This document shows positions 1 through 64,000 of a stretch of DNA of 64,000 nt, piece after piece (within the stretch, counting starts at the first letter, position 1; every line of letters begins with the position of its first letter). Below the pieces are notes generated by a model. The model searched no databases and was not told where the DNA came from. It worked only from the letters and a program-made list of their open reading frames with translations. Location: positions 64,001 through 128,000 of the forward strand of contig CAVYSW010000003.1 of NCBI GenBank assembly GCA_963771275.1. The letters are read 5' to 3'. Position numbers and translations under genes: made by a program. This DNA is from an uncultured Gemmatimonadales bacterium (GTDB lineage Bacteria > Gemmatimonadota > Gemmatimonadetes > Gemmatimonadales > GWC2-71-9).

Positions 1-86
1 GAGGAGGGAAACGTGAGCAGTGAAAAGTGAAAAGGGGCCCGCTGGCCCCCGTTCCCGCTATACACGTTACGCTGCGCGCTGCGCGC

Positions 87-944
87 TCACATCAAGAAGC
101 TCTCCAGCGCCCGGGCCCGGCTCACGTGGCGCAGGCGGGCGAGCGCCTTCTCCTTGATCTGCCGGACGCGCTCCCGCGTGATGCCGAGCATGCCGCCGAT
201 CTCCTCGAGGGTCATCGGCTCCTGGCCGTCCAGGCCGAAGTAGAGGCGCAGGATGCGCGCCTCGCGCTCCTTCAGCGTGGACAGCACCTCCTCGATCGAC
301 TCGGTGAGGGCATGCTCGAACGTCTCGTCGTCCGGTCCCGGGTTCTGGGTGTCCGGCAGGTAGTCGAGCAGCTTGTTGTCCTCTCCCGGCGTGAGCGGCG
401 CGTCGAGCGAGAGGTGGCTCTGGGAGATCGAGAGGGTCTTGGCCACTTCCTCCTGGGAGATGTCCATTCCCTCGGCGATCTCTTCCACGGTCGGCTCCCG
501 GCCCAGCTCCTGCAGCAGGGCGGACGAGCGCTTGCCGATGCGATGCAGCGTGCCGGCGCGGTTCAGCGGCACGCGCACGATGCGGCTCTGCTCGGCAAGC
601 GCCTGGAGGATGGCCTGCCGGATCCACCACACCGCGTACGAGATGAACTTGATGCCCTTGGTCTCGTCGAACTTGTGGGCCGCGCGGATCAGCCCGAGGT
701 TGCCTTCGTTGATCAGGTCCGACAGGCTGACGCCCTGATTCTGGTATTTCTTGGCGACCGACACGACGAAGCGGAGGTTGCTGCGGACGAGCTTGTCGAG
801 CGACTCCTCGCAGCCCTGCTTGATGCGACCCGCCAGGTCGACCTCGTCCTCACGAGTGATCAGCGGATACTGACTGATCTCGCGGAGGTACTGGTCGAGC
901 GAGCCTTCGTCCGACGAGATCCTGCGAGCCGAGTTCATTCGCAT
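87..944 (-). CDS. RNA polymerase sigma factor, RpoD/SigA family (short form)
   Basis: Region 1.2 (LDQYLREI), region 2 (NLRFVVSVAKKY, DLINEGNLGL, YAVWWIRQAI) and region 4 (TLEEIG..TRERVRQI) motifs. Confidence 0.95.
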   Translation of the reverse strand: MRMNSARRISSDEGSLDQYLREISQYPLITREDEVDLAGRIKQGCEESLDKLVRSNLRFVVSVAKKYQNQGVSLSDLINEGNLGLIRAAHKFDETKGIKFISYAVWWIRQAILQALAEQSRIVRVPLNRAGTLHRIGKRSSALLQELGREPTVEEIAEGMDISQEEVAKTLSISQSHLSLDAPLTPGEDNKLLDYLPDTQNPGPDDETFEHALTESIEEVLSTLKEREARILRLYFGLDGQEPMTLEEIGGMLGITRERVRQIKEKALARLRHVSRARALESFLM

Positions 945-1157
945 ACGGTCGACACCCCTCCCCCCTGCGCCGCCCTCAGAAGTGGTCGTCCGGGAACATC
1001 ACGCAGAGGTCGGCACGACACACGACGCCGCCGTGGAAGGCGGCGGCGGCGAATTCAGCACGGAGTTGGAGCGGCGCAGCTGGCGCGCACGCGGACACCG
1101 CGTGACACCACAGCCCGTCGGCGGAAATGGGGAGCGATCCCTGCATGCCGTCTTAGG

Positions 1158-1406
1158 TTACCCACGCCCCGGAAGCGGCGCAATGGTCACCGACCACCCC
1201 CGCCCCCCGGCCCAGCGTCCCAGGGCCGCCCGAACCGCCGCCCGGGACTCGGTGTGGGCGATGGTGGCCGCCGCGCAGGCGGCCGAGGCGCTCCAGGCGA
1301 ACTCCGCGCGCACGATGCGTCCGACCGGGAGATCCGCGAGAGCGGCGAGATCGAGCCGGGCGCCACGCGCGCTCAAGATCACGGCGATCGACGTGTCCTC
1401 GGGCAT
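1158..1406 (-). CDS. hypothetical small protein
   Basis: 82-aa ORF filling the gap between co-oriented genes; no recognisable motif. Confidence 0.4.
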   Translation of the reverse strand: MPEDTSIAVILSARGARLDLAALADLPVGRIVRAEFAWSASAACAAATIAHTESRAAVRAALGRWAGGRGWSVTIAPLPGRG

Positions 1407-1488
1407 GCCGGACGCTACGCCCGGAGCGGCGCCCGACCGAGGCCGTTTCTACGCGGGGGCCACCATCCCGTTGCGCGCGTGACGCCGC

Positions 1489-2853
1489 TCAGGCCTCGGC
1501 GGCGCGCGTGAGTCCGTACTTCTCGATCTTTTTGTAGAGGTTGCTGCGGGGCATCTCCAGCCGGCGCGCGGTCTCACTCACGTTCCAGTCGTTCTCCGCG
1601 AGCTTGGCGACGAGGAACGCCTTCTCCGCCTCGAGCTTGAAGCTCTCGAAGGTCTGGCAGCCCGCGAGGTCGCCAATCGCCGAGTCCGCCGCCTCGCGCA
1701 CGATGCGACGCACGTCGGCCACCGAGACCGTATCGCCCGGCGTGAGGATGAGGAGGCGTTCCGCCGCGTTGCGCAGCTCGCGCACGTTCCCCGGCCAGTC
1801 GCGTTCCTGCAGCGCAGCCAGCGCCTCCGGGTGGAAGGTCTTGCGCGGCAACCCGTCGAGCTGGACGAGCTCGGCCACGAACCGCTCCACCAGCAGGGGG
1901 ATGTCCTCCCGCCGGGCGCGGAGCGCCGGGATCGCGATCGGCACCACGTTCAGCCGGTAGAACAGATCTTCGCGGAACCGGCCCGCCGCGATTTCGGCGC
2001 TGAGCGCCTTGTTCGTCGCGGCGATCACCCGCACATCCACGCGCACCGACTTGGCGGCGCCGATGCGCGTCACGACCCCCTCCTGCAACGCGCGCAGCAC
2101 TTTGGCCTGCGCGGCGAGGCTCATGTCGCCCACTTCGTCGAGAAACAGCGTTCCCCCGTCGGCCTGCTCGAACTTGCCGGCGTGGTCGGCGAACGCGCCG
2201 GTGAACGAGCCCTTCATGTGCCCGAACAGCTCGCTCTCGATCAGCTCGCCGGGGATCGCGGCGCAGTTCACCTCGACGAACGGCTTGTCCCGGCGGGGAG
2301 ACTGCCGGTGGAGGGCCCGCGCGACGAGCTCCTTGCCACTCCCGTTCTCGCCCTCGATCAGCACCCGCGCCGCGGTGGGGGCGACCTTCGCGACCGTCGC
2401 CAGCACCTCGCGAATCGCGCGGCTCTCTCCGACGATCGCGTAGCGGTCTTCAACGCCGGCGCGCAGGCGCCGGTTCTCGGTCTCGAGATTGAGATGCCGC
2501 AGCGCGTTCCGCAGCGTGAGCAGCACGCGGTCCGTGTCGAGCGGCTTCTCCAGAAAGTCGTAGGCGCCGAGTTGCGTGGCTTCGACCGCGGTCTGAATGG
2601 TGCCGTGGCCGGAGATCATGACCACCTGCGCCGCCGGATCGAGCTGCCGCAGCTTGGCCAGGGTGGCCAGGCCGTCCAGGCCCGCCATCTTCACGTCGAG
2701 GAACACGAGATGCGGGTGGAACTCGGGATATGCGGCCAGCGCGTCCACGCCCGAGGCGACCGTCCGGACCTCGATCTCCTCATACTCGAGCAGCTGGCGC
2801 ATCGCCTCGCGCACACCCGACTCGTCGTCCACCACCATCACGCGTCTCGGCAT
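1489..2853 (-). CDS. sigma-54-dependent response regulator (NtrC/NtrX family)
   Basis: Receiver domain, GENGSGKE Walker A, ELFGHMKGSFTGA, FREDLFYRLNV, WPGNVREL, C-terminal HTH; ATG at 2853 overlaps the upstream stop. Confidence 0.95.
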   Translation of the reverse strand: MPRRVMVVDDESGVREAMRQLLEYEEIEVRTVASGVDALAAYPEFHPHLVFLDVKMAGLDGLATLAKLRQLDPAAQVVMISGHGTIQTAVEATQLGAYDFLEKPLDTDRVLLTLRNALRHLNLETENRRLRAGVEDRYAIVGESRAIREVLATVAKVAPTAARVLIEGENGSGKELVARALHRQSPRRDKPFVEVNCAAIPGELIESELFGHMKGSFTGAFADHAGKFEQADGGTLFLDEVGDMSLAAQAKVLRALQEGVVTRIGAAKSVRVDVRVIAATNKALSAEIAAGRFREDLFYRLNVVPIAIPALRARREDIPLLVERFVAELVQLDGLPRKTFHPEALAALQERDWPGNVRELRNAAERLLILTPGDTVSVADVRRIVREAADSAIGDLAGCQTFESFKLEAEKAFLVAKLAENDWNVSETARRLEMPRSNLYKKIEKYGLTRAAEA

Positions 2854-3521
2854 CAGTGTGTCCGTCGGTAGAACGTCACGCCGTCTCCCCGGATCCGCAC
2901 GGCCCCCACGGTCTCCGGCACCGCGATCGGGATGCTCCCGTCGGTCCCCCCGGTGATCGCATTCACCAGCCGCGGCACCAGCGACGCCGGAAAGGGAAAG
3001 TCGCGCACGGCAAACTCCTCGGGTCGCCACGCGACCACGCCGGGGCGCGCCACCACCGCGCCGCCGATCATCCGCAGCGGCTCGCGCGGCGCGAGTACCC
3101 CCGCCAGCGGCCCCAGCAGCTCCCGGCCCAGGCGCTCCGTCCGCACCTGCGCCGTGAGCGTGAAGCGTTCCGGCTCGAGCACCACCGCGAGCGAGTCGAG
3201 CGACGCGCGCGCGCGCGCGTCCAGCCCGTCGGCCACCAGGGCCGCCAACTCGGCGGCGGAGAGCACCACCGAATCCGGCCCGTCACGCCGCGCCATCCGC
3301 GCCTCCGCGCGGCGCGCCGCCCGCAGGGCCGCCTCGGTCGGCACGCCGATCGAGCGGGTGGTGTCGCGCGCCGCCCCGTGCAGCACTCGCGCGACGACGG
3401 CGCGCGTCGCGCCCCCCAGCTGGCTGCGATACTGGTACGCCACGACCCCGCCCAGCACCAGCAGCGTGGCGCACCCCACCGAGGCGAGCAGGGTGCGGAC
3501 GCAGCCCCCGCCGCCGCTCAC
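2853..3521 (-). CDS. hypothetical membrane-anchored protein
   Basis: N-terminal hydrophobic helix; start/stop overlaps with both neighbours. Confidence 0.75.
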   Translation of the reverse strand: MSGGGGCVRTLLASVGCATLLVLGGVVAYQYRSQLGGATRAVVARVLHGAARDTTRSIGVPTEAALRAARRAEARMARRDGPDSVVLSAAELAALVADGLDARARASLDSLAVVLEPERFTLTAQVRTERLGRELLGPLAGVLAPREPLRMIGGAVVARPGVVAWRPEEFAVRDFPFPASLVPRLVNAITGGTDGSIPIAVPETVGAVRIRGDGVTFYRRTH

Positions 3522-4081
3522 GCCCCCTCCGCGAGCACGGCCGCATGCCGCACGGTGTAGCGCGCGCCGGCCGGGGAGAGCGCGCTCTCCATCAGGTCGA
3601 CCGACCGGACCACGATTTCCCCGTGATACACGAGCCGCGCCAGCGGTTCCGCCAGCCCTGTCACCCCGTTCCGGGCATCCCGTTTGGCGCGCCCCAGGGT
3701 GAGGTGCGGGCGGAACGGCCGGCCCTCGAGCGGGAAGCCGAGGGCCGCGAGCTCCCGCTCGACGTCATGTTGCAGAAGCTCGAGCGCCGGCACGGCTTCA
3801 CAGGCCAGCCACACGACGCGCGCATGCGACTCCGAGGGAAAGGCCCCGAACCCGCTGATGGGGAGGGTGAACGCGCGGGCGCGTCCCGCGGCGCGCTCGA
3901 CACCCGCCGCCAGCTCGCTCAGCCGATCCGCCGCCACCTCACCGAGGAACTTCAGCGTGAGGTGGACGCCCGCGGCCTCGACCCATTTCACGGGAAGACC
4001 GAGCCGGCGCACCGGCTCCGTGGCCCGCAGAATGGCGCGCCGCACGTCGTCCGGGAGGTTGAGGGCGACGAAGAGCCGCAC
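3518..4081 (-). CDS. thpR: RNA 2',3'-cyclic phosphodiesterase (2H family)
   Basis: MRLFVAL start and two HxT motifs (HLTLKFLG, PHLTLGR). Confidence 0.93.
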   Translation of the reverse strand: MRLFVALNLPDDVRRAILRATEPVRRLGLPVKWVEAAGVHLTLKFLGEVAADRLSELAAGVERAAGRARAFTLPISGFGAFPSESHARVVWLACEAVPALELLQHDVERELAALGFPLEGRPFRPHLTLGRAKRDARNGVTGLAEPLARLVYHGEIVVRSVDLMESALSPAGARYTVRHAAVLAEGA

Positions 4082-4084
4082 CCG

Positions 4085-4909
4085 TCACTCCCGCGCCGCG
4101 AGCACCACGACGGCGTCGCTGCGGTCGGCGAGCAGGCTTCCCCGCCGGTACCCTCCGAGGTCGAGCGTGATCCGGGCAAAGCCGAGTGCCAGGAGCGGCC
4201 CGGCGATCCGGTCGATGGCGCCGCGCACGACGGCGAGCTCCGACGGCTGCACCTCGATGCGCGCCTCGTCGCCGCGGTGCCGCACGCGCAGGTCGCCGGT
4301 GACCCCGAGCCCGCGCACGAGCGCTTCGGCCCGCTCCACCTGGCGCAGCCGCGCGGGTGTCACGCTGAGGCCATAGCGGATGCGGCTCGCGAGGCAGGGC
4401 GCGGCCGGCGCGGCCCAGATCGGGATGCCGAGCGCGCGCGCCTCGCGCCGAACGGCGTTCTTGTCGTAACCCGCCTCGGCGAGCGGCGCGCGGATGCCGC
4501 GCTCGTCCGCCGCACGGAGGCCCGGACGATGATCCCCGAAGTCGTCGACATTGGTGCCGTCGGCCACCGCGGCGAGCCCACGCTCCGCCGCCACCTCATG
4601 CAGCCGGGCCCACAGCTCGCGCTTGCAGAAGTAGCAGCGGTCCGGCGCGTTGGCGACGTATCCGGGCTGCTCAAGCTCGTGCGTCGCGAGCTCGAGCAAC
4701 GGCACGTCGAACTGCTCCGCCAGCTCGCGCGCGCGCCGGTGCTGCTCCTCCGCGAGGGACGGACTCACCCCGAGCACGGCGAGCATCCGCCCACGGCCCA
4801 GCACGCGCCGGGTCCGGACGGCGAGCAGCGCGGAGTCCACGCCGCCCGAGTACCCGATCAGGAGCGACGGGAACCCCGCGAGGATGCGGTCCAGCACCTC
4901 GGACGACAT
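4085..4909 (-). CDS. larE: ATP-dependent sulfur transferase LarE
   Basis: SGGVDS PP-loop, RCYFCK, DGTNxDD..RPG, PCLASRI, LRVRH. Confidence 0.9.
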   Translation of the reverse strand: MSSEVLDRILAGFPSLLIGYSGGVDSALLAVRTRRVLGRGRMLAVLGVSPSLAEEQHRRARELAEQFDVPLLELATHELEQPGYVANAPDRCYFCKRELWARLHEVAAERGLAAVADGTNVDDFGDHRPGLRAADERGIRAPLAEAGYDKNAVRREARALGIPIWAAPAAPCLASRIRYGLSVTPARLRQVERAEALVRGLGVTGDLRVRHRGDEARIEVQPSELAVVRGAIDRIAGPLLALGFARITLDLGGYRRGSLLADRSDAVVVLAARE

Positions 4910-4976
4910 GCGCAGAATATACGCACGGCGGCTGGGTGGGTCGCGCCGCGATCCCGCGCGCCGTACATTCGGGAGC

Positions 4977-7452
4977 ATGGCGCTCCTCCCAGCCGATCGC
5001 GCGCGCCGCGCTGCGCTGCTCAGCGCGGGAACCACGCTGCTGGCCCTCGGCGTGCTGGGGTTGGTGGCGGACCGCGAGTTCGCGCGGCTCGCGCGCGCGC
5101 GCCAGCGCGTGACCACCGAGTCGCAGGTCCATCCCACCCAGCAGGCCCTGGAGCAGGCCCTCGCGCGGCGCCTCGAGGTCCTGCCCGCCATGCGGGCGTT
5201 TCTCGAAGCGGGCCCGCCCGGCACCGACGTGCGGGACGACCTGGACGCGTTCGCCGACGGCCTGCACGCCAGCGATCGAGGGCGTCCGGACGCTGCAGTA
5301 CGTGCGCGGCGGCGTGATCCGCTACACATCGCGGCCCTCGGACAACCGCGGCGTGCTGGGCTACAACCTGCTCGCCGACCCGCGCCCGGAAATCCGCCGG
5401 GACGTGCTGCGCGCAATGGGGGCGCAGAGCATCGTGCTGTCCGGTCCGATCGAGCTGCTGCAGGGCGGCACCGGTCTCGTCGCGCGGCTCGCCACGTTTC
5501 GACGGACGGACCCCCGGTTCGGCCTGGTGGCGGTGGTCATGGACCTCGCGCCGCTATTCGAGGAGGCCGGGCTCGCCGACACCGCGGACGGGTTCCGCAA
5601 GGCGGTGCGCGACAGCACGGGCACGGTGCTGTTCGGGCCGCCGGACGTGTTCGCCGGCGACCCGGTCACCGTCGCGGTGACGCTGCCGGACCGCGCGTGG
5701 TACCTCGGGGCCGTGCCGTTGCGCGGCTGGGCGAGCGGCGGCGTCGCGCTGTGGGGTGGCCGCGCCGGGCTCGCGATCATCGCGCTGCTCGGTGTCCTGC
5801 TCGCCGGCTCGCTCGGCGGCCGCCAGACGCGGCTCCGCGAGGCGGTCGCCGCGCGGACCGGGGAGCTGTCGCGGGCGAACGCGGAGCTCGCGACCCGGGT
5901 CGAGGAGATCCGGGTGGCCGACCAGGCGCTGCGCGAGCAGCACATGCTCGTCCGGGCGGTGGTCGAAGGCTCGCCCGACCTCGTGCTGGTCAAGGACCTC
6001 ACGGGCGCATACGTCCTCGCCAACGATGCCGCGGCCCGGGCCATCGGACGACCGGTCCACGAGGTCATCGGCCACACCCCGGAGGAGCTGTTCCCCGCCG
6101 CCTTCGCGCAGGACGTGCAGCAGGCGGACCGCGAGGCGCTCGAGCGACGCGGTCCGGTGAGCCGCGAGCGCCGGCTCCGGATCGGCGACGAGGAACGCAC
6201 ACTCCTGCTGGTGCTGCACCCCTGGTTCGACGCGCAGGGGGCACCGGCCGGCACCGTCACCGTCGCGCGCGACCTCACCGAGCGCCTGTTGCTGGAAGCG
6301 CAGCTGCGCCACGCCCAGAAGCTCGATGCCCTCGGCCGCCTGTCGGGGGGGATCGCGCACGATTTCAACAACCTGCTCACCGCGATTCTCGCCAACGCGC
6401 ACCTGATTGCGGAGGCGATCCCGGAGACGCAAACCGAGGTGCGCGGCGACATCGGGGAGATCATGGCCGCGGCGCAGCGTGGCGCCGACCTGACCCGCAA
6501 GCTCCTCGCCTTCGGCCGCCGCGAGCTGCTCGAGCGCCGGCCGATCGACCTCACCGCGGTGCTCGCCGAGAACGCGGCGATGGTGCGGCGGTTGGTTCCC
6601 GAGCCGATCGACATCCAGCTCGACGTGCCGCACAAACCCGTGACGGTCCGCGCCGATCAGGGCGCGGTGGGACAGATCCTGCTCAACCTCGTGACCAACG
6701 CCCGCGATGCCATGCCGGGCGCCGGGCGGCTCGAGATCCGGCTGACCGAGGTCGAGCGCGACGGCCGCGGGGCGGCCCGGCTCACGGTGCGGGACACGGG
6801 CGTCGGCATGGATGAGGCGACCCGGGCGCACGTGTTCGAGCCGTTCTTCACCACCAAGCCGTCCGGGCAGGGCACCGGGCTCGGCCTGTCGATCGCCTAC
6901 GGCCTGGTGCAGCGACACGACGGCACAATCGCGATCGAGAGCGCGCCGGGCGCCGGCACGACCGTGTCCATCGAGCTGCCGCTCGCGGAGCCGGGGCCCG
7001 AGGCGGCGCCGGCGCCGCTGGCCGGGGCACCGGCCGGGCGGTCGGAGATGATCCTGATCGTCGAGGACGAGGCCGCGATCCGCAGCACGCTGGGGCGCCT
7101 GCTCGAGCGCACCGGGTACCGCGTGCTCACGGCAACGGATGGCGAGGTGGGTCTCGAGATTCTGAAGCGGCGTCCCGACGTCGCGCTCGTGATCAGCGAC
7201 GTCGTGATGCCGCGCATGGGCGGTGCCGAGCTGGCGCGGCGCGCGCGCCGGCACGGCGTGCAGGTCCCGTTCCTCTTCACCACCGGCTACCCTGGCGGAC
7301 GGACCTCGGGGGAGGCCGCCGAGCCGCTCGCGGGCCGGGTACTCACCAAGCCATGGCTGCCCGACGCGCTCCTCACTACGGTGCGCCAGCTGCTCGACGA
7401 CGCGCACCCGGGGGTCACCGCGGGCGGGAGCGAGCAGGCCCCCGAACCGTGA
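4977..7452 (+). CDS. hybrid sensor histidine kinase (CHASE-like sensor, PAS, HisKA, HATPase, REC); +1 frameshift near 5274
   Basis: N-terminal TM in the 4650 frame; remainder in ORF 5302-7452 with AHDFNNLL, FEPFFTTK..GTGLGL and a receiver domain. Confidence 0.85.
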
Positions 7453-7913
7453 CGGGAAGGGCCCGCACCCGGCGGGCGATGGCGCGCGCCGGCGTCGGCC
7501 TCACGCTGCTCGCCGCCTGCAGCCACACCGAACCGTTCACGCCGGAAACGCCGCGTCGCAGTGCCTCAGCGCCAGCTCGCCTTCGTCTGGCAGCGGGGAG
7601 CCCCGCTCAGCGTCCGGGCGTGGACGCGCCATCTGACCGTCGCGCCGATCGACTCGCCGGCCCAAGGCCGCCAGACCATACTCGCCGGTTGGGCGTCGGC
7701 TCAGCGGTACGACCGCACTACTGACAGCGCCACAACGTCAGTCAATCTCGGGGCGGCCCCGCACCATTTGTTTCAATATGCAACGAACCGTCGATGCCCC
7801 TGTCCAGCAACGACTTGTGCCGCCTTGCGCCAGAATGACCTCCGGGCCCCCTTGTCCTCGGCGATATATTCCCCCGTGAGCGCAGGCAGCCTGAAACCCT
7901 AAGTTGTTACGCC

Positions 7914-8801
7914 ATGGCCATTTACGCGCAGCCGAACTCGTGGCAATGTGGGCCGTTCGCCCTCAAGCATGGACTGATCGCACTCGGGGTCTACACCCAT
8001 GAGGACGACCTTGCGCGTATCGCGGGCAGCACCGAGAAGAACGGCACTGACGACCGCCAGCTCGCGCGGGCCGCACAGGTGCACGGATGCGCGCTCACGG
8101 TCGTGCGGCGCTCGCACGCGTGGGCCGCGCGCCAGGAGCTCGACCACTGGTTCGCCCGCGGCGTGCCAGTGCTGCTCTGCCTCGATCAGTGGGAGCACTG
8201 GGTCACCGCCGTGTCGGCCGATGCGGAGCACGTCGTCGTGTTCGACAGCCAGTTCGACAATGCGGTATTGCGCCTCGAGCGGTGGGAGCGCATCGCCGAG
8301 CGATTGGTGTTCCGCCGCCGTCGGTGGCGGGGGTTGTGGACCCAGAGGCTCTACGACCTGCATCCCCTCGTGCCGGTGCGGGACGCGGGCGCGCGGCTGC
8401 GGCTCACGGTCGAGCGGGCCCGGCGCCTGCTGGAGCTCGAGGGCGGTGTCGTGGCCGACCGGTGGGACGAGTACGCGCGACGGTTGCTGCCACTCGCGGC
8501 GGCGACCGGGCGGACCGCGCACCTCGTCCGACTCGATCGCTTCCTCGCGTCCCACGCCGACCGGATCACCGCCGAGGTGGAGCGCACGCGCGGGTTCGCG
8601 GTGCGGCATGACGCCGAGCGGGTGTTGTGGCGTCTGGCGCTGGCCGCGGAGCTGTATGATCTGCGCCTGCGCCCGCTGCTCACGCGCCGCGCCGAGGCGC
8701 GCGTCGCCGGGATCGTGAGCGGGTTCGTTCCCGCCAAGTCGACACGCGTGGGGCCGCGGCGGGCCACCGCCCCGGTGCGGGCCATCGCCGCCTCCGCGTA
8801 G
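7914..8801 (+). CDS. C39-like cysteine peptidase domain protein
   Basis: QPNSWQCGPFAL (Q..CG), WEHWV and VFDS match the papain-like C39 catalytic arrangement. Confidence 0.7.
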   Translation: MAIYAQPNSWQCGPFALKHGLIALGVYTHEDDLARIAGSTEKNGTDDRQLARAAQVHGCALTVVRRSHAWAARQELDHWFARGVPVLLCLDQWEHWVTAVSADAEHVVVFDSQFDNAVLRLERWERIAERLVFRRRRWRGLWTQRLYDLHPLVPVRDAGARLRLTVERARRLLELEGGVVADRWDEYARRLLPLAAATGRTAHLVRLDRFLASHADRITAEVERTRGFAVRHDAERVLWRLALAAELYDLRLRPLLTRRAEARVAGIVSGFVPAKSTRVGPRRATAPVRAIAASA

Positions 8802-8813
8802 CCCGGCGGCGCC

Positions 8814-9248
8814 CTAGCGCTGCTCCGTCACGTAGGCGTTGAGGTACTGGATCGTATCCTGCTGCTCCGCGATCTGGTACGCCAGGATGTCGCCGGACGT
8901 GATGATCCCGCACAGCGCACCGTGTTCGACAACCGGCAGGTGACGGATCCGCCGCCCGGTCATCAGGGCGCGGCACTCGTCGAGCGTCGTATCGGGCGCG
9001 CAGTGCGCGACCGGTGACGCCATCACCTCGCCGATCGTCGTCGTGGCGGGGTCCCGCGCCTCCGCCACCACACGGCGCATGACGTCGCGTTCAGTGAAGA
9101 TCCCGACCAACGTCGCGCCGTTCATCACGACCAGGCCGCCGATGCCGCGGTCGTTCATCAGGCGCGCCGCATTCACCACCTTCTCGATGGTGACCGTCGT
9201 GATGACCTCTCGGCCCTTGCGATCGAGGATGCTGCGGACGGTGGGCAT
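8814..9248 (-). CDS. CBS domain protein
   Basis: Tandem CBS motifs GIFTERD and RIRHLPVV..GIITSGD. Confidence 0.92.
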   Translation of the reverse strand: MPTVRSILDRKGREVITTVTIEKVVNAARLMNDRGIGGLVVMNGATLVGIFTERDVMRRVVAEARDPATTTIGEVMASPVAHCAPDTTLDECRALMTGRRIRHLPVVEHGALCGIITSGDILAYQIAEQQDTIQYLNAYVTEQR

Positions 9249-9396
9249 GGGACCGCCTTGGCTGGGGATGCTGCCAACGTACGTCGTCCCGGCCCAGCCC
9301 GCCAGCGTGCCGCGGCGGTCCGCCCGGGAGCGGTGCCCGCGGTCACGCCGACGCGGTCGTCCCCGCAGGTTTGCCGAGTCTTTCCATCGGGTTCGC

Positions 9397-9423
9397 TGTC
9401 ACACGACCGCACGGTGCCGTGTC
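9397..9423 (+). promoter_or_regulatory. candidate ECF sigma promoter
   Basis: TGTCACA-N16-TGTC upstream of AGGAGG and the 9468 start; resembles the ECF41-type TGTCACA-N16-CGTC motif. Confidence 0.35.
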
Positions 9424-9467
9424 CTTGAATCGGACACGCCGGATTCCACCCCGTACAGGAGGTCGTG

Positions 9468-9938
9468 ATGCGCACGGTTCGAACCGTTGCAGCCCTGTTG
9501 TGGTTGGCGTTGCCCGGGCTGGCGCTCGCGCAGCAACAGCAGCAGGACCAGCAGCGCCGGCAGGCGCAGCAACAGGTGCAGCAACAGCAGCAACAGCAGC
9601 AGGCGCAGGAGCAGATGCGGCAGCAGCAGCGCCAACGACTGCAGGCCATGCAGCAGCAGAGCGAGCGGCTGATGACCCAGGTCCGCGAGACCAACCAACA
9701 GATGACGCGGCAGCAGGCGCATCAGGCACTGCAGCAGATGGGGCAGCAAATGGAGCAGGCGACGGTGCGGGTGCGGGAGATGACGCGGAACATGGAGCGC
9801 CTGCAGCAGGATCCGAGCTTCGCCGACTCGCCGCAGCGGCTGCAGCAGATGGAGCGCCTCCAGGAGCGGCTGCAGAACACCATGCGCGAGATGGAGCAGC
9901 TGCACCAAGCCCTGCGCGCGATGATCGGACAGTCGTAA
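9468..9938 (+). CDS. secreted Gln/Met-rich coiled-coil protein
   Basis: Signal peptide (..LALA-Q), poly-Q tracts, AGGAGG RBS. Confidence 0.8.
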   Translation: MRTVRTVAALLWLALPGLALAQQQQQDQQRRQAQQQVQQQQQQQQAQEQMRQQQRQRLQAMQQQSERLMTQVRETNQQMTRQQAHQALQQMGQQMEQATVRVREMTRNMERLQQDPSFADSPQRLQQMERLQERLQNTMREMEQLHQALRAMIGQS

Positions 9939-10816
9939 TGCACGCGGGACGCCTGCTGGTCGCCGTCATGGCCGGCGCACCGCTCGAGGCGCAGACGCTG
10001 CACTACGAGGGGAGCGCCGGCCTCGCCACGGGGACGTACATCTTCACCACGCGGACGTCCAGCTGGCACGTTGCCACCGGCTTCGCGCTCGGCGCGGGGC
10101 CGGTGACGCTCCGGGCGACGTTGCCGGTGTTCTATCAGAACTCCACGCTCGTCGCGACGACCGGTACGGGCCTGGTCCCCACGGGTGGCTCCTCCGGCAG
10201 CGTCGTTGCCGACTCGTCGGCCCGCCGGTCAGGAGACGGCTCGCGGCGGACCCCTGTGACCGGCGTTGTGGCATGGTCGACAACGGCGGGCCTGGTCGGC
10301 GACCCGGTCGAAGTCCCCGCGGGGGCCGGGGGCGCTTATCAGTGGGCGGCCGGGGATCCCGTGGTGACCGCCACCGTGGCCGCGTTGCAGCGCGGCCGGG
10401 TCGGCATTCTGCTCGGCGCCGCCGCCAAGATTCCGCTGGCGGACACCGCCAGCTTCGGGACCGGCGCGTGGGACTTTGGCGGCACCCTGTCGTCGTCCTT
10501 GATGCTCGGAGGCCGTGTGCTGGCCGGCGTCGATCTCGGCTACTGGGCGATGGGCGATCCGCCGGATCTCGCTCTCGAGAACCCGCTGCTGGTGGGGGCG
10601 ACGCTATCCTATCTCACGCCGCGCGGCTGGAGCCTGTCAGTCGGCATGAGCGGCGGCACGCCGGTGATCGCCGGCTTCGCCAACAGCCTCTCCGCCACCG
10701 TGGGGATACTCAAGCCGGGACGCCCCGGGCTCGGGCTGCTCGTGGCCGCCGGCTTCACGGAGACGGCGCCGGACTTCTCGTTCGCGCTGAGCTGGCGGTT
10801 GGGGCTGCTCCAGTAG
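9938..10816 (+). CDS. putative outer-membrane beta-barrel protein
   Basis: TAATG overlap with the upstream gene, signal peptide, alternating beta-strand pattern ending FSFALSWR. Confidence 0.65.
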   Translation: MHAGRLLVAVMAGAPLEAQTLHYEGSAGLATGTYIFTTRTSSWHVATGFALGAGPVTLRATLPVFYQNSTLVATTGTGLVPTGGSSGSVVADSSARRSGDGSRRTPVTGVVAWSTTAGLVGDPVEVPAGAGGAYQWAAGDPVVTATVAALQRGRVGILLGAAAKIPLADTASFGTGAWDFGGTLSSSLMLGGRVLAGVDLGYWAMGDPPDLALENPLLVGATLSYLTPRGWSLSVGMSGGTPVIAGFANSLSATVGILKPGRPGLGLLVAAGFTETAPDFSFALSWRLGLLQ

Positions 10817-10953
10817 GGACCGGCGCGCGCCGCAGCCGCGATCCGGACCTGAACCGCTGCAGGCTTCCCGCTTCCCATGACTACGACATGAGCACTCATG
10901 GTCATTGCGTCACCCACAGGCTCATGGCGGGGGCGTGACGCATTCCCGGCACG

Positions 10954-12555
10954 CTACCCCACCGGTCGATCGAGGCTGCGATACTGCACCGCCTCGCTCA
11001 CGTGCTGGGGCTGGATGTCCGCCGCCCCCGCGAGGTCGGCGATCGTGCGCGCGATCTTGAGGATCCGGTGATACGCCCGGGCCGAGAGCCGGAGCCGGGT
11101 GATCGCGCTCCGGAGCAGCGCGTCCGCGTCGTCGCTCACCCGGCAGTACACCCGCAGGTCCCTGGGCGTCATGTGGGCGTTGGCGTAGATCCCCGGCCGC
11201 TTGGCGAATCGCTCGAGCTGCACGTGGCGCGCCCGGTTCACGCGCTCCCGAATCGTCGCACTCGCCTCCCCGTGCCGCTCGGTGGAGAGCTCGCGGTAGG
11301 GCACGGCGGGCACCTCGATGTGGATGTCGATCCGGTCGAGCAGCGGCCCCGAGAGCCGCGCGAGGTAGCGCTCGACGCCCAGCACCCCGCAGGTGCAGGT
11401 GCGGCCGGGATCGCCCCAGTAGCCGCAGGGACAGGGGTTCATCGCGGCTGCCAGCATGAACCGCGCCGGGTAGCACAGCGACGAGGCGGCGCGCGAGATG
11501 GTGACGTGGCCGTCTTCCAGCGGCTGGCGCAGCACCTCGAGCACGTTCTTGCGGAACTCCGGCAACTCGTCGAGGAACAGCACCCCCCCGTGGGCGAGGC
11601 TGACCTCGCCGGGGCGCGGATACGTGCCGCCCCCGATGAGGCCGGCATCGCTGATCGTGTGATGCGGCGCGCGGAACGGCCGGCGCGTCACCAGCGAGGC
11701 TCCCGCCGGCAGCAGGCCGGCGACGGAGTGGATCTTGGTGGTCTCGAGCGCCTCCTCGAGCGTCGTCTCCGGCAGAATCGTGGGGAGGCGCCGGGCGAGC
11801 ATCGTCTTGCCGCTTCCCGGCGGGCCCACCATCAGGAGATTGTGCCCACCCGCCGCCGCCACTTCGAGCGCACGCTTGGCGTGCGCCTGACCCCGCACGT
11901 CCCCGAAATCCACGTCGTCGGTCGGGGGGGTGTCGAACAGGGTGGCGGGATCCACCGTCGTCCGGGGGAGCGGCCGGCCCTCCGCGAAGAACGCGGCGAC
12001 CTGCTGGAGCGACTGGGCACCCAGCGTCTCGATGCCCTGCACCACGCCGGCCTCCGCCACGTTGGCGAGCGGCACGATCACGCCGCGGCAGCCCTCGCGC
12101 TTGGCGGTGAGCGCGACCGGCAACACGCCGCGCACGGGCCGCAGGTCCCCCTCGAGCCCCAGCTCGCCAAGAACGACATAGTCGGCGAGCCCCTGCGGGT
12201 GCGCCGTCGGGCGGGCGTCTGGTTGGCCGGCGCCCCCCGGGGCGGCCGGATCCGCGCGCACCGCCCCGTTCAGCTGTCCCGTGGCCGCGAGGATCCCCAG
12301 CGCGATCGGCAGGTCGAATGCCGAGCCGTCCTTCCGGATGTCGGCCGGGGCGAGATTGACCGTAATGCGGCGTAAGGGGAAGAGAAAGTCCGAGTTGGCG
12401 ATGGCGGCGTAGACCCGCTCGCGGCCTTCCTTCACCGCGCCCTGGGGGAGACCGACCGTCGCGAACGTGGGCAGACCATTGGCAATGTCGGTCTCGACGT
12501 CCACCAGGTAGGCGTCGATGCCGAGGACCGCCGCCGACCGGATGCGGGCGAGCAT
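10954..12555 (-). CDS. comM: YifB/ComM family Mg-chelatase-like AAA+ ATPase
   Basis: ITVNLAPAD, GPPGSGKT, PFRAPHH, GEVSLAHGGVLFLDE, AAMNPCPCG, SARAYHRILK. Confidence 0.95.
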   Translation of the reverse strand: MLARIRSAAVLGIDAYLVDVETDIANGLPTFATVGLPQGAVKEGRERVYAAIANSDFLFPLRRITVNLAPADIRKDGSAFDLPIALGILAATGQLNGAVRADPAAPGGAGQPDARPTAHPQGLADYVVLGELGLEGDLRPVRGVLPVALTAKREGCRGVIVPLANVAEAGVVQGIETLGAQSLQQVAAFFAEGRPLPRTTVDPATLFDTPPTDDVDFGDVRGQAHAKRALEVAAAGGHNLLMVGPPGSGKTMLARRLPTILPETTLEEALETTKIHSVAGLLPAGASLVTRRPFRAPHHTISDAGLIGGGTYPRPGEVSLAHGGVLFLDELPEFRKNVLEVLRQPLEDGHVTISRAASSLCYPARFMLAAAMNPCPCGYWGDPGRTCTCGVLGVERYLARLSGPLLDRIDIHIEVPAVPYRELSTERHGEASATIRERVNRARHVQLERFAKRPGIYANAHMTPRDLRVYCRVSDDADALLRSAITRLRLSARAYHRILKIARTIADLAGAADIQPQHVSEAVQYRSLDRPVG

Positions 12556-12635
12556 GCGCCGACGGTAGCGGCGGCCGGCGGCGCGGTGGTAAGCGAAGTT
12601 ACGCGGGCCGGATCAGAGGGCCGCGCGTGGCTTCC

Positions 12636-12848
12636 TCAGCCCTCCGGCTTCTTCGGCCGCGTCGAGAGACCGAACGGCAGGTACGCCGGACAGAATGCCA
12701 CGAAGCTCGTGAGCACGAACAGCACCGCGACCACACACAGCACGATCGCCAGCGTTCCGCTGATGACGCGGAAGTAGTACAGCACGCCGATCACCACGGC
12801 GACCAGAATCCGGATGGTCCGATCCGCGGTTCCCATGTTCGCCTTCAT
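12636..12848 (-). CDS. DUF2892/YgaP family membrane protein
   Basis: NMGTADRTIR...FCPAYLPFGLST signature. Confidence 0.88.
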   Translation of the reverse strand: MKANMGTADRTIRILVAVVIGVLYYFRVISGTLAIVLCVVAVLFVLTSFVAFCPAYLPFGLSTRPKKPEG

Positions 12849-12978
12849 GTCCGCCTCACCCCGTTCAGGACGATGGGAATCTCGTATCCGCGCGGCGGGA
12901 TGCAAGGGCAGCGTGCCGTGCCGCCTGCCACCCGCGTATACTAGGGGGAGCCACCAGCGAAGCGAGGAGCCCCGCCCC

Positions 12979-14492
12979 GTGGGCCAGCAGCAGCCGGATT
13001 CGCGTGTCGCGCCCCAGCCGTTCCCGTCGGGCCTCGCGGTGCGGCTCGCCGCGATCACGAGTGTGCTCGCGGTGGTGCTCGTGCTCGCCGCGACGGAGAT
13101 CGCGCTCTCCTGGTCCGAGCGTTCGCGGCTGGACGACACCCGGCGCGAGGCCATGGCGGTGGGGAACACGCTCGCCTCCTACCTCACGCGGATCGCCCCG
13201 GCCGGTGACCGCGACTCGCTGGTCGCCGGGTTCGCGCGCTGGGCCGGCCACGACGTCTCCAACACCGAAGCGACGCTCTACCTCGTCGAACGCGGGCTCC
13301 TGGTCACGGCGACCGCCGTGGACAGCAGCCTGCTGGTGCCGCCGGGACCGCTCGACAGTGCGGCGCTCGCCGGCCGGGCGACGCAGGTCACGTTCCAGGC
13401 GCAGCCGGAACCCACCTGGCGCATTGCCCTGCCGCTCGGCGCCGGCGCGCCGTTCGGCGTGCTCGACGTGAGCGTGTCGGCGCAGCGCCTGGCGGACTGG
13501 GCGCGCACCGAGCGGCGTCGCGCCTACGCGCTCGCGCTCGCCTCCGCCCTGCTGGTGGCCCTCGGCGTTGCCTGGCTGATCACCCGCTGGGTGGGTCACC
13601 CGCTGCGCCAACTCGGCCGGGTGATGGCAGCCGCAGGCCAGGGCGCGGAGTGGGGACCGCAGGCCGCGGAGATCGGCCCCGCCGAGTTCCGCCTGCTCGC
13701 CCGCCGCTACAACGCGCTGCGCGGAGCCCTGATCCGGCGCGAGCGCGAAAGCGACGCCCGGGCGGCGCTGCTCGCGCTCGAGGAGCGGGCCCGCTCGCTC
13801 GACCGGCTCGCGGCGATGGCGGAGACGCGGGCGAGCTTCGCCCACGAAGTCGGCACACCGCTCAACACCGTGCGCGGCCATCTGCAGCTGCTGCGCTCGG
13901 ACATGGAAGACGCCGGCGCGCCCGCCGGCGCGCGGGTCGACCTGTTGCTGGACCAGGTGGATCGCCTCACGGCCATCGTCCGGAAGGGACTCGAGCGCTC
14001 CGCGTGGCCGCCTCCCCAGCCCGAGTCCGTCGATCTCCGGGGCCTCGCCGACCGGGTACTGCGATTCCTCGAGCCGTCGTTCACGGCGGCCGAGGTCGCC
14101 GTCTCGCTCGTGCCCACGACCGGCTGGTCGAACCCGGTCCGGGCGCGCTGCGACCCCGCCATGGTCGAGCAGATCCTGCTCAATCTCCTCAAGAACGCGA
14201 TCGAGGCCACGCGCCCCTCCGGGCATGTCACGGTGTCGGTGGGCGCCCGCGATGAGAAAGCGGAGCTCCTGGTGGCCGACGACGGGCCCGGCCTCTCGAG
14301 CGAGATGCGCGCCCAGTTGTTCAGCCCGTTCGCCACCACCAAGGGCTCCGGCGGCACAGGCCTCGGCCTCGCCGTCAGCCGCCGCCTGGCCCGGGCGCAC
14401 GACGGCGAGCTCGAGCTCGTGCCCACCGAGAGCGGTGTTACGTGGCGGCTGCTGCTCCCCCTCGCCGAACCGCCGATACCGGAGATCATCCC

Positions 14493-14496
<4 letters not shown>
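12979..14496 (+). CDS. membrane sensor histidine kinase (HAMP, HisKA, HATPase)
   Basis: Two TM segments, AHEVGTPL, NLLKNAIEA, DDGPG, GTGLGL; GAGGAG RBS before GTG. Confidence 0.92.
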
Positions 14497-15932
<1,436 letters not shown>

Positions 15933-15949
15933 GACACGTTGGCGCGCCC

Positions 15950-16068
15950 GGACAAGCTGTCCGGCGCCGCCGCGTCAGACTGCCCCACATCCGCCGCCCC
16001 CACCGGGGATGCAAACCGGTTGTCGTGCAACAGGTTGTGCGTCGGCGTCCCGAGGGCATGCCGGTTGC
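15950..16068 (+). promoter_or_regulatory. sigma-54 promoter 1 with enhancer and IHF-like site
   Basis: GG-N10-GC at 16055-16068 (GGCATGCCGGTTGC); GGACAAGCTGTCC at 15950; CAACAGGTTG at 16028. Confidence 0.75.
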
Positions 16069-16132
16069 CTCTCTCCAGGCCGAAGGGCCCCCTGCGGACC
16101 CGTGTGCCCACCCCGACATGCCAGGAGGAGAT

Positions 16133-16534
16133 ATGAAAGGAACCATGGCGCTGTTCATCGCGGGGATTCTCGCCGCCGGCTCGGCGACGTCGCTTCACGC
16201 GCAACAGCAGCAACAGCAGCAGCCGCCGCCGAAGCCCAAGCCGGCGCAGGTGCAGCCCGCGCCCAAGCCCGCCGCGAGCCCGGTCGCGCAGACCCAGGCG
16301 ATGCATCGCACCGGGACGATGCGGCCCCGAGCGCGTCACTGGAACGCGGCGCAGATCAAGGAAGCACAGACGGGCCTCACCGCCGCGAAGCTCTACACCG
16401 GGAAGATCTCCGGCCTGTATGACTCGGCCACCCGGACCGCCGTGCGCGAGTTCCAGCGCGCGCACAACATGCCGGTGACCGGCAACCTGAGCGACTCGCT
16501 TCTCGTCTTGCTGCGGGAGCAGAAGCCCAGGTAG
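16133..16534 (+). CDS. secreted peptidoglycan-binding domain protein (paralog 1)
   Basis: AGGAGGAG RBS, signal peptide, Q/P linker, YTGKISGLYDSATRTAVREFQRAHNMPVTG (PG_binding_1-like). Confidence 0.85.
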   Translation: MKGTMALFIAGILAAGSATSLHAQQQQQQQPPPKPKPAQVQPAPKPAASPVAQTQAMHRTGTMRPRARHWNAAQIKEAQTGLTAAKLYTGKISGLYDSATRTAVREFQRAHNMPVTGNLSDSLLVLLREQKPR

Positions 16535-16558
16535 CGACCGCGAAGCGAAGCAGGTCAA

Positions 16559-16590
16559 GGCGCCTCCCGGACGGTTCGGGAGGCGCTTTC
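16559..16590 (+). terminator. intrinsic terminator
   Basis: GCGCCTCCCG...CGGGAGGCGC hairpin followed by TTT. Confidence 0.7.
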
Positions 16591-16614
16591 GTTACGCGAC
16601 GACCTGGCGCATTC

Positions 16615-16733
16615 GGACAAGGTGACCGCCGGCGCCGCGTCAGACTGACCCTTCCCGTCGGCGGCACGGAACCGGTCAAACAACTTGCCGCGCAACGGGT
16701 TGGGCGCCGGGCTCCAGGCGGCACGCCGGTTGC
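16615..16733 (+). promoter_or_regulatory. sigma-54 promoter 2 with enhancer and IHF-like site
   Basis: GGCACGCCGGTTGC at 16720-16733; GGACAAGGTGACC at 16615; CAACGGGTTG at 16693. Confidence 0.8.
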
Positions 16734-16796
16734 CTTCGTCAACAGCGAAGCGGCTCACCGCCGCATTCAATGCGCAACCAGACTCAGGAGGAACCA

Positions 16797-17186
16797 ATGA
16801 CGCCCAACTTCGCGCTCATCGCGGCGCTGCTCGTTGCCGGATCGAGCACGACGCTTGTCGCACGGCAGGAGGCACCGCGGCCCCAGCCCGTGGACGTCCG
16901 GCCGGATACCTCGGTCGCACAGCCGCAGCTCGCCGCGCCGCCGTGGATGACGAAGCCGGTGGCTCGCCAGTGGAACGTCGACCGTATCAAGCAGGCCCAG
17001 ACCGGTCTCCAGAACGCCAAGCTCTACGGGGGCAGGGTCAGCGGGGTGTACGACGGGGAAACGCGCCATGCCGTGCGCGAGTACCAGCGCCTCCACAACC
17101 TGGCGGTGACCGGAACGCTGAGCGACTCGCTCATGGTCATGCTGCTGGCGGAGCAGCCCTCCAGACCATGCCCGTCCATGCCCTGA
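16797..17186 (+). CDS. secreted peptidoglycan-binding domain protein (paralog 2)
   Basis: AGGAGG RBS; WNVDRIKQAQTGL..LYGGRVSGVYDGETRHAVREYQR aligns with paralog 1. Confidence 0.85.
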   Translation: MTPNFALIAALLVAGSSTTLVARQEAPRPQPVDVRPDTSVAQPQLAAPPWMTKPVARQWNVDRIKQAQTGLQNAKLYGGRVSGVYDGETRHAVREYQRLHNLAVTGTLSDSLMVMLLAEQPSRPCPSMP

Positions 17187-17214
17187 CCGGCCGGCGCGGT
17201 GTCACACGGCAAGC

Positions 17215-17247
17215 GAGGCGCCTTCCCCACGAGGGAGGCGCCTTTTG
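17215..17247 (+). terminator. intrinsic terminator
   Basis: AGGCGCCTTCC...GGGAGGCGCCT hairpin followed by TTT. Confidence 0.7.
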
Positions 17248-17272
17248 CGTTGCGGCCGCGCGGGGGAGCGGA

Positions 17273-17388
17273 GGACCATCTGACACCTCGCAACGGACAA
17301 GGTGTCCCACTCGTCCGACAGACCACCGGTCCGCAATGCGCTGCCATTCAAGGACTTGCGACGACGTGACCAACGGCCCGCCACTTGC
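17273..17388 (+). promoter_or_regulatory. sigma-54 promoter 3 with enhancer and IHF-like site
   Basis: GGCCCGCCACTTGC at 17375-17388; GGACAAGGTGTCC at 17295; CAAGGACTTG at 17349. Confidence 0.7.
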
Positions 17389-17499
17389 CTGCTCCACACC
17401 GCAGTGGCGCGGCCGTGACGTTGGGTTGCGGCTCGGCAGGCTGAGATCAGCGCACCCGGACGAGTGCGTAGCGCAGAGCGACGAGGAGGAGAACCAACC

Positions 17500-18930
17500 A
17501 TGACGTATTTCAATGATCGCGGCGTACGCCGCCTGTTCGCGGGGACCGCCATCGTGGCGTTCGCCGCCGGGGCCGCGCTGGTGCTCGGCCTTCGGGACCA
17601 GCGAGCCGAGGCGCAGGGACCCCGCGCTCCAGAAACCGCCGCCGCGGCGACATCGGCCGCCCCGATGCCGGTCGTGCCGACCCTCGCGCCGCTCGTGAAG
17701 CGGGTCGCGGACGGTGTGGTCAACATCAGCGTGGAGGGCAAGGTCGAGAGCAGTCCGGTGGGGCTGCCGGACGACCCGTTCTTCCGCCAGTTCTTCAACG
17801 TCCCGGATCATCCAGTGGAGCAGCAGTACCAGGCCGCGGGATCCGGCGTGATCGTGGACGCCGCCAAGGGCTACGTGCTGACCAACAACCACGTGGTCGA
17901 TCACGCGGACAAGATCACGGTGACGCTTGCCGATAACCGGCGGTTCGACGCCAAGGTGATCGGTCGCGATCCCGAGGCGGACATCGCCGTAATCCAGATC
18001 CCGGCCAAGGGGCTCACGGCGCTCAAGCCGGCGGATTCGGACAAGCTGCAGGTCGGGGACTACGTGGTCGCCATCGGCAATCCGTTCGGACTCCATTCAA
18101 CGGTCACCGCGGGGATCGTCAGCGCCGTGGGTCGCTCGGGCCTCGACATCGAGGGCTATGAGGACTTCATCCAGACGGATGCGTCGATCAACCCCGGCAA
18201 CTCCGGTGGCGCGCTGGTGGATCTCCAGGGCGATCTGGTCGGGGTCAACACGGCGATCGCGGGGCCGACCGGCGGCAACGTGGGCATCGGCTTCGCGATT
18301 CCGATCAACATGGCCCGCGCGATCATGCTGCAGCTGATCGCGCACGGCAAGGTGGTGCGCGGGCAGCTCGGCGTCTACGTGCAGGATGTCACCCCGGACG
18401 TCGCGCAGGCGATGCACCTGGAGCAGTCGAACGGCGCCCTGGTGTCGCGCGTCGAGCCCGGCTCCCCCGCGGAGCGGGCGGGAATCCGCGCGGGCGACGT
18501 CATCGTGCGGGTGGACAGCCTGGACGTGACCAGCGCCGCGGCGCTGCGCAATCAGCTCGGCCTGATGCCCGTCGGCAGCGACGTACGCCTCGGCCTGGTG
18601 CGCAACGGCAAGCCCATGACGGTGGAGACCCACCTCGTCCGCCGGGAAACGGCGCGCGAGAGCGGCAGCGCGCTCGATGCGCGGTTCGAGGGCGTCGAGC
18701 TGAGCACGGTGCCGGCGGGCAACGAGCCGTCCGGGGTGGTGATCACGGACCTGAGCCCCCAGAGCCCGGCCTATGCCGCGGGGCTCCGAAAGGGTGACGT
18801 GATCACGAGTGTCAATCACCAGCCCGTCAAGTCGATCGATGATCTGAAGAGCGCGGTGCACGACACCGAGGGCCCGCTGCTCATCAATGCGGCCCGTGGG
18901 AGCACGGAGTTGTTCCTCGTGCTCCGGTAA
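17500..18930 (+). CDS. DegP/DegQ (HtrA) serine protease with two PDZ domains
   Basis: TNNHVV, DIAV, IQTDASINPGNSGGAL, two PDZ domains. Confidence 0.95.
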   Translation: MTYFNDRGVRRLFAGTAIVAFAAGAALVLGLRDQRAEAQGPRAPETAAAATSAAPMPVVPTLAPLVKRVADGVVNISVEGKVESSPVGLPDDPFFRQFFNVPDHPVEQQYQAAGSGVIVDAAKGYVLTNNHVVDHADKITVTLADNRRFDAKVIGRDPEADIAVIQIPAKGLTALKPADSDKLQVGDYVVAIGNPFGLHSTVTAGIVSAVGRSGLDIEGYEDFIQTDASINPGNSGGALVDLQGDLVGVNTAIAGPTGGNVGIGFAIPINMARAIMLQLIAHGKVVRGQLGVYVQDVTPDVAQAMHLEQSNGALVSRVEPGSPAERAGIRAGDVIVRVDSLDVTSAAALRNQLGLMPVGSDVRLGLVRNGKPMTVETHLVRRETARESGSALDARFEGVELSTVPAGNEPSGVVITDLSPQSPAYAAGLRKGDVITSVNHQPVKSIDDLKSAVHDTEGPLLINAARGSTELFLVLR

Positions 18931-19041
18931 CGGGGATCGCGTGCAGGTTCGCGTGGCGGTCGCCCCGACGGGGGCGCGGCCGCCACGCAATGTTTTCGGG
19001 ACCCTGAGCGCGGCCGGACGGCCGGCGGGGCCGCGCCGGCC

Positions 19042-20073
19042 TCACCCGCCGGAGGTCGTTTCCTTGGGGGAGCCGTCGGGGGGCCGGTGCCGCTCGATGA
19101 ACTCCTCGTGCTCCTTGGGGACGAACATGTCGTCGGCGATCGCCGCGATCTCTTCGGCGGCCTGCCACTGCAGCTCGAGGTCCACCAGCTCGCCCGCCAG
19201 CGCGAGGCGCTCCTGCTCCTCGTGGAGCGCCATCTCGAGCGCGAGCTTCATGTCCTTGGGAAGCCGCTGGACAAGCCCGTGCTTCTTGGGGCTGACCCCG
19301 GGACGCCCGTCGATCACGCGCACGGCCTCCGGCAGCTGCGCAAGGAACACCTCCGGATGCCCGGCGGCCTCGATCCGGTCGACGGCGCTGCGGATCACCT
19401 TGGGCGACCCTGCCATGTAGTTGAGCTTGGGGAGGATGATCCCCGCCACCCGTTGCGCCTCCGTGCCCTCGAAGACCTCGCGCCCCTTGCCGTGCTTCAC
19501 GCTCAGGGTCCAGGAGGTGCCGTCGGGGGTAGGAGTGATCTTGGTCTGCTGGAGCTGGGGCCTCCGCAGTTTGAGGACCCGTCCGTCCCGCGTCCGAACG
19601 CGGGCGCGCACCGGCAGGTTGAACAGCACCTGCGGCAGCTGGCCCATGGCGCCGATCCCCACCCCGGCTGCCGCCAGGCCCGCGTAGACAGCGACCAGCG
19701 CCGCCACGCCCGCGCCGGTCCAGATGATCGCGCGCCGTCGCCGCCGGCCGAACTGGTCGCCGTAACGCCAGGCCGCGAACTCGGGACGCAGCGGGCTCCC
19801 GATCCGCACCAGCTCGAGGCCCTCCTTGAGACGCGCCAGCCCGATGTTGTCGGTGGACATGCGCATCCGGGCCGCCCGGAACACGCGCTCGCACTCCTCG
19901 AAGGCCTCCCAGCGCTCCTCCAGCGGGGAGAGGTTCCAGCGCTCACACTTCTTGCACACGACCCAGAGGCGGCCCTTGTCCGGGTCGAATGCGAGCCGAC
20001 GGCCGACGGGGAACGCGCCGATGACCTCGTTCGTGCCGAGCGCGCTCTGGCAGAAGATGCAGTGGGAGTACAC
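19042..20073 (-). CDS. hypothetical protein with N-terminal Zn-ribbon and a TM segment
   Basis: CIFC...CKKC motif pair, internal hydrophobic helix. Confidence 0.8.
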   Translation of the reverse strand: MYSHCIFCQSALGTNEVIGAFPVGRRLAFDPDKGRLWVVCKKCERWNLSPLEERWEAFEECERVFRAARMRMSTDNIGLARLKEGLELVRIGSPLRPEFAAWRYGDQFGRRRRRAIIWTGAGVAALVAVYAGLAAAGVGIGAMGQLPQVLFNLPVRARVRTRDGRVLKLRRPQLQQTKITPTPDGTSWTLSVKHGKGREVFEGTEAQRVAGIILPKLNYMAGSPKVIRSAVDRIEAAGHPEVFLAQLPEAVRVIDGRPGVSPKKHGLVQRLPKDMKLALEMALHEEQERLALAGELVDLELQWQAAEEIAAIADDMFVPKEHEEFIERHRPPDGSPKETTSGG

Positions 20074-20146
20074 GACGCGGTGCCCCTCCGGCGGCGCGCC
20101 GATCAGGTCTGCTGAAGACTAACCACCTATGTACAATTAGCGAGCC

Positions 20147-20554
20147 ATGACCCACGCGACCTTGCGCCGGACGATTCTCGTCATCTACGGACTCGTCGTG
20201 GCCGTTCTGATGGTGGCCCCGATCCGCGCCCCGCACCTGGCCTCGGAGGTGCCCCAGGCTGACAAGATCGTCCACGCGGCGTTGTTCGGCCTCATGACGG
20301 GCTTCATCCGGTGGAATCTCGGGACGGTCAGTCGGCGGCCGATGTTCTGGGCGGTCGTGCTCGCCACGCTGTTCGCCGTGATGGTCGAAGTCGCGCAGCA
20401 CTTCGTGCCCTATCGCAGCGCCGACCCAATCGACGCCCTCGCCGCGCTCGGGGGCGCGCTGGTGTGCGCGTTCGTGCTGGCGAGGGGGCCGGCGAAACGG
20501 GTGTCGGCATCGGGCAACGGGAAACGGGAAACGGGAAACGTGCGTGGGACGTGA
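20147..20554 (+). CDS. VanZ family membrane protein
   Basis: DKIVHAALF, EVAQHFVPYRSADPID. Confidence 0.85.
   Translation: MTHATLRRTILVIYGLVVAVLMVAPIRAPHLASEVPQADKIVHAALFGLMTGFIRWNLGTVSRRPMFWAVVLATLFAVMVEVAQHFVPYRSADPIDALAALGGALVCAFVLARGPAKRVSASGNGKRETGNVRGT
20513..20540 (+). repeat. heptamer tandem repeat (GGGAAAC)n
   Basis: ggcaacgggaaacgggaaacgggaaacg. Confidence 0.8.
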
Positions 20555-20641
20555 CGCCGGGCCGACCAGCCGGGTATTCCCTCTCGAAGCGGAGCGCGTC
20601 GGAGTTTGTTGCACACTGTGACGATTTCGCGGGAGGTGGAC

Positions 20642-22084
20642 ATGCGCTGGACCAGACTGGCATCGATACTGGCATTCGTCGCGGCAGGGGTGGCGTGCTC
20701 CGACGGTAGCGGGCCCCCGGAGGGAATGTCGCGCGCGCGCGTGCTGCTCACGGACGCACCGTTCCCGTTCGACGCGGTGAAGCGGGTGGATGTCTACGTC
20801 GTGAGCGTCGCCGCGGCGACTACGGCCGATACCTCGGGTGGCGCGGAGTGGCTCACCATCGCGGAGCCGCGCCAGCGGTTCAACCTGCTGGCCCTCCAGG
20901 GCGGGCAGGCGACGCTGATCGGGGAGGGCGACGTGCCGGCGGCACAGTACGCCGCGGTCCGGCTGGTGATCGATGTGGACTCCTCGAGCGTCACGCTGTC
21001 CGACGGGACACCCGCGGTCGTGGACTGGCAGGGGACCGGCGAGAAGACCCTGTACGCGCTGGTGGAGCAGCCGCTTGCCCTGTTCGTGCCGGGCACCGAG
21101 ATGGACGTCGTGCTCGACTTCGACGTCGGGCGGAGCTTCGTGGCGCAGTACGGCTTCGCGCTCAACGACCTCCAGTTCCTGTTCATACCATGGATCCGGG
21201 CCGTCAACGAGGCCGGGACGGGCGTGATCGCCGGGACGATTCGCGGCGCCAACGCGCCGAGCGAGGTGCTCGGTCCGGTCCCCACCGCGAGCATCACGGT
21301 GTACCGCTACATCCCGAGCGACTTCGGCCCCGCCATGACCTACGCGGCGTCCACCGGCCGCACCGACGCCCAGGGCCAGTACGCCGTCCACTACCTGGCA
21401 GCGGGCGACTACATCGTGGAGGTGTATCCGCCGAGCGGGTTCGACGCCGGGGTGGCCTACTCCGTCCCGATCACGGTCAACATGGGTGAGACGACCCACC
21501 TCGACCTCACGCTGCCGCAGTCCGGGACGGGCGGCGCCGGGTTGTACGTGTACGGTCCCAACCTCGTTGCGTTGCACGACACCGCGAGCTACTTCGCGAC
21601 CGTGCTCGCGCCGACGGGCGACTCTCTCACGGGCCCCGTCGTGTCGTGGCTCAGCCGGAATCCGGCGGTCGCGACGATCGAGGGCCAAAACAACTCCGCG
21701 CGGCTCGTGGCCGCCGCCCTGGGCACCACGTGGGTGGTCGCCACGTTCGAGGGGCTGGCCGACTCGATGGCCGTGACGGTCGCACAGAGTGACAGCACGG
21801 GCGGCGGCGGCAACGACAACCCGGTGGCGACCATCGAGCTCACGCCCGCCGCGCAGATCGTGAGCGTCGGCGACAGCGCGGGCTTCTGGGCGACGCTGAG
21901 GGACGCGCAGGGAGCGATGCTCTCGGGGCGGACCATCACGTGGGCCGCGACCGACACGACCGTCGCGCGGTTCGAGTTCGTCTGGGGCCAGGCGGTGATC
22001 CTGCGCGCGCTCAAGCACGGGACGATCACCGTCACGGCCACGAGCGAGGGGAAATCGGGATCGGGGACGGTAACGGTGCAGTGA
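20642..22084 (+). CDS. DUF4382-domain lipoprotein with Ig-like domains
   Basis: Lipobox VAC, VLLTDAP, LDFDVGRSF, C-terminal Big_2-like repeats (G..TITVTATSEGKSG). Confidence 0.85.
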   Translation: MRWTRLASILAFVAAGVACSDGSGPPEGMSRARVLLTDAPFPFDAVKRVDVYVVSVAAATTADTSGGAEWLTIAEPRQRFNLLALQGGQATLIGEGDVPAAQYAAVRLVIDVDSSSVTLSDGTPAVVDWQGTGEKTLYALVEQPLALFVPGTEMDVVLDFDVGRSFVAQYGFALNDLQFLFIPWIRAVNEAGTGVIAGTIRGANAPSEVLGPVPTASITVYRYIPSDFGPAMTYAASTGRTDAQGQYAVHYLAAGDYIVEVYPPSGFDAGVAYSVPITVNMGETTHLDLTLPQSGTGGAGLYVYGPNLVALHDTASYFATVLAPTGDSLTGPVVSWLSRNPAVATIEGQNNSARLVAAALGTTWVVATFEGLADSMAVTVAQSDSTGGGGNDNPVATIELTPAAQIVSVGDSAGFWATLRDAQGAMLSGRTITWAATDTTVARFEFVWGQAVILRALKHGTITVTATSEGKSGSGTVTVQ

Positions 22085-22092
22085 GTCGAGCG

Positions 22093-22156
22093 TGAAAAGT
22101 GAAAAGTGAAAAGGGGTGGCAGCGTCACGCCCTCTTCACTTTTCACTTTTCACTCA
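22093..22156. repeat. inverted heptamer arrays (GTGAAAA)n / (TTTTCAC)n between convergent genes
   Basis: gtgaaaagtgaaaagtgaaaagggg...ctcttcacttttcacttttcac; same unit at about 20-33. Confidence 0.85.
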
Positions 22157-23443
22157 GTGCCGTCCTGCCCGAATCGTCTCCAATCCGTGCGCATGCGGGC
22201 CGGTCTCGGACCGGCGCAGCAGGAACGCGAACAGGAACCCGAGGAAGCCGAGGCTCGAGAAGATCCACATGCCGAGGCTGTACCCGCCCGGGTTCGCGGC
22301 GCTCGCGCCGGCGTGGTCGTTGGCCCAGCCGATCAGGAGGTTGAAGCCAAAGAGCCCGATGTTCTGGATCATCGTCATCAGCCCGTAGGCCGTGCCGAGC
22401 TTCTGCTCGTCCACGATGTAGGCGACCGACGGCCACATCACGGCGGGAATCAGGGAGAACGCGATCCCCATCATCGCCATCGGGACGAGCAGCGGGACGT
22501 GGGTGTAGGCCATCATGAGGTAGACCGGCACGAGCAGCAGCGAGCCCCACATCATGAACTGCGCGCGGCGCCCCACCCGGTCCACCAGCAGCCCGCACAG
22601 CGGGGTGAAGACCATGGCGAACGCGGTGAGCAGGCTCGAGAGAAATCCGCCGAACTCGCGCGTCGTGCCGTGCGCCTCCTGGAAGAACTTCACGGCGAAG
22701 GTCTGGAACGGGAAGATGCCGGAGTAGAACGTCACGCACAGCAGCACCACGAACCAGAACGACGTGCCGAATCGGAACAGGTCGCCCCACGCGACCTTGT
22801 CGGTCGGCTTCTCCTGGCCCATCTCGTAGGCGCGCGCCGCGCGACTCTCCATGATCCAGTAGAGCACCGCGCCGACGACGCAGAACGTCCCGAGCGCCGT
22901 GGCGATCAGGAGCGGCGTCTGCCAGCTGGCGAAGGCGGACTTGGCCCACGTCGGTGAGTTGAGCGCCGCGAACGACCCCAATCGCGCGATGGTGAGATTG
23001 ACGCCGAACGCGAAGGAGAGCTCCTTCCCCTTGAACCACTTGGCGATCGCCGTCGTGACCGAGACGATCAGCGACTCGGCGCCGATCCCGAACACCAGCC
23101 GGCCGGTGGCCATCACGGCGAGCACGCCGGAGGACGAGGTGATCGCCGCGCCCGCCAGACACAGCACGCCGAAGAGCAGCGTCGCCTTCTTGACGCCGAT
23201 CCGGTCGATCACGATGCCGCCGATCAGCACCATGATGATGTTCGGGAAGCTATAGATCGCGTTGAGCCAGCCGATCTGGGAATCCGAGAAGCCGAGCTGC
23301 GCCTTCAGCAGGTCGGCGATCGGGCTCACCGCGTCGTACACGTAGTAGTTCCCGAACATCGCCAGGCTGATGACGATCAGCACGGCCCAGCGATAGAACA
23401 CCGGCGGCGGTGGGCGAACGGCGGCGGTCTGCGGAGCGATCAT
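22154..23443 (-). CDS. MFS transporter (MFSD1-like)
   Basis: About 12 TM segments, GNYYVYD, GIVIDRIG, GRLVFGIGAES..WFKGKEL. Confidence 0.9.
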   Translation of the reverse strand: MIAPQTAAVRPPPPVFYRWAVLIVISLAMFGNYYVYDAVSPIADLLKAQLGFSDSQIGWLNAIYSFPNIIMVLIGGIVIDRIGVKKATLLFGVLCLAGAAITSSSGVLAVMATGRLVFGIGAESLIVSVTTAIAKWFKGKELSFAFGVNLTIARLGSFAALNSPTWAKSAFASWQTPLLIATALGTFCVVGAVLYWIMESRAARAYEMGQEKPTDKVAWGDLFRFGTSFWFVVLLCVTFYSGIFPFQTFAVKFFQEAHGTTREFGGFLSSLLTAFAMVFTPLCGLLVDRVGRRAQFMMWGSLLLVPVYLMMAYTHVPLLVPMAMMGIAFSLIPAVMWPSVAYIVDEQKLGTAYGLMTMIQNIGLFGFNLLIGWANDHAGASAANPGGYSLGMWIFSSLGFLGFLFAFLLRRSETGPHAHGLETIRAGRH

Positions 23444-23581
23444 GGACGAGGGGTTCACCTGGCGGAGGGTCGGGTGCGGGCCCCGCGGAGCGCGGGCCGT
23501 CCGAAAGATGACGCGGGAGGCTGGGGTGTCCAGAGCCGGGGCGGCCGCGCTAGCTTCCGACCCCAACCGGAGCGACCGCCG

Positions 23582-24031
23582 ATGCCCACCGTACCCCTGA
23601 AGCGCCTCGATCCCGCGGGTCGCCTGCCGGCTCGCGCGACGTCCGGCTCGTTCGGCTACGACCTCGCGACCGTGCAGGAGGAGCGCATCGCCCCACGCGA
23701 GACGCGCGTGCTGCCGGCCGGGTTCCAGCTCGCGGCCGACCTGCCGCACGACCGAGCCCGCGGGCTCGCAATGCTCATCCTGCCACGCTCGAGCCTGCCG
23801 CTCAAGCACGGATTGATCCTCCCCAACGCGCCGGGGCTGATCGACGCCGATTATGCCGGCCCGCTGGGGATCATCGTGCACAACCTGCGGGACGAGGCGG
23901 TGACGCTGGCGGCGGGCACGCGCATCGCGCAGGCGGTGTTCGTGGAGCTCAGGTTTCCGGCGATCGCGGAAGTGGAGCGCGCCGACGAGCGCCGTACCCG
24001 GGGCGGGTTCGGCTCGACGGGTCACGCGTGA
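23582..24031 (+). CDS. dut: dUTP diphosphatase
   Basis: GYDL, PRSSL, GLIDADYAG, RIAQAV, RGGFGSTG. Confidence 0.93.
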   Translation: MPTVPLKRLDPAGRLPARATSGSFGYDLATVQEERIAPRETRVLPAGFQLAADLPHDRARGLAMLILPRSSLPLKHGLILPNAPGLIDADYAGPLGIIVHNLRDEAVTLAAGTRIAQAVFVELRFPAIAEVERADERRTRGGFGSTGHA

Positions 24032-25239
24032 GCGGCGACGCCGATCGCGCCGCGCGACGCGCGCGGCTCCGCGTGCTGGTCGGCGCGGCATTCCTCATGG
24101 CGACGTCGGCGGTGGGGCCCGGGTTCCTCACCCAGACGGTCGTGTTCACCGAGCGGCTGGGGGCGAGCTTCGGGTTCGCGATCCTGGTCTCGGTGCTGTT
24201 CGATCTCGGGGCGCAGCTCAACATCTGGCGGGTGCTGATCGCCGCCCGCGCGCCGGCGCAAACCGTCGCGAACCGGTTGCTCCCGGGCCTCGGGCACGCG
24301 CTGAGCGTGCTGGTGGCCCTGGGCGGCCTCGCCTTCAACATCGGGAACGTGGCCGGCGCGGGGCTCGGCCTGAACGCGATGCTCGGGCTCCCCGTCGCGG
24401 CGGGCGCCGCGCTCAGCGCCGCGCTCGCGATCGGACTGTTCCTGCTGCGCGAAGCCGGCCGGGCGATGGACCGGTTCGCGCAGGTGATGGGCGGCGTGAT
24501 GATCGTCCTCGCCTGCTACGTCGCCGTCGTCTCGGGCCCGCCGCTCGCCGAGGCGGCGCTCCGCACGCTCGCGCCCGCCCGGCTCGACGTGCTCGCGGTC
24601 GTGACCATCGTCGGCGGGACGGTCGGCGGGTACATCACGTTCGCCGGGGCCCACCGGCTGCTCGACGCGGGGATCGCAGGGCCGGACGCCGTCGGGCGCG
24701 CGACCCGCTCGGCGGGACTCGGCATTGGCGTCGCGAGCGTGCTCCGCATCGTGCTGTTCCTCGCCGCCCTCGGGATCGTCTCACAGGGCCTGGCCCTCGA
24801 CCCGGCCAACCCGCCCGCGTCGGTGTTCCGCCTCGCCGCCGGCGAGGCGGGCTACCGGATCTTCGGCGTGGTGATGTGGGCCGCGGCCATGACCTCGGTG
24901 GTGGGATCGGCCTATACGTCCGTCTCGTTCATCCGCACCGTCCGGCCGGCCTGGGAGCGGCGCCGCGCCACGCTGATCATCGGCTTCATCGTGATCTCGA
25001 CCGCGATCTTCCTCGCCGTGGGCCGGCCGGTGGCCGTGCTGATCGCGGTCGGCGCGATCAACGGGTTGATCCTGCCGATCGGCCTCGCGGCGATGCTGAT
25101 CGCCTCCCGCAAGACCACGCTGCTCAATGGCTACGTGCACTCCCCGGCGCTCACCGCGGCGGGCGCGGTCGTGGCGCTCGCCATGGCCGGCCTGGGGATC
25201 TACACGGTTGTCACGGAAATCCCGAAGCTGATGCGGTGA
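24028..25239 (+). CDS. NRAMP-like transporter (YcsG type)
   Basis: AFLMATSAVGPGFLTQT, GGTVGGYITFAGAHRL, TSVVGSAYTS. Confidence 0.88.
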   Translation: MSGDADRAARRARLRVLVGAAFLMATSAVGPGFLTQTVVFTERLGASFGFAILVSVLFDLGAQLNIWRVLIAARAPAQTVANRLLPGLGHALSVLVALGGLAFNIGNVAGAGLGLNAMLGLPVAAGAALSAALAIGLFLLREAGRAMDRFAQVMGGVMIVLACYVAVVSGPPLAEAALRTLAPARLDVLAVVTIVGGTVGGYITFAGAHRLLDAGIAGPDAVGRATRSAGLGIGVASVLRIVLFLAALGIVSQGLALDPANPPASVFRLAAGEAGYRIFGVVMWAAAMTSVVGSAYTSVSFIRTVRPAWERRRATLIIGFIVISTAIFLAVGRPVAVLIAVGAINGLILPIGLAAMLIASRKTTLLNGYVHSPALTAAGAVVALAMAGLGIYTVVTEIPKLMR

Positions 25240-25285
25240 GGGAGGCAGCGGGTAGCGTGCCGCGTGTGGGGGGGCGTGCAGCGGG

Positions 25286-27148
25286 TTACAGGTCGCGGGG
25301 ACTGCCGCCGGGTGCGTGGGGCACGGCGAGGCGCTCCTCTTCCGCAGTCCTGGTCGGGTCCTCACCCGGATTGATGAACAGATCCTCCTCGACCTGGTGC
25401 TGCCGGTCGTGCAGCTGCTTGTAGCGGCCGCCTTGCGCCATCAGCTCGGCGTGGGTGCCACGCTCGATGATCTGCCCCTGCTCCAGCACAAGGATCTGGC
25501 CGGCGCTCCGGATCGTCGAGAGCCGGTGGGCGATGACGAAGGTCGTCCGGCCCCGGCGCAGCGTGCGGAGCCCGTCACGGATCAGCGCCTCGCTTTCGCT
25601 GTCGAGGCTGGAGGTCGCCTCATCGAGGATCAGGATCCGCGGGTCGGCCAGGATGGCCCGCGCGATCGCGATCCGCTGGCGCTGGCCGCCGGACAGCTTC
25701 ACGCCGCGCTCCCCCACCACGGTGTCATAGCCGTCCCCGAATTCCATGACGAACTCGTGCGCGTGCGCGATCCGCGCCACGCGCTCGATCTCCTGGCGGC
25801 TCGCGTGCGGCCGCGCGAACGCGATGTTCTCCGCGATCGTGCCGTCGAACAGGAAGTTCTCCTGCAGCACCACGCCGAGGTAGCGGCGGTAGTCGTGCAG
25901 CCGCAGGCGCGCGAGGTCGTGCCCGTCCACCAGGATCCGGCCGGCGTCGGGCCGGTTGAACCCCATCACCAGCGAGATCAGCGTGCTCTTCCCCGAGCCA
26001 CTCGAGCCGACGAGCGCCGTGGTCGTCCCGGGCGCCGACCGGAACGACACGCCGCGCAGCACGGGCACGCCCGGCACGTAGGAGAACGTCACATCGTCGA
26101 CGACGATCTCCCCCTCCACGTCGCCGAGCCCCGGCTTGTCGCGGTCCTCGTCGCTCTCGGTGGCCATGCGCCGCAGCTCGCGGATCCGGTCGAGCCCGGC
26201 GAACGCCTCGGAGAACTGGGTGCCGATCTCGGCGATCTCGACCAGCGGGAACGCGACCAGTCCCGTGAACAGCACGTAGCGCAGGAGATCCCCGAGGGTC
26301 ATCGACTGCGCGAGGACGGCGCGCCCACCCACCAGGATCATCACGACGCCGATCGCGCCGATCACGACCGTGGTGAACGCGGTGAGCCCGGAGACGCCGG
26401 TGATGGTGGCCGCGATGTTGCGGAACAGCCGGTGCACGCCCTTGGCGAAGACCGCCCGCTCGGACCGCTCCGCGACGTACGCCTTCACCACGCGGATCCC
26501 GCCAAGCGACTCGGCGAGCCGGCCGGTGACGTCGGCGTTGATCTTGCTCCGCTCGCGGAAGATCGGCCGCAGCTTGCGGAACGCATAGGCCATGGCTCCC
26601 GCGAACACGCTGAGCACGGCGAGCATCATCAGCGTGAGATGCCAGTTCGTCAGGAAGAGCACCACCAGGGCGATGCTCGCCGTGACGAGTCCGCCGGTGA
26701 GACGCACCAACCCGGTCCCCACGAGGTTCCGGATCCCCTCCGCATCGGTCATGATGCGGGAGATCAGCACGCCCGTCTTGGTCGAGTCGAAGAACCGCAC
26801 CGGCAGCCGCTCCACGTGCGCCTGCACGGATTTCCGCATGTCGGCGATCGCGCGCTGCGCCGCGACGCCCAACGTCTGCGACAGCGCGAACGACGTCGCC
26901 GCCTGCACCAGCGTCGCCACACCCACCGCGGCCGCGATCGGCACCAGGAGGTCGACGCGGGACTTCCCGATGACGTCGTCCACCAGATACTTGGACGAGC
27001 CCGGCAGGACCAACCCCGCGAGTCGGTTGATCAGCATCAGCCCGAGTCCGACGGCGAGCCGCGGCCGGTGCGCCCACACCAGCTCGCGCGCCTCCTGCCA
27101 CACTGTCTTGAGCGGCAGCCGCCGCTTCGCGTCCTTCTCCTCGGTCAT
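25286..27148 (-). CDS. ABC exporter, fused permease/ATP-binding protein
   Basis: TM domain, GSSGSGKS, LSGGQRQR, ILDEATSSLD. Confidence 0.95.
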   Translation of the reverse strand: MTEEKDAKRRLPLKTVWQEARELVWAHRPRLAVGLGLMLINRLAGLVLPGSSKYLVDDVIGKSRVDLLVPIAAAVGVATLVQAATSFALSQTLGVAAQRAIADMRKSVQAHVERLPVRFFDSTKTGVLISRIMTDAEGIRNLVGTGLVRLTGGLVTASIALVVLFLTNWHLTLMMLAVLSVFAGAMAYAFRKLRPIFRERSKINADVTGRLAESLGGIRVVKAYVAERSERAVFAKGVHRLFRNIAATITGVSGLTAFTTVVIGAIGVVMILVGGRAVLAQSMTLGDLLRYVLFTGLVAFPLVEIAEIGTQFSEAFAGLDRIRELRRMATESDEDRDKPGLGDVEGEIVVDDVTFSYVPGVPVLRGVSFRSAPGTTTALVGSSGSGKSTLISLVMGFNRPDAGRILVDGHDLARLRLHDYRRYLGVVLQENFLFDGTIAENIAFARPHASRQEIERVARIAHAHEFVMEFGDGYDTVVGERGVKLSGGQRQRIAIARAILADPRILILDEATSSLDSESEALIRDGLRTLRRGRTTFVIAHRLSTIRSAGQILVLEQGQIIERGTHAELMAQGGRYKQLHDRQHQVEEDLFINPGEDPTRTAEEERLAVPHAPGGSPRDL

Positions 27149-27201
27149 GCCGACCTGCGACTCCGCGCTGGGGGAGCATGCAATCTAGCGGATGTGGCCC
27201 G

Positions 27202-27283
27202 GCGGTTGGCAGTTCGCGGTTGGCGGAGGGCGGTTGGCGGTTGGCGGTTGAGCATTGGCATTGGACAATGGACATTGGACATT
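27202..27283 (+). repeat. adjacent heptamer arrays (GCGGTTG)n and (GACATTG)n
   Basis: gcggttggcagttcgcggttggcggagggcggttggcggttggcggttg, then cattggacaatggacattggacattg. Confidence 0.8.
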
Positions 27284-27303
27284 GCGCCGGTATCTTCTCG
27301 CCC

Positions 27304-27969
27304 ATGTCGTACGCGCTGATGAGCGGCACGGGAAAGGACTCGACGCTGGCGCTCGACCGCGCGCGTCGCCAGGGCCTCGACGTGCGCTGGCTCGCGAGCA
27401 TCTACGACGGGACGATCGGGCGGGTGCGGTTTCACGGCGTGCGGCACGAGCTGATCACGGCCCAGGCCCGCGCCCTCGAGCTGGAGCCCGTCCTCTACGC
27501 CACGCACCCCGCGCCGTTCGAGCCGGTGCTGATGCGCCTGTTGCAGGAGCTCAAGCGCCGCGGCTGCCGCGGGCTGATCTTCGGCAACATCGCCCTCGCG
27601 GATGTGCGGGAGTGGTGGGAGCAGCGGGTCACGGCCGCGGGCCTCGAGCACGTCGAGCTGCTGTGGGGCGAGCCGTCGATCGAGGTCGCGCATGAGGTCG
27701 TCGAGCGCGGCTATCACGCCTTGGTCGTGAGCGTGAACCTCGCGATGCGCGCGGCCCCGTTCCTCGGCCGCGAGCTGGACGCCGATCTGCTCACCGAGCT
27801 CGGGATCACGGACGACCTCGATCCCTCCGGCGAGCGCGGCGAGTTCCATACGTTCGCGTACGATGGCCCGGAGTTCCGCCACCCGATCGCGTTCCGGATC
27901 GGCGAGACCATGGAGCTGGAGGGCCACCGCTTCCTGGATCTCGTGCCGATCGACGAGTCCGCGCTGTAG
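27304..27969 (+). CDS. PP-loop ATPase, diphthine-ammonia ligase-like (MJ0570 family)
   Basis: SGTGKDS, FGNI, FLGREL, DPSGERGEFHTFAYDGP. Confidence 0.88.
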   Translation: MSYALMSGTGKDSTLALDRARRQGLDVRWLASIYDGTIGRVRFHGVRHELITAQARALELEPVLYATHPAPFEPVLMRLLQELKRRGCRGLIFGNIALADVREWWEQRVTAAGLEHVELLWGEPSIEVAHEVVERGYHALVVSVNLAMRAAPFLGRELDADLLTELGITDDLDPSGERGEFHTFAYDGPEFRHPIAFRIGETMELEGHRFLDLVPIDESAL

Positions 27970-28027
27970 CAAGCTCAGGTCCGGTCGCGACGCGGCCGCC
28001 GGGCTCACGCGACGTGAGTCGGTCCGC

Positions 28028-28804
28028 CTAGATGCCGAGCGCGTCCGGCAGATCGGCCACCGAGTCCAGCACGAGATCGGGCGGTACCGCGATGCGGGTC
28101 TCGTCACCGGCGCGGTACTTCCCGGTCCGCACCAGCGCCGCCGCGCAGCCCGCCTCCCGCGCTCCCGCCACGTCGCTCGCGGCGTCGTCGCCCACCATCA
28201 GCACCCCCGCCGGCGTGAGGTCGAGCGAGCGCGCGGCCGCGACGAAGAACGTCGGGCTCGGCTTGCCGGTGAGCGTCGCGGTGACGCCGGTCGCGAACTC
28301 GAGCGCCGCCACGAACGCGCCCGCGTCGAGCGTGAGCCCGTCGGCCGTCAGCCAGTAGCGACCCTTCTGCACCGCGACGAGCCGCGCGCCCTCGAGCACC
28401 CAGCGGAACGCCCGATTGAGCCGGTCGAACGTCCAGCCGGCGCCAAGGTCTCCCACGACCACGGCCTCCGGCCGCTCGTCCACAATCGTGAACGCCGTGA
28501 AGTCCTCGTGCGTGACGTCGGGGAGACAGAGGGCCACGCGACGCACGCCCTCGGCCTCGAGCCACGCAGCCGCGGCCGCGGGCGCGGAGATCACCTCATC
28601 GACGGACGCCGCGATCCCGGCCGCCCCGAGCTGCTCCACCAGCGCGCGGCGCGGCATGCGCGTGATGTTGGTGCAGAACCGGACGCGGAGCTCGGCGCCC
28701 CGCAGCCGCGCCACCGCGTCGGCGGCGCCGGCGATCGGTCGGTCGTCTTCCCAGAGCGTGCCATCGAGATCGAGCAGCACGCCACGTGGCCGAATCAAGC
28801 TCAC
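28028..28804 (-). CDS. HAD-IIA hydrolase (LHPP-like)
   Basis: DLDGTL, CTN, GKPSPTFF, MVGDD..SDVAGA, VRTGKYR. Confidence 0.9.
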   Translation of the reverse strand: MSLIRPRGVLLDLDGTLWEDDRPIAGAADAVARLRGAELRVRFCTNITRMPRRALVEQLGAAGIAASVDEVISAPAAAAAWLEAEGVRRVALCLPDVTHEDFTAFTIVDERPEAVVVGDLGAGWTFDRLNRAFRWVLEGARLVAVQKGRYWLTADGLTLDAGAFVAALEFATGVTATLTGKPSPTFFVAAARSLDLTPAGVLMVGDDAASDVAGAREAGCAAALVRTGKYRAGDETRIAVPPDLVLDSVADLPDALGI

Positions 28805-29398
28805 GCCGGTACCACCTTCGCTTCGAGCGCGTCGAGCGCGTCGATGCAGTCGTTCCCGAAGTAGTAGCGCAGCTCGTCCCGCACGCCGCGATACAGCGTC
28901 GGGCCCTGCCCCGCGCACACCAGCTCGCCGTCGAGGATCTCGTCCGCGGGGCCGAGCAGGCCGTCGCCGAAGGTGAGCGGGAAGAGGCAGTCGACCATCG
29001 ACTTGACCTCGTGATAGTCCATGCCGCGCTCCAGCGCGAACGCGTGCAGCAGGCAGCCGCGGCCGTCACGTCGGAGAAAGACGCAGTGGCCATCCTCGAC
29101 CCGCGTGCGCCGCACGCCGCCGCCCGGCATCTCGGAATCCGCTCGATCTCGGGCTCGAACCACCGCGCGCGCGGGATGCCCACATAGCGCTCCAGCGCGT
29201 CCGCGTGGCGCTGGATCGCGTGCGAACCGCGTCGAGCTCGACGTCCACCCCGAACTGGCAGCACCAGTCGTGGCAGAAGCCGCACTGCAGGCAGTGCGTG
29301 AAATAGCGCAGCGTGAAGATCCGCCGGTCCACGCGCGCGATGCTGGGGACGCCGTCGCGGGACGGGAAGGCGCGGGGAAGGCGGAGGGCGCGAGGCAT
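28801..29398 (-). CDS. Cys-cluster protein (DUF3109/YkgJ-like), two apparent frameshifts
   Basis: CLQCGFCHDWCC N-terminus; CVFL..GCLLH..KSMVDCLFP C-terminus in another frame; shifts near 29225 and 29140. Confidence 0.7.
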
Positions 29399-29520
29399 GG
29401 CGAAGAAAAGTGAGAAGTGAAGAGGGAAAAGGGAATGGGTCGGTTCGCCTTGCCGGTAACGGCGGGGTACAATTCGGTCGACCGAACCGATCCTCCCAGT
29501 CGGGCGCCGGAGCCCATGTC

Positions 29521-30714
29521 ATGATGCTCGCGCTCCTTCTCGTTGCTCACGGCCTGTCCGGACAAGGACAGCAGGACTCCCTCACGCTCGACTTTGCGCT
29601 CGCGCTGGCGCGGGCGCACCGCGGACAGGTGGCGGTGGCCGCGGCGGTGGTGGCCGCCGCCCGCGCCGATCGGCGAGCGATGCTGACGCTCCCCAACCCG
29701 ATCGCCACATACACCTACACCGGTGATGCACCGCGCCAACACGCCACGGTCGATCAGCCGCTGGACTGGCTGCTGCGGCGCGGCAGCGACGGGGCCGCGG
29801 GACGCGCCGGGGTCGGCATGGCACTCGCGGACTCCACGCGGCTGCTGGCGGAGGTAGCGCGCGAGGCCCGGAGCGCGTTCTACGCGGCCCTCGGCACCTC
29901 ACGCCGGCTGGCGCTCGCCGAGGACGAGGCGGCGCTCGCCGACTCGCTGGCGGGCATCGCGGCGCGGCGGCGGGCGGCGGGCGAGATCTCCGAGCTGGAG
30001 CAGGCGCAGGCGGCCCTCGAGGCCGCGCGCGCGCGGCAGCTCGTCTCCGCGAGCCGCGAGGACCACCTGCTCGCGGTCGCCGAGCTGGGCCGGGCGCTCG
30101 GCGTGCCGCCCGAAACGCTGGCCGCGCCCGGAGGTGCGCTCGACGGGGAGTTGTCCGCGCCGGCCCCCACGGCACCGCTGGTGGACGCGCTCCCCATGGT
30201 GATGGCGGCGCGCGCCGACTCGACGAGGGCGCGTGCCCTATACCATGCCGCCCAGTGGAGCCGCATGCCGTTCCCGTCGGTGCAGGCCGGGGTCGAGTGG
30301 AACGACCCCGCCAATCCGACCGCGGGCTCCACCATCCTGCTCGGCCTGTCGCTGCCGCTCCCGCTGTGGCAGAGCGGCGGCGCGCCGGCCGCCGCCGCGC
30401 GGGCGCGCGCCGACCAGGCGGCGGCACAGCTCCGCGAGGTGCGGGCCGATGCCGCGCGGCTCCTCGCACAGGCGGCCACGCGCGTGCGGGAGACGGCGCG
30501 ACGCGCCCTCGTGGCGCGCGATTCCATTCTCCCGCTCGCCACGCGGCAGCGGGAGCTCGCGCTCGTCGCGTACACGGCCGGCGAGACCGGGATCGTGCCC
30601 GTGCTCGACGCGCTCCGGGCGGAGCGCGAGGTGGTGCGCGACCTCGTAAACGACCTCGTGGCCTACCAGAGTGCCCGCGCGGATTGGCTGGCGCTGATCG
30701 GCACGAGCGAATGA
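29521..30714 (+). CDS. TolC family outer-membrane efflux protein
   Basis: OEP helical repeats, GLSLPLPLW, YTAGE...VLDA. Confidence 0.85.
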   Translation: MMLALLLVAHGLSGQGQQDSLTLDFALALARAHRGQVAVAAAVVAAARADRRAMLTLPNPIATYTYTGDAPRQHATVDQPLDWLLRRGSDGAAGRAGVGMALADSTRLLAEVAREARSAFYAALGTSRRLALAEDEAALADSLAGIAARRRAAGEISELEQAQAALEAARARQLVSASREDHLLAVAELGRALGVPPETLAAPGGALDGELSAPAPTAPLVDALPMVMAARADSTRARALYHAAQWSRMPFPSVQAGVEWNDPANPTAGSTILLGLSLPLPLWQSGGAPAAAARARADQAAAQLREVRADAARLLAQAATRVRETARRALVARDSILPLATRQRELALVAYTAGETGIVPVLDALRAEREVVRDLVNDLVAYQSARADWLALIGTSE

Positions 30715-30749
30715 TCGGACACTCGACTACGGGAAAGTGGAGTTGAGCG

Positions 30750-31817
30750 ATGGATAGACGTCGTGCAGCGGCAAGTCTCGCCACCGGAGCGGTGGTCGTG
30801 GCGGTCCTGATCGTCGTCGCCGTGCGAGGGACCGGGTCCGGAGACGAAGCGATCGTCACCGACGTCGCCGTGCACGTCGGCGCCGTGGGCCGGGCCACGC
30901 TGCACCGCTACGTGACCGCGTACGGATACGTCGAGCCCGAGCCGGCCGGCGCCGGGAGAGCGCCGGGCGGGGCGTTGCTCTCGCCCATCGTCGGCGGCGT
31001 GCTGGCCGAGATCGACTGCGTGGAAGGCCAGCGCGTCACCGCGGGGGCCGTGCTGTTCCGGCTCGACAGCCGCATGGCGGAGGTGGCGGTCGCGAAGGCC
31101 CGCCAGCAGGCCGACTTCGCCGAGAAGGCCTTCAAGCGGCAGCAGGAGCTGCTGCCGTCCAACGGGACGTCCCAGCGCGCCTACCAGGAGGCGCAGCAGC
31201 AGCTCGACGCGGCGCGGAGCGATCTCGCGGCGGCGGAGACCGGCCTGGCGTATCTCCGGATCACGGCGCCGCTCAGCGGAACGGTCGTGCGCCTCAGCGC
31301 GACGGTCGGCCAATTCGTCGACGCGAGCACGGTCCTGGCGGAGGTCGTGGACCTCGGTCGCCTGGTCGTCACGGCCAACGTGCCGAGCCGCGAGGCCGCC
31401 GGGCTCGAGCCCGGGCTGCCGGTGTTCCTCGGCGCGGACAGCACCGCCCCGCGCGGAACCCTGCGGATCGTCGGCAAGGACATCGACCCCCGCACCGGAA
31501 CGTATCGGGTCCAGGCCTCGGTGCCGGCGGGCGCGCGGTTCACCCCCGGCCAGTTCACCGACATCCGGATCGTCGCCGAAGCGCATCGCGACGTGCTCGT
31601 GGTGCCCGAGGTCAGCCTGGTCACCCGGGCCGGCGAGGGCAGCTGGATCATGGTCGTCCAGGGGGACAGCGCGGTGCGCCGGCCCGTGACCGTGGGTCTC
31701 CGCGATGGCGGGCTCATCGAGGTCGCGGGAGAGGGTGTGGGTGAGGGTGCGGTGATCGTCACCGACGACGCGTACAGCCTGCCCGCGGTGACCAAGATCC
31801 GGATCGTGGGGCGCTGA
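30750..31817 (+). CDS. RND efflux periplasmic adaptor
   Basis: N-terminal anchor, lipoyl/hairpin pattern (ITAPLSGTV), IDPRTGT. Confidence 0.9.
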   Translation: MDRRRAAASLATGAVVVAVLIVVAVRGTGSGDEAIVTDVAVHVGAVGRATLHRYVTAYGYVEPEPAGAGRAPGGALLSPIVGGVLAEIDCVEGQRVTAGAVLFRLDSRMAEVAVAKARQQADFAEKAFKRQQELLPSNGTSQRAYQEAQQQLDAARSDLAAAETGLAYLRITAPLSGTVVRLSATVGQFVDASTVLAEVVDLGRLVVTANVPSREAAGLEPGLPVFLGADSTAPRGTLRIVGKDIDPRTGTYRVQASVPAGARFTPGQFTDIRIVAEAHRDVLVVPEVSLVTRAGEGSWIMVVQGDSAVRRPVTVGLRDGGLIEVAGEGVGEGAVIVTDDAYSLPAVTKIRIVGR

Positions 31818-34800
31818 ATGCTCGGGCGCTTCGCGACGCGGTCGTCGCTCTCCATCGTCTTCATCTCGATCGCGCTGTGCCTGGCCGGCGTCTACGCGGC
31901 CCTGACACTCGCCTCCTCGGTGTTCCCGCAGACCGATTTCCCGCGGGTCGTGATCCTCGTGGACAACGGCGTGATGCCGGGCGACGAGATGATGGCCACG
32001 ATCACGCGGCCAATCGAAGAAGCGATGCACGACATCCGTGGCGTCACCACGGTGAAGTCGGCCACGGGGCGCGGCTCGGCGGAGATCAACGTGTTCTTCA
32101 CGTGGGACGTGGACATGATCCAGTCCGAGCTCTACGTGTTGAGCCGCCTGTCGCAGATCCGCAGCACCCTGCCCGCCACCGCCGAGACGACGGTGTACCG
32201 GCTCACGTTCGCCGCGTTCCCGATCCTCGGCGTGAGCTTGACGAGCGACACGCGCAGCATCACCGAGCTGTGGGAAACGGCCCGGTACAACCTCAAGCTG
32301 CGCTTCCTCAGGATTCCCGGCGTGGCGCGGGTCGACCTGGTGGGGGGGCGGGCGCCCGAGTACCACGTCGTGGTGGATCCCCTCCTGCTCGGCGCGACGG
32401 GCCTGAGCCTCCAGGACGTGATCACCGCGCTCGACGCCAACAACCTGGTGGCATCGGCGGGGATGCACGAGGAGAACCACACCCTGTACCTCACCGTCGT
32501 GGACGGGCGGGTGCACTCGATCCCGGAGATCGAGGATTTCGTGGTGACCACCGCCGACGGCCACCCGATCCGGATCCGGGATTTCGCCACGGTCGTGCGG
32601 GGCCCGGAGCCGGTGTTCAACGTCGTCACCGCGGACGGTCACGCCGCGGTGCTGCTCAACATCCGGAGCCAGCCGGACGGCAGCACGCTCCACATCGCGC
32701 GGGACCTCCGGCGACAGATCGCCGAGCTCCGCCAGGAGCTCCCGCCCGACATGAAGCTGGCGTTCTTCTACGATCAGTCGGAGATCGTCCGGGCCTCGGT
32801 GGAGAGCGTGTGGGAGGCGATCATCTTCGGTCTGGCGCTCTCGGTCCTGATCCTCTTCGTGTTCCTCAAGAGCTGGGACACGACACTGGTGGCGACGACC
32901 GTCATCCCGGTCACGGTGCTCATCACGCTCGTGTCGATGAAGCTCACCGGCCTCACGTTCAACCTGATGACGCTGGGCGGGATCGCCGCGGCAATCGGCC
33001 TCGTGATCGACGACGCCATCGTGGTGGTCGAGGCGATCCACACCCGCCTCACGCGGGGCGTGAGCCGGGCCGAAGCCGTCGTGGCCGGCATCGGCGAGAT
33101 TTTCCGCCCGCTCGTGGGGTCCACGCTCACGCCGGTCGTCGTGTTCATCCCGCTCGCGTTTCTGCGCGGCATCACCGGCGTGTTCTTCCGGGCGCTCGCG
33201 CTGACGATGGTCGTCTCGCTGCTCACCTCGCTCGTGCTGGCGGTCACGCTCACGCCGTCGCTCGCGGCGTGGCTCACGCGGCGCCGCCCGGAGGGCGCGC
33301 CCACGCAGGCGGCCGAGCTGGGGGGACCCCTGCTCCGCCGCGTGATCGAGCTGTATGAGCGCGCGGTCCGGCCGGCGCTGCGGCACCCGTGGCGCACCAT
33401 GGGGGCCTGCGCCTTCGTGCTCGTCACGGGGGTACTGCTCTACGGCCGGCTGGACAGCGAGTTCCTCCCGCCGATGGACGAGGGCGGGTTCGTGATCGAC
33501 TACTTCACGCCGCCGGGCACCAGCCTCCAGGAAACCAACCGCCAGCTGCTCCAGGCCGAGGCGATCCTCCGCACGGTGCCCGAGGTGGAGAGCTACTCGC
33601 GCCGCACCGGCGCCCGCCTCGCCCTCGCGATCGCGGAGCCCAATACCGGCGATTTCCTGGTCAAGCTCCGGACGAACAGACAGCGCAAGACCGACGACGT
33701 CATCGCCGAGCTGCGGCAGCGGTTCAATACCGAGCTGCCCGGGCCTGAACTGGGAGTTCCCCGGCATCCTCGGCGACCTGATCGGCGACCTGATGTGGGC
33801 GCCGGCACCCGTCGAGGTGAAGCTCTACTCGACCGACCAGGCGTGGCTCGAGCGGAAGGCGCCGGAGGTGGCCGCCCGGCTCGAGACCGTCTCAGGCGTG
33901 GTGGACCTGTTCGACGGGCTGGTCTACACCGGGCCGACCATCAGCCTCCGCGCCCGGCCGGCCGACGCGCGGCGCTTCGGTCTCACGGCGACCGACATCG
34001 CCAACGCCGCGAACACCGCCATGCTCGGCCAGACGGCCTCGTCGGTGCTCGAAGGCGACCGCGTCGTGGACATCCGGGTGAAGGTGGACTCGGCGCGGAT
34101 CCGGACCCTGTCCCAGATCCAGGATCTTCCGATTCGCACGCCGGCCGGGACCCTGGTGAAGCTGTCACAGGTAGTAGACGTCGTGGAGGAACCGGGGCAG
34201 CTCGAGTTGCGGCGCGAGGACGCCCGTCAGGACGTTGCGGTGACGGCGCGCCTCGAGGGCCGCGACCTCGGGAGCGCCATGGCGGAGATTCGGCAGGCGC
34301 TGAGCGCCGACTCGTCCATTCCCCGGGGCGCGATCGAGTACGGCGGGCTGTACCAGCAGCAGCGGGAGTCGTTCCGCAACCTGGTCGCCGTGCTGCTCAT
34401 GGCGATCACCCTCGTGTTCACGGTGCTGCTGCTCGAGTTCGGGTCGTTCAACGAGCCCATCGCGATCGTGTTCGGCGCGGTGCTCTCGATGTTCGGCACG
34501 GTGCTCGCCCTCTGGCTCACCGGCACGTCGTTCAACGTCGTGTCGTTCCTCGGCGCGATCATCGGGGTCGGGATCACCGCCAAGAACGGGATCCTGATGC
34601 TGGACTTCGTGAAGCAGCTGCGGGCCGACGGGCTGGATCTGGCCGAGGCGCTGGTCCGGTCCGGGCGACGGCGCCTCCGCCCCGTGCTGATGACGTCGCT
34701 GGCCGCGGCGCTGGGGATGCTGCCGCTGGCCTACGGCCTCGGCTCGGGCGCCGACATGCTGCGGCCGCTCGCCATCGCGGTGATCGGGGCGCTGTGCATC

Positions 34801-34884
34801 TCGGTCCTGCTGTCGCTCGTGGCGACCCCGACGCTTTACTTCCTCCTGCTCCGCAAAGGCAGCACGACAACGACGACCGCCTGA
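31818..34884 (+). CDS. RND efflux permease (CusA/CzcA-like); +1 frameshift near 33742
   Basis: GLVIDDAIVVVE, FLPPMDEG; correct C-terminus in ORF 33793-34884 (RLRPVLMTSLAA..GMLPLA). Confidence 0.9.
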
Positions 34885-34905
34885 CGATCACCGGGAGGTG
34901 ACCGC

Positions 34906-35960
34906 ATGACCCAGACTATCAGGTCCCGCATCGCGCTGCTCCTGGCGCTCCCACTCGTGACGGCAGGCGTTGCCGCCCCCGCGGCCGCCCAGGCGCCCAC
35001 TACCGCTTCATCAGGGAAATCACGGTGGGCGGCGAGGGCGGCTGGGACTACCTCGCCGAGGACGCCGCCGCCCACCGCCTCTACGTCAGTCACGGGACCA
35101 AGGTCGTGGTGATCGACATGGCGCGGGGGTCGGTGGTGGGCGAGATCGACAGCCTGCCGGGCGTACACGGCTTCGCGGTCGCCCCGGAGCTGGGCCTGGG
35201 CTTCGCGAGCAACGGCCGGGAGAACAAGGCCGCCGTGGTGGATCTCACGACGCTCGCGATCACCAAGCGGGTCGACACGGGCGAGAATCCGGACGCCATT
35301 CTCTACGTCCCGGGCTTCCAGGAGGTCTACACGTTCAACGGGCGGGGCCACTCCGCCACGGTCATCGACGCCAAGACCGGGAACGTGGTCGCGACGATCC
35401 TGCTCCCGGGGAAGCCCGAGTTCGCGGTGTTCGATCCCGCGGCCGGGCGGATCTACAACAACATCGAGGATCAGAACGAGATCGTCGTGATCGACGCCAA
35501 GACCCACGCGGTGGTCGCCACCTGGCCGATCGCGCCGGGGGAGGAAGCGTCGGGGCTCGCCATCGACCTGGCGCACCACCGGCTGTTCGCCGTCTGCGGC
35601 AACCAGTACATGGTGATGCTCAACAGCGCGACCGGCGCCGTGGTCGACACCGTGCGGATCGGCCAGGGAACGGACGCCGCGCGCTTCGATCCGGCCACCG
35701 GGCTCGCCTTCGCCTCGAACGGCGAGGGGACCGTCACGATCGCCCACGAGGACTCACCCGACCACCTCACGGTGGTCCAGACCCTGACCACGGCGCGGTC
35801 GGCGCGCACGATGACGCTCGACCCCACGACGCACCGGATCTACCTGTCGGCGGCGACCTATGAGGCGCCGTCGCCGGCCGACGCCGGCGGTCCGCGCCAG
35901 CGACCGCGCATGGTACCGGGGTCGTTCCGCGTGCTGGTGTACGGGATCGACGAGCGGTAG
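34906..35960 (+). CDS. YncE-like beta-propeller protein; frameshift near 34998
   Basis: Signal peptide in the 34906 frame, then GGEGGWDYL, GVHG, GENPDA, SARTMTLDP. Confidence 0.85.
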
Positions 35961-35969
35961 GCGATCGCG

Positions 35970-36728
35970 GTGAGCGAGCTCGCGCTGCACGGCTGGGCCG
36001 TCCGCGCGGAGCTCGCGCTCGCCGCCGTCACGCTGGTCGCGCTGCTGTTCGTGGCGGCGCCGTACGGCCGGTACGAGCGCCGAGGCTGGGGCCCGACGCT
36101 GCCTGCGACGCTCGGCTGGATTCTGATGGAGCTGCCGGCAGTCGCGCTGTTCGCCGTGTTCTTCTTTACCGGCGACCACCGCTTCGAAGTGGTCCCCCTC
36201 GTGCTGCTGGGCTTGTGGCAGCTCCACTACCTGAACCGGGCGTTCGTCTTCCCGTTGCGTATGCGCGCGGGGGGACGCAGGATGCCAGTGCTCATCGCGT
36301 TCCTGGCCATCGCCTTCAACACGCTGAACGCCTACGTCAACGCCCGGTGGATCGGGCACTTGGGAACCTACCGGAGCGCGTGGCTCGCGGACCCCCGCTT
36401 CCTGCTGGGCGCCACGTTGTTCCTCGCCGGATGGCTCGGGAACCTCCATGCGGACGCCGTCCTGCGGCGCCTCCGGCGGCCCGGCGAGACCGGATACGAG
36501 ATTCCACGCGGGGGCCTCTACCGCTGGGTCTCCGCGCCAAACTACCTGTGCGAGATGCTCGAGTGGAGCGGCTGGGCGGTCGCCACCTGGTCGACGGCCG
36601 GCCTTGCCTTCGCCGTCTATACGGCGGCGAACCTCGGGCCGCGCGCCGTCAGACACCACGCCTGGTATCGGGAGCGGTTCGCCGACTATCCGGCGGAGCG
36701 CAAGGCCTTGATTCCCGGTCTACTCTGA
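35970..36728 (+). CDS. 3-oxo-5-alpha-steroid 4-dehydrogenase family membrane reductase
   Basis: APYGRY, WILMELP, HYLNRA, YEIPRGGLY..SAPNYLCE.LEW.GW, HHAWY. Confidence 0.9.
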   Translation: MSELALHGWAVRAELALAAVTLVALLFVAAPYGRYERRGWGPTLPATLGWILMELPAVALFAVFFFTGDHRFEVVPLVLLGLWQLHYLNRAFVFPLRMRAGGRRMPVLIAFLAIAFNTLNAYVNARWIGHLGTYRSAWLADPRFLLGATLFLAGWLGNLHADAVLRRLRRPGETGYEIPRGGLYRWVSAPNYLCEMLEWSGWAVATWSTAGLAFAVYTAANLGPRAVRHHAWYRERFADYPAERKALIPGLL

Positions 36729-38171
36729 CCGAACGTACTTCGCCTTCAGCTCGTCATACACCGTCATACGGTCGGTGACGTTACCCTCCCGGTCGAACAA
36801 TCCGCTCCTCCAGCCGAGGGGCTCCCAGATCGCCGTTCCCTTCCCCAGGTCGTTGGGGAGGTCGAACACGATGTCGTTGACCTCTCGCTTGACATCGGAG
36901 TATTCCACGACGTTGACCGGCTTGCGATAGCGGTCGATCAGGTCATGGAGGTTGCCGTAGAGGTCCTCGAGGGTGCCGTGCCAGCGGGGATAGTACGACA
37001 GGCCGATGATGTCGAACTTGACGCCTCTCGCGATCATGTTGTCGAGCCAGAACCGCGCCTCCGCGTTCTGACCACCCAAGGCGATGTGCATCATCACCGG
37101 CATGGCGGGGTCAACGGCCTCGGCCCCTTCGACGCCTGCCTGCAGGAGACCCGCCAGCTGGTCCAGCTTGCCGATATGACCGTCCGGCCAGAGGATGCCG
37201 TGATTGACCTCGTTCCCGATCTGCACCATGTCGGGCAGGGTTCCCTGACGTTGCATGGCGCTCAGGACCGCGGTCGTGTAGCTCCTCAGGGAGTCTTTCA
37301 GGGTCTCGTAATCGAGGTCGGCCCACGCCAGGGGCTTGTTCTGCTGCTGGGGGTCCGCCCAGTAGTCACTGTAGTGGAAGTCCAGCAGGAGCCCCAGGCC
37401 GGCGTGCTTGACTCTCCTCGCCATGCTCAGCGTCGAGTCCAGTCCGCAGAATCCCACCCCGGGGGAATAGCCCTTCTCGTTCGCCGGATTGACGAAGATC
37501 CGCAGTCGGATGTAGTTGAAGCCGTGACGCTGGAGCAGCGCGATCGCGTCCACTTCCTTGCCGTCCTCGAAGAACTTCCCCGCTCCCGCGAACCTCCCTG
37601 CGCCGTTCTCGATCTGCGGCAGGAAGGAGATATCCGCCCCGATCATCCGGCCGATGGGTTTCGTCGTGGGAGGAAGCTGTTCGGCGGTGGGAGTCATCAG
37701 CGTGACATCGCCCGGGATGGTGTGGATCTCGTGGGATCCCGGGAACAGGGTGCCCGAACGGGCCTCGACCTTCACCCGGTCGGGCGACATGCCCGCTCTG
37801 AACGCGAGGGTAGCTACGCCACCCACCAGCGTCGCTGGGGTGTATCGTGCGCCACCGGTGTCCGCCACCACGGGCAGACTCGCACCTGCGAGCGAGGTGA
37901 TCATGCCATCGCCGGTGACGTAGATACGAATCGAATCCCCGGCGGACCGGATCTCTCGTCCCAGGCTGTCGGTGACGGCGATCCGCAGCTTCGTCCAGTC
38001 TCTCCCATTGGCCAGCAGGGTCGTGCTGTAGCTCGTGAGCATGACCGCCACGGCTCTGCCCGAGTCGACACGACTCACGGAGGAGAAGTCCGGAGCCTTG
38101 CTGGACTCCGTGCCGCATTGGGCGTACACCAAACCCGCGAGCGCGGTCACCACGATCGCTGACGTCTGCAT
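36720..38171 (-). CDS. GH53 endo-beta-1,4-galactanase with N-terminal Ig-like domain
   Basis: GADISFL, NYIRLRIFVNP, LLDFHYSDYWADP, VQIGNE, GLSYYP. Confidence 0.92.
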   Translation of the reverse strand: MQTSAIVVTALAGLVYAQCGTESSKAPDFSSVSRVDSGRAVAVMLTSYSTTLLANGRDWTKLRIAVTDSLGREIRSAGDSIRIYVTGDGMITSLAGASLPVVADTGGARYTPATLVGGVATLAFRAGMSPDRVKVEARSGTLFPGSHEIHTIPGDVTLMTPTAEQLPPTTKPIGRMIGADISFLPQIENGAGRFAGAGKFFEDGKEVDAIALLQRHGFNYIRLRIFVNPANEKGYSPGVGFCGLDSTLSMARRVKHAGLGLLLDFHYSDYWADPQQQNKPLAWADLDYETLKDSLRSYTTAVLSAMQRQGTLPDMVQIGNEVNHGILWPDGHIGKLDQLAGLLQAGVEGAEAVDPAMPVMMHIALGGQNAEARFWLDNMIARGVKFDIIGLSYYPRWHGTLEDLYGNLHDLIDRYRKPVNVVEYSDVKREVNDIVFDLPNDLGKGTAIWEPLGWRSGLFDREGNVTDRMTVYDELKAKYVRSE

Positions 38172-38293
38172 GATAGTCGCCCTCCTGGCCCAGTCGTCCG
38201 GCTGGTCTCGGGCTACGATAGGGCGTGGGGCGGTGAGTGGCCAGTGGAAGCGAGCGTGCATTCGAAGTGGCATCCCCGCCAGGACGCCCGCGA

Positions 38294-38635
38294 TCACGCG
38301 GTCCCGGCCAGGAGGCGCTCCAGCGCGGCCAGCACCGGCTCCACGTCCTCGGTGGCCACTCGCCACACGATGTCGGGATCGACCTGATCGTAGCCGTGCA
38401 CGATGCGGTTCCGCATCCCGACCATCTGTGCCCAGGGCAACTCGGGATGCGCGTCGCGGAACGCCGCCGTGGTGCGGCTCGCCGCCTCGCCCAGCAGCTG
38501 GATCAGGTGCAGCAGGGCAAGCTGGCGAACGTCGTCGGCGTCGAACGCGTCGCGCGCCTGTCCGCGAATGATCGCGCGAATCCGGCGGACCACGTCGAGC
38601 ATCTGCTCGACGGTCAGGCGGTCGTCACGCGTCAT
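38294..38635 (-). CDS. HepT-like (DUF86) HEPN ribonuclease toxin
   Basis: LGEAA, PW..GMRNRIVHGY (Rx4H motif). Confidence 0.9.
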   Translation of the reverse strand: MTRDDRLTVEQMLDVVRRIRAIIRGQARDAFDADDVRQLALLHLIQLLGEAASRTTAAFRDAHPELPWAQMVGMRNRIVHGYDQVDPDIVWRVATEDVEPVLAALERLLAGTA

Positions 38636-39128
38636 AGAGCGGGACCGCGCCGGCGAGGATGCGCTCCCGGAGGGGTGACCTCAGGCCGCGCCGCGTGACG
38701 AGATCCAGTCGCGCACCGCCGAGCACCGGGCGCAGGGCGTCGGCCACGGCGACGATGCCGAGCCCCGGCGTCATGCCGGGCTCGAAATCCACGACCACGT
38801 CCACGTCGCTGTCGGGCGTGGCGTCTCCCGTCACCCGCGATCCGAACACGGCCAGCCACCGGATGTGATGGCGCCGGCAGACCGCCGCAAGCGCATCGTG
38901 GTCCACCGCATCGAGCAGGGATGGCGCCGCGGGCTGCCGCGCCGCCCCATACGGCGCTGCCGTCTCCCGCACGCCTGGGCCGGGCGGCTTGCGGCGGTCC
39001 GCCGCCGCTTGCTCGAGGATGGTGAGCAGCTCGCCGTTCAGACTCCGGCGGTTCGCCCCGGCCGACGCACGCAGCGCGCGCAGGACGGGGTCCGGAACAC
39101 CGCGAACGGTGAGGGTGCGGGTTGGCAT
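38625..39128 (-). CDS. MNT nucleotidyltransferase antitoxin with N-terminal ribbon-helix-helix domain
   Basis: TLTVRGVPD..LRASAGANRRSLNGEL (Arc/FitA-like RHH) fused to FGSRVTGDATPDSDVD. Confidence 0.88.
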   Translation of the reverse strand: MPTRTLTVRGVPDPVLRALRASAGANRRSLNGELLTILEQAAADRRKPPGPGVRETAAPYGAARQPAAPSLLDAVDHDALAAVCRRHHIRWLAVFGSRVTGDATPDSDVDVVVDFEPGMTPGLGIVAVADALRPVLGGARLDLVTRRGLRSPLRERILAGAVPLYDA

Positions 39129-39163
39129 GACTGCAATATGCAGTCATCATGACTACACAGCAA
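39127..39163 (-). promoter_or_regulatory. sigma-70 promoter and palindromic operator of the MNT-HepT operon
   Basis: TTGCTG-17-CATATT-6-ATG; inverted repeat ATGACTGCA-ata-TGCAGTCAT at 39127-39147. Confidence 0.7.
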
Positions 39164-39381
39164 GTCCACCCGCACCCTGGCCGCCTCAATCGGCCATGCA
39201 ACGCGCCAACAGTCACCGTGGACGTGGCCCCATGCACGGCGTGGGTTTCCGTCACGCTCCGGGGGTCGTCGAGCCTGCATCGGCCGCACCCAGCGTACGG
39301 AACGGAAGCCAGGCAGTGGGGCTATCAGTCTTCGGTCCCGGACATCTGCCGGGGAAGGTGTGAAGTCGCCGAGGGGGAGCC

Positions 39382-39639
39382 ATGCTGTCGGACCTGAGTT
39401 TCACCCACATTCTCATCATCATGCTGATCGTCCTGCTCGTCTTCGGCTCGAAGCGCCTGCCGGAGTTGGGCTCGTCGCTCGGCAAGAGTATTCGCGAGTT
39501 CAAGAAGAGCATGCAGGAGGTGCAGCAGAGCATCGATACGCCCGACGCGGCCGCACCGCCCGCGCACCGGCTGGACTCGGCGGCCGCCCGCGATACCGCC
39601 GCCGCCCATGACGGCGAGCCCAAGAAGTTGAGCCAGTAG
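39382..39639 (+). CDS. tatA: twin-arginine translocase TatA
   Basis: TM helix followed by FGSKRLPELGSSLGKSIREFKK. Confidence 0.93.
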   Translation: MLSDLSFTHILIIMLIVLLVFGSKRLPELGSSLGKSIREFKKSMQEVQQSIDTPDAAAPPAHRLDSAAARDTAAAHDGEPKKLSQ

Positions 39640-39731
39640 CACCCCGCGCCGCACCCTGGCGCCCGCGGCGGAGCGGCCCGTATCTTCCGGGCCGCTCCCC
39701 CATTCCCCCCAGTATGGAGGCTTCTCGCTCG

Positions 39732-41168
39732 ATGCGCACGATCGTCGCCGTGCTCGCCGTTGCCGTTGTTGGCTGCGCGTCGGCCCAAGGTGCCAGGCCC
39801 ATGGGCCCGACCCCCGCCAGGGCCGATACGGCGGGCCCGCTCGCGCCCCCGGGACCGGGCGCGCTCTCGACGCCCAACGCCGATCCCTTCCCAAGCACCT
39901 ACACGCCGTTCCCATCCCGCCCGACCGCGATCCGGAACGCCACGATCTTCACCGCCACTGGCCCGCGCCTGGAGCACGCCACGATCCTGTTGCGCGACGG
40001 GAAGGTCGCCGCCGTCGGGACCGGCGTGGCGATCCCGGCCGACGCGGTCGTGATCGACGGCACCGGCAAGTACGTGACTCCCGGCCTGATCGACGCGCAC
40101 TCCCACCTCGGCGTGTATCCCGCGCCGGGGACGGAGGCCAACAGCGACGGCAACGAAGCCACGAATCCCGCCACCCCGCAGGTCTGGGCCGAGCATTCCG
40201 TCTGGCCGCAGGATCCCGCAGTTCCCGCGGAACCTCGCGGGCGGAGTCACGACACTCCAGGTGCTCCCCGGCTCGGCCAACCTGTTCGGCGGCCGGAGCG
40301 TGGTGCTCAAGGTGGTGCCGTCCGCGCGACCGTGCAGGGGATGAAGTTCCCCGGCGCCAAGTACGGCCTCAAGATGGCGTGCGGCGAGAACCCCAAGCGG
40401 GTCTATGCGCAGCGGGGACCGTCCACCCGCATGGGAAATGTGGCCGGCTACCGCGCCGAGTGGATCAGGGCCGAGCAGTACCGCCGGCGCTGGGACAAGT
40501 GGAACGCCGACCACAAGGGCGATCCGCCAGCCCGCGATCTCGGCATGGAGACATTGGCCGAGGTGCTGCGCGGCGACATGCTGGTCCAGATGCACTGCTA
40601 TCGCGCCGACGAGATGGCCATCATGCTCGACGTCGCGCGCGAGTTCGGCTACAAGATCCGCTCGTTCCACCACGCGGTCGAGGCGTACAAGATCGCCGAC
40701 CTGCTGGCGAGGGACAGCGTGTCGGCGTCGGTGTGGGCCGACTGGGGCGGCTTCAAGATGGAGGCGCTGGACGGCGTGCTCGCCAACATGGCGCTGGTGG
40801 ATCAGGCAGGCGCTCGCACGGTCGTCCACTCCGACGACCCTTCCGGCTCGCAGCGGCTTGAGCAGGAGGCGGCCAAGGGACTGGCGGCGGGCCGAGCGAT
40901 CGGCCTCCCGCTCACCGAGGAGGACGGCATCCGCTGGCTCACGATCAACCCCGCCTGGACGCTCGGCCTGGATGACCGGATCGGCTCGCTCGCCGTGGGC
41001 AAGAACGCCGACGTGGTGCTCTGGTCGGGCGATCCGTTCAGCGTGTACACCCGCACCGAGAAGGTCTGGGTGGACGGCGCGCTGCTGTTCGACCGGAGCG
41101 ACCCGGCGGAGCAGTGGCGCACCGATTTCGAGCTGGGCTACGTGCCGCAGCCGGGAGGGAGCCGATGA
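39732..41168 (+). CDS. secreted amidohydrolase (compensating frameshifts about 40216-40327)
   Basis: PGLIDAHSH, KMACGENPKRVY, HCYRADE, HHAVEAYK, INPA..GSLAVGKNAD; the conserved GGVTTLQVLPGSANL segment lies in another frame. Confidence 0.88.
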   Translation: MRTIVAVLAVAVVGCASAQGARPMGPTPARADTAGPLAPPGPGALSTPNADPFPSTYTPFPSRPTAIRNATIFTATGPRLEHATILLRDGKVAAVGTGVAIPADAVVIDGTGKYVTPGLIDAHSHLGVYPAPGTEANSDGNEATNPATPQVWAEHSVWPQDPAVPAEPRGRSHDTPGAPRLGQPVRRPERGAQGGAVRATVQGMKFPGAKYGLKMACGENPKRVYAQRGPSTRMGNVAGYRAEWIRAEQYRRRWDKWNADHKGDPPARDLGMETLAEVLRGDMLVQMHCYRADEMAIMLDVAREFGYKIRSFHHAVEAYKIADLLARDSVSASVWADWGGFKMEALDGVLANMALVDQAGARTVVHSDDPSGSQRLEQEAAKGLAAGRAIGLPLTEEDGIRWLTINPAWTLGLDDRIGSLAVGKNADVVLWSGDPFSVYTRTEKVWVDGALLFDRSDPAEQWRTDFELGYVPQPGGSR

Positions 41169-42445
41169 CGCGCGCGCGACTGACAGTGCCGGTGCTCCTG
41201 CTGGCGGCGGCACCCGCCGTGGCGGCGGCGCAGACGATCGCGATCACGGGTGGCAAGGTGTTCCCGGTGAGCGGCCCGCCGATCGAGCGCGGCACCGTGC
41301 TGATCGTGGACGGCCGCATCACGGCGGTCGGCGCCGACGTGACGGTCCCCACCGGGGCCACGCGGATCGACGCCACGGGCAAATGGGTAACCCCGGGGCT
41401 GGTGGACCTCAACACCGAGCTGGGCCTGGTCGAAGTCGGGTTCGGGGCGGGCGCCAACGAGTCATCGGCCAAGGGACAGGACGCGGTCGCCGCGTCGTTT
41501 CAGCCGTGGGTGGCGCTCAACTCCCGCTCCGTGCTCATCCCGCCCGCGCGCCAGGGCGGCGTCACCACCGTGGCGGTGTGGCCGGTGGGCGGGCTGGTCG
41601 CCGGCCAGGGCGCGCTGATCGACCTGCTGGACGGCTCGATGACCGACATGCTGCTCGCGGCACCCGCGGGCATGGCGGGCCAGGTCTCGAGCGATCAGGA
41701 CGCCGGGGTGGGGGCCCGGGGCGAGCTGTTCGGCCGCCTGCGGGATCTCCTCCAGAACGCGCGGGACTACGGCCGCCGCAAGGCCGACTACGACCGCGGG
41801 CAGATGCGCCCCGTGCCGTACCGCCGCGAGGATCTCGAGGCGCTGCTCCCGGTGGTGGCGGGCAAGCTCCCGCTCGTGCTGGTGGCCGACCGCGCCGCCG
41901 ACATCGAGGCGGTGCTTACGCTCGCGGCCGATCTCGACATCCGGATCGTGATCGCCGGCGGCGCGGAGGCGTGGCAGGTGGCGGACAAGCTCGCCGCCGC
42001 CAAGGTGCCGGTGCTGACGGGCGCGATGAACAACATCCCGCAGAGCTTCAACGCGCTCGCCAGCCGGCAGGAGAGCGCGGCCCTGCTCAAGGCAGCCGGC
42101 GTGACGGTCGGGCTGATCGGAAACGGCGCGGGTGACGAAGAGTTGTTCAACGTGCGCAACCTGCGTTACGAGGCGGGGAACGCGGTGGCCTACGGGATGA
42201 CGTGGGACGACGCGCTCCGGGCCGTGACGCTCACGCCGGCGGAGGTGTTCGGCGTGGCGGATCGCGTGGGCGCGCTCACTCCAGGCCTCGAGGCCAACGT
42301 GGTAATCTGGAGCGGCGATCCGTTCGAGTTCGCCACGGCGGCGGAGCACGTGCTGGTACGGGGCCGCGAGTTCACCGCGCCCTCGCGGCAGGATCTGCTG
42401 ATCCAGCGCTACCGGACCCTCCCGCCGAGGTACCAGCCACGATAG
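41165..42445 (+). CDS. amidohydrolase-family protein (partner subunit)
   Basis: TPGLVD, GGAEAW, ALRAVTLTPA, ANVVIWSGDP; lacks the HxH metal motif. Confidence 0.88.
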   Translation: MTRARLTVPVLLLAAAPAVAAAQTIAITGGKVFPVSGPPIERGTVLIVDGRITAVGADVTVPTGATRIDATGKWVTPGLVDLNTELGLVEVGFGAGANESSAKGQDAVAASFQPWVALNSRSVLIPPARQGGVTTVAVWPVGGLVAGQGALIDLLDGSMTDMLLAAPAGMAGQVSSDQDAGVGARGELFGRLRDLLQNARDYGRRKADYDRGQMRPVPYRREDLEALLPVVAGKLPLVLVADRAADIEAVLTLAADLDIRIVIAGGAEAWQVADKLAAAKVPVLTGAMNNIPQSFNALASRQESAALLKAAGVTVGLIGNGAGDEELFNVRNLRYEAGNAVAYGMTWDDALRAVTLTPAEVFGVADRVGALTPGLEANVVIWSGDPFEFATAAEHVLVRGREFTAPSRQDLLIQRYRTLPPRYQPR

Positions 42446-42519
42446 CCGATGGGCCGAGAGCCGATGGCCGAAAGCTCAGCCTGGGCCGTCGGCTATCGGC
42501 CATCGGCTATCGGCCATCG
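42442..42519. repeat. inverted heptamer arrays (GCCGAT-like / GCYATCG)
   Basis: gatagccgatgggccgagagccgatggccg...tcggctatcggccatcggctatcggccatcg. Confidence 0.75.
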
Positions 42520-42523
42520 CCCC

Positions 42524-43088
42524 CTACGCCGAGGGCCACAGCCATCCCATGGCGCCGCCGGTCATCGCCGCGTAGATCAGCGCGTCGAACACCGACCTGA
42601 GCGTGGCGCCCCATGCAGCGCCGGTACCAGATCGAGTTCTGGAATAGCGCGAGGCCGTAGCCCGCGAACGCCGTCGCGCCGGCGAACCGGAACACCACGA
42701 GGTAGTCGGCGCCCGGCTCGAGCGCCCGGCCCGCGACGTACGCCGCGAAGATCCCCACCACGACGCAGTACACGAACCACTGGACGAGGCTCCGGCCCAT
42801 CGTCATCGGCCCCTTGGGCACCACCGTCATCATCAGCACCGGTCCCTTGGCCAGCTTCTCCTGGTACTCCGGGGACTTCATGGCGGCAGACGAGCCGGCG
42901 TACGGCATGACGTAGTCGCCGGGGGGGATGTCGAACCCGCGGAGCGCGTCGCTCACCGCCCCCTCCTGGGGCACGGCCTTCACGTCGTTCTTGTGGTAGG
43001 TGAGGAACATGTGGATGATCGAGCTCACCACGAACACAATGACGGCCGCGACGAGAATGGGGAGCCAGAGCTGCGTGAGTGGGACCAT
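42524..43088 (-). CDS. hypothetical membrane protein; frameshift near 42618
   Basis: LWLPILVAAV..PPGDYVMP; a corrected frame gives ..WYRRAWGATLRSVFDALIYAAMTGGAMGWLWPSA*. Confidence 0.8.
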
Positions 43089-43243
43089 GGTGCGCCTCCG
43101 TTGGTTGACCCGACTGGGGTGATGCCCGCCGGCGGCGGGCGCCTCGAGCCGGCTTCAATGCTGTCGCGCGACGGGCCGGAGCGCCAGGGATGGGGGGGGT
43201 GGGGGAGCCGGCGCGGCCCTCTCCGGAAGCGTTACATTGGGGC

Positions 43244-43542
43244 ATGGCGAACCGAGCGATGGATTGGCTGACGCAGGGGCGCCCGGACCTCGAGTTCGCG
43301 CGCCACGCCGCGTTGGGGGGCTTCCACGAATGGGCCTGTTGCGCGGCGCAGCAGGCCGCGGAGTAGGCGCTGCAGCGCTGCTCGACACCGCCCGCCGTCT
43401 CGACCGCTTCTACATCCTGACCCGCTATCCCAACGGCTTCGACCGGGGGGCGCCGCGCGAGTATTTCGGCGCCGAGGACAGCAGTGGAGCCATCGCCGAT
43501 GCCGATCGCATCCTTGAGTTCTGCGCCCGTCACGTTTCTTGA
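43244..43542 (+). pseudogene. degraded HEPN-domain gene
   Basis: MANRAMDWLTQG..FHEWACCAAQQAAE then TAG at 43364 (K expected); middle segment missing; LDRFYILTRYPN continues in another frame. Confidence 0.75.
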
Positions 43543-43888
43543 CGTGCCGCGCGCGGTGGAGGCGGTCCGCGCGGCCGCCATCCGACTGCGCGCGACCGAC
43601 CCGGGCGTGGTCGCGGTGATCCTCTTCGGGTCCCTGGCCGACGGCACGGCGACTCCCCGCAGCGATGCCGACGTGCTCGTCGTGTTGCGGGAGGACGGCC
43701 GGCGGGTACTGGATCGGATCCCGGACTACACCCGTCCGTTCGAGGACCTGGACCTCAGCGTGCAGGTGCTGCCGTGGACGCGGGGCGAGCTGGAGCGGCG
43801 GCTGGCGGAGGGTGACCGCTTCGCGCGCGAGATCGTCGAGCGGGGCCGAGTGCTGGCGGGGGCGATCGCCTTCACTTCACCAAGGTGA
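43499..43888 (+). CDS. minimal nucleotidyltransferase (MNT)
   Basis: ILFGSLADGTATPRSDADVLVV. Confidence 0.85.
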   Translation: MPIASLSSAPVTFLDVPRAVEAVRAAAIRLRATDPGVVAVILFGSLADGTATPRSDADVLVVLREDGRRVLDRIPDYTRPFEDLDLSVQVLPWTRGELERRLAEGDRFAREIVERGRVLAGAIAFTSPR

Positions 43889-45977
43889 GCCCCCGCTCAC
43901 TCGTGGCGCTGGTGCCCGCGACATCGTCCTGCACGGTCACGAGCAGCCGGTAGTTCCCCGTCGCGTCCGGCAACCGCAGCGTGACGACATCAGCGGCGTA
44001 GCCGCTCGCGCCCAACGGCCGCTGCCGCTGCCATGTGAAACTCCCGGCCTCGCCCCGGAGCCCCAGCGCCCGTCCCAGCACCCGCACCACCTCCGCCCCC
44101 GGCGTTCGGCCGCCCGCGGCCGCTGCGAGCTGGACCGTCACGGTGTAGCGCGCCGTCGAGTCGGCACCGATGCTGAGCCCGTACGTTTCCCAATACACCG
44201 AGAGATCTGCCTGCGGTGCCGGCAGGGTGTCCGGCCGACCTACCAGGCGCACGTCGGCCCGCCGGTTCACCTCCCCGACGCTGTTCGCCGCATCGGCCAG
44301 CAACAGATCCGACAACGCCAGCCCGTCCGGGGCCGTCACGTCGAGCGCGGCCCGGAGCTGCCCCGCCGCGCCCGCTCTCTGCGCCAGCCCCTCCACCGCC
44401 ACCTGCAGCGGCCCCGCCACCACCGGCAACACCGCCTCGTACGTGACCGCACCCCTGCCCGCCGCGGGTTGTGGTGCCCCGGTTCACGAGTCGCCCGCCA
44501 AGGCGCTCGTGCACGAACACGCCCAGCTCCACGCGGTCTGTCGCTCCCGAGCGAGTCCGGCTCCCAGCCGAACCGCGCGTGTACCTCCAGCACCGGCCTC
44601 CCGGGACGCGGGAACCGGGTGACCACCGCGCCCACCCTGCCGGCCCGGTACGGATTGTCGTAGCTCGACGGCAGCACCCGCGCCATCATGCTGTCCAACT
44701 CCTCGGTCAACGTCTCCCGCTTGTATTCCAGCGCGCGCTCTGAGAGCTGCCGCTCGAAGATGAAGCTCGGCACGCCCAGATCGTAGTTGAAGAACGTCCA
44801 GCGCCCGCCGCCCTGTTGAATGAGGCTGTTGACGTCCTTGCTCGCGTCGCGGAAGATCTCCCACATGTGCATCGGCCAGCCGTACCGCAAGAACAACTTC
44901 CCCGGTTGCGTGTCCCGCCCGGGAATCCGCTCCGTCGGATCCGTGAACATGATGTCCGCTAGCGCAATCCGCGCGTACAACTGCACCCGCCGCTCGTTCC
45001 CCGGCGTCAGATACAACGGGTCCGACAACGCCCACAGCTCTCTCGTCCGCCCGAGGTCCACCCCCCGGGTAATCACCTCAAGCCGCTCAAACCCCGCCTT
45101 GAGCGAATCCGGGATCAGGGAGTCGATGACGGCGAGCGTCTGACCGGCCTGCTCGATACGCCTGCGCGTGTGCACCTGGGCCGCCACCAGCGCCAGCCGC
45201 GCCGCCACCGCCGCCGGCTCCGCCTGCATCCAGCGCGTCGCCACCCCCTCGAACTCGTCCCACCGATCCTCCACCAGCGCCCGCCGCAGCCGCAACCAGT
45301 TCGCCTCGCCATGGGTCGGATCGAACTGCAGCGCCGAGTCCAGCCACTGCACCACCACCCGCCGCTGATCCGCGATGACCGACGCCAGGCTCGGCTGGTG
45401 CAGAAACCGCTCGTTGAAGAATCGCGGATGGACGAAGTTCTCGCAGAAGTAGCCCATCTCGATGCAGTCGGGGGTGCTGACCCCCAGAGGCGGCGGGGTC
45501 TGGATCAGGAAGTCGAAGTTCCGCAGCCAGTCGTCGAGCAGCAGGGCCTTGCGGTACAGCACCGCCGCCCGGAACGCCGGGGTTGCCTTGGCGCTGTCCG
45601 CCGCCACCAACCGTTCCGCCCGCTTGAGCATCCGCTGCGCGTCCACCCGGAGACTTTGTTTCTCCTTGAGCAGCGCGTAGGCATAGAGACATGTCGCGGT
45701 CTCATGCCGCAGCCCCCGCGCAAACGCCTCCGAGGCTTCCTGCCGGATCCGCCAACTGACCTGACGCATCGTCGCCATGGAGGTGAGCAGCTGGGCCAGC
45801 GCGCACCAGACTCTCCGGGCTGTCGGTTGCGCGCGCCTGGTGACGCAGCATGGTCAGCGCAGCGCTCGTGTCACCGCGAGCGAGCAGGAGGGCGGTCGTG
45901 GAATCCCACTGGCCGACGGCCGTCGCGGGAACCACGAGGGAAACGAGAACGACCGACAGCGTGAGGCGGAACGGCAT
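43872..45977 (-). CDS. secreted GWxTD-like domain protein, about three apparent frameshifts
   Basis: Signal peptide, helical repeats, DPLYLTPGNERRVQLYARIALADIMF..GRDTQPGKLFLRYGWP, LSDLLLA..VYWETYGL; shifts near 45810, 44540 and 44460. Confidence 0.7.
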
Positions 45978-46030
45978 AGGACCCTCCCGCGGGGACTACC
46001 CACGGTCACCTGCACTTCCAGTCCAATGTA

Positions 46031-46044
46031 GGGGGGGGGGGGGG
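46031..46044. repeat. G14 homopolymer within a candidate promoter
   Basis: Minus strand reads TTGCG-C14-TACATT upstream of the 45977 start. Confidence 0.8.
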
Positions 46045-46254
46045 CGCAATTGCTACTGGTAGGAGGTATGGGGGGTGAACGACGACGCCACCCCGCACAT
46101 GACTCCGGCACTATCCCGAACCCGCCTATCCCCTCCCCTTCTCGAGGGGAGGACGTCTACCCCCCGCGAAAGAGAACCAACCGGGAGGTGGCGACCCGGC
46201 GTCCCGGCTCGCATCTTCTCCCAGTCTCGAGCTTTGCCATCACCCGGAGCCCCC

Positions 46255-48841
46255 GTGCGACGCACCGTCAGCGCACAGCGCACAGCGCACATCCTGCTCG
46301 CGGCGCTCGCCGTCCCCGTGGGCGCGTATGCCCAGGAGCTTCGCGTCCCCCGGTTCGCGATCGCGCCCTCGCCCATCCAGCTCTCCGGCGATGTCCGCCC
46401 CCAGCAGTTCCTCGGCGTCGAGGGCCGCAAGGCCGCGTGGCTCGGGCTCGAGACCGGCGAGGCCGAGCTGTGGGTCCATCCGCTGAAGCTCGCCACCGAC
46501 TTCCAGCTCGCCTTCAAGATCCCCGACTACACCGACCCGATCCGCGGCGCGGACGTCGCCCGCACGGTGACGGTCCGGCCCGAGATCACGACCATCACCT
46601 ACAGCCACGCCACGTTCACCGTGCGGGAGCATATCCTCGCCCCGCTCGACGAGCCCGGCATCCTGGTGCTGCTCGACGTGGAGACGTTCCGGCCACTCCA
46701 GATCATCGGGAGCTTCCGCTCGGTGTTCCAGTACGCCTGGCCCGCGGGGTTCGGCGGGCAGTACACGTTCTGGAGCGAGGAGCGACCACGCCTTCCTCAT
46801 GTCCGAGAGCCTGGGCCGACGGAACGCGTTCATCGGCTCGCCGTGGATCACGGAGGCGTCATCGCACCCGGCGCACGCGCTGCCCGACGCGCCGAGCGTG
46901 TTCGTGATCCCGGTGGACAGCGCGCGGGCCACGCGGGAGCTCATCCCCATCGCGATCGCGGCGGGGACCGGCGCGCGCGACTCTGTGCGGGCGGTCTATC
47001 GCCGGCTGATCACCGGGGCCGAATCGCTGTATCGCGCGCGGCGGGCGTACGCCGACACGCTGCTCGGCACCACGACGACGATCGACTCGCCCGACGACGA
47101 GTTCGACCTGGCGTTCCAGTGGTCCAAGCTCGACCTCGACGCGCAGACCGTGTGCAATCCCGACCTGGGCTGCGGCTTGGTGGCGGGCTGGGGCGCATCC
47201 GGCAAGAGTACGCGGCCCGGGTTCGGCTGGTTCTTTGGCGGCGACGCGGCGATCAACTCGCTCGCGATGGACGCCACGGGCCAGTGGGCACCGGTGGCCC
47301 AGGGGCTCCGGTTTCTCGCGAAGTACCAGCGGCAGGACGGCAAGATTCCGCACGAGATCTCGCAGGCCGCGGCCCGCATCCCGTGGTTCACCGACTTTCC
47401 CTACACGTACTATCACCTCGACACCACGCCCTACTGGATCCTCGCGGTGTGGCGCTACTGGCTCGCGACCGGCGACGGCAAGCTGCTGGACGAGCTGTGG
47501 CCCAACGTCGAGCGGGCCTACCGCTGGACCACCACGCGCGATACCGACGGCGACGGGCTGATCGAGGGCGGGCCTGAGAACCTCGGCGCGATCGAGGTCG
47601 GCCAGCTGGGTGAGGACCTGCACGAGGACATCTACGTCGCCGCCGTGTGGATCGAGGCCCTGAAGGCGATGCAGGACATGGCGCGCGTCAAGGGAAACGC
47701 GGCGCTCGCCCAGGACGCCGCGCGCCGTTACGACCTGGCATACACGACCGTGAACGAGCGGCTGTGGCGCGAGCAGGAAGGCCATCACGCGTTTGGCCTG
47801 CTCACGTCGGGGAAGACGAACGATAACCTGACCGTCTGGCCCGCCACCCCCGCCGCGTTCGGCCAGCTCGAGCCCACGCGCGCCTGGAAGACGCTCACCA
47901 AGCTCGCTACGGACTCGATCACCGCCGACTGGGGCGCGCACTTCCTGTCCACCGGCAGCGCGCTGTACGACCCGATGGGCTACAACGCCGGCGCCATCTG
48001 GCCGTTCGTCACGGGCTTCGTGATCCTTGGCCAGTACCGCTACGGCCGTCCGTGGGCGGCGTTCCCGGTGCTCGATGCCTTGGGCCAGATGACGTTCGAT
48101 TTCTCCCGCGGGCGCCACCCCGAGCTCCTCTCCGGGGCGTACTATCGCCCGCTGGATACGGCCGTCCCGCAGCAGTTCTTCGCGACCTCGATGCTGGTCA
48201 ACCCGGCAGTGACCGGGCTCTTGGGTTGGGAGCCGGACGCGCCGCGGAACCGCGCGCGGCTCGCCCCGCAGCTCCCGCCGCACTGGGGCCAGGTGCGGGT
48301 GAGCCGGCTCCGGGTGGGCGCCGCATCGGTGGACGCCGAGTTCACGGGGATGGCGCAGGGACTCGACGTCACGCTGCACGCCACGGGCGGCGACCCGACG
48401 ATCGCGCTCGAGCTGCCGCTCCCAGAGGGCGCGACCGGAGTGCACGTCACGCTGGATGGCGCTCCGGCCAAGGTAGAGCGGGTCGCGGGGCCGGGCGCCC
48501 AGCGCATCAACCTCGAACTGACCGCCGGCGGCCGCGAGCGTCGGCAGGTGAGCGTCCGGTGGGAGGGCGGGCTCGACGTGATCCCGGAGCCCGTCACGCT
48601 CGAGCCGGGTCAGGAGAGCGGCGGCATCCGGATTCTCGATTTCGCCGCGCGCGGGGACGGATGGGACCTCGTGGTCGAAGGCACCAGCGGCCGGTCTTAC
48701 GAGATCCGCCTGTACGGCGCGCTCCCTCGCTCGGTCACCGGCGCCGCGCTCGAGCGCCGCGCCGGCCCATACAACGTGCTGCGGGTCGCCTTCCCGGCGG
48801 GCACCGGCCGCGCCACCGCCCGGGTGCGCCTGGTACGATGA
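46255..48841 (+). CDS. secreted (alpha/alpha)6 glycoside hydrolase (glycogen-debranching-like); frameshift near 46785
   Basis: Signal peptide; RPGFGWFFGGD, GKIPHEI, DTTP, DTDGDGLIE, YNAGAIWPF, HPELLSG. Confidence 0.8.
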
Positions 48842-49371
48842 CGCCCCTCCCGATCCGGACGTTGATCTCCGAGGAGCGGATCCGCCTCCGGGTCGCCGAG
48901 CTCGCGGAGCGGATCTCGCGCGACTACGCCGGCGTGGGGGAAGTCCTCCTCGTGTGCGTCCTCAAGGGCGCGTTCATGTTCCTCGCCGACCTCACGCGCC
49001 AGCTCACGATTCCTCATCGCGTCGATTTCCTGGCCCTGTCGAGCTACGGCCTGAAGGGGACACGGCAGGGAGCCGTGCGACTGGTGCTCGATCTCCGCGA
49101 ATCGATCCGCGACCGTCACGTGTTGGTGGTCGAGGACATCGTAGACACCGGCAACACGTTCTCCTACATGCTCGAGATGCTCGATGCGCGGCACCCTGCG
49201 TCGCTCCGCACCTGCACGCTGGTCACCAAGCCCGAGCGGCGCCAGAAGGACGTGCGGCTCGACTATGTGGGCTTCGAGATCCCGGACGTGTGGGTGGTGG
49301 GCTACGGGCTCGACCACAAGGAGCGCTACCGGACGCTGCCCTACATCGGGGTGATCGAGGGGACCGAGTAG
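48838..49371 (+). CDS. hpt: hypoxanthine phosphoribosyltransferase
   Basis: VLKGAFMFLADL, VLVVEDIVDTGNT, WVVGYGLD..YRTLPYIG. Confidence 0.95.
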   Translation: MTPLPIRTLISEERIRLRVAELAERISRDYAGVGEVLLVCVLKGAFMFLADLTRQLTIPHRVDFLALSSYGLKGTRQGAVRLVLDLRESIRDRHVLVVEDIVDTGNTFSYMLEMLDARHPASLRTCTLVTKPERRQKDVRLDYVGFEIPDVWVVGYGLDHKERYRTLPYIGVIEGTE

Positions 49372-49406
49372 GAGGGCGCGGTCCAGTGCGGGAGTGATCC
49401 GGTCCG

Positions 49407-49949
49407 CTACACCACTGCCGACAGCGGGACCGTCAAGCCCGGCAGGACCCCTTCGCCATCCAGGGTGTCGGCCTCCGCCAGCAGCGACTCGCTGCCGTCG
49501 GCGCGGTACACGCGGGCCTGTCGTCGGACGGGGTCCACGACCCAGACGAGCTGACTGCCGGCGCGCAGCCAGTCCGCGACCTTGGCGAGGACTTCTCCGG
49601 GGCGGTCGTCCGGGGAGAGCACCTCGACTACCAGGTCCGGCGCCAGCCTGGCAAATCCGGTGGGCGGCGGGTCCGGCAGCCGCGCTCGGCTGACGAACGC
49701 GACGTCAGGCGCGCGGACCGTGTCGGGGTTCGTGAACAAGGTGAACCCGGTCTCGGCAGCCAACACGCAGCCGAGGCCGTGGCGGTCAACGTGGTCGGTG
49801 ACGACCTTCGCGATCCGGGCAGCAACCTCGCCATGACGGTATCCCGCCGGCTCCCTGACCACCAGGACCCCTCGCACCAACTCGGTGCGCTTGTCCGGGA
49901 GATTGAGGTGCAGGAGATCGTCGGCCGTGAGCCTCGCCGGAGCGCTCAT
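49407..49949 (-). CDS. Uma2 family endonuclease
   Basis: ELVRG..PAGYRH, APDVAFV, PDLVVEVLSP, LVWVVDP. Confidence 0.92.
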   Translation of the reverse strand: MSAPARLTADDLLHLNLPDKRTELVRGVLVVREPAGYRHGEVAARIAKVVTDHVDRHGLGCVLAAETGFTLFTNPDTVRAPDVAFVSRARLPDPPPTGFARLAPDLVVEVLSPDDRPGEVLAKVADWLRAGSQLVWVVDPVRRQARVYRADGSESLLAEADTLDGEGVLPGLTVPLSAVV

Positions 49950-49981
49950 GCCGGCAATGTAGGGATGGTTGTGAGGCATGG

Positions 49982-50191
49982 CTAGGGAGTCTGGCGAGGT
50001 AGTGGCAGACGCTCGATCACTCGAAGCGTAAGGGCGTTCACGTCGTCCGTGAGGTGCTTCACGTCGCGACGCAGGGCGTCCACGTCAGCCCGCACGTCGT
50101 ATAGTTGATTCAGGTAATTGACGAGCTCTCCGACGAGCTCGTGGCCCAACTTATCGTAGACCGCTCTCGAGAAATGGACCAGGACGGGCAT
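49982..50191 (-). CDS. small hypothetical coiled-coil protein
   Basis: GGAGG RBS; MPVLVHFSRAVYDKLGHELVGELVNYLNQ followed by a heptad pattern. Confidence 0.6.
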   Translation of the reverse strand: MPVLVHFSRAVYDKLGHELVGELVNYLNQLYDVRADVDALRRDVKHLTDDVNALTLRVIERLPLPRQTP

Positions 50192-50496
50192 CGGGCCCTC
50201 CGGGGTGACGCCCCTACAGTATGGCACCAGAGGTAGGAGCACATAACCGAAACACCGCACGCGCCGACGGCTGCACTCTAGGGAGGGGATCGGCACACTC
50301 CGCCCCAATCCCGACCCAAAGCCCCGGGTTTGATGCGCTCGGGAGGCCGCCCCGTCATATTTCCTGCCTTGTAGATCGCACCACCGCACCGCAGGGGATC
50401 GCGTCCTCGCGGTCCTTTCGCGGTGCGTGTTGTATTCTTGGGGCTCCCGGAGCGTGACCACACCGCCGGGTCGAGCACTCATTCGAGGAACACGCC

Positions 50497-51714
50497 ATGA
50501 GCATCAGCCAGTTGGCCCGGTCGATTCGCGAGTCGGCCACGCTGAAACTGAACGAGACTGCCGCCCTGCTGCGCGAGAAGGGCGAGCCCGTCATTCACCT
50601 GGGCGGCGGGGAGCCCAAGAGCAAGGTGCCCTTGGACGCCATCATCAACATGACCTCGCTGGCCCACACCGGGGAGGTCCGCTACACGCCCCCGGACGGC
50701 ATCCCGTCGCTCAAGAAGGCGATCATCCGCTACACCGAGGAGCAGTACGGCCGGACGATCCACGCCGACAACGTGATCGTCTCGGGCGGGGCCAAGCAGT
50801 CGATCATGTGCTTCTTGCACACGATTCTCGACCCCAAGGACGAGGTCATCATCCTGGCGCCCTACTGGGTGAGCTATCCCGAAATGGTGAAGCTCGCCGG
50901 TGGCGTGCCCGTGATCGTGAAGGGCGAGGACGGCACGTTCCAGCCCACGCTCAAGGAGATCGCGGAGGCGTGCGGCCAGTACACCAAGGCCGTGATCGTG
51001 AACAGCCCGAACAACCCGTCCGGCGCCATGTACCCGGCCGAGTTCATCGCCGAGATCGTGGCGTTCTGCGAGAAGAAGAAGCTCTACCTGCTGATGGACG
51101 ACATCTACAACCGTCTGACGTTCGACGGCAAGACGGCGCCCAACTGCTACGACTACACGGAGTTGGATATCGAGAACTCGCGCATGGTGGTGGTCAACGG
51201 CGTCTCGAAGATGTACGGCATGACCGGCTTCCGGATCGGCTGGGCGGTGGGCAGCACGCCGCTGATCGAGACGATGGCGATCATCCAGTCGCAGCAGACT
51301 TCCGGCCCGGCGGCGCCGTCCCAGTGGGCGGCGGTGGGCGCGTTGAACGGCGTGCAGTCGGCGATCGCCAACCTGCGCACCACGCTCGAGAACAACCGCA
51401 ACGTGATGGTCGAGCGGCTCCAGGCGTTCGACGGCGTCAAGGTGGTGAAGCCCGCCGGCACGTTCTACTGCTTCCCGGACTTCAGCGCCTACGAGAAGGA
51501 CTCACAGAAGCTCGCCAACTTCCTGCTGGAGAAGGTCCGGGTCGTGGTGGTGCCGGGCAAGGAGTTCGGCTTCGAGGGCTACCTGCGGCTCAGCTACTGC
51601 GGCTCGATCAAGGACGTGACCGAGGGTCTCGAGCGGATCAAGTGGGCGCTCGATCCCAACTCGCCCAACGAGCTGTACCTCGGCGAGCGGAAGCTGGTGA
51701 GGGACTGGCTATGA
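50497..51714 (+). CDS. class I PLP-dependent aminotransferase (aspartate aminotransferase-like)
   Basis: GEP, YTPPDG, NSPNNPSG, DDIY, SKMYGMTGFRIG. Confidence 0.93.
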   Translation: MSISQLARSIRESATLKLNETAALLREKGEPVIHLGGGEPKSKVPLDAIINMTSLAHTGEVRYTPPDGIPSLKKAIIRYTEEQYGRTIHADNVIVSGGAKQSIMCFLHTILDPKDEVIILAPYWVSYPEMVKLAGGVPVIVKGEDGTFQPTLKEIAEACGQYTKAVIVNSPNNPSGAMYPAEFIAEIVAFCEKKKLYLLMDDIYNRLTFDGKTAPNCYDYTELDIENSRMVVVNGVSKMYGMTGFRIGWAVGSTPLIETMAIIQSQQTSGPAAPSQWAAVGALNGVQSAIANLRTTLENNRNVMVERLQAFDGVKVVKPAGTFYCFPDFSAYEKDSQKLANFLLEKVRVVVVPGKEFGFEGYLRLSYCGSIKDVTEGLERIKWALDPNSPNELYLGERKLVRDWL

Positions 51715-53357
51715 ACATCTACCTCGACGTCGTCTCGCCGGCGGCGAAAGAGGCCGGCGACTACGCCAGCGTCTACGACCTGGAGAACCACGGCCTCACG
51801 AATCTCCGGCGGGTCTACTGGAACCTCCCGACCCCCGCGCTCTACGAGGAGGTCGTGTTCCGCTCGGAGGGCCGGCTCTCCCACCTGGGCCCGATCGTCG
51901 TCAGCACCGGGAAGCACACCGCGCGCGCCGCGGCCGACAAGTTCGTGGTGCGCGAGCAGACCACCGAGCAGCACGTCTGGTGGGGCCAGTACAACCGGCC
52001 GTTCACCGAGGAGAGCTTCAGCGCGCTGCACGCCCGCCTGGTGGGCTACCTCCAGGGACGCGACGTGTTCGTGCAGGACTGCTACGCCGGCTCCGACCCC
52101 GAGTACCGGCTGCCGATCCGCATCATCGCCACCCGGGCGTGGCACGGACTGTTCGCGCGCACGATGTTCCAGCGCATCCGGAACCTCGACCAGCTGAAGA
52201 AGCACGTCCCGGAATTCACCGTCATCGCGGCGCCCTCGTTCATGGCGTCCCCGATGATCGACGGCACGCGGACCGAGACGTTCATCATCATCAACTTCCG
52301 GGAGCGGCTGGCCATCATTGGCGGATCGGCGTACGGCGGCGAGATCAAGAAGACGATCTTCACCGTGCTCAACTTCCTGCTGCCGCTCCAGAGCGTGCTG
52401 CCGATGCATTGCTCCGCCAACGTCGGCGCCGGCGGCGACGTCGCCCTGTTCTTCGGCCTCTCCGGCACCGGCAAGACCACCCTCTCGGCGGACCCCAAGC
52501 GCGGGTTGATCGGCGACGACGAGCACGGCTGGAGCGACAACGGCGTGTTCAACTTCGAGGATGGCTGCTATGCCAAGGTGATCCGGCTGTCGCCCACGGC
52601 GGAGCCGCAGATCTTCGCCTGCACGCGCCGCTTCGGCACCATCATCGAGAACGTCGTGATGGATCCCCTGTCGCGGCGGCTCGACCTGGACGACGACATC
52701 ATCACCGAGAACACCCGCGCGGCCTATCCGCTCGACTACATCGAGAACGCGGTGCCCGAGCGGCGGGCCGGCCATCCCAAGAACGTCATCTTCCTCACGT
52801 GCGACGCGACCGGCGTGATGCCGCCGATCGCGAAGCTCACGCCCGACCAGGCGATCTACCACTTCATCTCCGGCTACACCAGCAAGATCGCGGGCACGGA
52901 GGTGGGCCTCGGCATCGAGCCCGAGATCACGTTCAGCACCTGCTTCGGCGGCCCGTTCATGGTGCACCACCCGTACAAGTACGCCGAGCTCCTGAAGGCG
53001 CGGATGGTCAAGCACGGCGTGGACTGCTGGCTGGTGAACACCGGCTGGACGGGCGGCCCGTTCGGCGTGGGCAAGCGCTTCAGCATTCACCACACGCGGG
53101 CGCTGCTCAACGCCGCGCTCGAGGGCAAGCTGGCCAAGGTGCCGTACAAGCAGGACCCGGTGTTCGGCTTCGCGGTCCCGGCGACCTGCGAGGGCGTCCC
53201 GGACTCGATCCTCGATCCGGCCAACACGTGGGGCAGCCGGGACGAGTACTTCCGCAAGTACGACGCGCTGGCGGCGCGGTTCATCGAGAACTTCAAGCTG
53301 TTCAAGGACGGGTGCCCGGAGCACGTGATCCAGGCCGGCCCCAAGCGGTTGAAGTAA
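51711..53357 (+). CDS. pckA: phosphoenolpyruvate carboxykinase (ATP)
   Basis: YGGEIKK, MHCSAN, GLSGTGKTTLS, LIGDDEHGW, ENTRAAYP, LVNTGW. Confidence 0.97.
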   Translation: MNIYLDVVSPAAKEAGDYASVYDLENHGLTNLRRVYWNLPTPALYEEVVFRSEGRLSHLGPIVVSTGKHTARAAADKFVVREQTTEQHVWWGQYNRPFTEESFSALHARLVGYLQGRDVFVQDCYAGSDPEYRLPIRIIATRAWHGLFARTMFQRIRNLDQLKKHVPEFTVIAAPSFMASPMIDGTRTETFIIINFRERLAIIGGSAYGGEIKKTIFTVLNFLLPLQSVLPMHCSANVGAGGDVALFFGLSGTGKTTLSADPKRGLIGDDEHGWSDNGVFNFEDGCYAKVIRLSPTAEPQIFACTRRFGTIIENVVMDPLSRRLDLDDDIITENTRAAYPLDYIENAVPERRAGHPKNVIFLTCDATGVMPPIAKLTPDQAIYHFISGYTSKIAGTEVGLGIEPEITFSTCFGGPFMVHHPYKYAELLKARMVKHGVDCWLVNTGWTGGPFGVGKRFSIHHTRALLNAALEGKLAKVPYKQDPVFGFAVPATCEGVPDSILDPANTWGSRDEYFRKYDALAARFIENFKLFKDGCPEHVIQAGPKRLK

Positions 53358-53371
53358 GCATCCCGTCACAA

Positions 53372-53449
53372 TACGAACGAGCCGGACGGTGATAACGCCG
53401 CCCGGCTCGTCTTGCGCAGCAAAACTGGCTGCGGACTCGCACCCTGTGG
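53372..53449 (-). ncRNA. predicted anti-tRNA small RNA
   Basis: Own promoter; 5' CCACAGGGUGCGAG is complementary to the adjacent tRNA anticodon arm; hairpin CGCAGC-CAGUUUU-GCUGCG carries the complement of its D-loop; ends in a terminator-like hairpin. Confidence 0.7.
53377..53410. terminator. hairpin, likely bidirectional terminator (pckA and the minus-strand sRNA)
   Basis: ACGAGCCGG (53377-53385) / CCGGCTCGT (53402-53410). Confidence 0.7.
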
Positions 53450-53453
53450 CACG

Positions 53454-53482
53454 ATGATAGGAAGAACGTAGTGCGACGTCAA
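53454..53482 (-). promoter_or_regulatory. sigma-70 promoter for the anti-tRNA sRNA
   Basis: TTGACG (53482-53477), 17-nt spacer, TATCAT (53459-53454). Confidence 0.8.
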
Positions 53483-53493
53483 CAGCACGGCGG

Positions 53494-53577
53494 TGCTGGC
53501 GGTGGGATTCGAACCCACAAGAGCCGAAGCTCCACAGGGTGCGAGCCTGTTGCGTTTGCCAGTTTCGCCACGCCAGC
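53494..53577 (-). tRNA. class II tRNA with tRNA-Leu-like body and CGC (Ala) anticodon
   Basis: GCTGGCG TG GCG AAACTGGCAAA CGC A ACAGG CT-CGC-AC CCTGT G GAGC TTCG GCTC TT GTGGG TTCGAAT CCCAC CGCCAGC A; all stems pair. Confidence 0.93.
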
Positions 53578-53855
53578 ACCTCCACAGCGGCGAGCCACTG
53601 ACAACCCGAAGGCGAGAGACGGAGTACTCGCACCCGTTCCGTGCCGCGCGTCAAGATTGTGCGCTTTGGCCATGATCAGGGTTACCGATTCCTCGCCGAG
53701 ATGACCCGGATCGCGCCGGCGGGCAGGGCCGCCCCGGACCTTCGGGGCTGCCTCCAACCGTCCCGGCCTCCTACCTTTCCCGGCGAGTCGCACCATCGCT
53801 GCACGCGCACCCACGGAGGCTCGGTGACCGCCCGGTCCTTCCGCACGCTCCCGCC

Positions 53856-56012
53856 ATGAGAATCGGCGCCTACGACCCCAGCGCCTGGGCCGGTCTGGTG
53901 TTCTCGGACCAGCCCGGCCGCGGGTTCGCGCTGCGCTGGGCTATCGAGCGGGACGGCGAGCGGGCGGACGGCGCGGATCTGCTGTTCCTGGTGCACGACG
54001 CGGGCCCGCACGACCCCGACGGCGGGTACGCGCGGGTCGAGTTCGACACGTCGCTCCCGTTCGGCAAGGGTGACGACACGCCGCTCGTCAGGAAGTCCCG
54101 CCGCACCGCCGGCCTCACCGTCGAGTGGTCGCGAACGGAGGAGGGCGCCCTCCTCCGCGCGACGGTGGCGTTCCGTGGCGTGCTCGAGCTGAGAGGCTAC
54201 TTCCCGTGGGACTGGGCCGGGCACTGGACCGCGGAGGCCACCGGCATGGCGGCCACCACCGCCGACGGCGGGCTCCGCTGCCGCGTGCGCACCGACCGCG
54301 CGGGCTCGGCCGCCGTGACGGAGCGCGGCGAGGCGGTGCTGCGGTTCGCCGTCTCCCCCGGCGACGCGGTGTACGTCACCGCCGCCGTGGGGGACGACGC
54401 GCCGCCGGCGTACGGGGCGGCGATCGCCGGCACGCTGCTCGACGGGGCGGAAGCCTACGCCGCGCGGCGCGTCGCGGCGGAGGGCGTCTGGGAGGGCCTC
54501 CCGGACTCCATCGCGAACAACATCCATTGGATGGTGTGCCTCCAGCCCGAAACGGGACGGCTGTACACGCCCGCGGGCCGGCGCTGGATCTTCCCTGCCT
54601 CCGCCCCCGGCGGCCGCGACCACTGGACCATCTTCGAGTGGGACTCGTTCTTCAACGCGCTCGAGCTGGGAGTCGAGAGCGAAGCGCTTGCCGTCTCCAC
54701 GCTCGAAGCCGTGCTCGCGACCCAATTCGACAACGGCAACATCCCAAACTGGCGCGGCCGGTTCTGGGGCCCGATGGACCGCTCGCAGCCGCCGGTGGGC
54801 GCGTTCTGCGTGCTGAAGCACTATCTCCGGTTCGGCGACCCGGCCGTGCTGGAACACGCGTTCCCCTACCTCGAGCGCTGGTCGGCCTGGTGGACGGCGC
54901 CCAAGGCCGGCAAGCCCCGGCGCGACGGCAACGCCAACGGCCTGTGCGAGTGGGGCTCGGACGTCGGCCTGGTCCGGCCGTCACCCGCCTCGTGGGAGAA
55001 CGGCACGACCGGGCATCAGCGCGCGGCCTGGGAGTCGGGCGAGGACGATCTCCCCAACTGGGACGACGGCGGCTGGAACGACGCGACGGAGACGATGGAG
55101 CTGGACGCGGTGGACTTGAACAGCTTCCTGGCGCTCGATCACGAATGTCTCGCCACCATCGCCCGGCGGCTCGGGCTCGCGGACCGGGCCGCGTTTCATC
55201 AGGAGCGCGCCACCGCCGTCCGCACCGCGATGAACGACGTCCTGTGGGACGACGGGCGCGGGCTCTATCTCGACCGCCACTGGGACGGCCGCCGCTCGGC
55301 CAGGCTCGCGGCGGCGAACTTCCTGCCGCTGATCGCCGGAGTCCCGAGCCCGGCCCAAGCCGAGCGGATGCTGGCAACCCTGCTCGACCCGGCGCGGCTC
55401 TGGGGGCCTTATGTCGTGCCCACCATCAGCCGGGACGACCCGGCGTTCAAGGACCAGCAGTACTGGCGCGGCACGATCTGGCCGCCCACCAACTACCTGC
55501 TCTATCAGGGGCTGCGCCGCTACGGCTTCGATCAGGCCGCGTCCGAGCTGGCTCAGCGCAGTGTGGATCTATTCCTCGGCACGTGGCGGACGTATCGCCT
55601 GTGCCGCGAGAACTACGACGCGCGCACCGGCGCGGGCGGCGGGCACCGCTACCAGAGCTGGGGACCGCTGTTCGCGCTGATCGGGATCGAGGAGTTTCTC
55701 GACGTGACGCCGTGGGACGGCCTCCGCATCGGCGCGCCCGCGGCACCGGGGCGCACCGTGCTGCGCCGGCTCCGCGCCCGGGGACACGCGTGGACCGTGA
55801 CGCTGGCCCCCGACGGGATGCGCGTCGAGATGGACGGCTCGCTGCTGTTCGAGAGCGACCGCCTGGTCGTGGCGCGTCAGGTCGAGGTGACGGCGGACGA
55901 GCTACGTGCCGAAGTGACGGCGAGCGTCGAGACGACGTTCCGAGCCGCCGGGGGGAGTCGCACGCTGAAGGCCGGCGAGCAGCACGTGGTCCTGCCGCGC
56001 CGGCCCGCGTGA
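53856..56012 (+). CDS. GH63/MGH1-like glycoside hydrolase
   Basis: FEWDSFF, RSQPP, RDGNANGL.EWG, WESGEDD, YWRGTIWPP.NY, ENY. Confidence 0.88.
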   Translation: MRIGAYDPSAWAGLVFSDQPGRGFALRWAIERDGERADGADLLFLVHDAGPHDPDGGYARVEFDTSLPFGKGDDTPLVRKSRRTAGLTVEWSRTEEGALLRATVAFRGVLELRGYFPWDWAGHWTAEATGMAATTADGGLRCRVRTDRAGSAAVTERGEAVLRFAVSPGDAVYVTAAVGDDAPPAYGAAIAGTLLDGAEAYAARRVAAEGVWEGLPDSIANNIHWMVCLQPETGRLYTPAGRRWIFPASAPGGRDHWTIFEWDSFFNALELGVESEALAVSTLEAVLATQFDNGNIPNWRGRFWGPMDRSQPPVGAFCVLKHYLRFGDPAVLEHAFPYLERWSAWWTAPKAGKPRRDGNANGLCEWGSDVGLVRPSPASWENGTTGHQRAAWESGEDDLPNWDDGGWNDATETMELDAVDLNSFLALDHECLATIARRLGLADRAAFHQERATAVRTAMNDVLWDDGRGLYLDRHWDGRRSARLAAANFLPLIAGVPSPAQAERMLATLLDPARLWGPYVVPTISRDDPAFKDQQYWRGTIWPPTNYLLYQGLRRYGFDQAASELAQRSVDLFLGTWRTYRLCRENYDARTGAGGGHRYQSWGPLFALIGIEEFLDVTPWDGLRIGAPAAPGRTVLRRLRARGHAWTVTLAPDGMRVEMDGSLLFESDRLVVARQVEVTADELRAEVTASVETTFRAAGGSRTLKAGEQHVVLPRRPA

Positions 56013-56018
56013 TTCTGC

Positions 56019-56405
56019 CTACCAGACGATCCTGATCCCGGAGTCCTCGAACGCCGGGTCGTTGGTCACGAGCGGCGCTCCCTCGAGCCGGCTTTGCGCC
56101 ACCAGCATCCGGTCGAACGGATCGCGATGATGGACGGGAAGCAGCCCCGCTTCGACTCCGTGCGCCACCGTCACGGGCAGCTCCACGAAGCCTCGTTCCA
56201 GCAGGATGGCCGGCAGCCGCGGCACGGCTCTGTCAGGATCGCTCAGCTTGCCCAGCCGCAGCTTGGTCGCCATCTCCCATCCGGACGCGCCGCTCACCAG
56301 CACGGTGCTTCCGGGATCCGCAATGATCTTCCGCGCCCGGCGTGACAAACGCCGGTCGTCCGCAAGCCACCAGAGCAGGGCGTGCGTGTCGAGCAGGACT
56401 TTCAC
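56019..56405 (-). CDS. VapC family PIN toxin
   Basis: LLDTHALLW, SGWEMATK, HRDPFDRMLVAQ, LVTND. Confidence 0.93.
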   Translation of the reverse strand: MKVLLDTHALLWWLADDRRLSRRARKIIADPGSTVLVSGASGWEMATKLRLGKLSDPDRAVPRLPAILLERGFVELPVTVAHGVEAGLLPVHHRDPFDRMLVAQSRLEGAPLVTNDPAFEDSGIRIVW

Positions 56406-56629
56406 CGCTCCCAGGCCTCCCGCTCTTCGTCGGGCAGCGGCTCGAAGAACTCCTTGCCGAGCGTGAAGTGGAGGCCACCGGGCGCGCGAGGTTGGCCGTG
56501 CTCAAGCGGTACCAGTTTCGCCACCGGCTTCCCGGCCCTGGCGAGCGTGATCTCGGCGCCGCGGCGTACCCGCTCCAGCAGTCTGGACAGATGGGTTTTG
56601 GCGTCGTGCACGTTGACGATCTCGGCCAC
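56402..56629 (-). CDS. Phd/YefM family antitoxin
   Basis: VNVHDAKTHLSRLLERV..GKPVAKLVP. Confidence 0.93.
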   Translation of the reverse strand: MAEIVNVHDAKTHLSRLLERVRRGAEITLARAGKPVAKLVPLEHGQPRAPGGLHFTLGKEFFEPLPDEEREAWER

Positions 56630-56656
56630 CGGTTACCTCGCGGCGAAGTGCACTGC

Positions 56657-56685
56657 AAGATGACTTAGTCCACTTACTTAGTCAA
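56657..56685 (-). promoter_or_regulatory. sigma-70 promoter and operator of phd-vapC
   Basis: TTGACT-17-CATCTT overlapped by two GACTAAGT repeats. Confidence 0.7.
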
Positions 56686-56886
56686 CAACGACAGCGGGAC
56701 GGTCAGGCCGACGGGATCGCCCGGCCGGCCTCGCAAGCGAAACGTCGGATCACGCAGGCGCGGTGGGTAGCCGACACCACTCGGGTCGGAGCCGAACGAC
56801 GCGGGCAGGGAAAACCTGAACGCCAGCCCTACCGCCCCACCCCCGCCCAACCAACCTTTCCGGCATCCCGCGGCACTAAGGATCGC

Positions 56887-57447
56887 ATGCACCACGAGCC
56901 GGCCGGCGCGAGCGACCAGGATCTGGCGTCCAAGGTCCTGAACGAGGGGGACGAGCGCGCGTTCCGCACGCTGTACCGCCGTCACACGCCGTACCTCTAC
57001 CAGTTCGCGCTGCGTACCCTGGGCGGCGACGAGCAGGAGGCCGAGGACGTGGTCCAGGAAACGTGGATTCGCGGGGTCGAGCAGCTCGAGACGTTCCGCT
57101 GGGACGCGGGGCTCCGGACCTGGCTCGCGGCGATCGCACTCAACGTCTGCCGGGGCCGGTTCCGGCGGAAGGACGCCGCGTGGCTCGAGCTCACGGAGGA
57201 GATGATGGACGGACGAACGGCGCCGAGCCCGGATGCGAAGATCGACCTCGAGCAGGCGCTGGCGCTGCTGCCGGCGGGATATCGCACCGTCGTCCTGCTG
57301 CACGATCTCGAGGGGTACCGGCACGAGGACATCGCCCGCGCGCTCGGTACCACGGTGGGCACGTCGAAGAGTCAGCTGTTTCACGGGCGGCGGGCGCTGC
57401 GCCGGCTGCTCGGCAGTGAACGGCAGAGCGAGGCATCGGCATCATGA
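56887..57447 (+). CDS. ECF RNA polymerase sigma factor
   Basis: AEDVVQETW, TWL..IALN, HDLEGYRHEDIA..GTSKSQL. Confidence 0.93.
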   Translation: MHHEPAGASDQDLASKVLNEGDERAFRTLYRRHTPYLYQFALRTLGGDEQEAEDVVQETWIRGVEQLETFRWDAGLRTWLAAIALNVCRGRFRRKDAAWLELTEEMMDGRTAPSPDAKIDLEQALALLPAGYRTVVLLHDLEGYRHEDIARALGTTVGTSKSQLFHGRRALRRLLGSERQSEASAS

Positions 57448-57980
57448 CAGACCACAACGATCTGACCCCGAAAGAGCAGGCGGAGCTGGCGGCGCTGCCG
57501 CGCGAGCGGGCGACCGGGCGCCTGCTGGAGGAGCGCACCGTCAAGGCGCTCCGCGCGCGCGGCCTGCTGCGCGAGCGGCACCGCCGCGCGAGCTGGCTGG
57601 TCGCCGGACTGGCGGCGTCGGTCGCATTGTTCGCCGGCGGGTTTGCCGCGGGCCAGTGGACCGCCACGCGCGAGGTGACGACGTCATTCGCGGCGGCGCA
57701 CGAGCAGACGGCGATGCACGCCGCCCAGGCGGTGCAGCAGACGGGCTCTGCCTACGTCGCGGCGCTGATGGCGCTCGGGCGCTTCACCGACAGCACCAAG
57801 AGCCCGGGCGTCGTGGAAGGCCGCGAGGCCGCCGCGGCGGCGCTCTACGCGGCCGCGTCCGAGCTCGCCCGGCTCGCGCCAGACAGCCCGATCGCACGCG
57901 CCATCGCGAGCGTCCTGGCCGACACCGATCCACAGCTGCGCGGCGAACCCGCCCGCGCCCGGAACGTCGTGTGGTTCTGA
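57444..57980 (+). CDS. putative anti-sigma factor (single TM)
   Basis: ATGA overlap with the ECF gene; short N-terminus, one TM, extracytoplasmic tail. Confidence 0.6.
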   Translation: MTDHNDLTPKEQAELAALPRERATGRLLEERTVKALRARGLLRERHRRASWLVAGLAASVALFAGGFAAGQWTATREVTTSFAAAHEQTAMHAAQAVQQTGSAYVAALMALGRFTDSTKSPGVVEGREAAAAALYAAASELARLAPDSPIARAIASVLADTDPQLRGEPARARNVVWF

Positions 57981-58004
57981 CGACGAATAGAGGAGAACGT
58001 CACC

Positions 58005-59129
58005 ATGCGTAGCAACAGAGTGCTCGTCGCCCTCGCCCTCCTCGGTGGCGCCACCGGGACCCTCGTGGCGCAGCGGCCTCCCGTCGCGGCCGAGCGCCCG
58101 ACGGCGCGGGAGTGCCCCGACGGGACCCGGGCCGTGGGTGACCTCGGCTACACGGGGCTGTCGTGCAACTGCACGCTCTATCTCAACGAGCGCGCCCCCG
58201 ACCGCTCGCGCTGGCAGTTCAACTCGGAGCCCACGATCGAGGCGATTCGGCGCGGCGGCCCCGCCGACGGCAAGCTCGAGCCGGGCGACGTGGTGGTGGC
58301 GATCGACGGCCGACTGATCACCACCCGCGAGGCGGGGCGCCGGTTCGCGCAGCTGACCGCCGGTGAGCCGGTGACGCTCACCGTCCGTCGCGCCGGCCGC
58401 GAGCTCACCGTCGAGATCGTGCCCGACGTCACCTGCCCGAGCGTGGACGTCACCGCCACCGGCGTGGAGGTGGCTCCCACGCCCGCGCCCCCACCCGCCG
58501 CGCGCCCGCCTCGCGCGGCGCCGCCATCCCGCGCTCCGCGCGTGGTGACCCTGCCCCCCAGCCCGCCGGAGGCCCCCACGCCGGCCATCGCCCCGCTGCC
58601 GCCCGTCGCCGATCTCATGCCGGAGGGGTGGTTCGGCTTCAGCATCCGGTGCTCCGAGTGCGGCATCTCGCAGAGCGATCGCGACAGCACGCCGGTCTGG
58701 GATTTCTCGAGTCCGCCCACCGTCGAGAGCGTGGAGCCCGGGAGTCCCGCCGATCGCGCTGGGATCCGGGAAGGCGACCGCATCACGCACATCGATGGAC
58801 GAGCGATCACCACCGCGGAGGCCGGCGCGCGGTTTGGCGGCGTCCAGCCGGGTCAGTCGGTGACGTTCGGGATCCGGCGAGACGGCGTGACCAGGGACGT
58901 TTCCGTTACGGCAGGCAAGCGCGTCGAGCAGCCGGCGCGCGCGCGCACGCCCCGCCCGGCACGCCCTCCCCGCGCGCAGCCCGGTCCCGAAGCGCGACGC
59001 TTCTCCGGCGTGATCGGTGACGCGCTGGTCGAGGTGACGGGTGGCCCGATCACGGTGCAGCGCACCGAGGACGAGATCGTGATCCGGAGCGCCGACATCA
59101 CGGTCCGGATCAAGCGAACGGACCGGTAA
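58005..59129 (+). CDS. secreted protein with two PDZ domains
   Basis: Signal peptide; GGPADGKLEPGDVVVAIDG and GSPADRAGIREGDRITHIDG separated by a Pro-rich linker. Confidence 0.85.
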   Translation: MRSNRVLVALALLGGATGTLVAQRPPVAAERPTARECPDGTRAVGDLGYTGLSCNCTLYLNERAPDRSRWQFNSEPTIEAIRRGGPADGKLEPGDVVVAIDGRLITTREAGRRFAQLTAGEPVTLTVRRAGRELTVEIVPDVTCPSVDVTATGVEVAPTPAPPPAARPPRAAPPSRAPRVVTLPPSPPEAPTPAIAPLPPVADLMPEGWFGFSIRCSECGISQSDRDSTPVWDFSSPPTVESVEPGSPADRAGIREGDRITHIDGRAITTAEAGARFGGVQPGQSVTFGIRRDGVTRDVSVTAGKRVEQPARARTPRPARPPRAQPGPEARRFSGVIGDALVEVTGGPITVQRTEDEIVIRSADITVRIKRTDR

Positions 59130-59146
59130 CCTCCACCCGCAAAAGC

Positions 59147-59177
59147 TGAGAGCCGGCCCCTCGGGACCGGCTCTCGG
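59147..59177. terminator. hairpin between convergent genes
   Basis: GAGAGCCGG...CCGGCTCTC. Confidence 0.6.
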
Positions 59178-59178
59178 C

Positions 59179-59227
59179 GCTATCGGCTATCGGCCATCGG
59201 CCATCGGCCATCGGCTATCGGCTATCG
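59179..59227 (+). repeat. heptamer tandem repeat (GCYATCG)x7
   Basis: Seven contiguous gctatcg/gccatcg units. Confidence 0.9.
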
Positions 59228-59228
59228 G

Positions 59229-60878
59229 CTAACGGCTCGTCCCCATCATCGCATCCCGCGCCGCCTTGAATTCGGTGCCGGGACGCCAGTTCGGGAACGT
59301 GCGCGACATCGCCAGGTTGTAGCCCACGTCGAACAGCAGTTGGAGATCCTCCACCATGCCGCTCAGGTCCCAGGTGGGATCGTACTCGTCCGACGGCTGG
59401 TGGTACTTCTGCTCGCGGTACTCCGCCTCCCGGTCGCGCGTCCACTGCTCGCCGTGCTCCACGTTGTCGACCCCCGAGCCCGGATCGAGCGCCGGAACGC
59501 CGGCCTTGGCGAACGGGAAGTGGTCGGACCGGTAGTAGTAGCCCTTCTCGGGCTCCGGGTCCGGTCGCACGACCCGCCCCTGTCGCTGGGCCGCGGCCGT
59601 CACGTAGTCGTCCAGCTCGGAATACCCCAGCCCGACGACCGTGATGTCCTTCATCCGGCCGAGCACGTCCATCGCGTCCATGTTGATGACGCCCGCGGTC
59701 TTGTTGAGCGGCACCACCGGGTGGGTCGCGTAGTAGGTCGAGCCGAGCAGCCCCTGCTCTTCCCCGGTCAGCGCCACGAACAGCACCGAGCGGTCCGGCG
59801 GGCTGCTCAGCGCCTTGAATGCCTTGGCGATCTCGAGCAGGCCGGCCACCCCGGTCGCGTTGTCCACGGCGCCGTTGAAGATCTGGTCGCCCTGGCGGTT
59901 GGGGTCGGTGCCGAAGTGATCCCAGTGCCCCGTGTAGAGCACGTACTCGTCGGCGTGCGCCCCGCCCGGCAGCTTCGCCACGAAGTTGCGCGAGGTGGAC
60001 CGGACGATCTCGTTCTTGAGCGTGAGCGACACGGTGACGCCGAGCGGCACGCCGCTGAAGCCCCGCACCACAGCCTTGGGTTTGAGCGAGTCGTACTCCT
60101 GGCCACCCATGCGGAACAGCGCGCGGGCGGTTTCGACGGTCACCCAGCCCTCGATCGCGCAGCGTGACATGTTGCCGTCTTCGGATGCGAGACTGAACTG
60201 CGGGCCGGACCAGCTGTTCCGCACTACGTCCCACGGGTACGCGGCGGGCTCGGTCTCGTGCACGATGAGCACGCCGTCCGCGCCCTGGCGCGCCGCTTCC
60301 TCGAACTTGTAGGTCCAGCGGCCGTAGTAGGTCATCGTGCGGCCGTGGAACAGCGTCGTGTCCTGCGTCGCGAAGCCCGGGTCGTTGACCAGCACGACGA
60401 CGGTCTTGCCCTTGACGTCGAGGCCCGCGTAGTCGTTCCACTGGTACTCGGGCGCCACGATCCCATAGCCTACGAACACCAGCTCGGAGTTCTTCAGCTC
60501 CACCGCGTCCACGACCCGTTTCGTGGAGGCCATGAAGTCGTCCGCGTAGCGGAACCGAGCGGTCGCGCCCTGGGCGCGGGCCGTGAGCTCGGCCGGTGTG
60601 GCGGTCGAGCGGACCATCGGCACGTCCTGGTACCAGCTCGAGCCGTTCCCCGGCTCAAGGCCGAGCGCGGCGAACCGGCTCTGCAGGTAGGCCATCGTGC
60701 GTTCTTCCCCGACCGACGACGGGGCGCGGCCCGCGAGCGAATCGGCCGCGAGCACGGCGACGTCCTGCTTGATGCCGTCCGCAGTGATGCTCTCGAGCGC
60801 AGCGCCCGGCACCGCCCCTTTCCCACACCCGAGCGCCAGCGCAGCCACCGCCAGCGCTCCCAAGTAACGACGGATCAT
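59229..60878 (-). CDS. M28 family metallopeptidase lipoprotein with PA domain
   Basis: Lipobox LGC, YYGRWTYKFEEA, GHWDH, GAVDNATG, GEEQGLLGS, RSDHF, YHQPSD. Confidence 0.93.
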   Translation of the reverse strand: MIRRYLGALAVAALALGCGKGAVPGAALESITADGIKQDVAVLAADSLAGRAPSSVGEERTMAYLQSRFAALGLEPGNGSSWYQDVPMVRSTATPAELTARAQGATARFRYADDFMASTKRVVDAVELKNSELVFVGYGIVAPEYQWNDYAGLDVKGKTVVVLVNDPGFATQDTTLFHGRTMTYYGRWTYKFEEAARQGADGVLIVHETEPAAYPWDVVRNSWSGPQFSLASEDGNMSRCAIEGWVTVETARALFRMGGQEYDSLKPKAVVRGFSGVPLGVTVSLTLKNEIVRSTSRNFVAKLPGGAHADEYVLYTGHWDHFGTDPNRQGDQIFNGAVDNATGVAGLLEIAKAFKALSSPPDRSVLFVALTGEEQGLLGSTYYATHPVVPLNKTAGVINMDAMDVLGRMKDITVVGLGYSELDDYVTAAAQRQGRVVRPDPEPEKGYYYRSDHFPFAKAGVPALDPGSGVDNVEHGEQWTRDREAEYREQKYHQPSDEYDPTWDLSGMVEDLQLLFDVGYNLAMSRTFPNWRPGTEFKAARDAMMGTSR

Positions 60879-61555
60879 TCTACGCCTCCCTGAGTGCACT
60901 CCGCATGCCCGAGCCGCGCGGCCCGGATCGAACGGGAGGAAAGATAGAGGTTTGGCGCGCGAGGCGCGCGCCGACGCCGCCCCAGCCGCATCACCAGCAG
61001 CGCCACCAGCACCAGCCCGAAGATCGCAGGCTCACGCACGTCCTTCTTCACGAGCCACAGGAAGTGCAGCACGCCGCCCGCCGCCGCGACGTACACCAGC
61101 TGGTGCAGCTTGACCCAGCGCTTCCCCAGCCGGCGAATCCACCCGTTGGTCGACGTGACCGCCAGCGGGATCAACAGGGCGAAGCTGGTGAACCCCACCG
61201 TGATCCAGCGCCGCTTGGCCACGTCCTCAAGGATGAAGCGCCAGGCAAAGAACTGGTCAATCACGAGGTAGTTCAGGAAATGCAGGCTGGCATACGTGAA
61301 CGCGAACAGCCCGAGCATCCGCCGGTAGCGGCCGATCCCGTTCCAGCCGGTGAACCGCCGCACCGGGGTGACGGCGAGCGTGATCAGCAGCAACGTGAGG
61401 GTCCACCAGCCGGTCCGCAGCTGGATGGCCCGGATCGGATCCGCGCCGAGGTGGCCGCGCAGCGCGTCGATCCCGATCAGGGCGGCCGGCACGAGGCACA
61501 GCAGGAAGACGACCGGCTTGGGCGGCCGGCTGAGGAGCGTCCCGAGGCTGCCCAT
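60875..61555 (-). CDS. msrQ: protein-methionine-sulfoxide reductase heme subunit
   Basis: TG.W, RRMLGLFAF.YA.LH, LAVTS..W.KLH.LVY, LHFLW. Confidence 0.93.
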   Translation of the reverse strand: MGSLGTLLSRPPKPVVFLLCLVPAALIGIDALRGHLGADPIRAIQLRTGWWTLTLLLITLAVTPVRRFTGWNGIGRYRRMLGLFAFTYASLHFLNYLVIDQFFAWRFILEDVAKRRWITVGFTSFALLIPLAVTSTNGWIRRLGKRWVKLHQLVYVAAAGGVLHFLWLVKKDVREPAIFGLVLVALLVMRLGRRRRAPRAPNLYLSSRSIRAARLGHAECTQGGVE

Positions 61556-62493
61556 CAGAAATTCCGCCGGAGGTCCATTCCCGCGTAGAGCTGCGCCACC
61601 TGGTCGCCGTAGCCGTTGAACATCAGGGTGGGGCGCTTGCGGAACTCGCCGATCCGCCGCTCGCGCGCCTGGCTCCATCGCGGGTGGTCCACCTCGGGAT
61701 TGACGTTGGCATAGAAACCGTACTCGTTGGAGGCGGAGGCCTGCCACGTGTTGACGGGCTGCTCGCGCACCAGCCGGATCTTGACGATCGACTTGATACC
61801 TTTGAAGCCGTACTTCCACGGCACGACGAGCCGGATCGGCGCGCCGTTCTGCGGCAGCAGCATCTTGCCGTACAGCCCCACCGAGAGAATCGTGAGCGGG
61901 TGCATCGCCTCGTCGAGCCGCAGCCCCTCGACGTACGGCCAGTCCAGGACGTTGCGCCGCTGGCCGGGCATCTGCTGCGGGTCGTACAGCGTGGTGAACT
62001 CCACGAACCGCGCCGTCGAGCGGGGCTCCACCCGCTTGAGCAGATCGCCCAGCGGGAAGCCAAGCCACGGGATCACCATCGACCACGCCTCGACGCAGCG
62101 CATCCGGTAGACGCGCTCCTGGGGCGGGAACAGCCGGATCAGCTCGTCGACGTCGTAGTGGCCGGGCTTCGCCACCTCGCCCTCGATCGCCACGGTCCAC
62201 GGGCGAATCCGCAGCGCGCCGGCGTGGTGGGCGGGATCGGCCTTGTCGGTACCGAACTCGTAGTAGTTGTTGTAGGTCGTGACGTCGTCGTACGGGGTGA
62301 GCGGGTCGTTCGGCCCCGCCCCCGGCGTACCCTGGCCCTCCGCCCGGCGGGCGCAGGCCGCGAGCACAGACGGCACGGCGAGCCCGGCCACCGCGATGCC
62401 GGCCGCGCTGCGGATGAACTCCCGGCGGCTGCGATACAGCCGCTGGTCAGTGATGTCGCGACTCGGGACGTCGGGTGGGCGGCGAATCAGCAT
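61555..62493 (-). CDS. msrP: protein-methionine-sulfoxide reductase catalytic subunit
   Basis: Tat [46 protein letters not shown]. Confidence 0.96.
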
Positions 62494-62566
62494 GACGGTC
62501 TGTCGTCCTCGGGAACGATGTCAGCCGTGATAACCCGCACCGCCACCCGGAGGTTCCCGCACCGCC

Positions 62567-63736
62567 TCAGCGCGGCGCCCCCCTGAGGCGCGCGAGCCGG
62601 CGGACGGACTCCTCCAGCACGTCCGGCGTCTTGCAGAAGGCGAACCGCACCAGATGGCGGCCCAGCTCCGGCCGGCTGAAGAAGCTCGAGCCGGGCACCG
62701 GCGCCACGCCCACCTCGCGCGTAAGCCGCTCGGCAAACGCCACGTCGGACTCGCCGCTCAGCGCCGAGAAGTCGGCGAGCACGTAGTACGCCCCCTGCGG
62801 CGGCGCGCAGCGGAACCCGGCCGCCAGCAGGCCCGCGACCAGCAGGTCCCGCCTGGCCCGGTAGTCACGCGCCAGACCCTCATAGTACGCCGGCGGGAGC
62901 CGCTCGACGCCGACCGCCACGCCCTCCTGGAGCGGTGCCGGTGCCCCCACCGTGAGGAAATCGTGCACCTTGCGGATCGCGTCGGTGATCTCGGGTGGGG
63001 CGACGATCGTCCCGACCCGCCAGCCCGTGACCGAGAACGTCTTCGACGCGCCGCTCACCGTGATCGTGCGGTCGCGCATGCCGGGCAGCGTCGCGAGTGG
63101 CACGTGCCGGCCGTCGTACAGGATGTGCTCGTAGATCTCGTCGGTGAGCGCGAGCGCGTCGTGGCGCACGCACAGCTCGGCGATGGCGGCCAAGTCCGCC
63201 GGGGTGAATACGCGCCCGCTCGGGTTGTTCGGGGTGTTGAGAATGATGGCCCGCGTGCGCGCCGTGAACGCCTGCGCGATCGCCGCCAGATCGAGCGGGC
63301 CGTCCGCCGTGACCGGCACGAACACCGGCCGGGCGCCGCACAGGATCGCGTCGGGCCCGTAGTTCTCGTAGAACGGCTCGAGGATCACGACTTCGTCGCC
63401 CGGATTCACCGTCGCGAGCACGGCCGACGCCATGGCTTCCGTGGCCCCGCACGTGATCGTGATCTCCCGCTCCGGATCCACCGCCATGCCGTACCACGCC
63501 GCGTACTTGGCCGCGAGCGCGGCCCGGAGGCGCGCGCTGCCCCACGTGATCGCATACTGGTTGAGATCGGCGTGAATCGCGCGGGCCGCGGCCTCCTTCA
63601 CCAGCGCCGGCGCCGGGAAGTTCGGGAACCCCTGAGCCAGGTTGATGGCGTCGTGCTCGGCGGCGAGCCGGGTCATCGCGCGGATCACCGACTCGGTGAA
63701 CCCGTGGGTGCGCGCGGCGGTGAAGCGGTGCGGCAT
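62567..63736 (-). CDS. class I PLP-dependent aminotransferase
   Basis: INLAQGFP, GATEA, NTPNNPSG, DEIYEH, SKTFSVTGWRVG, RFAFCK. Confidence 0.92.
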   Translation of the reverse strand: MPHRFTAARTHGFTESVIRAMTRLAAEHDAINLAQGFPNFPAPALVKEAAARAIHADLNQYAITWGSARLRAALAAKYAAWYGMAVDPEREITITCGATEAMASAVLATVNPGDEVVILEPFYENYGPDAILCGARPVFVPVTADGPLDLAAIAQAFTARTRAIILNTPNNPSGRVFTPADLAAIAELCVRHDALALTDEIYEHILYDGRHVPLATLPGMRDRTITVSGASKTFSVTGWRVGTIVAPPEITDAIRKVHDFLTVGAPAPLQEGVAVGVERLPPAYYEGLARDYRARRDLLVAGLLAAGFRCAPPQGAYYVLADFSALSGESDVAFAERLTREVGVAPVPGSSFFSRPELGRHLVRFAFCKTPDVLEESVRRLARLRGAPR

Positions 63737-63802
63737 GATGGACTGGGACTCCGGATCGCGGGGACCGCTCAATATCGTCGGCGACCCCGGCCCCGTGAAG
63801 GG

Positions 63803-64000
63803 TCAGTCGCCGGCGGTGACGAGGGTGATCCGCACCGTCGTGCCGCCCTCGGGCGTGCTCTCCACGGCGATCCGCCCGCCCCACGACTCCACCAGCCGCC
63901 GGCAGATCGCGAGCCCGAGGCCGGTCCCGCTCGTGGTGGTCGAGAACTGCGGCTCGAAGATGCGGTGCAGGTGCTCCGCCGCGATCCCGCGCCCGTCGTC
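63803..64000 (-). CDS. histidine kinase C-terminus (partial, runs off the window)
   Basis: Own translation: DDGRGIAAEHLHRIFEPQFSTTTSGTGLGLAICRRLVESWGGRIAVES...*. Confidence 0.88.
   Translation of the reverse strand, partial: DDGRGIAAEHLHRIFEPQFSTTTSGTGLGLAICRRLVESWGGRIAVESTPEGGTTVRITLVTAGD

Follow-up and report, generated by a model that had tools for sequence, protein, structure and literature searches.

A tRNA with leucine-type features and anticodon CGC neighbors a predicted small RNA that covaries with its anticodon arm in Gemmatimonadota

We identified a two-gene locus in an uncultured Gemmatimonadales bacterium, comprising a class-II tRNA gene with an anticodon for an alanine codon and, downstream on the same strand, a gene for a small RNA (sRNA) that is antisense to the anticodon arm of this tRNA. 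Comparing distinct modules from two sets that were not de-duplicated against each other (46 in related genomes and 98 in metagenomes), we demonstrated a complementarity that is specific to each tRNA–sRNA pair, changes in step with the anticodon arm, and is maintained at the level of RNA. All named records among the collected modules belong to Gemmatimonadota. The locus lies in a 64,000-nt window (the whole stretch of DNA analyzed), within an intergenic gap that has pckA on one side and a glycosidase gene on the other, and the neighboring genes are convergent or divergent.

The tRNA gene (53492..53577, minus strand) encodes a long variable arm and was identified by ARAGORN, Rfam, and comparison with the genome's own tRNAs. 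An odd tRNA at this position had been claimed by an earlier reading of the DNA that used no database searches (the sequence-only reading), and both ARAGORN and Rfam confirmed it; the match to RF00005 at 53492–53577 reached 57.8 bits (gathering score, 29) and covered model positions 1–71. The anticodon called by ARAGORN is CGC (53541–53543), located in the loop CUCGCAC, and would read the alanine codon GCG. CGC does not serve a leucine codon, and by its anticodon the tRNA is not a leucine isoacceptor; the five canonical leucine tRNAs are all encoded elsewhere in the genome. Work in E. coli has defined a leucine identity set of long variable arm, A73, and Leu-type D-arm, and LeuRS ignores the anticodon in the bacteria studied. 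The tRNA of the locus ends in A73-C74-C75 and combines A73 and the long variable arm with a Leu-type D-arm, which differs by one base from that of the genome's tRNA-Leu(UAA). Outside the anticodon arm, identity was 0.67–0.72 with tRNA-Leu versus 0.74–0.75 with tRNA-Ser and tRNA-Sec, i.e., not higher for leucine. We infer a leucine-type identity, and the two features that point to charging with leucine are A73 and the D-arm. The acceptor and T stems comprise 7 and 5 bp, respectively, a longer acceptor stem being formed only in the precursor via the leader, and position 3:70 is U:A in this tRNA and C.A or G:C in its paralogs.

The sRNA gene has its own sigma-70-like promoter (TTGACG-17-TATCAT; 53454..53482, minus strand), which matches the consensus at 10 of 12 positions and is the only such site in the 700 bp from 53200 to 53900 (mean of 0.1 in shuffled sequences). 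This promoter had been noticed in the sequence-only reading, which placed its −35 box 12 nt behind the tRNA; the distance is in fact 9 nt from the ARAGORN end or 11 nt from the Rfam end. The predicted sRNA comprises about 78 nt (53370..53448, minus strand), as delineated by alignment A1, covariance model R1 (57.4 bits at this locus), and cofolding. It starts with a single strand of 14 nt (53436–53449, minus strand) that can pair with the anticodon loop as well as with the 3' strand of its stem, followed by hairpin 1 (53415–53433, minus strand), which is antisense to the D-arm and the 5' strand of the acceptor stem, and by a terminator hairpin (53379–53408, minus strand) with a U-rich tail. The claims made earlier about these elements held: the 14-mer is an exact inverted repeat of 53532–53545, the 6-bp hairpin CGCAGC/GCUGCG is present, as is the terminator hairpin claimed at 53377–53410, and a second block said to match the D-arm proved to be part of a 19-nt repeat with 79% complementarity (53411–53429 and 53558–53576), which spans the D-arm and the 5' strand of the acceptor stem. 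The 14-mer occurs twice in the window against an expectation of 0.07, and none of 100 shuffles reached two matches. Altogether, the sRNA is antisense to nearly the entire 5' half of the tRNA, and the proposed cofolding of the pair yielded −104.5 kcal/mol compared to −79.7 kcal/mol for the separate RNAs. Compensatory changes are evident in the hairpins of the sRNA: in alignment A1, 88% of cells are paired and 13 of 19 pairs have changes on both sides, a value that none of 500 shuffles attained. Rfam scans of the region, at the gathering score and at E-values up to 5, returned the tRNA only, with matches to PtaRNA1, YrlA, and the HDV ribozyme falling far under threshold, and neither the leader, nor the leader–trailer helix, nor the covarying RNA pairs matched an Rfam family in these scans. 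Four RNA sequencing runs filed under the same organism label had no reads over 52600–54100, a result that says nothing about expression; no listed data set containing the locus is recorded as RNA.

The pairing was compared across modules. In the genome set (n = 46), duplexes between the sRNA 5' region and the anticodon arm of its own tRNA had a mean energy of −35.4 kcal/mol versus −20.7 ± 5.8 kcal/mol for non-own combinations, and the own tRNA was the best-ranked partner for 32 modules. Metagenome modules (n = 98) gave a similar picture (−34.6 versus −21.7 kcal/mol), and 71 of their sRNAs contain the exact complement of the own 7-nt loop, compared to 1.2% for other loops. The anti-anticodon thus changes along with the anticodon among relatives in both sets, which had been named as a check by the sequence-only reading. 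Aligned sRNA:tRNA positions comprised 1062 Watson–Crick, 100 G:U, and 27 A:C combinations in the genome set, and 2974, 267, and 58, respectively, in the metagenome set, i.e., G:U mismatches exceed A:C mismatches by about 4:1. Independent promoter, hairpin, and terminator of the sRNA are conserved in the family as well. The promoter boxes align in 38 modules; promoter scoring accepted 27 of 46 modules, and in 21 of these 27 the −10 box ends 5–7 nt ahead of the start of complementarity.

Upstream of the tRNA, we found a conserved and structured region that the sequence-only reading had overlooked. Alignment of 38 upstream regions revealed conserved boxes (53649..53692, minus strand), including a GGAAYGRTRAC-like box (53681–53692) and a −10-like CAATCT (53654–53659), with a spacing of about 20 nt as read from the alignment. 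These boxes presumably form the promoter region of the tRNA precursor; they were not called by the sigma-70 consensus scan, which assigned no sigma-70 promoter to the tRNA. A 5' leader of about 75 nt follows (53578..53655, minus strand), which was delineated by family alignments and inverted repeats. It contains the 5' strand of helix P1 (GCGGCACGG; 53639–53647, minus strand), a 9-mer representing a further anti-anticodon, the third copy (GGGUGCGAG; 53627–53635, minus strand), which is an inverted repeat within the hairpin ACGGA...UCCGU, and a UUCG hairpin found in family alignments (53605–53614, minus strand). The leader ends in GGAGGU, which lengthens the acceptor stem, and the GGU:ACC pairing sequesters the ACC end. 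On the other side of the tRNA, the 3' trailer (CCGUGCUGU; 53482..53490, minus strand) provides the 3' strand of P1 and forms a 9-bp pairing with 53639–53647. Besides this leader–trailer extension of the acceptor stem and the additional anti-anticodon, the extent to which the sRNA is antisense to the tRNA 5' half had also escaped the sequence-only reading.

Support for P1 rests on three helix variants in the family (GCGGCG:CGCCGC, GCCAG:CUGGC, and GCGAGG:CCUCGC); the comparison of own and other combinations (5.9 versus 5.5) says little, because most modules share one helix type. A hand-drawn internal helix of the leader, P2, is 75% paired and shows a CG<->UA swap, which lends it modest support, and RNAalifold predicted almost no structure for the leader alone. 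Pairing between leader and tRNA was weak (−43.1 versus −33.0 for shuffled leaders) and lacked a G:U excess (41 versus 34), and we therefore make no claim of such a pairing. Given the conserved leader and the leader–trailer helix, the tRNA is likely made as a larger structured precursor. Even if the tRNA had no part in decoding, the leader, the leader–trailer helix, and the covarying pairs of RNAs are novel with respect to the papers and Rfam families searched.

The genome harbors five modules, each with its own matching sRNA, and one orphan sRNA; the anticodons are CGC (three modules), GGC, and GGU. Among the 61 tRNAs called by ARAGORN, the neighboring tRNA formed the best duplex for four of the five sRNAs, by a margin of 6–13 kcal/mol, while the pairing in module C3:143434 is degenerate. 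Complements of at least 14 nt to each sRNA 5' end were found across the genome in the own tRNA only. The genuine tRNA-Ala(CGC) was considered as an sRNA target and rejected, since it is absent from the six best duplex partners listed for each of the five sRNAs. A partner protein was sought by all-against-all BLAST of the ORFs around the five loci, which shared only a Ser/Thr kinase at two of them, and Pfam assigned the flanks to ordinary genes. The LeuRS-specific domain has a single match in the genome, and a search for a second LeuRS was negative.

Decoding by these tRNAs would concern abundant codons. The anticodons of the family (CGC, GGC, UGC, CAC, GAC, CUC, UUC, GUC, and GGU) are restricted to readers of GNN codons plus ACC, and the matched codons rank high in the genome (GCG 1, GCC 2, GUG 5, GAG 8, and GAC 9). 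Conserved parts of the tRNA body include the T-loop, the D-loop GG, the A73-C-C end, the nucleotides of the tertiary fold, and the 7-nt loop. All 46 tRNAs have A37. U33 is found in 28 and C33 in 18 of them, a pattern not usually seen in tRNAs that decode efficiently, and the conservation of C36-A37 may stem from demands of the sRNA start rather than of decoding. A reassignment of GCG to leucine was rejected because Pfam scores fall under this code in all three proteins tested (PEPCK from 642.5 to 606.7, ClpP from 280.3 to 256.6, and AAA_2 of ClpX from 114.2 to 108.9). GCG is still alanine in this genome.

Within the phylum, the modules are distributed patchily, with matches in 18 of 151 genomes and one to seven copies each, which are often clustered. 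The 30 loci found with the sRNA model comprise 17 with their own intact tRNA, four with a truncated or disrupted tRNA, seven without a tRNA (including the orphan of this genome), one doubtful case, and L176, where the called tRNA belongs to a neighboring module only. Orphan genes for the sRNA still have their promoter, hairpin, and terminator. Conversely, the sRNA was absent at only one of the 107 judged metagenome loci that had been found by their tRNA; metagenome locus L284 has leader and tRNA and no sRNA. The sRNA seems commonly to outlive a decayed or deleted tRNA, as would be expected if the sRNA protects against a harmful tRNA. The modules are located between ordinary chromosomal genes and not on recognized mobile elements, with no recombinase gene next to the nine loci with annotated flanks. 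A plasmid search gave no match, the sole phage match was the annotated tRNA-Leu of Phaeobacter phage MD18, and one viral contig of IMG/VR carries a matching tRNA and no sRNA. Model R1, which concerns the Gemmatimonadota sRNA family only, had no match in 4 + 121 Thermoleophilia genomes.

In the reading that we favor, to which we assign an even chance, the antisense RNA locks a missense tRNA (alanine to leucine), and the two genes form an RNA-only module that is either toxin–antitoxin-like or a conditional missense tRNA. The first gene would provide a Leu-type tRNA with anticodon CGC, aimed at GCG, the commonest codon of the genome. In its precursor, the leader would pair twice, through its 5' end with the 3' trailer and through its final bases with the ACC end. 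The second gene would be transcribed into the sRNA from a housekeeping-type promoter of its own, which lies 9 nt behind the tRNA. This sRNA would first touch the anticodon loop and then zip along the tRNA 5' half, which would block decoding and open the tRNA fold, perhaps as a substrate of RNase III. When free, the tRNA would receive leucine from LeuRS and insert it at alanine codons. The module would therefore behave like a toxin–antitoxin or addiction pair, or like a conditional missense tRNA under a tight lock. In its logic, it would resemble hok/sok by combining an inert folded precursor with an antisense RNA acting in trans. The interpretation given by the sequence-only reading, in which the sRNA neutralizes the tRNA, is partly supported by the covariation, the conserved sRNA promoter, hairpin, and terminator, and the decay pattern; what it missed are the conserved leader and the leader–trailer helix.

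More tentatively, the locus may represent a new class of RNA-only addiction or abortive-infection module with the tRNA as the toxin, consisting of a leader-locked precursor, a short-lived sRNA, and a flood of missense once sRNA synthesis stops. The tRNA, charged with leucine, would then target whichever Ala, Val, Glu, or Asp codon is commonest, and if sRNA synthesis ceased through locus loss, transcription shut-off, or phage attack, the matured tRNA would stop the cell.

Regulated adaptive mistranslation, i.e., a switch that benefits the host rather than serving addiction or defense, appears unlikely to us. Pairing and mechanism would be those of the favored reading. Some stress would lower the sRNA or lead to processing of the leader, and a controlled dose of misreading leucine for Ala, Val, Glu, or Asp would diversify the proteome. 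The location in ordinary chromosomal intergenic regions would suit such a switch, as would the C33 in 18 of 46 tRNAs, which would damp decoding; natural mistranslating tRNAs often do not have U33, according to the available text of PMC11415595. Since the upstream boxes of the tRNA are unlike the sigma-70-like promoter of the sRNA, the two genes may be regulated separately. However, the patchy occurrence, the variable copy number, and the frequent decayed tRNAs and orphan sRNAs are more reminiscent of selfish turnover than of a physiological switch that is conserved.

We consider it quite unlikely that leader and tRNA together form a structured, tRNA-like noncoding RNA outside translation, with a tRNA fold that provides stability, processing, or protein binding and a variable anticodon arm that serves as the recognition module of the sRNA. 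One RNA would sponge or regulate the other, and the real output would lie elsewhere, e.g., in targets of a short sRNA seed. The leader, P1, P2, and the sequestered ACC end suggest that the mature species may exceed tRNA size, U33 is not conserved, and the accessible part of Mukai et al. (PMC5389517) raises "regulatory noncoding RNAs" as an allo-tRNA role. On the other hand, the nucleotides of the tRNA tertiary fold are retained in full, as are a loop of 7 nt and, in 46 of 46 tRNAs, A37; the anticodons are limited to readers of GNN codons plus ACC and favor the commonest codons, and no other target of at least 14 nt exists in the genome.

Still less probable is a single cis-acting transcript, in which the "sRNA" segment folds back on the tRNA to control its processing. 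With no terminator between tRNA and sRNA, read-through might yield transcripts with a cis action, and P1 includes the trailer. However, the −35 and −10 boxes are conserved with a constant spacing to the point where complementarity begins, orphan sRNA genes exist with promoter, hairpin, and terminator but no tRNA, and the covariance model detects these orphans as free-standing units. A function of the inverted repeats at the DNA level alone, as a recombination or inversion site or through gene conversion, is hardly credible: sRNA and leader do resemble, and probably arose as, inverted partial copies of the tRNA 5' half, but the excess of G:U over A:C on the transcribed strand (100 to 27 and 267 to 58) would not come from DNA-level homogenization, the sRNA's own hairpins covary, its promoter and terminator are conserved, and recombinase genes are missing beside the nine annotated loci.

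An antisense lock on a missense tRNA, as we favor it, shares single traits with several known systems. T-box leaders sit upstream of aminoacyl-tRNA-related genes and sense the charging of ordinary tRNAs. As in T-boxes, where a structured leader pairs with the tRNA anticodon via a codon-like triplet, an RNA element of the module would contact an anticodon; however, its pairing with a dedicated odd tRNA extends over at least 14–20 nt, there is no downstream gene under its control, and Rfam found no T-box match at the locus at E-values up to 5. Type I toxin–antitoxin systems likewise employ a trans antisense RNA with its own promoter that is complementary to an RNA made next door. The hok mRNA forms a 5'–3' fold-back of the precursor, and hok/sok resembles the modules in this fold-back of the target precursor, in the several paralogs, and in the orphan antitoxins. 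In contrast, the type I toxin is a small membrane protein made from an mRNA, whereas the candidate toxin of the module is a tRNA without an ORF. In type VIII systems (CreTA; SdsR/RyeA), toxin and antitoxin are both RNAs. CreT acts by sequestering a rare tRNA. CreA is described in the available text of PMC9458426 as a CRISPR-like RNA directing Cascade to repress the toxic RNA CreT. The module differs in that its candidate toxin is a tRNA, would be bound directly by antisense pairing, and comes with neither a CRISPR repeat nor a Cas gene.

Some tRNAProX travel with a dedicated synthetase paralog. The tRNAProX/ProRSx of Streptomyces and Kitasatospora are similar in combining one identity with anticodons for Ala, Thr, or Asn, as far as the consulted part of PMC11415595 describes them. 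However, tRNAProX is a class-I, Pro-type tRNA, while the module has a class-II tRNA, a single LeuRS, and an RNA rather than a protein partner. Similar to the module tRNAs are also the allo-tRNAs, which, in the accessible text of PMC5389517 and PMC7609411, are long-variable-arm bacterial tRNAs of soil phyla with multiple copies, pseudogenes, and an identity mismatching diverse anticodons. According to the same texts, they have a 12-bp acceptor branch in 8/4 or 9/3 acceptor/T-stem arrangements and Ser or Ala (G3:U70) identity, whereas the module tRNAs have a 7/5 arrangement, A73 instead of G73, a Leu-type D-arm, and a Leu-like identity. The accessible part of PMC5389517 suggests a role for them as missense suppressors and/or regulatory RNAs, and mentions toxin–antitoxin genes nearby. 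No dedicated sRNA, conserved leader, or leader–trailer helix is described for allo-tRNAs in these parts of the two papers, and the word "antisense" occurs zero times in either paper. A dedicated anti-tRNA sRNA was also absent from the best-ranked 12–20 matches of searches in the literature outside paywalls. The sequence-only reading knew of no described system with this layout, and the searched literature and the Rfam scans revealed none.

The host is a soil bacterium. To judge from the genes and pairings described here, its module may keep a dangerous miscoding tRNA locked. If true, this would be a new way of cellular tRNA handling, by a dedicated antisense RNA that pairs with the anticodon, and a miscoding tRNA would represent a new kind of toxin in toxin–antitoxin biology. 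Missense tRNAs directed at the commonest codons would exist ready-made in natural genomes, under an RNA lock. The old question of whether mistranslation can be programmed would thereby become directly testable, since tRNA and inhibitor are both defined in each module and compensatory mutations provide controls. The orthogonal tRNA/anti-tRNA pairs, five of them in one genome, might furthermore serve as switches for engineered genetic codes.

As proposed in the sequence-only reading, the window contains an odd tRNA with anticodon CGC (53492-53577, minus strand). This class-II, Leu-like tRNA of 86 nt was called by ARAGORN and scored 57.8 bits with the Rfam tRNA model (gathering score 29). It carries A73 and a long variable arm, and its D-arm differs by 1 base from that of tRNA-Leu(UAA) of the same genome (G000). 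The near-consensus promoter claimed downstream of it is present as TTGACG-17-TATCAT (53482-53454, minus strand; 10/12 matches) and is the single sigma-70-like site detected by consensus scan in 53200-53900, where shuffles average 0.1. Both complementary blocks described for the following anti-tRNA RNA (sRNA) were also recovered. The 14-mer 53436-53449 is an exact inverted repeat of 53532-53545 (two matches in the window versus 0.07 expected), and the block opposite the D-arm lies within a 19-nt repeat (79% complementary) that pairs the sRNA hairpin with the D-arm and reaches the acceptor. Further pairs from the repeat finder are the hairpin of the terminator, 13 nt of pairing by which bases of leader and trailer prolong the acceptor stem, and a third anti-anticodon copy, a 9-mer inside the 5' leader (53627-53635). 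The flanking genes, pckA (PEPCK_ATP, plus strand, ending at 53357) and an MGH1-like/trehalase-type glycosidase gene (starting at 53856), are ordinary and point elsewhere. A Uma2-domain ORF (putative restriction endonuclease, E 1e-32; 49407-49979, minus strand), adjoined by an unannotated 165-aa ORF, lies 3.4 kb off the module.

G000 (3.86 Mb, 11 contigs, 96.7% complete) has a full canonical tRNA set, in which all five Leu isoacceptors and a normal tRNA-Ala(CGC) are represented. In addition, it encodes five Leu-like class-II odd tRNAs with the anticodons CGC (three), GGC, and GGU, each followed by a promoter-like site, a complement of its own anticodon arm, a short hairpin, and a terminator. 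When the 61 tRNAs called by ARAGORN were compared as duplex partners, the neighbouring one was best for four of the five sRNAs, by a margin of 6-13 kcal/mol; in the fifth module (C3:143434), tRNA and pairing are both degenerate. The genuine tRNA-Ala(CGC) was not among the best partners listed for the five sRNAs, and a complement of at least 14 nt to each sRNA 5' end occurs genome-wide only in its own tRNA. G000 also has an orphan sRNA gene (C5:15272-15346, minus strand; locus L179/L184) that is preceded by its own promoter, TTGACT-17-CATCGT, but by no tRNA. The 5' part of the orphan (GUGCGAGUCCGCAGCCAG) matches the sRNA of the window, whose tRNA it may therefore be able to bind as well. The third CGC module is separated from the end of its contig by 5.4 kb (C3:1870400-1875863; L181:7400-12864) in which no high-GC3 ORF was found and which we guess to be an rRNA operon.

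Relatives of the module were collected by four routes: BLAST against 40 relatives (matches in 15/41 genomes, the window's own counted), a scan of GTDB species genomes for a D-arm pattern (121 loci), a search of 150 genomes from the phylum with R1, a covariance model built on the sRNA, and a pattern scan of metagenome contigs (121 loci). These samples yielded 46 distinct modules from genomes and 98 from metagenomes. Among named records, odd tRNAs followed by a complementary sRNA were all in Gemmatimonadota, i.e., Gemmatimonadales, Gemmatimonadaceae, unclassified Gemmatimonadota/Gemmatimonadetes MAGs, and 'bacterium HR33', which we take to be Gemmatimonadota. R1 matched 18/151 sampled Gemmatimonadota genomes at E ≤ 0.001, all in two families (15/72 and 2/2, the window's genome not counted), and had no match in the sampled genomes of ten other families (e.g., 0/31, 0/16, and 0/11), a sample rather than proof of absence. 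Positive genomes carry 1-7 modules, often within a few kb of one another. Canonical tRNA-Leu genes of this and other phyla gave no R1 match, and chance complements reached at most 7-13 nt with G:U allowed. R1 likewise had no match in 4 plus 121 genomes of Thermoleophilia. Judged by sequence, the modules form a conserved, multi-copy RNA family of one lineage only.

The shared order is upstream boxes, a leader of ~75 nt, the tRNA ending in A73-C-C, a short trailer, -35 (TTGAC(T)) and -10 (TAnnnT) boxes, and the sRNA. In the sRNA, an initial (Y)AC precedes 12-22 nt that complement the anticodon arm; a first hairpin with the consensus GCGUAGC-CAGUUUC-GCUACGC and the terminator come next. By our promoter criteria, 27/46 modules have a sigma-70-like promoter before the sRNA, and in 21 of these 27 the complementarity begins 5-7 nt after the end of the -10 box; the predicted transcript would therefore begin with the anti-anticodon. 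Upstream alignment and sigma-70 consensus scan revealed no assignable promoter for the tRNA; about 125 nt upstream of it are conserved in the family. RNAalifold applied to leader, tRNA, and trailer returned the cloverleaf, a longer acceptor stem in which leader bases pair with A73-C74, and a helix joining the leader 5' end to the trailer directly after ACC (P1). Three compensating variants of P1 are present (GCGGCG:CGCCGC, GCCAG:CUGGC, and GCGAGG:CCUCGC). A helix internal to the leader (P2) is 75% paired, with a CG-UA exchange. The ACC end is kept in 44/46 odd tRNAs by our reading of the alignment; since the canonical tRNAs of G000 do not encode CCA, it is more likely maintained for pairing with the leader's GGU. 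The leader also holds a degenerate copy of the anti-tRNA sequence, to which the 9-mer of the window belongs. Its complementarity to the tRNA across the family is weak (-43.1 versus -33.0 for shuffled leaders), with no excess of G:U (41 versus 34), and we therefore do not claim leader:tRNA pairing.

The sequence-only reading proposed to test whether the anti-anticodon covaries with the anticodon in related genomes, and own duplexes were on average stronger in both samples. In the 46 genome modules, the sRNA 5' region and its own anticodon arm averaged -35.4 kcal/mol versus -20.7 ± 5.8 with the arms of other modules; the own tRNA ranked best in 32 and among the top two in 40. The 98 metagenome modules gave -34.6 versus -21.7 ± 6.3, and 71 of these sRNAs contain an exact complement of their own 7-nt loop (1.2% for other loops). 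The antisense extent covers roughly tRNA positions 2-44. Such complementarity could also stem from homogenisation at the DNA level; this explanation is opposed by mismatch counts, albeit from related and non-independent sequences, of 1062 Watson-Crick, 100 G:U, 27 A:C, and 83 other positions in 36 genome modules and 2974, 267, 58, and 181, respectively, in the metagenome sample. Such a surplus of G:U over A:C, about fourfold, would be expected if transcripts of this strand pair with each other. Both sRNA hairpins are conserved as structures (88% paired versus 39-47% with partner columns slid), with both sides changed in 13/19 pairs and none of 500 shuffles scoring as high. Duplexes of the sRNA with the tRNA 5' half averaged -59.1 kcal/mol in 41 modules versus -27.6 for shuffled sRNAs, and the window's pair cofolds at -104.5 kcal/mol versus -79.7 apart. 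Together, this is strong comparative evidence for a specific, predicted tRNA:sRNA duplex.

Regarding decoding, reassignment of GCG to leucine in G000 was rejected, as PEPCK, ClpP, and ClpX then score lower against Pfam. In favour of decoding, the odd tRNAs keep the T-loop, the D-loop GG, a 7-nt anticodon loop, and A37 (46/46). Their anticodons (CGC, GGC, UGC, CAC, GAC, CUC, UUC, GUC, and rarely GGU) read GNN codons plus ACC, and GNN-reading tRNAs are not known to need a bulky modification at position 37. Family anticodons favour the commonest codons of the genome: by codon counts from 1850 long ORFs of G000 with high GC3, a crude set, GCG ranks 1 (69 per 1000), GCC 2, GUG 5, GAG 8, and GAC 9. 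By established work, E. coli LeuRS does not read the anticodon, and G000 has one LeuRS without a paralog. Counting against decoding, U33 occurs in only 28/46 odd tRNAs; passages of the 2024 review PMC11415595 describe it as often missing from natural mistranslating tRNAs. C36 is present in 44/46, and C36-A37 may owe its fixation to constraints on the first bases of the sRNA instead of decoding; only the 46-module set is unbiased here, because the metagenome pattern forced C36-A37.

Samples chosen from either side differed in what was lost. In 30 loci of the 46 listed R1 matches, selected blind to the tRNA, 18 contain an ARAGORN-called odd tRNA, which in 17 lies directly upstream of the sRNA match with fitting complementarity; the sole tRNA of L176 belongs to the neighbouring module (that of L157). 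Four loci have a disrupted or truncated tRNA (T-loop insertion in L164; 3' part deleted in L172, L174, and L178), seven have none or its last bases only (L155, L159, L166, L168, L169, L177, and L179), and one is doubtful (L167, E 7.9e-4). The ~60-nt insertion of L164 (G092:C100, upstream of 9348), which may represent a disrupted gene or an intervening sequence, lies in a GAC tRNA whose sRNA is intact and still complementary. Conversely, of the 121 metagenome loci chosen blind to the sRNA, 106 have an R1 match of at least 31 bits, four end before the sRNA position, ten hold tRNAs resembling a different family, and one (L284) has leader and tRNA without the sRNA. Thus, sRNAs that have outlived their tRNA are common and the opposite case is rare, a pattern that would be expected, as indirect evidence, if an unopposed tRNA were harmful.

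No conserved protein partner was found around the modules at the nine loci with annotated flanks. Searches of plasmids gave no match to the module, the sole phage match was an annotated tRNA-Leu, and IMG/VR held a single contig with a matching tRNA, without the sRNA. A Ser/Thr protein kinase gene (Pkinase) directly adjoins the module in four of the nine loci (G000:C9:159325-160950, G000:C10:79947-82142, L185:4002-6740, and L187:1-2769), with TPR repeats in three; sides and orientations differ. The 3.86 Mb of G000 contain 49 Pkinase matches, and kinase genes are neighbours of some ordinary tRNA genes, too. A Phd/YefM-type antitoxin gene (G000:C9:161837-162118; L182:6838-7119), adjoined by an 80-aa unknown ORF, lies ~480 nt upstream of the GGC module; toxin-antitoxin genes near allo-tRNAs are noted in part of Mukai et al. 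(PMC5389517).

A second conserved family of Leu-like class-II tRNAs shares the D-arm and has the T-arm UGCGGGUUCRAGUCCCGCC and A73 (L031, L048, L052, L054, L055, L066, L069, L070, L077, L079, L081, L084-L086, L090, L092, L096, L098, L102, L103, L113, L117, L118, L123, L134, L141, L142, and L146). Its hosts span many other phyla, including Phycisphaerae, Acetobacteraceae, Verrucomicrobiae, Acidobacteriota, Actinomycetota, and others, with one Gemmatimonadales MAG. The anticodons are non-Leu, namely UGG (Pro) in 14 loci as well as UUC, CUA, UUA, CCU, UUG, ACC, AGA, UGA, GGG, and AGG. None of these loci has a downstream complement, and R1 found no match among those searched (L029-L128). Ten similar tRNAs from the metagenome scan have GUC, AUC, and UGC.

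T-box leaders pair with anticodons, but are not known to join a tRNA to an antisense sRNA dedicated to it. Antisense-RNA toxin-antitoxin systems of types I and VIII, like hok/sok and SdsR/RyeA, are close, yet lack this combination in the descriptions consulted. The same applies to tRNAProX, among the closest described objects, in passages of PMC11415595. Allo-tRNAs, as portrayed in part of PMC5389517, are Ser-type, with 8/4 or 9/3 geometry, diverse anticodons, and toxin-antitoxin genes nearby; neither of the two allo-tRNA papers (PMC5389517, PMC7609411) uses the word 'antisense', and no dedicated tRNA-antisense sRNA pair appeared among the literature matches listed (open-access papers and bioRxiv). 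The overall observation holds and extends to a conserved multi-copy family. A full toxin-antitoxin or defence role is less likely than not; the chances are about even that the sRNA acts as an antisense lock on a missense tRNA capable of decoding. This lock, as first interpreted from the sequence, is the best available reading of the family, whose function is putative.

Follow-up and report, generated by a model that had tools for sequence, protein, structure and literature searches.

We found that a tRNA gene with the alanine anticodon CGC, located in the genome of an uncultured Gemmatimonadales bacterium, has the body of a leucine tRNA and belongs to a three-part module: a tRNA precursor with leader and trailer, a small RNA of about 75 nt with its own promoter, and a terminator-like hairpin (Table 1). 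The tRNA fold, the promoter and hairpins of the small RNA and the predicted pairing between the two RNAs are all conserved and co-varying in dozens of diverged copies. We give an even chance to the reading that the module encodes a missense tRNA which inserts leucine and is silenced by an anti-tRNA RNA of its own; this would make the module an RNA-only switch resembling a toxin–antitoxin system. Positions are those of the window, the whole 64,000-nt stretch of DNA that was analysed.

Table 1. Positions of the module's parts in the window and the basis on which each was placed
Feature	Position	Strand	Basis
5′ leader of the tRNA precursor, ~70 nt	53578..53649	−	Alignment of 21 and 56 modules
Class II leucine-type tRNA, anticodon CGC	53494..53577	−	ARAGORN, Rfam RF00005, covariation
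3′ trailer, directly after A73-C-C	53485..53491	−	GCCGU (53487–53491) pairs with leader GCGGC
Sigma-70-type promoter of the small RNA (TTGACG, 17-nt spacer, TATCAT)	53454..53482	−	Promoter scan
Putative anti-tRNA small RNA, ~75 nt	53372..53449	−	Complementarity, fold, covariation

A leucine-type tRNA with an alanine anticodon

An earlier note on this DNA had described an intact 84-nt cloverleaf with a CGC anticodon, a long variable arm, A15:U48, A73 and U3:A70, and the sequence, ARAGORN and Rfam all bear this description out. ARAGORN called a tRNA-Ala(cgc) at 53492–53577 on the minus strand, and Rfam model RF00005 (gathering score 29) matched 53494–53577 at 57.8 bits over model positions 1–71 of 71. 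The acceptor stem consists of G1-C72, C2-G71, U3-A70, G4-C69, G5-C68, C6-G67 and G7-C66, and the D stem of three base pairs plus A13/A22, with a D loop (AACUGGCAA) that carries A14, A15, G18, G19 and A20a. The anticodon stem (ACAGG/CCUGU) closes the loop C-U-CGC-A-C, in which U33 is present and the anticodon occupies 53543–53541 (C34 at 53543, G35 at 53542, C36 at 53541). The variable arm is built from 1 nt, 4 bp, a UUCG loop and 2 nt, U48 being the last; a genuine tRNA-Leu(UAA) in a relative (L008) has exactly the same variable-arm stem-loop (GAGCUUCGGCUC). The T arm (GUGGG-UUCGAAU-CCCAC) leads into A73 at 53494 and then C-C-g, with C74 and C75 at 53493–53492, so that CCA is only partly encoded.

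The earlier claim that the body is of the leucine and not the alanine type also stood. The long variable arm, 3-bp D stem, A73, A15:U48, G18G19 with A20a, and C2:G71 are those of a class II tRNA-Leu and match the E. coli LeuRS elements listed under 'Leucine identity' in PMC9976931, rules that come from E. coli and not from Gemmatimonadota. Marks of a tRNA-Ala are missing: U3:A70 takes the place of G3:U70, and the 13-nt variable region that of a class I loop. The anticodon, in turn, is CGC instead of the NAG or YAA of leucine tRNAs, so body and anticodon point to different amino acids, a hybrid identity. With the anticodon loop masked, the CGC tRNA is 0.48–0.62 identical to the genome's own Leu tRNAs and 0.46–0.51 to its Ser tRNAs; a Tyr tRNA, at 0.58, is as near as two of the Leu tRNAs. 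Maximum identities of the module tRNAs are 0.62–0.72 to the genome's own Leu tRNAs, 0.51–0.59 to Ser and 0.47–0.61 to Tyr tRNAs. The genome does contain the normal tRNA-Ala set for which the earlier note had proposed to look (GGC, CGC and TGC, each 73–74 nt with G3:U70), and all five genuine tRNA-Leu isoacceptors are present, separate from the module tRNAs. A search of the genome for a dedicated second LeuRS found none, giving one full match (an 831-aa frame) and one weak 22-bit match (a 939-aa frame).

Sequencing error, which had been thought unlikely, is excluded by contigs of three public runs (X1, X2 and, in part, X3), in which the anticodon is identical, and by the existence of 100 relatives. 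The run that carries the DNA best may be the source sample of the assembly; 21 runs were listed in all, with no RNA run among those that carry the sequence. Within 53300–53750 the run contigs depart from the window at three sites only: X1 has 53424 A>C and 53489 G>C, whereas 53560 C>T is found in X2. The X2 variant corresponds to G18>A in the tRNA and would harm the D/T-loop contact needed by LeuRS.

Leader, trailer and small RNA

Before the leader lies a weak −10-like CACAAT (53656–53661), read by eye, at which the promoter scan gave no call. The leader itself contains the 5′ strand of a helix, GCGGC (53643–53647), a small hairpin (53598–53616) and, upstream of the tRNA at 53627–53635, the 9-nt complement GGGTGCGAG, which mirrors the region of the anticodon loop in degenerate antisense form. 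RNAalifold on 56 precursors pairs the 5′ end of the leader with the trailer, and this helix co-varies: the column pair 31:209 is GC in 31, CG in 18 and UA in 4 cases, and leader/trailer variants include GCGGC/GCCGC, GCCAG/CUGGC, GCUGG/CCAGC and GGUUGG/CCAACC. Predicted duplexes between a leader and its own anticodon arm have an energy of −25.7 kcal/mol, compared with −19.9 kcal/mol for non-cognate combinations.

The small-RNA promoter starts about ten nucleotides behind the tRNA. It has 10 of 12 consensus matches (one site, against 0.1 expected in shuffles), and its −10 element, T-A-n-n-n-T, is maintained across 19 modules, with A120 invariant and T119 and T124 in at least 90%. At 53436–53449, 42 nt past the tRNA, lies an exact 14-nt complement (CCACAGGGTGCGAG), and the small-RNA 5′ seed at these positions (CCACAGGGUGCGAG) is complementary to tRNA nucleotides 33–46, covering the anticodon loop, the 3′ strand of its stem and the start of the variable region. 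The first hairpin (53416–53432) has an antisense-like match to the D arm and to the 5′ strand of the acceptor stem. Overall the small RNA is predicted to fold into three hairpins (−46.9 kcal/mol, z = −4.85). Near its 3′ end stands a 14-bp GC hairpin (53379–53408) followed by a U-poor tail; we call it terminator-like on the basis of fold and conservation, since a strict terminator pattern gave 0 sites within 53300–53800. Rfam searches of this region of the window and of ten module loci returned only tRNA, at E values up to 0.5–1.

The earlier note had taken the two flanking complements as a safeguard against sequencing error. Both are present, one downstream and one upstream, but they amount to more than an error control: one belongs to a small-RNA gene and the other to a self-complementary leader, and both of these co-vary with the tRNA.

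Predicted pairing between tRNA and small RNA

Exact complements of 11–20 nt occur about 40–60 nt downstream of the tRNA in the copies of the same genome and in relatives. A plain duplex-energy cut-off was unspecific, as energies of −24 kcal/mol or lower against GC-rich flanks were also seen for 6 of 12 genuine Leu tRNAs, and we therefore used comparisons of cognate with non-cognate partners together with pair counts. Calculated with tertiary structure and modifications ignored, duplex energies were −37.7 kcal/mol for cognate and −20.4 kcal/mol (s.d. 6.2) for non-cognate partners. The cognate small RNA was the best partner for 15 of 19 tRNAs and ranked second or third for the remaining 4. Cofolding, which likewise ignores tertiary structure, gave a gain of −24.2 kcal/mol for cognate pairs, 69 of 69 of which were at or below −5 kcal/mol, and of −7.0 kcal/mol for non-cognate pairs; the gain for the tRNA and small RNA of the window was −22.6 kcal/mol. 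When four small RNAs were compared with all tRNAs of the genome, each was predicted to bind its own neighbour best.

Covariation points to the same partners. RNAalifold pairs tRNA columns 25–39 and 5–14 with the small RNA, and across 19 modules the pairing is kept in 91.8% of cells, compared with 29–47% in slid controls. Double-sided changes were found in 12 of the 25 tRNA:small-RNA pairs, including those at anticodon positions 34 and 35. Cognate pairing, compensatory changes, a promoter of its own and a terminator-like hairpin are what would be expected of an RNA antitoxin, that is, of an adjacent RNA that base-pairs specifically with its partner.

A family of modules

The host genome holds five copies, with the anticodons CGC (three copies), GGC and GGT; it also contains one pair that has decayed (m2) and a small RNA that stands alone as an orphan. 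Identity between copies of the family is 70–78%. At least 101 distinct relatives were identified in soil bacteria, mostly in metagenome-assembled genomes (MAGs) of Gemmatimonadales and in addition in three planctomycete MAGs. When 41 relatives were searched by BLAST with the 281-nt module, only 15 genomes gave matches, mixed with matches to the T arm, and a covariance model (R1) was used instead. Modules are present in at least 30 of 151 Gemmatimonadales genomes, with 1 to 6 or more copies each. The 85-bit line that defines a module was chosen after inspecting the matches; since some true modules score below it (for example L100, 75.4 bits), this count is a lower bound. Applied across the class and phylum, R1 found no module beyond three families of Gemmatimonadales. 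Matches at 75–77 bits in family f5 were rejected as modules, being ordinary tRNA-Leu(CAA/UAA) genes with an encoded CCA.

Throughout the family the tRNA retains its shape. RF00005 scores at ten other module loci are 45.7–60.1 bits, and in 19 members 98.9% of the cloverleaf cells are paired, while double-sided changes affect 12 of 24 pairs; none of 500 shuffles scored as high, and slid controls reached 35–50%. A15, G18, G19 and A20a are invariant in these 19 copies. Among 73 distinct family tRNAs, A73 is found in 72–73, A after the anticodon in all 73, a pyrimidine at position 32 in 69 and at position 33 in 73, C36 in 68, and U at −1 in 61. In 20 of the 73, C33 stands in place of the near-universal U. 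CCA is never encoded: A73 is followed by CCC in 39, by CCG in 18 and by other triplets in 16.

These 73 tRNAs were defined by excluding Leu anticodons, and hence none of them reads a Leu codon. The family's anticodons are CGC, GGC, AGC, TGC, CAC, GAC, GGT, CTC, TTC, GTC, GCG and GCC, the last found only in L222. Among 101 distinct tRNAs, 28 of which were found by a scan that favoured pyrimidine-A at positions 36–37, CGC occurs 32 times, CAC 29, GGC 15, GAC 7, GTC 6, GGT 4, CTC 3, AGC 2, and TTC, TGC and GCG once each. This choice is non-random and matches the commonest non-Leu codons: the seven most used in the genome (GCG, GCC, GGC, GTG, GAG, GAC and CGC) each have a family anticodon.

We found no constant protein neighbour: of 20 ORFs flanking the five copies of the host genome, 17 matched unrelated housekeeping families in Pfam and 3 had no match. 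No integrase or transposase lies beside these five copies, whose neighbours are housekeeping genes and not defence or mobile genes. Copy m5 and its relative L009 share an amino-acid permease neighbour, which shows inheritance within the genus for at least this locus. Of 36 modules, 8 have a Ser/Thr kinase gene no more than 1.3 kb away. In the planctomycete copies L160 and L164, the seed can pair with the variable arm and not with the anticodon. Separately, two Saccharibacteria MAGs have unusual tRNAs (L106 and L217) with direct repeats of the anticodon arm beside them.

Proposed mechanism and alternatives

In the mechanism that we propose, a precursor of about 165 nt would present a foldable leucine-type tRNA with a CGC anticodon, flanked by a leader and a trailer that form a helix together; the leader would in addition carry an inexact antisense version of the anticodon and D region. 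A separate strong promoter would drive the ~75-nt small RNA, antisense to the anticodon loop and stem and the D arm of its own tRNA. Maturation would proceed through RNase P cleavage at U-1/G1, trimming to CC and addition of A; a free mature 3′ end is assumed for the tRNA, since the CC lies at the foot of the leader–trailer helix. The freed tRNA would be charged by LeuRS and, as this enzyme ignores the anticodon, would place leucine at GCG, the most used codon of the genome. The small RNA, and in cis also the leader, may invade the stems of the anticodon and D arms to form a duplex of about 25 bp, which would leave the tRNA uncharged, unread or degraded; if it miscodes, the CGC tRNA would probably be a gated and not a free-running miscoder.

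The most probable role of such a switch would be toxin–antitoxin-like or abortive-infection-like, with the stable miscoding tRNA as toxin and the continuously made small RNA as antidote. Once synthesis of the small RNA stopped, Ala-to-Leu errors would begin proteome-wide. On a shut-off of transcription, by a phage or through loss of the locus, the small RNA would decay, the tRNA would mature and leucine would enter at up to 7% of codons. Patchy spread, several copies, a decayed pair, an orphan small RNA and no constant protein neighbour are population traits like those of toxin–antitoxin loci. Possible, though rather doubtful, is the wider claim that these modules represent a new RNA-only class of toxin–antitoxin or abortive-infection system in at least two phyla (Gemmatimonadota and Planctomycetota), in which a miscoding leucine-body tRNA for a top Ala, Val, Asp, Glu or Gly codon would be restrained by an anti-tRNA antidote and a self-inhibiting leader. 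Leucine at 6.9% of all codons would do extreme damage, and genomes nevertheless keep several copies; the single clear LeuRS, the housekeeping, rather than defence or mobile, neighbours and the G18>A variant in X2 also speak against our reading. C33 in part of the family argues for weak decoding, although the review PMC11415595 reports odd bases at position 33 of natural miscoding tRNAs.

A non-translational role of the module tRNA may also be conceived. The locus might encode a pair of non-translating RNAs in which a stable tRNA-shaped RNA serves the small RNA as scaffold, decoy or sponge, or is itself served by it in this way. The true target of this private regulator might lie elsewhere, for example in mRNAs, in an enzyme that binds tRNAs, or in ribosome-bound RelA, where the RNA would act as an uncharged A-site tRNA. 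We consider this unlikely but deserving of real weight. It would accommodate the C33 copies, the unencoded CCA with a 3′ end inside the leader–trailer helix, a small RNA antisense to nearly the entire 5′ half of the tRNA, which goes beyond what masking the anticodon needs, the planctomycete seeds that may pair with the variable arm instead, and the kinase gene near some modules. It is harder to reconcile with an anticodon loop that keeps its rules (Y32, Y33, A37 and C36) while the stems vary freely, with anticodons that match the top non-Leu codons, with the conservation of A73-C-C, the T loop, G18G19 and U-1 as in working tRNAs, and with the fact that no real tRNA of the genome is a better target for the small RNA. 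Regulated adaptive mistranslation would instead retain decoding: small-RNA-gated insertion of leucine at Ala, Val, Asp and Glu codons would serve as a graded, proteome-diversifying stress response, as proposed for Streptomyces tRNA-ProX. Chromosomal modules beside housekeeping genes, inheritance of the m5/L009 locus next to its permease gene, and the review PMC11415595, which treats encoded miscoding tRNAs as possibly beneficial, all lean towards this account. We nevertheless regard it as improbable: to target the most abundant codons is to cause maximal damage, not tuning, and patchy, multi-copy modules with decayed pairs and an orphan small RNA resemble selfish or defence elements.

Non-ribosomal users of tRNAs are known in bacteria, and the kept leucine identity elements would suit a tRNA that is charged and then used by a tRNA-dependent transferase for the cell wall, a lipid or a peptide natural product, its anticodon being irrelevant. 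We find such a leucine donor very improbable, as no transferase gene recurs beside the modules and the constrained anticodon loop, the codon-usage match and the antisense partner would be left unexplained. Hardly credible is a relic or artefact, whether a tRNA-Leu gene mutated into a pseudogene, a misassembly or attachment repeats left behind by an integrated element. Parts of tRNA genes do get duplicated by integrative elements, and the direct anticodon-arm repeats in L106 and L217 are reminiscent of this; here, however, the flanks are inverted and within 60 nt, they come with a promoter and a terminator-like hairpin, and the neighbours include no integrase, on which grounds duplication of an attachment site was rejected. 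Compensatory changes that maintain cloverleaf and duplex in 19–69 diverged copies contradict decay, the contigs of the three runs agree, and copies only 70–78% identical are not recent identical repeats.

Relation to known systems

The leucine-inserting, small-RNA-gated tRNA that we favour has relatives among hybrid-identity tRNAs, so far rarities (tRNA-ProX, allo-tRNAs and nev-tRNAs), and among RNA-antitoxin systems. Nematode nev-tRNAs combine a leucine-type class II body with Gly or Ile anticodons and are charged with leucine in vitro; they share with the module tRNAs that body and a non-Leu anticodon, differ in being eukaryotic, and to our knowledge have no antisense partner. In type I (hok/sok-like) and type VIII (CreT/CreA, SdsR/RyeA) systems, a small RNA neutralizes a harmful RNA by pairing. 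The modules resemble these in the strong promoter of the small RNA, in adjacent co-varying partners and in orthogonal paralogous pairs, and a self-inhibiting precursor fold like that of hok mRNA would parallel the leader. They differ in that the presumed toxin, whose toxicity is itself presumed, is a tRNA and not a peptide mRNA or a tRNA-sequestering RNA, and in that the antitoxin lies downstream on the same strand and is not a true cis-antisense RNA. Small RNAs that pair with tRNA transcripts for regulation include the 3′ETS-leuZ sponge of E. coli and the antisense transcript at Streptomyces bldA. There a spacer is what gets paired, or the partner is transcribed from the complementary strand of the same DNA, whereas the module's small RNA, the product of a separate gene, is predicted to pair with the tRNA body (anticodon and D arms) with locus-specific covariation.

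Work on tRNA-ProX published in PNAS in 2021 reportedly describes tRNAs of proline identity and class I with a special ProRS as partner. Module tRNAs are leucine-type, have no second LeuRS in the genome and are partnered by an RNA. The likeness to the tRNA-ProX/tRNA-ProA family (PMC10404621) lies in an encoded hybrid-identity family with Ala or other anticodons in high-GC soil bacteria, for which deliberate mistranslation is proposed; a term search of PMC10404621 gave no mention of leucine, a variable arm or antisense. Allo-tRNAs of Acidobacteria and others (Mukai et al. 2017, PMC5389517) are toxic missense suppressors in E. coli, where serine-type ones with Leu anticodons insert serine and kill the cells; they often lie near toxin–antitoxin loci and were suggested to be 'regulatory noncoding RNAs'. 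Both groups are class II with a long arm and a body identity that differs from a sense-codon anticodon. Allo-tRNAs have a serine-type G73 and a 12-bp acceptor branch divided 8/4 or 9/3 between acceptor and T stem, and come from other phyla, whereas module tRNAs, including the one in the window, have A73 and a 7-bp acceptor and 5-bp T stem backed by covariation. A term search of PMC5389517 did not find the words antisense and complementary.

In full-text searches of openly accessible papers, we found no leucine-type bacterial tRNA family with non-Leu anticodons, no tRNA with a dedicated antisense small RNA, and no report of a tRNA gene that combines a self-complementary leader with an antisense RNA co-evolving with it. 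If true, our preferred reading would describe a way for a cell to keep safely a tRNA that rewrites its commonest codon, and would add the tRNA as a new kind of toxin to toxin–antitoxin and phage-defence biology. It would also offer synthetic biology a programmable natural "anti-tRNA" switch in which the seed decides which tRNA is silenced, and would make deliberate mistranslation directly testable, with miscoder and off-switch at one locus in more than 100 variants with orthogonal pairings. Even without decoding, a conserved tRNA:small-RNA duplex system in two phyla would be an undescribed type of RNA–RNA regulation.

Other long ARAGORN 'tRNAs' of this 70% GC genome (C1:6508, C3:818716, C3:951562, C6:102494, C8:5074, C9:345501, C10:157418, C10:536400 and C10:841877) were rejected as false positives, being unlike the family and none of them found by R1. 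For the module genes themselves, pipeline labels such as tRNA-Ala, tRNA-Val and tRNA-Thr are almost certainly wrong.

A leucine-type tRNA with an alanine anticodon

The tRNA gene at 53494-53577 was matched end to end by the Rfam tRNA model (57.8 bits; gathering score 29), and nothing else in the 64-kb window was called as a tRNA or matched an Rfam family. From its 5' end, the tRNA consists of a 7-bp acceptor stem (with U3:A70), a D arm with a 3-bp stem and a loop carrying A14, A15, G18, G19 and A20a, a 5-bp anticodon stem closed by the loop C-U-CGC-A-C, a variable arm (1 nt, 4 bp, UUCG, 2 nt) whose last base is U48, and a canonical T arm followed by A73 and C-C-g. The earlier note had described this structure from the sequence, and all that it states on the tRNA's own structure was confirmed; the strand, which it omitted, is minus. 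According to a review of tRNA identity (PMC9976931), Escherichia coli LeuRS depends on A73, A15:U48, G18G19, A20a and D-loop/T-loop contacts, and recognizes neither the anticodon nor the arm sequence. The window tRNA has all of these elements, a list drawn from a phylum other than that of the host, and they are conserved across the family. We infer that the tRNA would be leucylated and would insert leucine at GCG.

The CGC anticodon is real, as contigs from three public sequencing runs (X1, X2 and X3) showed no difference at the anticodon. Contigs of X1 and X2 spanned the gene and one X3 contig spanned tRNA positions 26-84, anticodon included; the run that best holds this DNA may be the source sample of the window. 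Within 53300-53750, the run contigs differed at two positions outside the tRNA and at G18>A in X2, and nowhere else. The G18>A change (plus-strand T for C at window position 53560) would weaken the D-loop/T-loop contact, and this copy may be decaying in that strain. The genome (3.86 Mb, 11 contigs, 70% G+C) indeed has a normal tRNA-Ala set (GGC, CGC and TGC, each with G3:U70), and all five tRNA-Leu isoacceptors are present in addition to the module tRNAs.

A small-RNA gene complementary to the anticodon arm

Within the 60 nt 3' of the tRNA, all four intact copies in the genome (4/4) carry an exact complement of 11-14 nt to their own anticodon arm; in relatives, this complement is 12-20 nt. The flanking complementary copies reported in the earlier note were confirmed, as the seed (5' end) of a downstream small RNA and a perfect antisense 9-mer in the leader, GGGTGCGAG. 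Judged by sequence, the flanking complements are genes and not noise. A sigma-70-type promoter precedes the complementary stretch: at the window copy, a promoter scan found one such site, against 0.1 expected in shuffles, and the T-A-n-n-n-T of the -10 element is invariant or nearly invariant across 19 modules. Two hairpins come after the seed: the first resembles an antisense of the D arm, and the second is GC-rich and has a U-rich tail. The predicted transcript would be about 75 nt long, with its 5' end at the seed.

Duplex energies were -37.7 kcal/mol for cognate pairs (both RNAs from the same module) compared with -20.4 kcal/mol (s.d. 6.2) for non-cognate pairs. For 15 of 19 tRNAs the best partner was the cognate small RNA, and in the other four only near-identical orthologues beat it. 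Across 69 cognate pairs, cofolding gained a mean of -24.2 kcal/mol over separate folds (69/69 at -5 or lower), whereas non-cognate pairs gained -7.0 kcal/mol. Four tRNAs of the family proved to have no matching small RNA: m2/L013, L080 and two in L077. When four small RNAs were tested against all tRNAs of the genome, each bound its own neighbour best, and the genuine tRNA-Ala(CGC) was not a preferred target of any of the four. The own-genome copy m5 reads GGT and the locus L009 reads GGC; one seed fits both through G-U pairs, and the two have a permease neighbour in common.

With tRNA and small RNA placed on one strand, RNAalifold base-paired the small RNA with tRNA columns 25-39 and 5-14. In this structure, 91.8% of cells were paired, compared with 29-47% in slid controls, and both sides had changed in 12 of 25 pairs, including anticodon positions 34 (C-G 9, G-C 7) and 35 (G-C 13, A-U 3). 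The cloverleaf was 98.9% paired, with double changes in 12 of 24 pairs. It is therefore selected as much as the duplex, and both folds are maintained.

The leader, the upstream 70-90 nt or so, is also conserved across modules. Its first nucleotides pair with the trailer directly 3' of A73-C-C in a helix that co-varies (GCGGC/GCCGC, GCCAG/CUGGC, GCUGG/CCAGC, GGUUGG/CCAACC; alignment column 31:209 is GC 31, CG 18 and UA 4 of 56). An imperfect antisense of the anticodon and D region also lies in the leader. The duplex of a leader with its own tRNA came to -25.7 kcal/mol, compared with -19.9 kcal/mol in non-cognate pairs; as a partner, a tRNA's own leader had a median rank of 8th of 56, and an exact complement to own positions 33-37 occurred in 9 of 56 leaders versus 6.4% in controls.

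The base 5' of G1 is U, the preference of RNase P, in 61 of 73 copies. Most genuine tRNAs of the genome lack an encoded CCA and have T next to the discriminator, or separated from it by a single C; tRNA-Tyr and tRNA-Sec are the only genuine ones that encode it. The genome has, with tRNA-Sec, a tmRNA with the tag ANTDLALAA. In family tRNAs, the base behind A73-C-C is C or G and in no case A. Because C-C after the discriminator blocks Bacillus RNase Z, family precursors may by analogy mature by another, possibly slower, route.

Copies, anticodons and neighbourhood

Over the whole genome, ARAGORN called four further long-armed tRNAs of the same build. It also called nine 'tRNAs' of 83-98 nt that resemble neither the family nor normal tRNA and were not found by R1, a covariance model for modules; in DNA of 70% G+C, these are probably false positives.

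Locations of the features and loci discussed
Feature	Location	Strand	Remarks
tRNA-Ala(cgc), window	53492-53577	minus	ARAGORN
Sigma-70-type promoter, TTGACG-17-TATCAT	53482-53454	minus	10/12 positions matched
Module tRNA, CGC	C3:143434		ARAGORN
Module tRNA, CGC	C3:1869917		ARAGORN
Module tRNA, GGC	C9:161273		ARAGORN
Module tRNA, GGT	C10:82432		ARAGORN
m2, decayed module	G000:C3:143356-143522 (L013 3001-3089)		26 kb past window end
Orphan small-RNA gene, no adjoining tRNA	G000:C5:15275-15393 (L017 ~3001-3119)	minus	outside window
Rejected long 'tRNAs', G000 (host genome)	C1:6508, C3:818716, C3:951562, C6:102494, C8:5074, C9:345501, C10:157418, C10:536400, C10:841877
Paired modules	L045 (G109:C7:7031-7855); L077 (G097:C89); L197/L198; G061:C8:1398292 + 1403820
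Kinase-linked modules	L004, L015, L016, L019, L021, L028, L036, L037
Kinase-linked modules	L024, L039, L050, L104		looser distance
Planctomycete modules	L148/L230, L227, L160, L164/L231
Leucine-type tRNA, non-Leu anticodon	L107, L122, L141, L152		no visible partner; Solirubrobacterales/Actinomycetota MAGs
Leucine-type tRNA, non-Leu anticodon	L123, L167, L175		no visible partner; Dehalococcoidia
Leucine-type tRNA, non-Leu anticodon	L113, L196		no visible partner; Azospirillum and a MAG
Leucine-type tRNA, non-Leu anticodon	L126		no visible partner; alphaproteobacterial MAG

We searched for the family by BLAST and then with R1, built on 19 modules. R1 gave 60 matches of at least 85 bits, spread over 30 of the 151 genomes in the window's order (14/62 in family f1, 13/27 in f3 and 3/62 in f2), a lower bound because some true modules score below 85 bits; the denominators take in two unpublished genomes (G096 and G108), both without such a match. 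Genuine tRNA-Leu genes scored at most 77 bits, and the 85-bit line was chosen after inspection of the matches. In class and phylum samples, R1 found no module in families other than those of the window's order. A pattern scan (D-arm consensus plus pyrimidine-A at 36-37, one genome per species) gave at least 121 loci, and carriers among the matches listed are MAGs titled Gemmatimonadales, Gemmatimonadaceae or Gemmatimonadota. Two more of the carriers listed have the titles Deltaproteobacteria (L138) and Gammaproteobacteria (L182); as both have tRNAs typical of the family, these are possibly mis-binned contigs.

The fetched loci contained 86 distinct class II tRNAs of at least 80 nt: 73 of the family, 12 genuine Leu and 1 Ser. 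Adding the pattern-scan loci brought the distinct module tRNAs to at least 101, 28 of them from a scan biased to C/T at position 36. Those listed read CGC (32), CAC (29), GGC (15), GAC (7), GTC (6), GGT (4), CTC (3), AGC (2) and TTC, TGC and GCG (1 each), and one further copy, L222, reads GCC. Position 36 is C in 68 of 73 family copies. Family anticodons match GCG, GCC, GGC, GTG, GAG, GAC and CGC, the genome's seven most used non-Leu codons, with GCG at the top (69 per thousand).

The five own-genome copies sit among unrelated housekeeping genes: PEPCK and a glycoside-hydrolase-like gene beside the window copy, and tig-clpP-clpX, MacB/FtsX and an amino-acid permease beside others. No integrase or transposase was found near any of the five. 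Of the 36 modules with enough flank, 8 have a gene for a Ser/Thr protein kinase (Pkinase, in many cases with TPR repeats) no more than 1.3 kb away, a count that includes related, non-independent loci; in four of the eight it is divergent and 156-279 nt from the tRNA. With 49 such kinases in the genome, about 4% linkage is expected by position alone. Modules are sometimes paired, 0.5-5.5 kb apart, with differing anticodons (for example CGC + GAC, CAC + CGC and CAC + TGC).

The tRNA of the decayed module m2 is mismatched at C3:A70, carries 2 extra nt behind the variable arm and has an altered T loop (TTCGTGT). The m2 small RNA, seed included, has lost its complementarity to the anticodon arm, with a duplex of -19 kcal/mol; R1 scores m2 at 85.5 bits. 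The orphan small-RNA gene has a promoter-like TTGACT...ATCGTG, a seed with GAGTGCGAG, the same hairpin and a terminator. Pairing of this seed with the CUCGCAC loop of the window tRNA would still be possible.

Function of the module

The module joins a conserved leucine-type tRNA gene with a non-leucine anticodon to a neighbouring small-RNA gene that encodes an RNA suited to pairing with the 5' half of the tRNA, and the precursor leader pairs likewise with this half in cis and closes on the trailer. We propose that the small RNA and leader would keep the tRNA from inserting leucine at GCG, a reading of the tRNA as a gated miscoder to which we give an even chance. Its main rival, a pair of RNAs that does not translate, seems to us unlikely. 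C33, present in 20 of 73 family copies and absent from the window copy, is a point against a working leucine tRNA, and the single clear LeuRS in the genome counts in the same direction; on the other side, the anticodon-loop rules (Y32, Y33, A37) are kept in 73/73 copies while the stems vary freely, and the frequent C36, the match of anticodons to the most used non-Leu codons and the conserved identity elements also speak in favour. For a gated miscoder, we conjecture that an RNA-only toxin-antitoxin or abortive-infection switch fits better than a tuning device, because the most abundant codons are chosen, paralogous pairs are orthogonal, the distribution is patchy and multi-copy, and decayed pairs and an orphan antidote exist. 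There is also a precedent in the serine-type allo-tRNAs, which are reported to be toxic and to lie near toxin-antitoxin loci (PMC5389517).

A full-text search of the literature outside paywalls found nothing like the module; nor did the available parts of a 2024 review of mistranslating tRNAs (PMC11415595) and a 2020 review of non-canonical tRNAs (PMC7609411), or a term search of the tRNA-ProX paper (PMC10404621). Neither the leader nor the small RNA has a family in Rfam 15.

Related tRNAs in other phyla

At least three Planctomycetota MAGs among the pattern-scan matches listed carry the same layout, one of them in two copies: a leucine-type tRNA (GTC, CTC or TTC), promoter, seed, anti-D-like hairpin and terminator. 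In two cases the seed is directed at the variable arm, with or without the 3' strand of the anticodon arm. When the anticodon loop is masked, the planctomycete module tRNAs are 0.68-0.75 identical to genuine planctomycete Leu tRNAs and 0.61-0.64 identical to Gemmatimonadota module tRNAs; on sequences this short, the difference does no more than hint at an independent origin or at host adaptation. In one planctomycete MAG, both module leaders and the leader of the genuine tRNA-Leu(CAA) (L236) have the motif cagacgactca in common.

Among the matches listed from taxa beyond these two phyla, no antisense partner was visible beside leucine-type tRNAs with non-Leu anticodons. Those in the last four rows of the table are class II and read ATC, TTC, ACC, AGC, CTC, TGC and CGC; some of them encode CCA, and some form tandem pairs. 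ARAGORN left uncalled the two copies at L126, in which a CGC loop goes with a variable arm of about 24 nt. In two Saccharibacteria MAGs (L106 and L217), a leucine-type tRNA with anticodon ACC and an encoded CCA is followed by a terminator hairpin, behind which part of the tRNA's anticodon arm recurs as a direct repeat, an arrangement like that of an integration site. In an Acidimicrobiia MAG (L180), a genuine tRNA-Leu(UAG) is preceded by four tandem repeats of about 103 nt; every repeat opens with the tRNA's first 27 nt and diverges from there on.
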